The translations under genes and the position numbers were made by a program. Shown here piece after piece: positions 1-32,000 of a stretch of DNA of 32,000 bases. A model generated the notes under the pieces. The model worked only from the letters and a program-made list of their open reading frames with translations, searched no databases and was not told where the DNA came from. Positions within the stretch are counted from its first letter, which is position 1. Every line of letters starts with the position of its first letter. Source of the DNA: an uncultured Acidobacteriota bacterium (GTDB lineage: Bacteria; Acidobacteriota; Vicinamibacteria; Vicinamibacterales; UBA2999); assembly GCA_963751025.1 (NCBI GenBank), contig CAVVTC010000006.1:285722-317721 (forward strand). Direction: 5' to 3'.

Positions 1-25
1 GCTGAGTCCAGCCGCAGCGGACGTA

Positions 26-2226
<2,201 letters not shown>

Positions 2227-2245
2227 CGTCCCGTACAATTGTTGC

Positions 2246-3284
2246 TTGACACCCCTTTCCGCCACGAGCCGTGAGCGGCGGCTCGCCTACGTCGCCTGGA
2301 TCACCATCTGCATCGTGTGGGGCAGCACGTATCTCGCGATCCGCGTGGCGCTCGAGTCGATGCCCGTGGCGCTGCTTGCCGGGTTGCGGTGGACGGCGGC
2401 AGGTCTGATCCTGCTGCCGGCCGTGCGCCTCACCGGACAGACGCTGCCCCCGCGCGGACGTGGGGCTCGATCGCGATTGCCGCATTTCTGATGGTCGTGC
2501 TCGGCAACGGCGCGGTGGTGTGGGCCGAGCAATACGTGGCCAGCGGACTGACCGCGGTGATCCTGGCGATCATGCCGTTCTGGAACGTGCTGAGCGAGGC
2601 GCTGTTCAAGGACGGCGAGCGCCCCACCACGCGGACGTTGGTCGGTCTGGCCGTCGGCTTCGCGGGCATCGTGGTACTGGTGTGGCCGGAGCTCTTCACG
2701 CCTGGCCCGAGCAGCACGTGGTTCGTGGCTGGCGTCGTCGCGTTGCAGGTGGCGTGCGCGGGCTGGGCGCTCGGAACCTCCTACACGAAGCGCAGCACGG
2801 TGTCGGCGTCACCGCTGGCGACGTCGGTGCTGCAGATGCTTGCCGCCGGCGCGATGTTCCTGACGATCGCAACCGTGACCGGGGAGTGGAGCCGGTTGAC
2901 GTTCACGACCCGATCGCTGAGCGCATGGCTCTATCTGGTGGTGTTTGGATCGGTGGTCGGGTATTCCGCCTACGTCTATGCGCTGAAGTATCTGCCGGTG
3001 TCCACGGTCTCCCTGTACTCTGTACGTCAATCCGCTCATCGCCGTCGTTCTCGGCACGCCTCCTGCTGTCCGAGCCGTTTTCGAGTCGGACGCTGGTGGC
3101 GTCGGCGCTGGTGTTTGCCGGCATCGCCGTCGTTCGGTCGGCGCCGGCACCGGCGAACGCAAATCGACCCGCCAGGCCGCGTAGCACTGTCCTCGCGATC
3201 GGGCGTCGAATCGCGCAACGTCACGCACCGCCACGCAGCAGAGGTTGGCATACACTTGGCTTCACATGGTCAGCGAGGAGTTGA
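2246..3284 (+). CDS. EamA/DMT-family transporter; two frame breaks as read (~2455 and ~3020)
   Basis: TTG 2246 in the frame of ORF 2039..2491 gives LAYVAWITICIVWGSTYLAIRVALESMPVALLAGLRW. It continues in the frame of 2317..3984 (WGSIAIAAFLMVVLGNGAVVWAEQYVASGLTAVILA ... VVGYSAYVYALKYLPVSTVSLY). It then moves to the frame of 2460..3284 (LLLSEPFSSRTLVASALVFAGIAVV). These are two EamA-like hydrophobic halves. The C-terminal end is uncertain. Confidence 0.8.
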
Positions 3285-3288
3285 CGTC

Positions 3289-3984
3289 ATGAAGCCACGT
3301 GCGTTGGTCGCTGTGACTGTCCTGGGTATCTGGATGATGGGCGTTCCCGCGCTGGCGCAGCAGGGGCGCGACCAGAACAACTCGAACAACAATCGCGACG
3401 GCGATCGCGTCTGCTTCTTCAGGGACGTGCAGTTCGAGGGTCCGTCCTGGTGCTATCGCCCCGGCGACGAGCTCGCCGATCTGCGCGATCGCGGGGACGA
3501 GATTTCCTCGATCCGCGTCTTCGGCCGTGCCCGCGTCATCGTCTACGACCTCGACGAGTTCATGGGGACCGCCGACGAGTTCGACATGGACGTCGCCGAC
3601 CTGCGCCTGCGCAACATGGAAGGCCGGCGCAACTGGAACGATCGCATCGATTCGTTCCAGGTGGTTGGCCCCGGCCGTCGCCGCGGCGGGCAGTACGGCA
3701 ATAGCGATCGCGACAACCGGCCCGCGCGCGATCGCGTCTGCGTTTACGAGCAGGCGAACTACGGCGGCCGCTCGCAGTGCTGGGACGTCGACGACGATGT
3801 GGAGAATTTGAGCGGGCTGGGGTGGAACGATCGCATCAAGTCGATCCGCGTGTTCGGCCGCGCCCGCGTCGAGCTCTATCGCGACTCCAACTATCGCGGC
3901 GGCCGACTCCGGCTCGATCGCGACGCGCCCGACCTTGGCCCGATGAACTGGGGCGATCAGATCTCGTCCTTCCTGGTTCGCTGA
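3289..3984 (+). CDS. Secreted beta-gamma-crystallin-like (peptidase inhibitor I36-like) protein with two tandem domains
   Basis: ATG 3289 is preceded by GAGGAG (3275-3280). Signal peptide MKPRALVAVTVLGIWMMGVPALAQQ. There is an internal duplication: DRVCFFRDVQFEGPSWCY..ISSIRVFGRARVIVYD..WNDRIDSFQV versus DRVCVYEQANYGGRSQCW..IKSIRVFGRARVELYRDSNYRGG..WGDQISSFLV. These are four Greek-key-like strings with a Cys pair in each half. Confidence 0.7.
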   Translation: MKPRALVAVTVLGIWMMGVPALAQQGRDQNNSNNNRDGDRVCFFRDVQFEGPSWCYRPGDELADLRDRGDEISSIRVFGRARVIVYDLDEFMGTADEFDMDVADLRLRNMEGRRNWNDRIDSFQVVGPGRRRGGQYGNSDRDNRPARDRVCVYEQANYGGRSQCWDVDDDVENLSGLGWNDRIKSIRVFGRARVELYRDSNYRGGRLRLDRDAPDLGPMNWGDQISSFLVR

Positions 3985-4196
3985 GTGGCGGCACGGTCCG
4001 TCGCGTTGCGAGAGCACGGCTCTGAGGTCGTGTGACCATCAGGGCCGTGTCTTCTTTTCCGCACGTTGATGTGGAGGTGCCGACGACGACGGATCTGGCT
4101 GGCCACGTCGCAGAACATCGCCGGCCGTTACGACGTTCGCGACCTCCTCATGAGCGCGCTGGGACGTCCCAGCAGGTCATTGCGGTGCGCGATTAG

Positions 4197-5236
4197 TCAC
4201 CACGCGAACTTGAAGATGGGGTTCCCGGGGCGGCTCGGCGGCTCCGAATATCGCGGGTTGCTCTCTTTGTAGCTCTCGGGCACGCTCTTCCAGCTGTCGT
4301 AGATGTTGCCGCCCACGTAGAAACGCGATATCCCGGTCTTGGTCGATTCCGGCTCCGAGGGCGAGGACAGCGAGTAGATCTGTTGCGGTTCGGTCGCACC
4401 GAGCCGGTCGTTCTTCGGCACGTATTCAGGGACCCCATCACCATCGACGTCAGCGCGAATCCAGTCCACCTGCAGTACCGATGGTAGGTCCGATCTGCCA
4501 TCATCCCGCGGAGCTCGGCGTTGAAACGGGCGACGATCGATTCGGCATCGGCACGCCGCCGGCTGACGACAAAATACAGCGGTCGCGTGAGCAGCGCCGT
4601 CGAACCGATCTGCAGCCTCGTACGTGATTCGTTCGGATAGATGCCGACAATGTGATGGACGACGAGCTCGTCGATCAGGGTGTATTCCACCGTGCCTTTG
4701 AGCAACTGCGTGAGGCTGTCTTCCTCGCTGCGCGTGCGCATGAAGACCGGTCCCGCGAGTTCGATCGCGTCGCCGTACGAGTAGCCCTCGACGATCGCCA
4801 CCCGTTTGTCCGCGAGCTCGGTCAGTTTCTTCGCGGAGACATCGGCGCCGCGCCGGCCTACCAGCACGAGGCGGTTCTCGAGATACGGCTGCGAGAACAC
4901 CAGCGCGCGCTCGCGCGCCGAGTCCTTCCACGCCGCCGCGCTGCCGTCGAACTGATCCGAGAGCAGCGAGGACGTGAACTGCGGGGCGCTGACGATCGTC
5001 GTCTTCGCGGTGAGTCCGGTTCGGCCGAGCGCGTCCTCGACCAGGTCGAGCGCAAACCGCGGGAGTCCGGCCGCGTTTGTGAACGGCGCCCAGGCGGTCG
5101 ACACCAGGTTCAGCGGCGCTGCCTGTCGTGAGGCGTCGGGGGAGACCACGCCACACAGGATCAGCGTCGCCACGCTGGTCCAGAGGACGCCGTGTCGGAG
5201 AGGCTTGAGGGGACTCATCTGAAGGAGCCGTTCCAC
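4197..5236 (-). CDS. Periplasmic solute-binding protein (family 3 / polar amino-acid type) with an extra C-terminal tail; one frame break (~4475)
   Basis: ORF 4193..5236 has a signal-like N-terminus and SBP_bac_3-like strings (LNLVSTAWAPFTN, FDGSAAAWKDSARERALVFSQPYLENRLVLVGRR, VAIVEGYSYGD, YTLIDELVVHHI). After ..MADRTYHRY the sequence continues in the frame of 4197..5285 (LQVDWIRADVDGDGVPEYVPKND ... NPIFKFAW, stop at 4197). An alternative start is M at 5218. Confidence 0.7.
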
Positions 5237-5327
5237 CCAAGAGCATGCCGACGTCGCAAGGCGCCGGATATGCGTTTCCCGACATTGAGGGATTGCCCGG
5301 GCGGGCGCGGCGACCCTCCGGCGGGCG

Positions 5328-5333
5328 TATACT
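5328..5333 (+). promoter_or_regulatory. Possible -10 box (TATACT) for the tRNA-Ser gene
   Basis: TATACT lies 10 nt upstream of the mature tRNA 5' end. No convincing -35 box was seen. Confidence 0.25.
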
Positions 5334-5343
5334 GAATGTCCGC

Positions 5344-5438
5344 GGTGAGGTGGCCGAGAGGCTGAAGGCGGCGGTTTGCTAAACCGTTGTAGGGCCTTTA
5401 AAGTCCTACCCAGGGTTCGAATCCCTGCCTCACCGCCA
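5344..5438 (+). tRNA. tRNA-Ser (anticodon GCU), encoded CCA
   Basis: Hand-folded cloverleaf. The acceptor GGTGAGG pairs with CCTCACC, and the D-arm is GCC/GGC. The anticodon stem GCGGT/ACCGT carries loop TTGCTAA, giving anticodon GCT. The long variable arm GTAGGGC..GTCCTAC is typical of class II Ser tRNAs. The T-arm is CAGGG-TTCGAAT-CCCTG, followed by discriminator G and CCA. Confidence 0.93.
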
Positions 5439-5615
5439 GTTTTGCTTTATCGCCACCGCCAAGTATTCGCACCGCCTCGAGCCCTGTTGCGTTCAGCAGA
5501 TCAGGGATCGCCCGAACTCTCTCCTGGTCGCCGGAGCCAGACGCTCAAGCGGCCTGGCAGATTTAGTTGACAGCGCTATTCCGTTCTCAGCGCCACCATC
5601 GAGTGTTGGTACTGT

Positions 5616-6419
5616 TTGCCTCTGACTCAACGACCGGAGAGCCATCGTGCCACTGCGGGCCGGTTCGTCATTGTGACGAGTCCGGCCTTCGCCCTCCTCC
5701 TGACATTGGCGCCCTTCCAATTTACCGGCGCGACCGCTCTTCCTCTGACGAATGACTCCGCGCAGAAACGTGCGCCGCGAACGCTCCTCTTCTCGGGCTA
5801 CGAGTGGACGATCAAGTCGAGCCCGGACCGTGTAGGTCCAGGTCCCAACGTGTTCAGCCGAGACAACGTGACGGTGGACGGCGCTGGACGGCTGCATCTC
5901 CAGATTGCGCGACGCGGGAACACGTGGACGAGCGCTGAAATCGGGTCGCGACGCGTCTTTGGATACGGCACCTTTCGATTCACTGTCGCTGCCGTCCCGC
6001 CCGATCCCCGCGCGGTGCTGGGGCTGTTCACCTGGGATGAAGACGGCTCCGACCGGTACAGGCGTGAGATCGACATTGAGATCAGCCGGTGGGGCAACCC
6101 TGACACGCCGAACGCCCAGTGCATCGTTCAACCTGGCGGTCGACCCGGTAACACCGTGCGGTTCGAGATGCCGGATGGACCGGCCGTGCACGAGTTCACC
6201 TGGAGCCAACGCAGCGTCTCCTGTCTCAGTCGGCTCGTGCAGACGACTGGTGAGCCTTCGATGCCCACGTTTCTCCATCGACGTGAATTGCTGGAATCTC
6301 CGCCCAAGGGCAGTGCGAACGCGCGAATCAACCTGTGGCTGTTCGATGGGCTCACGCCCTCAAACGGGGCAGCTGTGGAAGCCATCGTCGAACGGTTCGA
6401 GTTCGTTCCCGAATCCTGA
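5616..6419 (+). CDS. Secreted GH16-like / concanavalin-A-like glucanase-fold protein
   Basis: Hydrophobic N-terminus (SPAFALLLTLAPFQFTGATA). YGTFRFTVAA..LGLFTWDE..REIDIEISRWG contains an E-x-D-x-E string like the GH16 catalytic motif. The start is uncertain (TTG 5616 or an internal GTG). Confidence 0.6.
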   Translation: MPLTQRPESHRATAGRFVIVTSPAFALLLTLAPFQFTGATALPLTNDSAQKRAPRTLLFSGYEWTIKSSPDRVGPGPNVFSRDNVTVDGAGRLHLQIARRGNTWTSAEIGSRRVFGYGTFRFTVAAVPPDPRAVLGLFTWDEDGSDRYRREIDIEISRWGNPDTPNAQCIVQPGGRPGNTVRFEMPDGPAVHEFTWSQRSVSCLSRLVQTTGEPSMPTFLHRRELLESPPKGSANARINLWLFDGLTPSNGAAVEAIVERFEFVPES

Positions 6420-6421
6420 AC

Positions 6422-7135
6422 CTACCACTCTTCGGCGTGGACGTAGAATGCCCGTGAATCCCAGTTGCTCACGGGCATCCGATGTGTCGTGTGTGCGAGT
6501 CTCCCTGCGCAGATGCGATTGTCGCGCAAGTACGCTGCGATGAGCGGCAGCGCGTCGCGCGTATGGGGCGCCGCGTCGTGCAGCAGGACGACGCCGCCGG
6601 ACTGGGTCGAGCGCACGGCACGCACGATGTCTGTCGCGTGTACCCCCTTCCAGTCGTGGGAGTCAACGGTCCAGACCACGTCCGTCAGACCCACCGCGGA
6701 CAGGCTCCGGCTCACCTCGTCGTTCGACTCTCCGTAAGGCAGACGGACGAACTCGACATTCGCACCGGTGACGTCGCGAATCGCTTGTCGGCTGCGCAAC
6801 AGCTCACTCGTGATCGCGATGCCGGTCTGCTTGGTCAAGTCCGCGTGCGTGTGAGAATGGCTGGCGATCGCGTGTCCCTCAGCGAGGATCCGACGCGCCA
6901 GATCGGGATACCGCTCGACGTTCTCCCCCACCACGAAGAACGTGCCACGGAGCCCTTCTCGTCTCAGTACATCGAGAAGCTCCGACGTCGAAGGGAACGG
7001 ACCATCATCGAACGTCAGTGCGATGACGCCGCCGGGGCACCGCTCCGATGTATGCACTGCGGCAGGCCCGATCATGGCCCACAGTGCGAACGTCCACGCG
7101 ATGCTGCGTATCACCGTGTGTGGGTTCCAACTCAC
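6422..7135 (-). CDS. Polysaccharide deacetylase (CE4, NodB homology domain)
   Basis: IALTFDDGP (TFDDG motif), GTFFVVGENV, HAIASHSHTHADL (H-x-x-x-H zinc motif), RLPYGE and VVLLHD appear in canonical order. The N-terminus is signal-like. The start is GTG at 7135. Confidence 0.85.
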   Translation of the reverse strand: MSWNPHTVIRSIAWTFALWAMIGPAAVHTSERCPGGVIALTFDDGPFPSTSELLDVLRREGLRGTFFVVGENVERYPDLARRILAEGHAIASHSHTHADLTKQTGIAITSELLRSRQAIRDVTGANVEFVRLPYGESNDEVSRSLSAVGLTDVVWTVDSHDWKGVHATDIVRAVRSTQSGGVVLLHDAAPHTRDALPLIAAYLRDNRICAGRLAHTTHRMPVSNWDSRAFYVHAEEW

Positions 7136-7505
7136 TGACGATCTATCGGCCAGTGCCGCCGATAACTTTCTACAACCGTCCGTGGCGCAGCGTTTGCGCG
7201 TTTCTGGGTTCTACCCCTGGCGGGTACTGCTCGAGAATCGCGACTACCTGGTCGCCAGCCAGTTGAGAGTCGCCGTACCGTGCAGCCAGCTCAGCGCGAG
7301 AGAGTAGCACCGGTACGACAGCCCCGGCGGCGATCTCGATCTGCTGCAGGAAGTCTTGGCAGGCGGGTTCGTCCCTGAGTCCCAGCCTCTCCCACGACGG
7401 TTGTAGATTCCGCCTTGCCGGTCACGACGCATCCCAATCCGTCGTATGCTCCGGTTCGGCAAGCCGATCCAAGCAAGGTCCGAATCGAGCGAGCTGGAGG
7501 GGTCC

Positions 7506-8925
7506 ATGGAGGAGACGGTGTCGGCGCAGGCGTTGCGCGAATCCGAAGAGCTTCATCGCATCACGCTGCTCAGCATGTCCGATGCCGTGTTCATCACCGA
7601 CGACAGCGGGGTGTTCACCTTCATCTGCCCGAACGTGGACGTGATCTTCGGTCACAGCCACGAGGACGTTCGGCGCATGGAGCGCATCTCTCGACTGCTT
7701 GGACGAGAGCTGATTCAACCTGGCGAGCTCGCACGCCGGGGAGAAGTGCAGAACATCGAGCACGAGATCGAAACGAAGGACGGACACCACCGGCATCTGT
7801 TGGTACACGTCAAGCCTGTCTCGATCAAGGGCGGGACGATGCTCTATGCATGCCGGGACATCACCGACCGGAAGCGATCCGAACGTGCCCTCAGCCGCAA
7901 CGAGCAGCGCCTGACCCTGGCCCTGGAAGCCGCCAGCGCTGGCACGTGGGATTGGCATGTGCCGACGGGGGAGATGTCCTGGTCGCCAGAGATGCACCGG
8001 ATCTTTCGCGTCGATCACCTGCCCACCTCCTTCGATGCCTTCTTGAATCACGTGCATCCTCTGGACCGAGACCGCGTCGCCCGAACGGTCACCGACGCCA
8101 TGCGAGAGGGCGCGTCGTACGAAACTGAGTTTCGTGTGCTGGGGTCCGGCAATGCCGAGCGATGGGTGATGGCCAAAGGCAGGGGGCTGAGAAACGGAGT
8201 CCCCCTTCGAATGCTCGGCGTGTTCGTCGACTTTACCGAACGCCACCGCGTCGAGGACGAACTCCGCGATCTGAGCGGCCGCCTGATTGATGCGGACGAG
8301 CAGGAACGGCGTCGCCTCGCTCGAGAATTGCATGACGAGATTGGCCAGCGCCTGGCGCTGTTGGCCATGGAGTTTTGGCGCGCTTCGTCAGCGGTTGGGC
8401 GGCGCGTCAGACGACCTGCGTGATGATCTGACGCGGATGGCGTCGGAAATAGCGGCGATCGGTTCGCAGTTGCACGCGTTCTCTCACGACCTGCATCCGG
8501 CACGACTCGAGCAGATTGGTCTCGAAGCCTCGATACGCACCATCTGCCAGGAGATCGCCGCGGCCCGCGGCATGACCATCGATTTCAGTACCGGCGAGGT
8601 GCCCGACGGGCTTCCCCTCCAGATTGCGGTGTGCTTGTACCGCATCGTCCAGGAAGCACTGCACAACGTCGTCAAACACAGCCGCTCCCCGCGAGCCTCG
8701 GTGATTCTCGGTGCGACGCCGGGCGCAATGACGCTTCGTGTATTGGACGAGGGCATCGGGTTCGATCCGCACGACGGACGCAAGAAAGAGACGCTGGGTC
8801 TGGTCAGCATGCGCGAACGCGCCAGGCTGGTGCGCGGTGACTTCGCCGTGACATCAGAAGCTGGCAAAGGAACCACCATCGACGTTCGGGTTCCGCTGAG
8901 CCTGGTCCACGAGCGCGAGTCGTAG
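7506..8925 (+). CDS. PAS-PAS sensor histidine kinase, HisKA_3 (NarL/LuxR-partner) type; one frame break at 8373-8376
   Basis: ATG 7506 has GGAGGG 6 nt upstream; the alternative start is ATG 7446. There are two PAS-like modules (HRITLLSMSDAVFITDDSG..LYACRDITDRKRSE and LTLALEAASAGTWDWHV..LGVFVDFTERHRVE). The H-box is ERRRLARELHDEIGQRL. The HATPase_c region lies in the frame of 8287..8925 (VQEALHNVVKH, LRVLDEGIGFD, GLVSMRERARL). No response regulator gene is adjacent. Confidence 0.85.
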
Positions 8926-8966
8926 GCGCCGACCAGATCCTCGGATAGGTTTGGGCCGGGCGGCCG

Positions 8967-9521
8967 CTACTTCTCCGACACCGGCACGGCCTTGAACCCT
9001 GCGACCTTCAGCCAGCCCGGAATCGATCGGGCGCTGCTGCGATCCTTCTCACGCTCTGATTCCGACAGCTGCGCCCAGTCCACCAGAAGTGGATGGTGCT
9101 TGCGATCGTTGTCGCGCTCCTTCGCGTAGGTCCAGCCGTTCGCGCGGCGGTCCGCACACCATCCCAGGTGCTCGGCCTGCGCCAGGCGGTCGATGTGCGT
9201 CTCGATGGCCGCCGTCAGCGGTTTCACCCATGAATCACCGTCGTTCGGCTGCTGCTCCCTGACCACGAAATCGATGAGCCCGAGAAGATCGGGAACCCGA
9301 CGCGCCGCTGCGCGATTGGATGCTTTCAGATCCTCTGGCAGGTCGTCATAGGCGCGCACCACGGTCGGGTGCGTCTTCCACGCCACTTCAGGCTGCCTGG
9401 ACATTTCGGCGTCCTGAGCCGCTTTCGCAGCGCCATCGAGGTAGCTGCTGTGAACGGCCGCGGCCAATTTCTCGATGTCTGGGTAGTTCTTCAACGTGGA
9501 CATGCTGTCCCGCTCCATCAC
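8967..9521 (-). CDS. RyR (ryanodine-receptor repeat) domain protein with two tandem RyR-like repeats
   Basis: The C-terminal half, AEHLGWCADRRANGWTYAKERDNDRKHHPLLVDWAQLSESEREKDR, fits the bacterial RyR-domain pattern (H..W...GW.Y......K.HP.LV.W..L.E.E..KDR). The N-terminal half is a degenerate copy (THPTVVRAYDDLPEDLKASNRAAARRV). There is no signal peptide or TM segment. Possible starts are 9521 (GTG), 9518 or 9503 (ATG). Confidence 0.7.
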   Translation of the reverse strand: MMERDSMSTLKNYPDIEKLAAAVHSSYLDGAAKAAQDAEMSRQPEVAWKTHPTVVRAYDDLPEDLKASNRAAARRVPDLLGLIDFVVREQQPNDGDSWVKPLTAAIETHIDRLAQAEHLGWCADRRANGWTYAKERDNDRKHHPLLVDWAQLSESEREKDRSSARSIPGWLKVAGFKAVPVSEK

Positions 9522-9643
9522 CGCTCGGAACCTCGCTGCATCATTGGAGCCCGGATCTTGGCAGACGTTGCTCCGCTTGAAAAGGTCGAGTCGGCGTCGC
9601 TCCCTTGACTATCTAGGGAAGAAGATCTATCCTCGCGACTCGA

Positions 9644-9658
9644 CCTAGATTATCTAGG
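9644..9658. promoter_or_regulatory. Candidate PadR operator: perfect 15-bp palindrome CCTAGAT-T-ATCTAGG
   Basis: It lies 15 nt upstream of the padR ATG (9673). The 9-nt string TATCTAGGG recurs at 9610-9618, next to a TTGACT hexamer (9605-9610). A 10-bp inverted repeat GGTCGAGTCG (9584-9593) / CGACTCGACC (9636-9645) brackets the first site. Confidence 0.5.
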
Positions 9659-9672
9659 GTGGACGGCCAGCG

Positions 9673-10011
9673 ATGGAAAAAGAACTGCTGCACGGCACGC
9701 TCGAAGTCCTGATTCTGAAGACCCTCAGTTGGGGCCCGATGCACGGCTTCGGCATCGGCAAGTGGATCGGGCAACTGAGCGGCGACGAACTGCGCATCGA
9801 AGAAGGTTCGCTCTATCCCGCGCTCTATCGGCTCGAGAAAAAGGGGCTGGTCGATGCGGCCTGGGGACTGTCCGACAACGGACGCCGCGCGAAGTTCTAT
9901 CGCCTGACCGCGGAAGGGCGCAGGCAGTTGCTCAAGAACGCCGACATCTGGTCGGGCTTCGCGCAGGCGGTGGCCCGCGTCCTGAGCGCCAAACAGCAGC
10001 CAGTGTCATGA
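9673..10011 (+). CDS. PadR-family transcriptional regulator (Acidobacterial PadR type)
   Basis: LEVLILKTLSWGPMHGFGIGKWI..EEGSLYPALYRLEKKGLV..RRAKFYRLTAEGRRQL is a canonical PadR winged helix. Its stop overlaps the next gene's start (ATGA at 10008-10011). Confidence 0.9.
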   Translation: MEKELLHGTLEVLILKTLSWGPMHGFGIGKWIGQLSGDELRIEEGSLYPALYRLEKKGLVDAAWGLSDNGRRAKFYRLTAEGRRQLLKNADIWSGFAQAVARVLSAKQQPVS

Positions 10012-12710
10012 GCCCATTCGACTCGCCACGCCCGCTCAGGGCAGGCACTCCGCTCTGGCGCCGGTATCTGCGCTTCTGGGGTTCCGACCCGGCAGCCGAT
10101 GTGAACGACGAGTTCGCCTTCCATCTCGAGATGCGCATCGAGGAGCTCAGGGCCCAGGGCCTGTCGCCGACGGCCGCACGTGACGAAGCGCTGCGCGGCT
10201 TCGGCAACATCCAGGACGTCAAGAGAGTCTGCAGAACACTTGCAGAAGAGCGGGAGCATGCCATGCGCCGAACGCAATGGTGGTCCGACTGGCGCCACGA
10301 TCTCCGGTTCGCCGTTCGTCAGCTGACGGTGAGCCCTGTGCTGACGACAGTGCTCGTCCTCACCATCGCGCTCGGCATCGGCTCGACCGTCGCCATCTTC
10401 AGCGTCGTCCACGCCGTCCTGCTTCGGCCGCTCCCGGGAGACGACAGCGAACGCATTGTCTGGATTTACGAGACCCTGCGATCGCGCACCGGCAGCGCGT
10501 CGGTCGGGCACTTTCACGACTGGACCGAGCAGGGCACCGTGTTCGAGCACACGGCGGCGGGCTCGCGCGGCTCCTTCAACCTGTCGGACGGCGAGCCCGA
10601 GCGAGTCTTTGGCATGCAGGTGACACCCGGGTACTTCCGCGTGATCCATGTCGGGGCGGTTCTCGGACGGTACTTTACCGAGGCCGATGTCGCCCGCGAC
10701 TCGCGTCTCGTCATCCTCAGCGATGGCCTGTGGCGACGGCGGTTCGCAGGAGATCCGTCGATCGTCGGCCGCACCATACATATCTACGGTGAAGCGCACA
10801 CGGTGGTCGGCGTCGCTCCTCCCGAATATGTGACCACGAGGTTCGCGCCACAGCTCTGGACGCCGCTGGTGTTTTCCCCGCAGCAGCGCGCCAATTACGG
10901 GAATCACTCGTTTACCGTCGTCGCCAAGTTGAAGCCCGGTGTGACGCTGAGCGCCGCGCAGGCCGACATGGAGCGCGTCACGCGCGGCATCGCCGAACGC
11001 CAGCCGCGGAATATGCAGGGCCGGGGAGTCAACGTCCGGCCCTACCGCGAGGTCGTGCTCGGTGGCGACTTCCGTACCGGACTCTACGTGCTGCTCGCCT
11101 CCGTCACGCTGGTGCTGCTCATCGGATGCGTCAACGTCGCGAACCTGCTGCTGGCGCGTGCGACGACTCGCCGTCGCGAGATCGCGATCCGCGCCGCGAT
11201 CGGTGGCGGCCGGTGGCGAATCGTTCGTCAGCTCCTCACCGAAAGCGTCGTGCTGGCGATCGTCGGCGGCGTCGCCGGTGTCGCCCTGGCGTGGGTCGGC
11301 ATTCGTCTGTTCGTCAGATTCGGTCCACCGAATGTGCCCCGCCTGCAGGATGCCGGCTTTCAGACCGAGGTACTGATCTTCGCCGTGGGCATCAGCCTGT
11401 TGACCGGACTCGTCTTTGGTCTCGCCCCGGCGTTGCGCGCGGCGCGCGAGGACCTGTTGACGACACTGCGTCAGGGAGGAAAGACCTCGCTGCCCGCGGC
11501 ACGAGACCGGCTGCGCGGCGCGCTGGTCGTCGGCGAGATCGCCCTGGCCGTTGTCCTGCTGGTCGGTGCGGGCCTCTTCCTTCGCAGCGCGTGGCGGTTG
11601 CAGCAGGTGCCACTGGGCTTCGAGGTGAGTGGCGTGTTGACGGCACGGCTGGCGTTGCCCGCCCAGCGATACGAAAGCAACGACGCGGTCGCCGCCGCCT
11701 ATCGACGCATTCTCGAGGAGCTGCGCGCGGCGCCGGAGATCCGCCACGTGGGCGCATCGACGAATATTCCTCTCATGGGCGGAGGAGTCGATGCCGGCAT
11801 CGAGATCGAAGGCAGGAAGTTGACGCCAGGCACGGGGCCGAGCCCCTCCATCCGTCTTGTCACGGACGACTACGTCGAGGCCATCGGCATGACGCTCAAG
11901 CGAGGGCGGACATTGAAAGCCTCCGACATGGCGCCTGGTGCACCGCCCGCGGTGATGATCAACGAGCAGCTCGCCAGCCTCGCATGGCCGGGCGAGGACC
12001 CGATCGGGAAGCGGCTCTCGACGTGGACGCGCGAGCCAGACAAGCCCGAATGGCGTGAAGTCGTCGGCGTGATCGGCGACGTAAGAACGTTCGGCCCTGA
12101 GACTCCGGCGCGGCCGGAACTGTTTCTCCCCTACACGCAGCCACCGGCGCCCGCCTGGACGACGTTTCAGCGCAGCCTGGCGCTCGTCGCACGTACGTCG
12201 ACTGCGCCAGCTGCGCACGTATCGACGTTGCGGCGCGTTGTCCGATCGATCGATGCATCGGTTCCGCTCTCCGACGTGCAGACCATGGAGGACGTGCTCG
12301 GCGCGGATGGAGCTGGCCCGCGCTTCAACACATGGCTGCTGTCGTTGCTGGCGAGCGCTGCGCTGGTGCTGGCGACGGTTGGCATCTATGGCGTGGTCGC
12401 GTACTTCGTCACGCAGCGCACCGCCGAGATCGGGTTGCGGCTGGCGCTCGGCGCCACGCCGGCGTCGGTCCTGATGATGGTCGTGCGCCGTGGTGCCGTG
12501 CTGGCAGCAACCGGCATCACGATCGGCGTCCTCGCCGCGCTCGCGGCGACACGCATGGTGACGACGCTGCTGTTCGAGATTACGCCGACCGACTTGCCGA
12601 CCTATGTCGCCGGCGGCCTGTCGTTGCTGACCGTCGCGCTGCTCGCGTGCGCTGTGCCGGCACTCCGGGCGGTCAGAATCAGTCCGATGCGGTCGCTGGC
12701 GGAGTCCTGA
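10008..12710 (+). CDS. ADOP-family (Acidobacterial duplicated orphan permease) MacB/FtsX-type permease
   Basis: 900-aa intact ORF. The N-terminal cytoplasmic leader (DEFAFHLEMRIEELRAQGLSP) is followed by a TM segment and a MacB-like periplasmic domain. The first FtsX module is (LLIGCVNVANLLLARATTRRREIAIRAAIGG). A second periplasmic domain follows, then the second FtsX module (YGVVAYFVTQRTAEIGLRLALGA). No ATPase gene is adjacent. Confidence 0.9.
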   Translation: MSPFDSPRPLRAGTPLWRRYLRFWGSDPAADVNDEFAFHLEMRIEELRAQGLSPTAARDEALRGFGNIQDVKRVCRTLAEEREHAMRRTQWWSDWRHDLRFAVRQLTVSPVLTTVLVLTIALGIGSTVAIFSVVHAVLLRPLPGDDSERIVWIYETLRSRTGSASVGHFHDWTEQGTVFEHTAAGSRGSFNLSDGEPERVFGMQVTPGYFRVIHVGAVLGRYFTEADVARDSRLVILSDGLWRRRFAGDPSIVGRTIHIYGEAHTVVGVAPPEYVTTRFAPQLWTPLVFSPQQRANYGNHSFTVVAKLKPGVTLSAAQADMERVTRGIAERQPRNMQGRGVNVRPYREVVLGGDFRTGLYVLLASVTLVLLIGCVNVANLLLARATTRRREIAIRAAIGGGRWRIVRQLLTESVVLAIVGGVAGVALAWVGIRLFVRFGPPNVPRLQDAGFQTEVLIFAVGISLLTGLVFGLAPALRAAREDLLTTLRQGGKTSLPAARDRLRGALVVGEIALAVVLLVGAGLFLRSAWRLQQVPLGFEVSGVLTARLALPAQRYESNDAVAAAYRRILEELRAAPEIRHVGASTNIPLMGGGVDAGIEIEGRKLTPGTGPSPSIRLVTDDYVEAIGMTLKRGRTLKASDMAPGAPPAVMINEQLASLAWPGEDPIGKRLSTWTREPDKPEWREVVGVIGDVRTFGPETPARPELFLPYTQPPAPAWTTFQRSLALVARTSTAPAAHVSTLRRVVRSIDASVPLSDVQTMEDVLGADGAGPRFNTWLLSLLASAALVLATVGIYGVVAYFVTQRTAEIGLRLALGATPASVLMMVVRRGAVLAATGITIGVLAALAATRMVTTLLFEITPTDLPTYVAGGLSLLTVALLACAVPALRAVRISPMRSLAES

Positions 12711-12719
12711 GTCTGTGAC

Positions 12720-13607
12720 TCAGCGGCCGATAGCCCCGAGCGCCCACGCGGCCTGGCGACGGACTTTGGGGCTCGAATCCTTGAGCGTCGCGGCGAGTGC
12801 GTCCATGGCGCGGCGATCGCGGATCGCGCCCAGCGCCCATGCCGCCTGCGAACGAACGGTCTCGTCCTGATCTTTCAGGGCGTTGATCAATCCGTCCACG
12901 GCCCGCGGATCGCGGATCGCGCCGAGCGCCCATGCCACCTGTGACCGGACGCCGGCGTCAGCATCGCGAAGCGCGTCGATCAGTGCGGTGACGGCGACAT
13001 CGGCATCGAGCGCGCCGAGCGCCCAGGCGGCGACGCGACGAACCGGCGGCTCGCGATCGGCGAGCGCGGCGAGGGTCGGTGTCACGCCTCGGGCATCGTC
13101 GAGTGCGCCCAGTGCCCAGACGGCGTTGCGTCGCGCGACCCACTGCGGCGCGCGCGCGGCGGTGATGAGCGACGGCAGCGACTCGGTGCCGATCGCGACG
13201 AGCGCCGCGGCGGCCTCCTCTCCTGGCGAGGTCTGTTGATCGATGTCCCGCGACCAGTAGTAGCGGTCCTCGCCGCACACCTTGGGATCAACCGGAGAGC
13301 CATCCGGCAGGCGCTCGACGAGCGCGGCGATCGCGTTGCGCGCACCGGATCCGAGACGCTGCAGATCGCACGCGGCGACTGCACGCACGCGAGGGTCGCC
13401 GTCGCGCAGCCTGGCGACGAGATCCGCCGCATCCTGATCGGCGACGTACGAGATCAGGGCTATCGCGGACGTGGACGTCAGCTGAGGCTGCCCGGGAAGC
13501 TGATGGACCAGCGAAGCGACGAGCGTCATCGCCGCGCCGATGAGCGCGACCAGCGTATCGACGGTCGATTTGAAGAACGAGACGCAGAATGGCATGACGG
13601 GCTCCAT
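12720..13607 (-). CDS. HEAT-repeat (PBS-lyase HEAT-like) protein with an N-terminal hydrophobic segment
   Basis: At least six repeats of the type D..P.VR..AAWALGAI(R)D (DREPPVRRVAAWALGALD, DADAGVRSQVAWALGAIRD, DQDETVRSQAAWALGAIRD, DSSPKVRRQAAWALGAIG). The N-terminal segment VDTLVALIGAAMTLVASLV looks like a TM anchor. Confidence 0.8.
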   Translation of the reverse strand: MEPVMPFCVSFFKSTVDTLVALIGAAMTLVASLVHQLPGQPQLTSTSAIALISYVADQDAADLVARLRDGDPRVRAVAACDLQRLGSGARNAIAALVERLPDGSPVDPKVCGEDRYYWSRDIDQQTSPGEEAAAALVAIGTESLPSLITAARAPQWVARRNAVWALGALDDARGVTPTLAALADREPPVRRVAAWALGALDADVAVTALIDALRDADAGVRSQVAWALGAIRDPRAVDGLINALKDQDETVRSQAAWALGAIRDRRAMDALAATLKDSSPKVRRQAAWALGAIGR

Positions 13608-13630
13608 GCTAAGAAATCAGCACCATCGAC

Positions 13631-13703
13631 GTAGGGGCCGCCTTGAGGTGGCCCTCGGGCCGGCTGAAGCCGGCCCCCACGTTGGAAGCCGGCCCCCACG
13701 TTG
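13631..13703. repeat. Cluster of REP-like GC hairpins (one inverted, one direct, plus a 19-bp-period tandem partial copy)
   Basis: GTAGGGGCCGCCTTGAGGTGGCCC (13631-13654) is followed by GGGCCGGC-TGAA-GCCGGCCC (13657-13676). AAGCCGGCCCCCACGTTG then occurs twice (13667-13684 and 13686-13703). The cluster fills the gap between two same-strand genes. Confidence 0.8.
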
Positions 13704-13710
13704 ACGTGTG

Positions 13711-15569
13711 TTATCGGATCTGGCCGAGGGCGAACACAACCTGCTGGCGAACTTCGGCGTTGGCGTCCTTGAGCGCGGCAATCAAGGCATCGACCGCGCG
13801 GGCGTCGCGAAGCTGACCGAGTCCGTGCGCGGCCTGCTGGCGGACCTCGGGATCGGTATCCTTGAGCGCCGCGATGAGCGGGATCAACAGCGCCGCTGTC
13901 GCGAATCTGTCCAAGCGCGAATGCCGCCTGCTGCCGCACGTCCGCGTTCTCGTCCTTGAGCGCCTCGGCGAGCAGCGCTCACATACTTGGGATCGCGCAT
14001 CCGGCCGATCGCGGAGACCGCCTGCTGGCGCACGTCAGGCGTCTTGTCCTTGAGCATGCCGGAGATGACGTCCGCGGGAATTGGCGCGCGCATCCGCACC
14101 AGCGTGTGAAGCGCCTGCTGCCGCACGTCGTCGTCCTCGTCCTTGAGCGCCGCGGTCAGCGCCGCGGTGATCTTCGGATCGGCCGGTGACGTCGCCTGCG
14201 GTCCTTGCTGTCCCCGCGGTGTCTGTGCTCCCTGCTGCGTCTGCACACTGAGAGCGGACAAGGACTCGCGCACGTACAACTCGAGGTTGGGCGGTTCGGG
14301 AGGGGCCGGGACGAAGTTCGGCTCGATGAAGACCTGGACTGGCGCCGGCATCGGCACAGCCTGTGGAGGAAGCGGCGGCATAGGCGTTGGCATCGCTGCC
14401 ACCAGTGGCGCCGGTCTCGGTGTGCGTATCGGCGGGGCCGGCGTCGCTGCGGGTGTTGGTGCCGGCGCTGGTGTCGGCGCAGGTGCAGCCGGCGCGCTGG
14501 GACGTCCTTGCGCATCAGCCTCGGCCGCTTTCGCAACCGGTCGAGCGCCGGCGAGCCAGACGACAGAGGCGATCGCGATCGCGGAGCACGCGACAACCGA
14601 ACGACGAGTGGGTGAGCGGCGGGGTAGAGCCGGATCGAGAATCGCCATGAGTCTTCCCTCGAGTTGTGAGCGGTGCGCCATCGTCACCGCGGACCAGGTG
14701 GGCCAGGCACCGGAGCGCAGTGAGCGCGCGATGTCGAGCAGGTGATCGGCGTAGTCGGAGCCACGCGTGCCCGCGGCGAGCACGAGGTCGTCGCAGGCGC
14801 GCTCTCGCTCCGCGCGCAGCCGTTGCGCGGCGAGCCAGACGAGCGGGTTGAACCAGTAGGTGGCACAGGCCAGGTGCGCGAGCATCTGCGTCAGACAATC
14901 GCGCCGCTTCACGTGCGCCAGTTCGTGAAGCAGCACGACGCGCTGCCGCTCCAGCGGCCATTCATCTGCCTCGGCTGGCAGCAGCACGCGCGCCCGCACG
15001 AGGCCACATGCCATCGGCATGGCGTCCTCGTCGCCGCTGAGGAAAGTCACCGGCCGTTGAATACCGAGTGACTGTGCGAGCCGCTGGCCGAGCGGAGCCC
15101 ACACCGTTGCCGGAGTCGCGCGCCGTGCAATCCACCAGACGCGCACGGTGCCGAACGCGAGGCGCGCCAGGACCAGCAGCACACCGAGCAGCCAGATCGC
15201 GGCCGGCGTCGAGAGTCTGCTCGCGCGTGCCTGCGCGGGCTCTGGTCGCGCGCGCTCGTCTGGTGTGATTGCGGGGAGCGGCTCGAACACTGGATCCGCC
15301 GCCACCTCGGCGACGACCGGCGCGGCCGCCTGCGGCGCGTCAACCGTTGCCGCAGGAGTCGGCAGGACGGCGATCGTCCACTGCGGCGCCACTGTTGCCA
15401 GAACCGGCATCATCAGCGACGCAGCAATCGCCACGGCCCACACCTGATGGCGCGCGGCGGCTGAGCGTCGGGCAAGTGCACGGGCCGCAATCGCCGCGAT
15501 GGCGAGCAGCACGGTGACCTTCAGGACCACATCCACGAGCGGAGGAAGATCGGCGATGACGAACGACAT
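13711..15569 (-). CDS. BlaR1/MecR1-like M56 membrane metalloprotease-sensor with a Pro-rich linker and C-terminal HEAT repeats; two frame breaks (~13975, ~13900)
   Basis: TM-rich N-terminus. The M56 core is RVVLLHELAHVKRRDCLTQMLAHLACATYWFNPLVWLAAQRLRAERERACDDLVLA (HExxH). It is followed by the P/A-rich PSAPAAPAPTPAPAPTPAATPAPPIRTPRPAP.., then D..DVRQQA-type HEAT repeats. The last three repeats continue in two other frames down to the TAA at 13711-13713. Confidence 0.85.
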
Positions 15570-15574
15570 GACAC

Positions 15575-15964
15575 TTAAGCTCCCTGTTTGCGGGCCTGGT
15601 CGATCAGCTTCTTCAGGCGATCGAGCTCGGCGTCATCGAGACGCGATGAGGAGACGTCGAGCAGGGCGGACATGGCCTGAGACGTTGAGCCGTCGAAGAA
15701 GGTTTGCAGCATGTGGCGCATCGCCGACCGCTTTGCGTTGTCGCGCGCGATCACCGGGACGTAGAGGTAGCGAGGCCCGTCCTGCTCGTGCCGGATGTGC
15801 CCCTTCTCCTCGAGGATGCGCAGCAGGGATCGCACGGCGGAGTAGCTGGGGGCGGCCGGGAGCTCGGCGCGGATATCGGCGGCCGAGGCTCGTCCGAGTT
15901 TGTACAGGGCGTCCACGATCTGCCGCTCGCGGCGGCTCAGATCGCTGTGAACGGTTCGACTCAT
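15575..15964 (-). CDS. BlaI/MecI/CopY-family transcriptional repressor
   Basis: MSRTVHSDLSRRERQIVDALYKLGRASAADIRAELPAAPSYSAVRSLLRILEEKGHIRHEQDGPRYLYVP is a winged helix. GAGGGAG lies upstream of ATG 15964. There is a 5-nt gap to the M56 gene. Confidence 0.9.
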   Translation of the reverse strand: MSRTVHSDLSRRERQIVDALYKLGRASAADIRAELPAAPSYSAVRSLLRILEEKGHIRHEQDGPRYLYVPVIARDNAKRSAMRHMLQTFFDGSTSQAMSALLDVSSSRLDDAELDRLKKLIDQARKQGA

Positions 15965-15994
15965 TGGCTCGGCTCCCTCGGGTTCGGTGTGGGC

Positions 15995-16020
15995 GTGCTG
16001 AGAAATTAGCACAGTGCTAA
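15995..16020. promoter_or_regulatory. Candidate BlaI operator: GTGCT-N8-AGCAC overlapping the perfect 15-bp palindrome TTAGCAC-A-GTGCTAA (16006-16020)
   Basis: Three phased GTGCT/AGCAC half-sites lie 31-56 nt upstream of the blaI-like start codon. Confidence 0.45.
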
Positions 16021-16029
16021 GAACTTGGC

Positions 16030-16065
16030 ACAGGCCGGCACGGCCTGTCAAGCGGGTTGTTTTTT
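16030..16065. terminator. Hairpin ACAGGCC-GGCAC-GGCCTGT followed by T6 (on +), just downstream of the minus-strand MBL-fusion gene
   Basis: A 7-bp stem (16030-16036/16042-16048) with a T run at 16060-16065. On the minus strand the A-run precedes the stem, so terminator function for the minus gene is uncertain. Confidence 0.3.
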
Positions 16066-16072
16066 GGGTGTG

Positions 16073-17834
16073 TCAGCTTGCCGACTTGAGGCTCTTGAAC
16101 ACCGCCTCGACGAACATGTCCGTCGTCCAGGCGCCGCTCGTCGCGCCGTAGCGCGAGTCGTAGTCGAGCGTCGGCCGCGCGGCTTTCACCTGCTCGAGCG
16201 TCATGCCCTTCGTGATCATCGCGGCAATGCGGTCGCGCACGATCGTGACCATGTCGCGATACTCGAGCACGTCGAATTCGTCCGAGATACGCCCGTGGCC
16301 GGGAACGATGAAAGTGCCGGCCTCTTCGTGATGCTCGGGCACGGCAAGATCGAGCACGAGGTTCAACCCGTTGAGCACACCCTGCACGCTGCCGCCCTTC
16401 TGCAGGTCGATCACCGGGTAGCTGTCGGTTCTGTAGATGTCGCCGGTGACGATGACGTCGGAGCGGCGGAAGAAGACGATGCTGTCGCCGTCGGTGTGCG
16501 CGGACGGCACGTGATACATGAAGACCGGTTCGCCGTTGAAGAAGATCTCCTTCTCGCGGCCGACGAACGTCTCGGTCGGCCAGGACGAAGTCGGTCGGTT
16601 GTTCATGCGCGCGAGCACGTTGTCGTGCGCGACGATCTTCACCGTCGTCTGCGAGCCGCCAGGCGTGCCGACGATGACCCAGTTGGTGGCCGACCCGAGT
16701 ACCTTGGTCAGACTCTCGTTGCCGCCGGCGTGATCGGTATCAGCGCTGGTGTTGAGGAGGTAGCGCACGGGCTTGCCGGATACGGAGCAGCTTCTGGATC
16801 TCGGCGAGCATCCGATCCGTCATCGCGCCCGACTTCGCGTCCACCATAATCGCGCCGGACGGCCCGACCTGCACCGCGACATTCGCGCCGCCTCCGGCGA
16901 GGAGGTGGACGTTGCCCTGCACGCGCAGGACCTCGAGCTGCCCTGTGTCGGGGTTCTTTGCCTGGCTCACGCGCGGCGCCTCGGCGGTGCTGACGGCGCG
17001 CGCCGGATCTTTCTTCAGCCGCGTCTGGTACTCGGGGTAAATCGTCTCGGGCCCGCCTCGCATGGGCGCCTCAGGCACGCCCGTGCGCTTGACCATCTCG
17101 AGGAGGAACGGGTTCTCACCCGGCAGGTAGTGCGGGACCTCGCCCTTCACGCGCCCGCTGATCTCCTCGACGTACTCGCACGGCCACAACCAGTTGGTGT
17201 TGTCCTGCGTCGCCATCTGGAAGTCCGTCGTCCGGATCATCGGCTCGGCGAGGTACACCGGGTCGGTGATGATGACGACGTGCGAGAGGTACTTGTCGTG
17301 GCGGACGAATCGTTCGTAGAGCGTGGTCTGATCGCTTTCGGGCACGCCGTTCCGCCGCAGCCATCCCTGCTTGAGATGCGTGGTGGTGACGGTCAGCACG
17401 TTGCCTTCCCATCGGCCCGTGGAGAAGCCCATGAACGTGTGCGGCGCGAAGGGAGAGGGATGTGGACGGCCGTCCATCCAGATCGTGCGCGTCTGCTCGT
17501 AGGTGTTGATGTAGTTCTTGATCGCGATCACGCGCTGCGTTTCCGGATCCCGCTCCTCCCAAATCCGAAGCGCGAGCGGGCCATGATAGATGTAGGGCGC
17601 GACGTGCACACGGCACTGATGCTCCTGCAGCGTCAGGCGTGATGCGTCCCAGCTGTCGGCGAAGAGGCGTCCGGCGGTGTTGATGGGCAGCCCGAGATAG
17701 TCGCCGAGATCCGGCCCGGGGCCGCGATCCTGCTCGTCCTCGTGCGCGCGATACGGATTCCAGTTGCCGGCCAGAATCGCCTGCGCGAGCGCCGCGTCGG
17801 TGCCAGCGAGCATGGCGAGAATCAGGCACACCAC
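16073..17834 (-). CDS. Secreted two-domain protein: N-terminal domain of unknown function fused to an MBL-fold domain with a degenerate metal motif; one frame break (~16790)
   Basis: ORF 16740..17834 carries a signal-like VCLILAMLAGTDAALAQA and about 270 aa with no family I can name. The MBL start follows (LEVLRVQGNVHLLAGGGANVAVQVGPSGAIMVDAKSG). The domain continues in ORF 16073..16768 (VRYLLNTSADTDHAGGN, HVPSAHTDGDSIVFF, FIVPGHGRI). The MBL domain spans the frame break, so this is one gene. Confidence 0.7.
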
Positions 17835-17850
17835 TCGAACACGCCGTAGT

Positions 17851-17868
17851 GTCCGGCTTCAGCCGGAC
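17851..17868. repeat. REP-like hairpin GTCCGGC-TTCA-GCCGGAC
   Basis: Perfect 7-bp stem lying 17 nt upstream of the GTG start (17834) of the minus-strand gene, in the divergent gap to the AraC gene. The minus-strand reading CGTCCGGCTGAAGCCGGACACTAC closely matches the copy at 31750. Confidence 0.7.
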
Positions 17869-17974
17869 GGACCCGCTGTGAGTCCATGGTGGGGGTAATT
17901 CTGCGTCGCTTTGGCGCCCACCGCAAGAAAGGTCAAGAAGCCCCGCACGGTCCTCGTCTATCATTCCGTCGCTG

Positions 17975-18883
17975 ATGCCGTCCGAGCGCGATCTGCTGAC
18001 CCTGCTCCGTGCCATCCGTCATCGTCTGGACGCGGACGTGTCGCTCGATGCGCTGGCGACGCGTGCCGGCTGGTCTCCGTTCCATCTGCATCGGGCGTTC
18101 CGGCGCATGGTGGGCGAGACGCCGAAGCAATACACCCTGCGTCTGCGACTCGAAGGCGCGGCGGCGCGGCTGCTGGCGAGCGATGACTCGATCGTCGACG
18201 TCGCGCTGGCCGCTGGATTCAGCAGCCACGAAGTCTTCACACGCGCGTTCCGTCGTCACTTCGGCCGGACGCCGGCGGCGTATCGCTCGACGGCGCTGGC
18301 CGGCGCGTCGCCGGAGGTGCGCGCGCGGCACCGCGCGTTGACCGACACCACCGGCCCGTGCGTCGGCCTGTTTCACATCTCGTTGAACCACACACATCCG
18401 GTACGGAGATCCTCGATGCCTACTCTGTCGATCGAACGACGCGACGTCCCTGCCCAGCCAGTGCTGATCATTCGCCGCCGCATTCCACGCGCCGAGCTGC
18501 AGGCGACCTTGGCGGAGTGCTTCGGCAAGGTCTTCGGCTACTGCCAGAGGGCCGGAATTCCGCTCGACGGCCGTCCATTTACGCGATACCTCTCGACGGG
18601 TCCGGGGCTCTGGACGATCGAATGCGGCAAGCCGCTCGCGACTCCTGCGCCCGGTGACGGCGAAATCGAAGCCGCGACGCTTCCGGCCGGCCCGCTCGCG
18701 ATGGCTGTACACGGCGGCCTGTACGACGAGCTCCCCAACACGTACGCGGCGCTCGAACGATGGATCGAGGCGAACGGCCTTCGCGCCGGAGATGCTCCAT
18801 GGGAGTCCTACATCACGAGCCCCGCCGAAGACACTAATCCAGCCGACTGGCGGACCGAGGTCTACTGGCCGCTCGCGCGATGA
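17975..18883 (+). CDS. AraC-family regulator with a C-terminal GyrI-like effector-binding domain
   Basis: The HTH_18 region is SLDALATRAGWSPFHLHRAFRRMVGETPKQYTLRLRLEGAA..VALAAGFSSHEVFTRAFRRHFGRTPAAYR. The GyrI-like half is RRDVPAQPVLIIRRRIP .. PFTRYL .. LPAGPLAMAVHGGLYDELPNTYAALERWI .. WESYITSP. The ORF is intact. Confidence 0.9.
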   Translation: MPSERDLLTLLRAIRHRLDADVSLDALATRAGWSPFHLHRAFRRMVGETPKQYTLRLRLEGAAARLLASDDSIVDVALAAGFSSHEVFTRAFRRHFGRTPAAYRSTALAGASPEVRARHRALTDTTGPCVGLFHISLNHTHPVRRSSMPTLSIERRDVPAQPVLIIRRRIPRAELQATLAECFGKVFGYCQRAGIPLDGRPFTRYLSTGPGLWTIECGKPLATPAPGDGEIEAATLPAGPLAMAVHGGLYDELPNTYAALERWIEANGLRAGDAPWESYITSPAEDTNPADWRTEVYWPLAR

Positions 18884-19283
18884 GGAGTGTTGCCGCGGTC
18901 CTCGCCGGGTTCGTGACGCTGTCGGTCTCGCTCTATGCGATGCAGGGCGTCGGTCACCGCGATCCTGCTGCGGATGTATCCAGAGCTTCCCGAGACGGCG
19001 TCGATCGTCAATCACAGCACGCTCACGCGCGTGTTCTGGCTGATCTGGGAGACGATGAGCATGGTTGCGGCGGGCTATGTCACCGCCCGCCTCGCGTCGA
19101 GCGCTTCGAATCGCTCACGCGACCGTCATGGGCGCGATTCAGGCGATCGTCACGCTGTGGGCGATGTTCTCCGTTCGCGGCGGCGACGAGCCGTTGTGGT
19201 TCTGGCTCACTGGCATCGCGATGATGGTTCCCGCCGCGTGGTACGGCGGATGGTTGCGGTCGCGGAACGTCAAGCGAGTTTAA
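18880..19283 (+). CDS. Small hydrophobic membrane protein of unknown function; two frame breaks as read
   Basis: ATG 18880 overlaps the AraC stop (ATGA). Hydrophobic strings fall in three successive frames: MRSVAAVLAGFVTLSVSLYAMQGVG, then AILLRMYPELPE..VFWLIWETMSMVAAGYVTARLA, then VMGAIQAIVTLWAMF..LWFWLTGIAMMVPAAWYGGWL. Confidence 0.45.
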
Positions 19284-19788
19284 TCGCGATTCTTCAGCGC
19301 ACGCGCCATCTCGGTGACGCGCTGCCCGAATGATTGTGCGGTCGCGATCGGATCGTCGTCCGCCTCGCTCGCACGGCGCGACGATGAGCCCACAGCACGC
19401 CGCGGCCGAGTAGATCGGCTTCAGCGCCGACTCGCGATTGCCCGGGCGCAAGTGGCGCGGCGATTTTGCCGGCCATCGATCCGAGCGAGGACAGCGACGC
19501 GACGTAGGCCTTCGAGCTCGGTCGAGGAATCCGCAGGCGTTGCGAGAATGATGACGTCGGCCCATACCGGATCTGCGGGACGCGGGACGACGTAGTCCCG
19601 GTTCATCCGGGCGAGGTTCGTCTTCCACTCCGCGTCGGCCTCGATGGTGGCGCGTCAGCGCGATCGGCGACGCGGCGCAGCCGGATGTTGGCGTCGGCCT
19701 GAATAGCGCCGAGTCCCGCGGCGAGCGCGAGCCTCTCCGCCGTCCCACGGCGCGAATAGAAGACGACGAGCGCGTTGATGTCACCCAC
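19280..19788 (-). pseudogene. Flavodoxin-fold NAD(P)H-dependent oxidoreductase (WrbA-like); about three frame breaks as read
   Basis: The GTG 19788 start gives GDINALVVFYSRRGTAERLALAAGLGAIQADANIRLRRV. Later frames give DYVVPRPADPVWADVIILATPA, GKIAAPLAPGNRESALKPIYSAAACCGLIV and DDDPIATAQSFGQRVTEMARALKNRD, with the stop at 19280-19282. The family call is moderate. Confidence 0.6.
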
Positions 19789-19801
19789 GCGAAACCTCGA
19801 G

Positions 19802-19826
19802 TGTGGGGGCCGCCTTCAGGCGGCCC
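19802..19826. repeat. REP-like GC hairpin, copy identical to 2156-2180
   Basis: tgtgggggccgccttcaggcggccc lies in the 42-nt gap between the pirin stop (19831) and the flavodoxin-like start (19788), both on the minus strand. Confidence 0.8.
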
Positions 19827-19830
19827 TGTG

Positions 19831-20543
19831 TCAGGCGAGGTCGAACAGGAGCAGCTCGCCGCCGCTGGTGCCGGCGCCGCGGAGTGTGAGCGCGGCTTCG
19901 TCGCTCACCGCCAGGCCGTCGCCTTCCTTGAGGGCGATGCCGTTGACCTCGATGTCGCCGCCGGCGCTCTGCACCCACGCATGACGTCCCGTGTGCGATC
20001 GGAAAGGTGATCGTCTCGACCGCTGCCGAGGACCGCCGCATACATGCGTGCGTCCTGATGAATGAATGCGGCCGGAGGATGCGTGTCTCGATCCGGTCCC
20101 GCGATCAGTCGCAGCGTGCCGCGTTTTTCGGACGGGTCGTACGCGAACTGCTGATACGACGGCTTGATGCCGCGCGTCTCCGGCACCAGCCAGATCTGGA
20201 AGAAATGCGTCGGCTCGGTGTCGGACCCGTTGAACTCGCTGTGGATGACGCCCGAGCCCGCGCTCATCGCCTGCACCTCGTTCGGCCCGAGCACGTGCTC
20301 TTCACCCATGCTGTCCTTGTGCGCCAGCTGTCCGTCGAGCACGTACGACAGGATCTCCATGTCGCGATGACCGTGCGCGCCAAAGCCTTTGCCCGGAGCC
20401 ACGCGATCGTCGTTGAGCACGCGCAGCGCGCGAAAGCCCATGTGCGCCGGATCGGAATAGCCTCCGAACGAAAAGGTGTGATAGCTCTTCAGCCATCCGA
20501 GGTCGCTCTTGCCGCGGTCCTCGGCTTTCCGCAGTGTCAGCAT
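19831..20543 (-). CDS. Pirin-family protein (YhhW/quercetinase-like bicupin); two frame breaks (~20015, ~19965)
   Basis: MLTLRKAEDRGKSDLGWLKSYHTFSFGGYSDPAHMGFRALRVLNDDRVAPGKGFGAHGHRDMEILSYVLDGQLAHKDSMG..VQAMSAGSGVIHSEFN is a canonical pirin N-domain. The C-domain continues in other frames (ETITFPI.., HAWVQSAGGDIEVNGIALKEGDGLAVSDEAALTLRG..LLLFDLA). Confidence 0.85.
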
Positions 20544-20635
20544 GCTCTTGATGTTAGACGAAAATCTCGTTCAGGGCTGAATCGGGATGGTGTCCCTCGA
20601 CTTCCAGCCGGCCCGCGCGGTAACGCAGTCCATCG

Positions 20636-21502
20636 TTAGTTGGCAGGTGGTGTCTTTTTCTGCTCGGCGAGCGTTGTGTTGTAGCTCTTCTCCATGTTGT
20701 CGACCCACGCTTTGTAGCCCGCGGGATCAATGTAGGGGTTGGTCGCGCTCCCAAGCCTCTTGTGCTTGCCTGCCAAATCAAAGAACCAGCTGTGTGCCCC
20801 GAGAAAGACCTCAGCCGGCAGTGACTTGAATGTCTTGATACTCCGGGCGAAATCCTCGGCGATCTCGGGATAGTTCTTGTTGTTGACCAGCCGTGCATTC
20901 TCCTGAAGACCGGCGCACGCGATGAGGACGTCGTAGGTCCTGCCGCCGGCCGCAATCCTCGTCGTCCAGGTCGTGCAGCCCCGCGTGTGGCCGGGCGTCA
21001 GGTGCGCCGTGAGCGTCGTGCCGCCGAGTGATACCTGCTCACCGTCTTTCAGGACGCGGTCGGCGGAGTACGCCTTGCCGCTCGGCGCCTTCATCGCCTT
21101 GAGCGCAGGAATGTCCTGCTCCATGGCCATCACCGTTGCGCCGCCCGCGAGCTCCTTCAGCATGGCGTCAGCCTGCTGGTGATCCGGGTGCGCGTGGCTG
21201 CCGAGAACGACTTTGATGTCGGTGAGCGTGAAGCCAAGCTTCTCGACCGACGCGCGCAGCAGCGGCACGGTGTCCTCGTAGTTCGTGTTGATCAGGATGT
21301 GCCCTTGCGGCGTGGTGAAGAGATACGAGTTCAGCGTGGCGGTCCCGACATAGTGGAGGTTCCCGATGATCGTGTGCGCAGGGAACGCGACTTTGTCCTG
21401 GGTCCGATCCTGTTGCGTTTGCGTCTGGACAAGCGCTGACGTTGCCACACAGCCGGCAAGCAGCACCACCGCGCCTCGTGTCCTGGAAGTCATGAGTCGC
21501 AT
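20636..21502 (-). CDS. Subclass B3-like metallo-beta-lactamase-fold hydrolase, probable lipoprotein
   Basis: The lipobox-like string is VVLLAGC. IIGNLHYVGTATLNSYLFTTPQGHILINT, VLGSHAHPDHQQ (H-x-H-x-D-H), LTPGHTRGCTTW and FLGAHSWFF appear in the order typical of B3 MBLs. The ORF is intact. Confidence 0.8.
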   Translation of the reverse strand: MRLMTSRTRGAVVLLAGCVATSALVQTQTQQDRTQDKVAFPAHTIIGNLHYVGTATLNSYLFTTPQGHILINTNYEDTVPLLRASVEKLGFTLTDIKVVLGSHAHPDHQQADAMLKELAGGATVMAMEQDIPALKAMKAPSGKAYSADRVLKDGEQVSLGGTTLTAHLTPGHTRGCTTWTTRIAAGGRTYDVLIACAGLQENARLVNNKNYPEIAEDFARSIKTFKSLPAEVFLGAHSWFFDLAGKHKRLGSATNPYIDPAGYKAWVDNMEKSYNTTLAEQKKTPPAN

Positions 21503-21514
21503 CCCAATCTCGGT

Positions 21515-21925
21515 TCAGGTCCGGTGAACCGGGTTGCCCGCGCGGGTCTTCAGGATCTCGTCGATCAGAAACAGGTCGGTGAGCAGCGCGCGCACGTGAA
21601 TCGACGCGTTCAGGTTGTCGATGAGCTGTGAGCCGATCGAGGGCTGCGCGAGCACAAGGCGAACGGCTGCCAGCGCGCTCCGCGCGTCGCGGTCGAGCAC
21701 GTCGATGAACGCCGCATAACGATCGACCGGCTCGAGACGACCCTCGTCGATGGCGGCGCGGCAGGACCCTGCCAGGCCGTCGAGTGCCAGCTCGGCCCGC
21801 TGAAGAAACGTCCGAAGCTGGCCCGACGCGGGGCTGCCCGCTTCATCGACCACACCCTGGGCCGCATAGGCCAGCGTGAACTCGTACCACTCTTCGATCG
21901 TTTCGCAGCGCGCGGCCAGATCCAT
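21515..21925 (-). CDS. Hypothetical protein (136 aa, helical, no family recognised)
   Basis: Intact ORF lying 12 nt upstream of the B3 MBL gene on the same strand. The composition is protein-like (CETIEEWYEFTLAYAAQGV..), not the Arg/Pro-rich shadow-ORF type. Confidence 0.5.
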   Translation of the reverse strand: MDLAARCETIEEWYEFTLAYAAQGVVDEAGSPASGQLRTFLQRAELALDGLAGSCRAAIDEGRLEPVDRYAAFIDVLDRDARSALAAVRLVLAQPSIGSQLIDNLNASIHVRALLTDLFLIDEILKTRAGNPVHRT

Positions 21926-21983
21926 CAGTGGTCCGTATATGCAGAGGGAGTGTTGGTCACAACGAGCCTTCGACCTCGGTTTG

Positions 21984-22008
21984 CCGGCCGCGAGAACGGA
22001 GCGGCCGG
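21984..22008 (-). terminator. GC hairpin CCGGCCGC-N9-GCGGCCGG downstream of the cytochrome b gene
   Basis: Perfect 8-bp stem lying 25 nt after the stop at 22033. There is no U-tract, so this is only a possible terminator or stabiliser. Confidence 0.3.
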
Positions 22009-22032
22009 GAGCAATTCACGAAGGACATTCCG

Positions 22033-22845
22033 CTAAGCGATCCAGCGCTGCGGATCGTGGTGCTCGAGATACTGGCGCCTGGTGATCCAGCCGAGGATCA
22101 TCGACTTGGTGATCCACCATTTCTCGGGCCGCACAGCGAAGTACACGTGTGCGATGACCAGCCCGACCAGCGCCACTCCGGCCAGCCCGTGCGCGACGTA
22201 CGTGACGCCCCACATCGAGTCGCCGAGCAGGTATGGGTTGCGCGTGAACAGCGGCGTCCGGATGCGGACCATCATCAGCAGGCCACTGACGGCGACACCC
22301 AGCCCGGCGACCACGATGGCCAGGTGATAGAGGCGATTGCCCAGCGGATACTTGCCGGACTTGGGTCCGTCTACGTCCTGCCCAAGCTCGCGCAGCAGCT
22401 CCGCCTTCAGCTCGGGCACGTCTTTCGGGCCGACCCAGATCGACCAGAAGTCCATCCACACCGTGGCGTGGACGATGTGAAAGACGATCGAGGCGGTGAG
22501 GACGAGTCCTGCCATCCAGTGCCAGGTCACCCACGCGAACTGGATCCCGACGATCGGCAGGAAGGCCGTGAACAACAGGACGAACATCGCCGCGGCCATG
22601 ACCCAGTGGAAGAGCCGCGCGGCGAGCGAGTGGCGGGGAATCCGGGCGGGCAGATCGCTGCGCGCCGCCTCGAGTCGATCCGTCTCGAGCGCATCTCGTT
22701 TGCGATGCCTGGAGAGCAGCATATAGCTGGCGTGGGCCACCAGGAACGCCAGCCCGGCGAAGAGCGACGCCCAGAGCAGATCCCACGAGATGTGCGTGAG
22801 GATCCACTGACCCCACGGACTGCGTCCCCAGGTCAGGAGGTCCAT
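22033..22845 (-). CDS. Membrane di-haem cytochrome b subunit (FdnI / Ni-Fe-hydrogenase cytochrome b family-like)
   Basis: Multiple TM helices with conserved-style His residues (RHSLAARLFHWVMAAAMFVLLFT, IVFHIVHATVW, NRLYHLAIVVAG, VIAHVYFAVRPEKW). The start at 22845 is 3 nt from the stop of the FAD-subunit gene. Confidence 0.75.
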   Translation of the reverse strand: MDLLTWGRSPWGQWILTHISWDLLWASLFAGLAFLVAHASYMLLSRHRKRDALETDRLEAARSDLPARIPRHSLAARLFHWVMAAAMFVLLFTAFLPIVGIQFAWVTWHWMAGLVLTASIVFHIVHATVWMDFWSIWVGPKDVPELKAELLRELGQDVDGPKSGKYPLGNRLYHLAIVVAGLGVAVSGLLMMVRIRTPLFTRNPYLLGDSMWGVTYVAHGLAGVALVGLVIAHVYFAVRPEKWWITKSMILGWITRRQYLEHHDPQRWIA

Positions 22846-22848
22846 GCG

Positions 22849-23850
22849 TCAGGACTCCGTCCCGCGAACCGCGCGTTTGACCAGGTTGCGCAGCAGCGGA
22901 ACTTTGTAGGCGTTGTGGTGCAGCGGCACGGCGCCGGCGATCGCGAGCTCGCCGGCAGCGGCCGCCGTCGCCTCGTCACGCCTCCTGCCGCGCACCGCGT
23001 TCTCCACCGCCGGCAGGCGCAGCGGCGTCGGCGCCACGCCGTTCACGGCGATGCGCATGCGCGTCACGGTGTCGCCCGACATCACTGCAGCCGACGCGAC
23101 GTTCACGAGCGGAAAGTCCCACACGTTCCGATCGGCGACCTTCTCGAAATAGAAGTGCGCGCCGGCCCACGTTCCGGGAAGCCGGATGGCCGTGAGCAGT
23201 TCTCCGGTGCGCAGCACCGTCATTCGCGTGATGTCGGTACCCGGACCGACGAAGTAGTCCTCGGCTGCGACGATCCGCTCGCCGTCGCGGCTGCGGATGA
23301 CCATCTCTGCCTCGAGCGCGATCAGCGCCGGGGACGTGTCGGACGGGTTCACGGCGACGCAGCGGTCCGCGCCGAGGATCGCGTGCTCGCGATTGATCGC
23401 GGTCGGCGTGTCGGCGTAGCAGATGTTGCCGCCCGCCCGATAGCAGGACCATCCGGCCCTGTAGTACCAGCAGCGCGTGTCCTGCGTGACGTTGCCGCCG
23501 ATCGTGCCCTGATTCCGGATCTGCGGAGACGCAGCGGCCTCGGAGGCCTGCAGCAGAATCGAGTAGCGCTCCTTGATCACCGGATGCCGCACGACCTCGG
23601 TGAGCGTCGTCATCGCGCCGATCTCGAGGCCGTCGCCGCGCGTGCGGATGCCTGTCAGCTCCGCGATCGCGCTCAGATCGACGACGACGCTCGGGCGCTT
23701 GATGCGATCCTTCAGCCAGTCGAAGCTGTCGAGCCCGCCGGCGAGTACCCAGGCGCTCGAGCCGTGACGGTCGAGCAGCTCCAGCGCGGCGTCGATCGAC
23801 GCCGGCTGATACAGCTCGAAGGCGGGCATGACATCGCGGATGACTGCCAT
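22849..23850 (-). CDS. Xanthine dehydrogenase-family FAD-binding subunit (PaoB/CoxM-like) with a four-Cys cluster motif
   Basis: PAFELYQPASIDAALELL..AWVLAGGLDSFDWLK and IRNQGTIGGNV are FAD_binding_5 strings. The Cys string is TRCWYYRAGWSCYRAGGNICYA..ADRC. The CO_deh_flav_C-like C-terminus includes FEKV..RNVWDFPLVNVA. GAGGA lies upstream of ATG 23850. Confidence 0.85.
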   Translation of the reverse strand: MAVIRDVMPAFELYQPASIDAALELLDRHGSSAWVLAGGLDSFDWLKDRIKRPSVVVDLSAIAELTGIRTRGDGLEIGAMTTLTEVVRHPVIKERYSILLQASEAAASPQIRNQGTIGGNVTQDTRCWYYRAGWSCYRAGGNICYADTPTAINREHAILGADRCVAVNPSDTSPALIALEAEMVIRSRDGERIVAAEDYFVGPGTDITRMTVLRTGELLTAIRLPGTWAGAHFYFEKVADRNVWDFPLVNVASAAVMSGDTVTRMRIAVNGVAPTPLRLPAVENAVRGRRRDEATAAAAGELAIAGAVPLHHNAYKVPLLRNLVKRAVRGTES

Positions 23851-23865
23851 CTAGGTCCTCTGCCG

Positions 23866-23946
23866 TAATTCAGAATGCAGAATTCAGAATTCAGACAATG
23901 TCGGGGTCGGAGTATGTCTGCATTCTGCATTCTGAATTCAGAATTA
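23866..23946. repeat. AT-rich imperfect palindrome built from CAGAATK heptamers (intercistronic hairpin element)
   Basis: TAATT-CAGAATG-CAGAATT-CAGAATT-CAGACA, then an 18-nt centre, then GTCTG-CATTCTG-CATTCTG-AATTCAGAATTA. The arms pair at 27 of 31 positions by hand alignment. The element overlaps the TAA stop (23944-23946) of the upstream cistron. Confidence 0.85.
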
Positions 23947-26900
23947 CATATGAGCCCGCAAGGGCTCGTGCATCCGTCGTCCGTGCTCCAGCGACATCAG
24001 CACGATGTCGGCGGTCACCGGGGCGCGGCGGAACGCGTCCACACCGATGGCGTCGGCGATCGCATTGAGCACGGCGCCATAACCGGCGCCGACCGGCGGC
24101 TCGCCGACGCCGCGCGCACCGACCGGCGTCTCAGGGTCGGCGATGTCGAGCGCCACAGCCTGCAGCCGATTGGGAATGTCGAGGATCGTCAGCGGCTTGT
24201 TGTAGTGGAACCGCCGCGCGAGCGTGACGCCGTACTGCGGATCGACGACCCACTTCTGACAGAGCGCATGGGCGATGCCGAGACAACTCCCGCCATTGAG
24301 CTGCGCGATCAGGCTTCGGGGGTTGACGACCGTCCCGACGTCTCCCACGGAAAGAAAGTCGACGAGCGTCACCTTGCCAATCTCGACGTCCACTTCGACC
24401 TCGGCGAACCCGATGACGAACGAGAACGTGTTGCCGTCGCGCGGATAGTTGTCCTTCGCGACTCCCATCAGCCCGAGTCCCATGAGCGCGGCTGCCGACG
24501 TCTTCGTCATCTGATTGACATCATCGGGGACGACGTGGCCGTCGAAGCGGCCGCCCAGCTCGATCGCGCGGCGAGCGGCCTGCGCGTAGCTCAGACCGCG
24601 TCCGGGACTGCCGCGGCGATAGACGCGCTCGCTGCCGAGCTCGTAGTCGTCCGGCGAGCCGCCGAGATCCATCGCGGCGATCTCCTGCAGCTTCTTCTTC
24701 GCGTCCATCGCGCCCGCATGGTTGGCGCGCGTCATCGCGTGCGTCGTCTGGCTGCCGACCGAGAGACACGTCCATGGCAGGTGCTTGCCGGTGTTGCCCC
24801 ACACGACCTCGACTTTCTCCCAGGGCATCGCCAGCACGTCAGCGGCGACGCGCGCGAGATCGAACACCGAATGCGTCCCGAGATTGCCGACGCCCGATTG
24901 GACGTACAGCTTGCCGTCGGGACGCAGCGTCATGATGGCGTCCCAGCCGATCGATCCCGCGCCGTGCGGGCCTACCGTCACGCCGATGCCGCGCACCTTG
25001 CTGCCCTGGCGCTTCCCGCTGCGTGCCTTGCGCTCCTCCCAGTTGAAGACCTGCGCGCCCTTGTCGAGCGCTTCGGTGACGAACGCGCTGGTCGCGTGCG
25101 GACGCACACCGTTCGGGCCGGGCGGGCCGTAGACGGCCTTGCCCTTCGGTGCGTTGATGCGGCGGATCGCCACCTGATCGAGGCCGAGCTGCTTCGCCGC
25201 CTTGGTGACGATCGGCTCGATGATGCCGTTGGCCTGCATCGGGCCCGGCGACCGCTGCTGCGTTCGCGGCGGCGTGTTGGTGATCACGTTGATCGCCCGC
25301 CAGCGCATCGCGCCGGGCTGATAGATCAACGAGGCGGCGTTGCCCGCGGATCGATGATCGCCCATCGGGCCGTACGCGCCCGAGTCCTGGACGATGAAGA
25401 GGTCGAGCGCGGTGATGCGGCCGTCCTTGGCGAAGCCGACCCGCGCGCGGCCGGACATGTTGGTGCGCGCACGGCCGATGTAGCTCTCCTCTTCGCGGCT
25501 GATGCGCATCATCACCGGCGCGTTGGCCTTCTTCGCGAGCAGCGCAGGAATCGCCGACGACACCGCGCCCGCGCCCTTGCTGCCGAACCCGCCGCCCGTG
25601 TACTCGCAGATCAGGACCACGTCGGACGGTGGGATGCCGACCCAGCGCGCGATGCCGGCCACCGTGAACGCGACGCTCTGCGTGGAGGCGTGCAGAAACA
25701 GCTTGCCGTTCTGCCAGTAGGCCATCGCGCTGCGCGTTTCCATCGGGTGGTGACTCGTGGACTGCACGATGAAGCTCTCGTCGAGCACGAGCTCGGCGGT
25801 CTTGAAGCCGGCATCGAGATCGCCGAACGACCACTCCTCGAGCGCCTTGCCCATCGGCAGCCGTCCGGGATCGCCTTCGTCATCAGCGAAGTCGGCGGCC
25901 GTCCATTTCACGGTCTCGGGGACTGGCGCTGGAGCGGGGCCCTGGCGCGCCCGGGCGCCGGTGGACGCGGTGCGCCCCAGACGTTGCCGTTCAACCGCGC
26001 GTTGGGGCCGCCGGGCCGGAGGCTGTCGAGCGGATCGACGACGAAGGGAAGCGGCTCGAGATCCACCTGGATCGCTTCGATGGCGGATGCCGCGGTCTCT
26101 TCGTTGACGGCCGCGACGGCCAGGATCGGCTCGCCGGCATAGAGCGGCTCGTTGGTCAGCGCCTTCTCGGCGCCGTTCAGATCCGGTACCTCGTCGGCGG
26201 TGAGGATGGCTCTGACGCCGGGAATGGCGAGCGCGGCGCTGGTGTCGATGCCGCGCACGCGCGCGTGCGGCATCGGGCTGAGGAGCAGCTTGGCGAAGAG
26301 CATGCCGTCGGCGCGGAAGTCCTCGGCGTACTTCGCGCGGCCGGTCACCTTGGCGACGTGATCGGGCGGGATGTAGTTCGCGCCAATCAGCTTCCCATCA
26401 GGCATTGGACGGCCTCGCATGTACTCCGCGCCCTTCATCAGCGCGGTGAGGATCTTGTCGTAGTCCTGACAGCGGCACAGATTGCCCGAGACGCCGTGCG
26501 CCAGTTCCTGGCGCGTCGGGTTGGGATTGACCTTGAGGAAGCCGACGGCCGACATGATGAAGCCGGGCATGCAGAAGGCGCACTGAAAGCCCTGCTCGTC
26601 GAGCACGCCGCGTTGCATCGGGTGCAGCTCGCCGGTGGCGCTGGCCAGTCCCTCGATCGTGACGACGGCACGCGACCTCACGGTGTGCGTCAGGATCGAG
26701 CACGAGTAATGCGGAACGTCGTCGATGAGTACGGTACACGCGCCGCACTCGGCGCGGTCGCAGCCCAGCTTGGTGCCGGTGAGCCCCAGCTTGTAGCGCA
26801 GCGTCATGGCCAGCGTTTCCTGCTTCATGACGTCCACGCGCCGCATCTGTCCGTTGACGTTCAGCGTGATCAGACGCTCGACCGCGCCGGGAGCCGAGGT

Positions 26901-27008
26901 CTGGCCGAGGAGCGCGCCGGGGCCGCGGAAGAGATAGGCGGCGGAGGTCGCCGTCGCGCCGGCCGCGATGACGCCTTTGATGAAGGTGCGCCGTGTGACC
27001 GGATCCAT
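23944..27008 (-). CDS. Tat-exported [2Fe-2S] + molybdopterin-binding subunit of a xanthine dehydrogenase/aldehyde oxidoreductase-family enzyme (PaoA-PaoC-like, fused in frame); one frame break (~25910-25990)
   Basis: The Tat signal is MDPVTRRTFIKGVIAAGATATSAA. The 2Fe-2S motifs are GCDRAECGACTV and CAFCMPGF..GNLCRCQDY. With no stop codon the frame continues into MPDGKLIGANYIPPDHVAKVTGRAKYAEDF (Ald_Xan_dh_C N-terminus). After the break, ORF 23944..25911 carries HHPMETRSAMAYW, EYTGGGFGSKG and GVGEPPVGAGYGAVLNAI. Confidence 0.85.
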
Positions 27009-27106
27009 CGCAGCGGACTCTAGACCCGAGGCTCCGGGCTGTCAATGGGCAGACGTTGGACGAAAAATTGACGCCATGCCCGATTCCCGTCGCATATCGT
27101 CCTGCC

Positions 27107-28142
27107 ATGCGCTTGTTCAGATTCGTGCTCGCTATCATCACCGTTTCGGCAACCAGCGCGCTGGCGCAGCCGCTCACAGTGCCTGGGAGCGCCGTGCGTG
27201 CGCCCGCCGGTGCAGCACTGTCCGGACGCGGGCTGCCCGGCCGATGTCGTCACCAGCGGCGGCGCGGTCGTCGAGCCGAAGACGAGCCGCACCTATTTTC
27301 TCGACTATCCCTGCAACCTGAAGCGAGGCGAGAAGGTCACGTTCATCCTGAGCCTGCACGGCGGCGGCTCGTACGGCAACTGGCAGCGCCACTACTTTCC
27401 CCTGCTCGACTACACCGACAAGTACCGCCTCGTCGTCGCCACGCCGTTCTCGCCGCGCCGCGTCTGGTCGGCCGAAGACGATGGCTATCTCCAGAACATC
27501 GTCTCGTCGGTGATCGACGCGATCGGCCGCGAGAACATCAAGGCGTTCTGGCTCGCCGGGCACTCGCAGGGCGGCCTGACCTCATCGAGGATCATCTGCA
27601 GCGACTTCTTCGCGACAAAGTCGATGGGTTCCTGAGCCTGTCGGGCGGCCGCGTCGGTGGTCAGGCGGGACGCGCCGCGAGCTTCGGCATTCCGGCGCAG
27701 GCGGGCGCGCCGCGCCGGACGCGCAACGCCGCGCGGCGGGTCCTCCCGCCGGCGCGCTGGTGATTCCGCCGCCGCCGATGTGCGACTTCTCGCACATCTT
27801 CGAGACCGGCGAGCACGAGATCAGCGAGCTGCCGAAGGCGTCGGCGCGCGCGCAGAAGTACGCGTGCTCGGCGGAAACCAGGCGCCGGGAGGTCGTCGAT
27901 ACAAAGGCGGGTTACGTCTTCGACGGCACGCGTCAGAACCCGGGCTCGAAGGCGTGGGGTCTTCGGCCGCGTCCGGGCAAGGCCGACGTCCTCACCTATC
28001 GCTCGTGCAAGGACAGGCGGGTGGTCGCCGATGTCGTGCGATCGACAAAGGACACACCGAAGGCCTCGAGCCGAAGGTCACCGAGGAAATCGTCAGGTTG
28101 ATGTTGTCGGCGCGCGGCGGCAAAATCCAGCACGGCGGCTAA
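27107..28142 (+). pseudogene. Secreted alpha/beta-hydrolase (esterase / PHB-depolymerase-like); at least four frame breaks as read
   Basis: The signal peptide is [22 protein letters not shown]. In another frame lie [37 protein letters not shown] (G-x-S-x-G nucleophile elbow). Later pieces are [27 protein letters not shown] and [28 protein letters not shown], with the stop at 28140-28142. Confidence 0.6.
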
Positions 28143-28150
28143 GATCGCTC

Positions 28151-28177
28151 GTAGAGGCGGGCTTCAGACCCGCCTTT
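28151..28177. repeat. REP-like hairpin GTAG-AGGCGGG-CTTCAGA-CCCGCCT
   Basis: A 7-bp stem (28155-28161/28169-28175) in the 47-nt gap between the esterase stop and the next start. It has the same GTAG flank and CTTCAG loop as the other copies. Confidence 0.65.
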
Positions 28178-28189
28178 CTAGGAGACATC

Positions 28190-28845
28190 ATGCGGAGCAG
28201 ATCGCTCGGGCTCGTCGTCGTCGTCGCATCGGTCGCGGTGCGTCTGCGGGGCAATCCAGACTGCCATCGGACATTCATCCAGAGTCGCTCTCTCGCCTGC
28301 CTCCGCTGCAGCGCGACGCACTGGACGCTGCGGGCAAGCGGATTGGGACGCGTCGGCGGGCGGCCGCGGGATGCCGAAGCACCGGTCCGGCGCCGGTCTC
28401 GATGTACAGTCCCGGGAGTCGCCGGGCCCGATTCACGATCTCAATCAGTACCTGCGGAAGACCGTGGCTGGCAGCCGCTACTTCGAGCTGTCGGCGCTCA
28501 TCGCCGCACGTGAATTCGATCAGCAGTACCGAATGGTCGGGCCACGAACCAGCCGGGGCTGAAGCGCCGGGCTCGAGCAATCGGTGATCGACGTCGTCAA
28601 GTTCAACAAGGACGTCGCCGGGCTGTCAGAGAAGGATGCGACCGTGATTCGGCTCGGTCGCGCGACTGTTCCGCGATCACAAGGTGAGCTCGGAGCTGTG
28701 GGCAAAGACCGTCGAGTTCTTCGGACGTCAGGGCGCCATCGAGATCGTGGCGACGATGGGCGACTACGCGATGGCCGGCTTCATGCTGACGGCCGTCGAT
28801 CAGCAGCTACCGGCGGATCGGAAGCCGATGCTGCCGGTGAAGTAA
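28190..28845 (+). pseudogene. Carboxymuconolactone decarboxylase (CMD/AhpD-like) family protein with a signal-like N-terminus; at least four frame breaks as read
   Basis: ATG 28190 follows GGAGA and gives MRSRSLGLVVVVASVAV. Pieces in different frames: LPPLQRDALDAAGKRI, YLRKTVAGSRYFELSALIAAREFDQQY, VIDVVKFNKDVAGLSEKDATVIRLGRA and ELWAKTVEFFGRQGAIEIVATMGDYAMAGFMLTAVDQQLP. The stop is TAA 28843-28845. Confidence 0.65.
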
Positions 28846-28847
28846 GC

Positions 28848-28993
28848 GGTCCTTGGTCCTTTGTTCTTGGTGCCTGGTCCGTCCTATGGTCCCTGGTCCG
28901 TCCGAGGTCCTTGGTTCGTGGTCCTTCGGACCCAGGACCAAGGACGGACCAGGCCCCAGGACGGACGAAGAACCAAGGCCCAAGGACCAGGGA
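28848..28993. repeat. 146-bp GGTCC/GGACC-rich imperfect palindrome filling the gap between convergent genes
   Basis: The left arm is rich in GGTCC, with CCTGGTCCGTCC occurring twice (28873-28884, 28892-28903). The centre is GGTCC-TTC-GGACC (28920-28932). The right arm carries the reverse complements GGACGGACCAGG (28942-28953), ACCAAGGAC (28937-28945) and CCAAGGACC (28980-28988). Confidence 0.85.
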
Positions 28994-30627
28994 CTAATTA
29001 GCGCGTGCGGCGCGCGTGGCGGTCGAGTTCTTGCCGGTGTTCAGCAGCTGCGCGGCCTCGCCGAAGTAGTTGAGCGCGAACTGCAGCTGCGGGTCCTGCT
29101 TCGCGAGCTTCTCGTACACCCGTGCCGCGCCGAAGAGATCGAGGTCGATCTCCTTCTGCATCATCGCCGTGATGTATGGCAGGTCGGTCTTCCAGCCCGC
29201 CTCGTCGAACCGCATCGGTGCCTGCATGACGAGCTGCCTGAACTCGTTGAGCATCTCATCGGTCACCTGATAGCCGGCGGCGACCTCGCGCCTCGCTGCG
29301 GACGAGGTCAGCGTGACGCGGGCGTCGCCCTGACGCGTGAATCGCCGGGCATAGACGTCGAACAGACCGCGCGCGGTGATCGTGCGGGCGAAGCGACCGG
29401 GGTTGAAGCCTTCGGTCGGGCCGTCGAATCGTCGATCAGGCTCGACGCCGCCGCCGCTGTACACCTTCCGGCCCGCGTCGGTGTATTCGAGATCCTCGGC
29501 CCTGTGCGTCTTGTTGGCGTCCTGATCGCGAATCGTGTAGGTCAGGTAGTCGTCGAAGGTGCCGTCCCACGGACGCTGAATCAGCCGGCCGCTCGGTGTG
29601 TAGTACCGCGCGGTCGTGATCAGCGCCGCGGCGCCGCGGCTGAGGCGATAGACCGACTGCACGAGCGCCTTGCCGAACGTCGTCTCACCGATGACCAGCG
29701 ATCGATCGTGATCCTGCAGGGCTCCTGAGACGATCTCCGATGCGCTCGCGCTCGAGCGGTTCACGAGCGTGATCATCGGCACCGTCAGGTAGTCGCTGCG
29801 CTCCTGGGCGCGATAGTCCTGATCGGATCCGTTGACGCGGCCGCGCGTGTAGACGACCAGGTCGCCCTTGGGCAGGAAGCGGCTCGAGACCAGGATGGCC
29901 TGATCGAGCGCGCCGCCGGGGTTGCCGCGCAGGTCGAACACCAGGCGCTTCATGCCGCGCTTGGTGAGATCGCCCAGCGCGCGACCGAGCTCGCGGTCGC
30001 TGTTCTCGGCGAACTCGGTGAGCTTGATGTAGCCGGTGGTCTCGTCGAGCATGACCGCCGCGGTCACCGTCGGGATGTGCACCTCGTCACGCCGGACGCG
30101 AAGGTCGATCAGCTGCTCGTAGCCGCCGCGCCTGAGCGAGATGTCCACGAACGTGCCGCGGGGCCCTTGAGGCGGCCGACCGTCTGCTCGCTGGTCCAGC
30201 CCTTGGTGTTCTCGCGCTCGATCCTGGCGATGACATCGCCGCGGCGGAGCCCGCTCTCGAACGCCGGCGAGTTCTCGAAGACGGAGGCAACGATGACGTC
30301 GCCGTTGATCACCTGGATGGTGATGCCGAGCCCGTAGTACCGCCCTTCCTGTCGCTCGCGCGTCTGCGCGTATGAGCGGGGATCCATGAAGCTCGAGTGC
30401 GGGTCGAGCGTCTGCAGCAGGCCGGTGATTGCGCTGTAGACGATCCGGTCGGATTCGACGTCGCCGACGTAGACGTCCTCGATGGCGCGGAGGCCGGCGG
30501 TGAAGACCTTGTATTGCTCGGAGACCTGATCCTGGGCGGAAAGCGCGGTGTGTCCGAAATACGCGCCGGCGCAGGCACACAACGCAATGATGATGGCCGC
30601 CGCCGGAAGGGATCGATATCTGGGCAT
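28994..30627 (-). CDS. S41-family C-terminal processing peptidase (Ctp/Tsp-like) with a PDZ domain; one frame break at 30160-30163
   Basis: N-terminal anchor and PDZ region (YYGLGITIQVINGDVIVASVFENSPAFESGLRRGDVIARI). After the break comes the S41 core (RLVFDLRGNPGGALDQA, VPMITLVNRSSASASEIVSGALQDHDRSLVIGETTFGKALVQ). Confidence 0.9.
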
Positions 30628-30651
30628 GTTGTCAGCGCTCCGTTGGATCGG

Positions 30652-30681
30652 GTTCCGCCTTCGCCAAGGCTACGGCGGGAC
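30652..30681. repeat. GC hairpin GTTCCGCC..GGCGGGAC in the divergent promoter gap
   Basis: An 8-bp outer stem (one G-U pair) plus a short inner stem around CAAG. It lies between the S41 start (30627) and the hemH start (30782). Its loop and flank differ from the TGAA-loop family. Confidence 0.4.
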
Positions 30682-30781
30682 AAGTCTATCGAGTCTGAGG
30701 GATCGGCGGCTGGGCGTCAGCCGTCGTCTGGTGAGAGGCCAGGGTCCCGGCGGGCTGGGGAATTCGCAGTAGACTGCGTTT

Positions 30782-31747
30782 TTGCGGTTTGATTCCGTCC
30801 TGATCGTGTCGTTCGGCGGTCCCCAGGGCCCGCCGACATCCGCCCGTTTCTGGCCAACGTGCTGCGCGGGCGGCGGGTCAGCCCGAGCGCGTCGAGGAAG
30901 TGGCCCGTCATTACGAGCTGTTCGGCGGCGTGTCGCCGATCACCGAGATCACGAGGCGACAGGCGGAGGGTCTGCGGGACGCGGCTCGCGGCGATGCGGG
31001 CAGCCGCTGCCGGTCTACGTCGGCATGCGCAACTGGCATCCGCTGCTGGCCGACACGCTTCGCGAGATGCACGACGCGGGCGTGCGCCGCGCGATCGGGT
31101 TCATCGCCGCGGCGCAGCATTCCTATTCGAGCTGCCAGCAGTACCGCGAGAACGTCGCCGCCGCGCGGGCCGAGCTGCGACGCGACGGCGCGCGACGTCG
31201 ACGTGACCTTCGCCGGCAGCTGGTTCGATCATCCGCTGTTCATCGCGGCCAACGCCGCGCACGTGCGTGAGGCGCTCGCGCGACTGCCCGAGCCGGTGCG
31301 GGCCGAGGCGCGCATCGTGTTCACCGCGCACAGCATTCCCACCAGCGATGGCCGAGCGTCGCGATATCGGGAGCAGCTCGCAGATCGTCGCGGCTCGTGG
31401 CCGCGGCGGCCGGCATGCGCGACTGGGCGCTCGTGTATCAGAGCCGCAGCGGCCGGCCCGAGAGATCCGTGGCTCGAGCCGGACGTCTGCGATTACCTGC
31501 GGCAGGCCCGCGCCGAGGGACTGGCGGCGGCGGTGCTCTGCCCGATCGGCTTCGTCTGCGATCACATCGAGGTGCTCTACGACCTCGATCACGAGGCGGC
31601 CGCGATGTGTGCCGAGAGATCGGCCTGCCCATGACCCGCGCCGAGGCGGTCAACGACGATCCGCTGTTTCTCGACATGATGGCGGACGTCGTCATGGCGA
31701 CGATCCGGCGCTATGAGCGGGGAAGACCGCTCCCGTTTTCTTTGTGA
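30782..31747 (+). pseudogene. hemH: Ferrochelatase; many frame breaks as read
   Basis: Ordered hemH blocks lie in alternating frames: FDSVLIVSFGGPQGP, HYELFGGVSPITEITRRQAEGL, PVYVGMRNWHPLLADTLREMHDAGVRRAIGFIAA, VTFAGSWFDHPLFIAANAAHV, RIVFTAHSIP, WALVYQSRSG, PWLEPDVCDYL, LCPIGFVCDHIEVLYDLDHEA and DDPLFLDMMADVV. Confidence 0.85.
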
Positions 31748-31749
31748 CG

Positions 31750-31767
31750 GTCCGGCTAAAGCCGGAC
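31750..31767. repeat. REP-like hairpin GTCCGGC-TAAA-GCCGGAC
   Basis: Perfect 7-bp stem immediately after the hemH stop. With its ACAC flank it nearly matches the reverse complement of the copy at 17851. Confidence 0.7.
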
Positions 31768-31787
31768 ACAGCAACGGTCAACGACTC

Positions 31788-32000
31788 ACGGCGATTGATA
31801 TCGCCATCCTGCCGCCGCCTGACGTGTCCGAGCGCGCCGTGGCGTTGAGCGCAGCGCTGCCCTCTGCGGAATCACAGGGTCTTCGACTCGGACCGGAGTT
31901 CCTGCCACACATCACGCTGACGCAGCAGTTCGTGTCACGCGACTCGCTCGACGCCGCCATCGCGCAGGTGGATCAGGTCCTGCGCGATCGGCCGCCGCTT
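31788..32000 (+). CDS. 2H phosphoesterase superfamily (LigT / 2'-5' RNA ligase-like) protein, 5' partial at window end; start not resolved
   Basis: The frame gives TAIDIAILPPPDVSERAVALSAAL..GLRLGPEFLPHITLTQQFVSRDSLDAAIAQVDQVL, with an H-x-T-x motif (HITL). No canonical start lies in frame downstream of the hairpin. Confidence 0.4.

Follow-up and report, generated by a model that had tools for sequence, protein, structure and literature searches.

The AT-rich palindrome at positions 23,866 to 23,946 of the 32,000-nt stretch of Acidobacteriota DNA analysed here (the window) is an ordinary member of a known, little-studied and functionally unexplained kind of repeat, found here in a new phylum. 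Palindromes built from short tandem units populate the genomes of Vicinamibacterales-type Acidobacteriota, where they lie nearly always between genes and change fast. Comparison of related loci indicates that the 81-nt element is ancestral at its site, a junction between two subunit genes of a molybdoenzyme operon, that it changes fast internally and that it has been deleted independently several times; it is not a recent insertion. The element is dispensable for the operon. On balance, we think it probable that it is a self-maintaining tandem-repeat palindrome, kept going by slippage, template switches from one arm to the other and deletion through the hairpin, whose transcript forms a dispensable intercistronic stem-loop.

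The palindrome and its operon

The genes and the parts of the element are, in the order of transcription:

25908–27008, minus strand: first cistron, with 2Fe-2S (Fer2, Fer2_2) and a/b-hammerhead domains (Pfam)
23944–25911, minus strand: upstream cistron, the molybdopterin-cofactor-binding (MoCo) subunit, with MoCoBD_1 and MoCoBD_2 (Pfam)
23915–23947, minus strand: arm B, the 5' arm on the mRNA, with the TAA stop of the MoCo gene (23944–23946) in its outermost pairs
23898–23914, minus strand: loop of 17 nt, GC-rich, ATGTCGGGGTCGGAGTA on the plus strand
23865–23897, minus strand: arm A, the 3' arm on the mRNA, reading TAATT-(CAGAATG)(CAGAATT)(CAGAATT)-CAGACA on the plus strand
23851–23864, minus strand: unpaired spacer, with the Shine-Dalgarno sequence GAGGA of the FAD-subunit gene at 23856–23860 (TCCTC on the plus strand)
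22849–23850, minus strand: downstream cistron, the FAD-binding subunit, with FAD_binding_5 and CO_deh_flav_C (Pfam)
22033–22845, minus strand: next cistron, a cytochrome b561-type membrane subunit (Pfam)

A repeat search finds the two inverted arms, each of 33 nt, to be 17 nt apart and 88% complementary (29/33). Tandem Repeats Finder detects a period-7 array in each of them, at 23867–23895 in arm A (4.1 copies, 90% matches) and at 23917–23939 in arm B (3.3 copies, 93% matches). When the window is scanned with the two-unit CAGAATK pattern CAGAATKCAGAATK, at most two mismatches being allowed, all eight matches fall within 23864–23945; 0.32 matches are expected, and none of 100 shuffles reached eight. 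GC content is 0.42 at 23850–23949, compared with 0.65–0.75 in the flanks and 0.66 in the whole window. The ends of the element read GTAATTC...GAATTAC. Its loop has a CCGACC core in common with the loop at two related loci, L003 and L004, and is unrelated to the loop at another, L168 (related loci are designated by L numbers throughout).

The minus-strand RNA of the element is predicted to fold with -40.9 kcal/mol (z = -4.05; an equally good fold was reached by 0 of 200 shuffles) into a single long stem-loop, in which 6-bp helices alternate with one mismatch every 7 nt. As DNA, one strand folds as well as the other (-21.4 and -23.1 kcal/mol, with z = -6.8 and -8.3, respectively). The hairpin ends 15 nt from the FAD ATG in the window and leaves GAGGA unpaired.

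Much of this had been read from the letters by the initial annotation, which described an AT-rich heptamer-repeat palindrome, non-coding, between two cistrons of a molybdoenzyme operon, starting inside the TAA stop and ending 15 nt before the FAD start with GAGGA free, and forming a long stem-loop on the minus-strand mRNA. That description is borne out in each of these particulars, and its hand count of 27 pairs in 31 positions around an 18-nt loop is essentially right. As called here, however, the upstream gene, named an FeS-Moco gene there, encodes MoCo-binding domains only, and it is the preceding ORF that has the hammerhead and 2Fe-2S domains. The operon is of the xanthine-dehydrogenase family: homologues of its FAD subunit are annotated as xanthine dehydrogenase family subunit M or YagS, and the nearest named ones belong to Vicinamibacterales, in agreement with the Acidobacteriota origin that the initial annotation had presumed.

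Searches for other signals gave little. The mRNA after the hairpin reads CGGCAGAGG, which is not a U-tract, and there are no terminator-like sites in 23600–24200. A sigma-70 promoter consensus is absent around the element. Rfam identifies only a tRNA in the whole window, and under permissive settings it yields a plant miRNA-precursor model, whose 24.5 bits fall far below the threshold of 83 and amount to a generic hairpin match.

Orthologous junctions in related loci

The MoCo stop and the FAD start were located in 172 related loci. Metagenome relatives among the matches listed are mostly at 70–77% protein identity, with three at 86–89%; the closest relatives were added to the sample through protein look-ups. 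Some of these contigs (that of L168, for example) carry long-read indel errors.

Among Vicinamibacterales relatives, homologous elements are found at the MoCo-FAD junction even where protein identity is as low as ~75%. Outer ends of the form TAATTC...GAATTAC(A/G)GC, followed by the Shine-Dalgarno sequence, are found in the window, in L168 (FAD-subunit amino acid identity to the window 99%), L003/L004 (91%), L087 (~89%) and L005/L006 (86%), and in L013, L082 and L097 (~76%). The recurrence of the same ends across these relatives argues that the element is old at this site. In all carrier lineages the hairpin is followed by a free Shine-Dalgarno sequence, with 12–20 nt from hairpin end to ATG.

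The interior of the element is less constant. The window, L003 and L087 have the unit AGAATGC/GCATTCT, whereas L005, L013, L082, L097 and L168 have AAAATGC/GCATTTT; the switch from the first to the second affects both arms together, and hairpins of this CARAATK family remain highly complementary (29/33, 23/26, 31/33 and 29/30). L003 has exactly one 7-nt unit fewer in one arm than the window and L087. Members of the family pair in different 7-nt registers, so that the columns of their arms are not homologous; a column-wise covariation count on the anchored arms was therefore abandoned, and the unit-level switch and per-element complementarity were used instead. A separate group of junction elements has 8-mer units. 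Its members have the outer ends TGAATTTGG...CCAGATTCA-AGGAG in common and differ in their inner units, which indicates unit turnover inside a persistent element.

The initial annotation had suggested comparison with orthologous operons that lack the insert, and such operons exist in very close relatives of the window. A neighbour-joining tree built from 1,050 nt of coding sequence in the flanks places the window with L001, L167, L168 and L002 at 96–98% nucleotide identity. (The long branch of L169 in that tree is due to a frameshift, which put its stop codon in the wrong place; L169 was disregarded in the tree and left out of the spacer classification.) Strains with 96–98% identical flanks have empty sites, with a spacer of 8–13 nt and no substitute hairpin. 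One type of empty site, TAGAGATCAC(C)TATG, is found within or beside the window's clade in L001, L002 and L169; that of L167 is different, and L170/L171 have a third type. The L168 junction holds a CAAA(A)TG-type element with its unrelated loop, and that of L172 an unrelated 252-nt insert. The distribution of CAGAATG-type and CAAAATG-type alleles does not match the flank tree. Fragments of the arms are left in L008/L110 (TAAATCAGAA followed by CGAGAG) and in L007 (a sequence ending in GAATTCCACC followed by GAGAG).

Palindromes can be assembled wrongly, and several of the relative contigs (L168), with their broken-up genes, resemble the output of error-prone long-read assembly. That the element is an artefact of assembly or a chimera, an alternative kept by the initial annotation, is nevertheless barely conceivable, since homologous elements stand at the same junction in independent assemblies, short-read and long-read, that differ in sample and sequencing centre. 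Two pairs are identical: L003 and L004, which come from separate samples, and L005 (ENA) and L006 (JGI).

Presence/absence polymorphism among near-identical strains is also what a non-autonomous mobile element, MITE- or REP-like and both inserted and excised by a transposase from another locus, might produce. The arms are terminal inverted repeats, the element ends TA...TA, and a unit family can recur within a genome, at two or three separate loci (in L055 at the junction and at 15735–15835; in L026/L027 at their junctions and at L027:14005–14160). We consider such an origin decidedly unlikely. The filled site, TA-[...]-TA-CGGCA-GAGG, compared with the empty site, TA-GAGA, offers no clean target-site duplication; a MITE with a TA duplication, suggested by a start at the TA of the stop codon and a TA at the other end, was rejected because an additional C(A/G)GC(A) separates the element from the stretch corresponding to the empty site. 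The endpoints of empty sites and partial footprints vary, which is expected of deletions and not of excision, and the element predates the species-level clade. Unit sequence, unit length (7–9 nt) and copy number vary between loci. A search of relatives for CAGAATK, which the initial annotation had proposed, does find orthologous copies at the MoCo-FAD junction, but it finds none elsewhere: the window and ~2 Mb of related loci hold no CARAATK array away from that junction and no second copy of the 81-nt element.

REP and BIME sequences constitute families tagged with GTAG/CGTC (PMC3733652). They resemble the 81-nt element in being intergenic, often operon-internal and transcribed as hairpins, and an mRNA-stabilising role has been proposed for REPs. 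However, REPs are 20–40 nt long, form a single high-copy sequence family and carry an end tag, whereas the element is made of tandem units and has no GTAG/CGTC tag. It lacks the features tested of REPs (size, tag, copy family), of MITEs (target-site duplication) and of intrinsic terminators. The REP/MITE-like insertion of the initial annotation, taken strictly, thus gives way to an ancestral element, lost repeatedly, with no fitting duplication and no REP end tags.

A class of short-period palindromes

A second palindrome of the same build is found in the window:

28847–28996, unstranded: second class member, a palindrome of ~150 nt with (GGTCCKT)n facing (AMGGACC)n

It lies between the stops of convergent genes, a plus-strand ORF ending with TAA at 28843–28845 and an S41 peptidase gene at 28994–30580 on the minus strand, and it folds with -107.9 kcal/mol (z = -10.4). 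Between the window and L167 there is a one-unit difference in one of the arms here; the copy in L001 is decayed and that in L172 asymmetric, and L002 and L168 have a direct array, (GGCTACC)n, in place of the palindrome. By these comparisons, the second site is as dynamic as the MoCo-FAD site.

The initial annotation's idea of a repeated class of elements is upheld by ~2 Mb of related DNA, in which arrays with an inverted partner recur at periods of 7–9. Tandem arrays of at least three units in 1.98 Mb of related loci number 94 at period 7, 37 at period 8 and 13 at period 9, compared with 9, 2 and 0, respectively, in shuffles. The period is 7–9 in 52 of the 55 arrays that have an inverted partner; shuffles contain no paired arrays. 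A strict hairpin scan of the first 1.58 Mb found 13 periodic hairpins and none in shuffles. Paired period-7 arrays are intergenic in 29 of 31 cases, coding sequence making up 78% of the total (the gene map behind these background rates is a crude GC3 heuristic). Grouping paired arrays yields 38 elements, and in about half of them the start is no more than 5 nt away from the upstream stop; members of the class also sit between convergent and between divergent genes. Since the strict ungapped detector misses elements that bear indels (28847–28996 of the window and those of L009, L082 and L097), element counts are lower bounds.

The unit changes from locus to locus. Among 7-nt units are CAGAATK, GGTCCKT, CGGGAYT, TGCGGAT, GCCGGTA, TCGTTCG, CAGATTT and others; the 8-mers include GGGTRATT, GGTCATYT and AACTGAGG. 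Such diversity fits generation in situ better than it fits copies of one mobile sequence. It also bears on the phased protein-binding array proposed in the initial annotation, for which the protein would recognise heptamers on DNA or single-stranded RNA (an OB-fold or cold-shock-type protein, for example, or a regulator). The strict 7-nt periodicity would suit such an array, and binding of CspB-type proteins to heptamer repeats, one protein per heptamer, is discussed in PMC4679880. We nevertheless think a protein-binding array very unlikely: units are unrelated between loci and change between lineages within the orthologous element, and the class also includes periods of 8 and 9 nt. A spacing of 7 nt is, moreover, out of phase with the DNA helix, and the arms, being paired together, would mostly be unavailable as single strands.

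DNA-level turnover, hairpin selection and known parallels

In the reading that we favour, the element persists by processes acting on DNA. Replication slippage would add, remove and homogenise units within an arm; whole-unit indels are observed, and slippage is their probable cause. Intrastrand template switching between the arms (quasipalindrome correction) would keep them complementary while the unit drifts; this step is proposed because units switch in both arms and because such behaviour of quasipalindromes is established, template switching being known to perfect and homogenise the arms of inverted repeats (PMC7202029, PMC8604942). That work supplies a mechanism for making imperfect inverted repeats more perfect; it describes quasipalindromes as mutational hotspots in ordinary sequence and not as the upkeep of a class of repeat palindromes. 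Hairpin-mediated deletion may occasionally remove the whole element, leaving the several different empty-site footprints that are observed. The element is confined, by purifying selection in this reading, to the only free space, which runs from the stop codon, now absorbed into its stem, to the next gene's Shine-Dalgarno sequence. For these elements, we infer slippage and template switching indirectly. Earlier surveys cited in PMC4692102 find heptameric simple-sequence repeats (SSRs) over-represented in bacterial intergenic DNA, and a hypothesis relayed there attributes the excess to polymerase slippage.

Once transcribed, the element must fold, between the cistrons for MoCo and FAD, into a stem-loop of about -41 kcal/mol, which might separate termination from re-initiation and could, in the manner of REPs, hold 3'-exonucleases off the upstream segment. 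It is conceivable that the stem-loop is what matters, as in the mRNA stabiliser or processing site of the initial annotation: any sufficiently stable hairpin between the MoCo stop and the FAD Shine-Dalgarno sequence would be favoured by selection, the repeat structure being merely how the hairpin is built. Such a hairpin could shield the FeS/MoCo segment from 3'-to-5' exonucleases or direct processing, in the way of REP hairpins and other decay determinants within operons, or it could uncouple translation; subunit ratios would be tuned in either case. We regard selection for an intercistronic stem-loop as possible rather than probable. Its precedents are the cyanobacterial STRR hairpins between hupS and hupL (PMC2670836) and differential decay inside operons, which is widespread (PMC5927463); the strong predicted RNA fold and the constantly unpaired Shine-Dalgarno sequence are in keeping with it.

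Part of the case for selection, and a difficulty for an account at the level of DNA alone, comes from the junction itself. Strict tandem-repeat palindromes are found at 16 of ~167 MoCo-FAD junctions (about 10%) and in 22 of ~1,343 other intergenic regions (1.6%), junction cases being phylogenetically non-independent in this count. The 141 distinct MoCo-FAD spacers comprise 91 short ones, 15 strict tandem-repeat palindromes and 9 other hairpins, and roughly eight further tandem-repeat palindromes were recognised among them by eye. At least five unit families, together with REP-like and other hairpins, occur at the junction across lineages; the REP-like ones, GC-rich, unrelated to the element and of the GGGCCGGCTGAAGCCGGCCCCTACG type, were identified by eye in L090, L099, L100, L107 and L141. 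Spacers of at least 60 nt account for 54 of 157 MoCo-FAD junctions (34%) and for 7 of 136 FAD-to-cytochrome b junctions (5%), which served as control. The control junction is usually overlapping, however (its median is a 13-nt overlap); since an overlapping junction takes no inserts, the contrast is partly one of permissiveness. Enrichment at the MoCo-FAD junction is also partly inheritance, and a hairpin could be under selection there. That the element has been kept over deep divergence (~75% protein identity) even though it is deletable likewise counts against turnover of DNA as the sole explanation.

Other observations weigh against selection for the hairpin. The empty sites in strains with nearly identical flanks have no replacement for it, and the class has members between convergent and between divergent genes as well. 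The subunits of xanthine-dehydrogenase-family enzymes assemble in equal numbers, so that there is no obvious need for differential expression. If pairing of the sense RNA were maintained, G·U-compatible mismatches in the stems should exceed A·C ones. In 26 elements with known transcript orientation, there are 25 G·U-type and 22 A·C-type mismatches (p = 0.77; 47 informative mismatches, giving modest power), and a sense-strand RNA signature of this type is absent; the equally good folding of the two DNA strands agrees with that.

One sign of strandedness does point the other way. Of 23 elements, 18 have a purine-rich 5' arm on the sense strand (p = 0.011); in that arm G outnumbers C in 17 elements, with the reverse in 4. 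A bias that places the purine- and G-rich arm first is not predicted by a strand-symmetric neutral process and would suit a selected RNA hairpin; it is treated as unexplained here, because the junction cases are not independent. Two regularities, MoCo-FAD enrichment and this orientation bias, thus remain unexplained.

The closest parallels to the element are the cyanobacterial STRR hairpins at hupS-hupL and the convergent GGGAATC repeats of Xanthomonas. STRR hairpins consist of 7-bp repeats, and roles in transcript stability or translational coupling have been proposed for those between hupS and hupL (PMC2670836). Like the 81-nt element, they are made of tandem 7-bp units, can form hairpins and separate the genes for two subunits in the operon of a metalloenzyme, and the same stability and coupling ideas have been put forward for both. 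The STRR unit, however, is dispersed genome-wide, whereas CAGAATK appears, within the window and ~2 Mb of related loci, to be specific to its locus. The Acidobacteriota element differs further in its phylum, in its 66% GC setting and in belonging to a class that also has periods of 8 and 9 nt, and it goes beyond STRR in coming with a comparative series that shows turnover, unit switching and loss.

The heptamer SSRs of Xanthomonas (GGGAATC) and Nostoc (GGGGA(C/T)T) are 89–93% intergenic and close to the upstream ORF, whose 3' end is 28 nt away on average (Rehm et al. 2015, PMC4692102); each genome has 70–75 convergent array pairs that could form stem-loops or cruciforms, and their length and sequence vary extensively between close species (PMC4692102). 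The 81-nt element shares with them its inverted (convergent) arrays and its position, overlapping the upstream stop codon, and some Acidobacteriota units (GGGAYTC at L005:3707–3781, CGGGRCT at the L009 junction) fit their GGGANTN consensus. But the Xanthomonas and Nostoc genomes each have a single G-rich unit family, capable of forming G-quadruplexes, whereas in Acidobacteriota many unrelated units coexist, and CAGAATK, unlike GGGANTN, is AT-rich and has no G-tract. The G-quadruplex role proposed for the Xanthomonas repeats was accordingly set aside as inapplicable to an AT-rich unit.

A third comparison is with the TAACTGA heptamer repeats of Beggiatoaceae, Cyanobacteria and Bacteroidetes (PMC4679880). 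These resemble the Acidobacteriota element in forming intergenic arrays (2–6 copies) by gene boundaries that are missing from the orthologous spacers of close relatives. They are unlike it in being direct repeats of one fixed unit, placed just upstream of start codons, with one inverted case reported. Full-text, title and abstract searches found no paper on heptamer-repeat elements of such kind in Acidobacteria.

Neither the STRR nor the Xanthomonas hairpins have an established function or origin in the descriptions cited (PMC2670836, PMC4692102), and the locus described here adds a third, unrelated phylum to the hairpin-forming short-period intergenic repeats. What is new relative to those descriptions is a graded series of orthologous sites, from ~98% nucleotide identity of the flanks to ~70% protein identity, which displays the life cycle of such an element: persistence at a junction, switching of the unit in both arms, gain or loss of whole units, replacement of one unit family by another and repeated clean loss. 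The series makes models at the DNA level (slippage and template switching) and at the RNA level (a selected hairpin) separately testable. In practice, the elements also give rise to length polymorphism between strains and make GC-rich soil MAGs harder to assemble and annotate.

A broader proposal, improbable as we judge it, is that the stop-abutting period-7/8 palindromes of Acidobacteriota, cyanobacteria and xanthomonads are products of one specific process coupled to the direction of transcription or translation, or are selected operon-junction modules for which any hairpin will do, or both. A single coupled process would explain why the purine- and G-rich arm comes first and why the elements start at the stop codon. 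If the proposal were true, the MoCo-FAD junction would be a natural experiment in the convergent recruitment of intercistronic hairpins, and would provide a handle on what STRR-type repeats do.

Pairing and variation of the repeat palindromes

In the predicted fold of the minus-strand RNA, the arms of the heptamer element (23865-23947; tandem CAGAATK units at the junction between the MoCo-subunit and FAD-subunit genes) pair in register with the mismatch falling on the variable seventh position of each unit, and the stem is accordingly a series of 6-bp helices split by 1x1 loops with a period of 7 nt. Shifting the arms by one unit still leaves 22 nt paired at 95% complementarity in the inverted-repeat search, so that, judged from its sequence, several pairing registers can be open to this hairpin. 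The window holds a second and larger repeat palindrome.

28847-28996: repeat palindrome of ~150 nt, (GGTCCKT)n facing (AMGGACC)n

It fills the space between two convergent stop codons and has a folding energy of -107.9 kcal/mol. Among close relatives, its counterpart differs by one-unit indels in L167, is decayed in L001 and is asymmetric in L172; L002 and L168 have a (GGCTACC)n direct array in its place.

Other inserts at the operon junctions

The MoCo-FAD junction is filled in other lineages (spacers of L090, L099, L100, L107 and L141) by GC-rich REP-like hairpins that form a family of their own, of the GGGCCGGCTGAAGCCGGCCCC-(T/C)ACG type and frequently in tandem. Further members lie at the following sites.

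L082:12319-12379: GC-rich REP-like hairpin
L083:5537-5605: GC-rich REP-like hairpin
L002:6703-6752: GC-rich REP-like hairpin

A perfect 19-nt x2 repeat at 13666-13703 of the window (GAAGCCGGCCCCCACGTTG) resembles half of this motif. In another clade (L014, L015, L104, L105, L114 and L121) the same junction has a conserved, non-repetitive spacer of ~75-80 nt, reading ...GGCCATGACCGGAA.G.CGCGACCGTAAGC.ATGAGGAGAACGGAAAATG; this spacer may represent a conserved RNA motif of its own between the two cistrons. The 93%-identical relative L172 has a 252-nt insert there (L172:9749-10000), whose two ends form an 18-nt inverted repeat (GGTGCGGGACTGTATGTC ... GACATGCAGTCCCGCACC) enclosing ~170 nt of loop and which bears no relation to the heptamer element.

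At the next junction downstream, FAD-to-cyt b, where the genes otherwise overlap, a long near-perfect hairpin (TAGCACAGGCACTCTTGCCTGTGCGG ... CCGCACAGGCAAGAGTGCCTGTGCTA) is inserted in L104, L105 and L121, with a junction of ~110-130 nt; L029 has a palindrome of 9-mer repeats at this junction and L119 a GGAACGA palindrome.

Division of the coding region and other repeats in the window

The FeS/hammerhead/MoCo coding region is divided differently among near-identical relatives. In the window it is 366 + 655 aa, the hammerhead domain going with the FeS ORF and the two ORFs overlapping at 25908-25911; it is a single 1,021-aa ORF in L001 (6927-9992), and 203 + 819 aa in L002 (6928-9991), L005 (6826-9886) and L167. 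Either frameshift errors in some of these long-read assemblies or real gene fusion/fission would account for the varying split. Two other repeats lie in the window.

15995-16033: 19-nt unit present in two copies and internally dyad-symmetric (consensus GTGCTAAGAAATTAGCACA; the copies match at 85% by TRF)
12800-12982: tandem duplication of 93 nt within ORF 12720-13607(-), its 2 copies sharing 75% identity

The copies of the first precede the start of a minus-strand gene and look like a candidate pair of operator sites.

Orientation of the palindrome arms

Where tandem-repeat palindromes (hairpins with both arms built of a 7-9-nt unit) lie in co-directional contexts, the 5' arm on the sense strand is usually purine-rich (18/23, p = 0.011), with G exceeding C in 17 versus 4. 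This purine/G-first bias could reflect a constraint at the RNA level or one coupled to transcription; alternatively, it could arise from avoidance of SD-like sequence beside the real SD.

What the first reader, a model, noticed from the sequence alone, without database searches (positions are those of the whole stretch)
28848..28993. 146-bp GGTCC-rich imperfect palindrome occupying the whole gap between convergent genes
The spacer between the CMD-family stop (28845) and the S41 peptidase stop (28994) is one long inverted repeat made of GGTCC/GGACC units. The left arm has CCTGGTCCGTCC twice, 19 nt apart. The centre is GGTCC-TTC-GGACC. The right arm carries the exact reverse complement GGACGGACCAGG plus ACCAAGGAC and CCAAGGACC, with several bulges. 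It is far larger than an ordinary terminator. Its sub-repeat structure suggests a mobile or expandable element (MITE/REP-like) acting as a bidirectional terminator. It also generates spurious GPRTKDQ-type ORFs.
Basis: seen in the sequence. Interest (0 to 1): 0.65.

Follow-up and report, generated by a model that had tools for sequence, protein, structure and literature searches.

The report
Heptamer-built palindromic repeat between convergent genes
The 146-base gap between two convergent genes is a real, very stable hairpin built from 7-base units; it belongs to a scattered repeat family of soil Acidobacteria (order Vicinamibacterales) that sits at gene ends, a new example of a known kind of bacterial repeat.

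Summary
Window 28848-28993 is a long imperfect palindrome (RNA fold -105 kcal/mol, z = -10.8). Its left arm is about 12 copies of GGTCCTT and its right arm mirrors them as AAGGACC. It runs from 2 nt after one stop codon up to the other.

It is not a one-off. Orthologous loci in three relatives carry the same element with unit-sized length differences. Sister lineages instead have an 11-25 nt spacer, a hairpin built from a different heptamer, or nothing.

A scan of reference genomes found the same arm, with the same order of variant units (GGTCCTT-GGTGCTT-GGTTCTT-GGTCCGTCC), at 15 or more unrelated loci in Vicinamibacterales genomes. Unit order beats all 119 permutations.

Hairpins of this build, with many different heptamers, are common in Acidobacteriota, Planctomycetota, Gemmatimonadota and Bacteroidota. 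They lie almost only at gene 3' ends (convergent 16, tandem 11, divergent 0). The window holds a second one at 23866-23943.

There is no target-site duplication, no GTAG tag, no U-tract and no Rfam match. The two arms of a copy do not co-evolve.

Best reading: a REPIN/MITE-like dispersed palindrome whose arms change by heptamer slippage, probably a bidirectional 3'-end RNA hairpin. That function is inferred, not shown. The closest precedent is the Xanthomonas GGGAATC inverted heptamer arrays.

The parts
28848..28924 (.). Left arm: about 11-12 degenerate 7-nt units (GGTCCTT GGTCCTT TGTTCTT GGTGCCT GGTCCGT CC.. GGTCCCT GGTCCGT CC.. GGTCCTT GGTTCGT GGTCC). It starts 2 nt after the stop codon of the + strand gene.
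   Evidence: Sequence; TRF period 7, 12.0 copies, 28848-28926; arm profile hit 28846-28902, E 8.6e-12.
28925..28927 (.). Centre of symmetry (TTC within GGTCC-TTC-GGACC). The predicted apical loop is 8 nt.
   Evidence: I6: arms 28907-28924/28928-28945, 3 nt apart.
28928..28993 (.). Right arm: the mirrored units (..GGACC CAGGACC AAGGACG GACCAGG ... GAAGAAC CAAGGCC CAAGGAC CAGGGAC). Read on the - strand it is AGTCCCT GGTCCTT GGGCCTT GGTTCTT CGTCCGT CC, which is the family consensus order.
   Evidence: period 7, GGACCAA, 28963-28994; profile hit 28997-28952.
28994..30627 (-). S41 / C-terminal processing peptidase gene (PDZ + Peptidase_S41). Its TAG stop (28994-28996) is fused to the first unit of the element. 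The reading frame is broken near 30130 in this assembly.
   Evidence: intact 543-544 aa orthologues.
28371..28845 (+). Small convergent gene of unknown family (orthologues 215-217 aa), split over three frames here. Its stop TAA is at 28843-28845.
   Evidence: tblastn of the three pieces to L001-L017; no family match.
23866..23943 (.). Second hairpin of the same build with another heptamer (AATTCAG/AATGCAG x4, loop, CTGCATT/CTGAATT x4). It lies inside an operon, between the molybdopterin-binding subunit gene (stop 23944-23946, - strand) and the FAD-binding subunit gene (start 23850). It is absent from the same site in L001 and L002.
   Evidence: RNA fold -32.2 kcal/mol, z -6.2.

Best explanation
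The spacer is one copy of a dispersed family of long palindromic repeats found in Vicinamibacterales (Acidobacteriota). Each arm is a short array of degenerate heptamers in a fixed order: (A/G)GTCCyT, GGTCCTT, GGkSCTT, GGTTCTT, sGTCCGT-CC, then a variable number of nnGGTCC units. The second arm is the mirror image.

The element sits directly against the stop codons of two convergent genes. Transcribed from either side, it folds into an imperfect RNA hairpin with arms of about 70 nt.

Most likely role (inferred): a two-way 3'-end structure that stalls or ends transcription without a U-tract and blocks 3'-to-5' exonucleases, as REP/BIME and Correia-type repeats do.

Most likely origin (partly shown): copies spread between loci by an unknown mechanism that leaves no target-site duplication, either REPIN-like or by recombination. 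Once in place, the arms grow, shrink and are lost by slippage of heptamer units.
For: Shown:
- Hairpin stability far beyond shuffles on both strands.
- 7-nt unit structure.
- The same element at the orthologous junction in L001, L003 and L016, differing mainly by indels of about 7 to 26 nt.
- The same arm at other loci in 15 or more Vicinamibacterales/Acidobacteriota genomes. Their flanks are unrelated to each other except for one pair, and none carries S41 or the neighbouring gene.
- Unit order is conserved. The real order of the S41-side arm gives 12 unlinked loci at 30/37 matches or better, against a mean of 2.8 and a maximum of 9 over 119 permutations. The other arm matches L142 at 35/37.
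- Two or more copies occur in single genomes (L142 has two within 8 kb; L091 and L171 come from one MAG).
- Position: hairpins of this build lie convergent 16, tandem 11, divergent 0, and 65 of 83 adjacent gene ends are 3' ends. Stop codons are usually 0-10 nt from the first unit.
- Substitutions in aligned columns are fewer than at third codon positions of the adjacent gene (0.92 against 0.71 for L003; 0.90 against 0.65 for L016). The element is far better conserved than the S41 upstream intergenic region.

Inferred: the RNA-level role, by analogy with REP and Correia elements (established knowledge) and with the Xanthomonas heptamer arrays, which lie on average 28 nt after the upstream ORF (PMC4692102).
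Against: - No U-tract after either arm, and the simple terminator scan does not call it.
- No transcript data.
- The element is dispensable. Its closest relatives have an 11-nt (L209), 18-nt (L004) or 25-nt (L210) spacer, or overlapping stop codons (L017), at the same junction.
- The two arms of a copy are no more alike than arms of different copies (0.705 against 0.73), so there is no sign of compensatory evolution keeping the stem paired.
- No sense/antisense folding bias in tandem contexts (5 against 6).
- The second hairpin lies inside an operon, where a strong terminator would be harmful.
- Copy number in the source genome is unknown, and only one copy was seen in 32 kb.
- No transposase link was tested.
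- Conservation estimates on repeat arrays are flattered by alignment freedom, and the window/L001 flanks are themselves 0.9-1.0 identical.
Confidence: 0.55

Rival explanations
1. A locally grown hairpin. A short ordinary terminator-like stem at this junction expanded in place by heptamer slippage, and each expansion was mirrored into the other arm by template switching across the quasi-palindrome. No movement between loci is involved.
For: - Heptamer copy number varies between close relatives at this very junction (CCAGCTA x1.5 in L209, x2.5 in L004, nnGGCTA x4 in L210).
- Orthologous GGTCC elements differ by unit-sized indels.
- Dozens of different heptamers form such hairpins, several per 8-kb locus.
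- At two sites a relative carries only a short plain hairpin where another carries a long array (L015 at this junction; L001 against L003 downstream of the pirin gene).
- The arrays always fill the gap exactly up to the stop codons.
- An excess of heptamer simple repeats in bacteria is attributed to polymerase slippage (cited in PMC4692102 and PMC4679880).
Against: - The same ordered series of variant units recurs at 15 or more unrelated loci in different genomes, and no permutation of the units does as well. Independent local growth does not predict this.
- The two arms of a copy are not more alike than arms from other copies, which argues against ongoing arm-to-arm templating.
Confidence: 0.2
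2. Selfish or neutral DNA with no role for the host. On this reading the element is a decaying palindromic parasite, tolerated only where it does no harm (after stop codons), and its hairpin is a by-product.
For: - Presence/absence among close relatives, with loss in sister lineages and no replacement hairpin.
- No arm co-evolution, and arm divergence resembles a star phylogeny.
- No sense-strand folding bias.
- The 3'-end bias can be explained by purifying selection against insertions in promoters and coding sequence.
Against: - Retained across lineages whose S41 third codon positions are 29-35% diverged, with fewer substitutions than those sites.
- Much better conserved than a neighbouring intergenic region.
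- Strong enrichment between convergent genes, beyond mere avoidance of divergent spacers (16 of 27 against about 25% expected).
Confidence: 0.15
3. A protein-binding array. On this reading the repeated heptamers are binding sites, on DNA (nucleoid protein or gyrase, as at BIMEs) or on single-stranded RNA (for example cold-shock-domain proteins, which bind about one heptamer each), and the hairpin competes with binding.
For: - Each arm stays close to a family consensus rather than to its partner arm, which fits constraint on sequence rather than on pairing.
- The fixed order of variant units is conserved.
- Binding of heptamer direct repeats by CspB is cited in PMC4679880.
Against: - The heptamer sequence is free to differ between hairpins in the same genome, which a single sequence-specific binder does not explain.
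- No candidate protein was identified.
- GGWCC is not otherwise unusual in these genomes (observed/expected 0.86).
Confidence: 0.1

Closest known systems
Xanthomonas GGGAATC heptameric repeats in inverted pairs (Rehm et al. 2015, PMC4692102)
   Same: - Tandem 7-nt units, perfect or degenerate.
- In 70-75 cases per genome, two arrays lie in convergent orientation on opposite strands and can form a stem-loop.
- About 90% are intergenic and lie close to the end of the upstream ORF (average 28 nt).
- They are dispersed over the chromosome.
- Array length differs between related species.
   Different: - Different unit and phylum.
- The Xanthomonas unit carries a G-tract and was studied for G-quadruplex formation, whereas GGTCCTT has no G3 run.
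- The family here has a fixed order of distinct variant units along the arm, i.e. a defined element rather than a homogeneous array.
- Copy number per genome is not known here.
REP / BIME / REPIN elements with RAYT transposases (PMC3116915, PMC3733652)
   Same: - Extragenic imperfect palindromes, dispersed.
- No target-site duplication.
- Concentrated after genes and between convergent genes.
- REPINs are inverted doublets that fold into one long hairpin.
- Proposed roles are termination, mRNA stabilisation and protein binding.
   Different: - REPs are 20-40 nt units with a GTAG or CGTC tag. This element has neither, and its ends read (A/G)GTCCyTGG.
- REPs have no heptamer substructure.
- A RAYT link was not tested here.
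Bacterial MITEs such as Correia/NEMIS and ERIC
   Same: - 100-200 nt, non-coding, with terminal inverted repeats.
- Fold into RNA hairpins.
- Can supply stop codons or terminators.
- Show presence/absence between strains.
   Different: - MITEs have target-site duplications (TA for Correia) and a unique internal part. Here there is no duplication and the whole element is the inverted repeat.
- No parent insertion sequence is known.
Cyanobacterial STRR heptanucleotide repeats and TAACTGA repeats (PMC4679880; Calothrix repeats as cited in PMC4692102)
   Same: - Intergenic arrays of 7-nt units.
- Several different heptamers per genome.
- Patchy distribution across phyla.
   Different: - Mostly direct arrays. 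TAACTGA repeats lie upstream of start codons, and only one indirect set was reported.
- They are not long hairpins at 3' ends.
Intrinsic (Rho-independent) bidirectional terminators
   Same: A G+C-rich stem-loop directly after two convergent stop codons.
   Different: - Arms of about 70 nt instead of a 5-20 bp stem.
- No U-tract on either side.
- Internal repeats and bulges.

Membership tests
Inverted heptamer-array pairs (Xanthomonas GGGAATC type) | Tandem repeats with a 7-nt unit | tested here: met
   TRF period 7, 12.0 copies (28848-28926) and 4.6 copies (28963-28994).
Inverted heptamer-array pairs (Xanthomonas GGGAATC type) | Two arrays of complementary units close together on opposite strands | tested here: met
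   (GGTCCTT | GGACCAA, gap 2).
Inverted heptamer-array pairs (Xanthomonas GGGAATC type) | Intergenic, close to the 3' end of the upstream ORF | tested here: met
   0-2 nt from both stop codons. Across the class: 3' ends 65 against 5' ends 18.
Inverted heptamer-array pairs (Xanthomonas GGGAATC type) | Many copies dispersed in one genome | tested here: inconclusive
   One copy in the 32-kb window. Two or more copies in some related MAGs (L142; L091+L171).
Inverted heptamer-array pairs (Xanthomonas GGGAATC type) | G-tract in each unit (G-quadruplex potential) | tested here: not met
   The unit GGTCCTT has no run of three G.
REP / REPIN | 20-40 nt imperfect palindrome with a conserved GTAG or CGTC tag at one end | tested here: not met
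   Ends of 17 copies aligned: (A/G)GTCCyTGG, with no GTAG/CGTC tag.
REP / REPIN | Extragenic and dispersed at many loci | tested here: met
   15 or more loci with unrelated flanks across genomes. Within-genome number not measured.
REP / REPIN | Associated single-copy RAYT (Y1 transposase) gene flanked by the repeats | not tested
   No whole genome is held. Class 3 TnpA-Y1 genes are reported in Acidobacteria and Planctomycetes (PMC6006769), but no link was examined.
MITE | Target-site duplication flanking the element | tested here: not met
   No direct repeat or conserved flank at 17 copies. Filled/empty comparison at 23866-23943 shows none beyond a possible TA.
MITE | Small non-coding element with terminal inverted repeats | tested here: met
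   85-168 nt, and the whole element is an inverted repeat.
MITE | Parent insertion sequence with the same terminal repeats | not tested
   Not searched; no transposase was seen in the parts of the window that were annotated.
Intrinsic terminator | Stem-loop followed by a U-tract | tested here: not met
   Not called by the terminator scan. The tails are UAAUUAGC (+) and GCUUACUUC (-).
Any Rfam family | Covariance-model match at the gathering score | tested here: not met
   No match at gathering score. Only sub-threshold matches to miRNA-precursor hairpins.

The most novel reading that the evidence does not exclude
Hairpins made of two mirrored heptamer arrays may be a widespread class of 3'-end element that no paper in the searched library describes for these phyla, shared by several soil phyla (Acidobacteriota, Planctomycetota, Gemmatimonadota, Bacteroidota, and their phages). 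On this reading the 7-nt period is the invariant and the unit sequence is free. One common process would generate them: heptamer slippage plus mirroring across the stem, or a dedicated enzyme. They would serve as the main factor-independent transcript-end structure in genomes that lack U-tract terminators. The GGTCC family would then be one lineage that has also become able to spread between loci.
Probability: 0.25. Interest if true: 0.65.

Novelty: new member of a known kind. Interest (0 to 1): 0.4.

Why it matters
Vicinamibacterales are among the most abundant soil bacteria and are barely cultured, and how their transcripts end is unknown. A defined, easily recognised repeat that marks gene 3' ends would have several uses:
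- It would help gene calling, because the element creates spurious ORFs and can supply stop codons.
- It would help define operon boundaries.
- Unit number varies between close relatives, so it could serve for strain typing.
- It offers a natural system for asking why 7 nt is the favoured repeat unit in bacteria.

If the element really ends transcripts in both directions without a U-tract, it would add a terminator type for high-G+C phyla. If it does not, it is another selfish palindrome family, which is ordinary.

Tried and rejected
- **Restriction-site cluster.** GGWCC is the AvaII-type site, so I tested whether it is avoided elsewhere. It is not: observed/expected 0.86, rank 71 of 439 pentamers. 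Rejected.
- **Known RNA family.** No Rfam match at gathering score. A relaxed search gave only sub-threshold matches to miRNA-precursor hairpins.
- **Classical MITE.** No target-site duplication or conserved flank at 17 copies.
- **Selection on pairing.** The two arms of a copy are no more alike than arms from different copies. Sense and antisense strands fold equally well in tandem contexts. So no RNA-specific signal was found.
- **Carriage on phages.** Five hits in viral contigs, some of them heptamer hairpins, none of this family.
- **Reaching more of the source contig.** The look-up of the window's own protein returned nothing, so copy number in the source genome stayed out of reach.
- **'CMD family' label.** Pfam, NCBIfam and PDB sequence searches of the intact orthologue were all negative. 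I ran no further search on it.
- **Conservation above the synonymous rate.** This looked strong for window against L001 (0.993 against 0.869). The sliding profile shows the local flanks are also 0.9-1.0 identical, so I downgraded it to suggestive.

Full report
**1. The observation**

The sequence is as described. Between the stop of a small + strand gene (TAA, 28843-28845) and the stop of an S41 C-terminal processing peptidase gene on the - strand (TAG, 28994-28996) lies a 148-nt spacer that is one long imperfect palindrome. The repeat finder gives arms 28849-28885/28958-28994 (37 nt, 81% complementary) and 28887-28918/28927-28958 (32 nt, 81%) around the centre GGTCC-TTC-GGACC.

As RNA, the + strand folds at -105.1 kcal/mol, against -59.9 +/- 4.2 for dinucleotide-preserving shuffles (z -10.8). 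The - strand folds at -99.2 (z -9.3). As DNA the value is -51.9 (z -8.6). No shuffle reaches these values.

Tandem Repeats Finder shows that the sub-repeat is a heptamer: GGTCCTT x12 on the left, GGACCAA on the right. It is the only GGWCC cluster in the window. The spurious ORFs through it exist.

The S41 stop codon TAG is fused to the terminal unit (TAG|TCCCTGG).

The 'CMD family' name for the neighbouring gene could not be confirmed. The window copy is broken into three frames, and the intact 215-aa orthologue has no Pfam, NCBIfam or PDB sequence match.

**2. The same junction in relatives**

The S41 protein has many close relatives in soil metagenomes. I fetched their loci and read the junction. 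The states found are:

| State at the S41 junction | Loci |
|---|---|
| Same GGTCC hairpin | L001 (94% aa), L003 (91%), L016 (85%; one arm largely deleted) |
| Short direct array of another heptamer | L209 (96%; 11 nt, CCAGCTA x1.5), L004 (95%; 18 nt, x2.5), L210/L211 (94%; 25 nt, nnGGCTA x4) |
| 90-nt hairpin of GGTGGTT units | L011 |
| GTGGTTA array with a short right arm | L006 |
| GGTGGTT-type hairpin next to the same small gene, with an extra gene between it and S41 | L005 |
| 26-nt plain hairpin | L015 |
| No spacer; the two stop codons overlap (TTAG) | L017 |

Among L001, L003 and L016, the differences from the window copy are mostly indels of about 7 to 26 nt.

On a neighbour-joining tree of the last 780 nt of S41, the hairpin is present in the window, L001 and L003 but absent from their sisters L004/L209 and L210. 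That implies at least two losses, or exchange by recombination, or repeated gain. The element is therefore old enough to be shared, variable in length, and dispensable.

**3. It is a dispersed family**

I scanned one genome per species (GTDB set) for GGTCCNNGGTCC, 0-30 nt, GGACCNNGGACC. Two kinds of hit appear:
- short perfect hairpins in actinomycetes, which are ordinary;
- long heptamer-array hairpins in Acidobacteriota (Vicinamibacterales, Pyrinomonadaceae, Thermoanaerobaculia, Solibacteraceae), Planctomycetota, Gemmatimonadaceae, Chitinophagaceae and others.

None of these loci carries S41 or its neighbour.

In the Vicinamibacterales / 'gp6' / uncultured Acidobacteriota genomes, the arms align over about 48 nt. 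They share the same series of variant units: (A/G)GTCCyT GGTCCTT GGkSCTT GGTTCTT sGTCCGT CC, followed by nnGGTCC units.

I tested whether unit order, not just unit content, is shared.
- The real order of the window's S41-side arm finds 12 unlinked loci at 30/37 matches or better, against a mean of 2.8 and a maximum of 9 over all 119 permutations.
- The other arm matches L142 at 35/37, and its top-10 mean exceeds all 59 distinct permutations.

Flanks of 18 copies are unrelated by tblastx, except for one pair. Some genomes show two or more copies: L142 has two within 8 kb, and L091 and L171 come from one MAG.

Copies are 85-168 nt long and have no target-site duplication, no conserved flank and no GTAG/CGTC tag.

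**4. The wider class**

A unit-agnostic screen of all 1.7 Mb held looked for TRF period-7 arrays followed within 120 nt by the complementary array. It found 71 such pairs with many different heptamers, several per 8-kb locus in some genomes (five in L094).

The window itself has a second one at 23866-23943: AATTCAG/AATGCAG x4, a loop, then the mirror (RNA -32.2 kcal/mol, z -6.2). It lies inside an operon, between the molybdopterin-binding and FAD-binding subunit genes of a xanthine-dehydrogenase-family enzyme. L001 and L002 have only 13-34 nt at the same site.

L003 has a 215-nt array downstream of a pirin gene, where L001 has a plain GC hairpin.

With a crude GC3-based gene call, the pairs lie convergent 16, tandem 11, divergent 0. 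Of 83 adjacent gene ends, 65 are 3' ends (similar). If intergenic spacers occurred in the proportions 1:2:1, zero divergent among 27 would have probability about 4e-4.

**5. What it does**

Position and stability point to a transcript 3'-end structure that works in both directions. It is not a canonical intrinsic terminator: neither arm is followed by a U-tract. The window shows no excess of canonical terminators over shuffles either.

Evidence for constraint:
- Identity in aligned columns to L003 and L016 is 0.92 and 0.90, against 0.71 and 0.65 at third codon positions of S41.
- The S41 upstream intergenic region is almost unalignable between the window and L003, apart from a 23-nt motif.

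Caveats on that evidence: alignments of repeats are forgiving. For L001, the local flanks are as similar as the element.

Evidence against selection on pairing or on one RNA strand:
- Arms of one copy are no more alike than arms of different copies (0.705 against 0.73).
- Sense and antisense strands fold equally well.
- Close relatives do without the element.

I therefore commit to a REPIN/MITE-like dispersed palindrome that probably acts as a two-way RNA 3'-end hairpin (terminator and/or exonuclease block). Family membership is shown; the function is inferred. Length change by heptamer slippage is shown by the orthologue comparisons and by copy-number differences of other heptamers at the same junction.

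**6. Comparison with what is known**

- **Xanthomonas GGGAATC heptamer repeats** are the closest precedent. There are about 185 arrays per genome, 70-75 of them in inverted pairs able to form stem-loops. About 90% are intergenic, they lie on average 28 nt after the upstream ORF, and their lengths differ between species (PMC4692102).
- **Heptamers in general** are the over-represented long simple-repeat unit in bacteria, and polymerase slippage is the usual explanation (as cited in PMC4692102 and PMC4679880).
- **REP/REPIN elements** share the location, the lack of target duplication and the hairpin. They are defined by a tagged 20-40 nt unit and a RAYT gene. The first is not met here and the second is untested.
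- **Class 3 Y1 transposases** with atypical hairpins are reported in Acidobacteria and Planctomycetes (PMC6006769). That is a lead, not a link.
- **This family.** I found no description of it in the searchable literature.

**7. Verdict**

It is a new member of a known kind, of moderate interest. The wider pattern, mirrored heptamer arrays as a general 3'-end element across soil phyla, is the part most worth following up.

**Caveat on data quality**

Many genes in this window and in L001 are frameshifted (S41, ferrochelatase, the small neighbouring gene). This suggests an error-prone long-read assembly, so single-base bulges in the hairpin should not be over-read.

Noticed in passing
window 23866-23943: A second mirrored heptamer-array hairpin (AATTCAG/AATGCAG units, A+T-rich in a 66% G+C genome). 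It lies inside an operon, between the MoCo-binding and FAD-binding subunit genes of a xanthine-dehydrogenase-family enzyme. The close relatives L001 and L002 lack it at this site.
   Followed up: yes
window 30100-30160, 30782-31634, 28371-28845; also L001 and L002 gene tables: Several genes are split by frameshifts: S41 peptidase near 30130, ferrochelatase, and the small gene next to the hairpin. Relatives from the same ENA project show split genes too. The likely cause is long-read indel errors rather than pseudogenes, so 1-nt bulges in the hairpin may be artefacts.
   Followed up: partly
window 30684-30706 (- strand): A 23-nt motif, CCGATCCCTCAGACTCGATAGAC, in the divergent spacer between ferrochelatase and S41. 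It is identical in the window, L001 and L003 while the rest of the spacer has diverged. It is possibly a promoter or operator.
   Followed up: partly
L003 14283-14500: A 215-nt array of about 16-nt units (GGGACCTCAGGCCTCT) bracketed by inverted ends, downstream of a pirin gene. L001 has only a plain hairpin (GGGCCGCC..GGCGGCCC) at the same site.
   Followed up: partly
L004 3021-3045, L209 2187-2197, L210 1782-1806: At the same S41 junction, the closest relatives carry direct arrays of CCAGCTA/nnGGCTA heptamers with 1.5, 2.5 and 4 units. The last CTA serves as the stop codon (TAG on the other strand) of the convergent gene. The same heptamer forms a full hairpin at L146 3051-3128.
   Followed up: partly
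L010, L012, L013, L018-L024, L026, L027: about 100-200 nt after the S41 stop: In more distant relatives, S41 is followed by a conserved non-coding block (..CCCAAAATATAGTGGTG..CTTGCCAC..N..TTAGACTG..) just upstream of a gene that starts MRLERLEI.GFKSF (SMC-like). It looks like a conserved promoter with TTGCC at -35 and TAGACT at -10.
   Followed up: no
L009 6486-6530, L014 6347-6408, L023 2334-2440: In other Acidobacteria, the S41 stop is followed by short GC-rich palindromes of the type (GTAG)GGGCCGCC-TNCAGG-CGGCCCC. These resemble GTAG-tagged REP sequences.
   Followed up: no
window 29373-29455 (+): ARAGORN calls a tRNA-Phe inside the S41 coding region, on the opposite strand. Rfam does not call it, so it is probably a false positive. 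The tRNA-Ser (GCT) at 5344-5438 is found by both tools.
   Followed up: partly
window 13666-13703, 15995-16033, 12800-12982: Three other repeats from TRF:
- a perfect 19-nt tandem duplication (GAAGCCGGCCCCCACGTTG x2);
- a tandem pair of a 19-nt palindromic unit (GTGCTAAGAAATTAGCACA), which looks like an operator;
- a 93-nt tandem repeat x2 at 75% identity.
   Followed up: no
L200 (CAZOIK010000457.1): This contig carries a typical Vicinamibacterales GGTCC-family hairpin but is labelled as part of an 'uncultured Bifidobacteriaceae' MAG. It is probably mis-binned.
   Followed up: no
L205 2700-2830, L208 8800-8900 (IMG/VR viral contigs): High-G+C viral contigs also carry mirrored heptamer hairpins (GGTCCCC/AGTCCAA, GGTCCGA types) between genes. 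Phages of these hosts therefore use the same kind of structure.
   Followed up: partly
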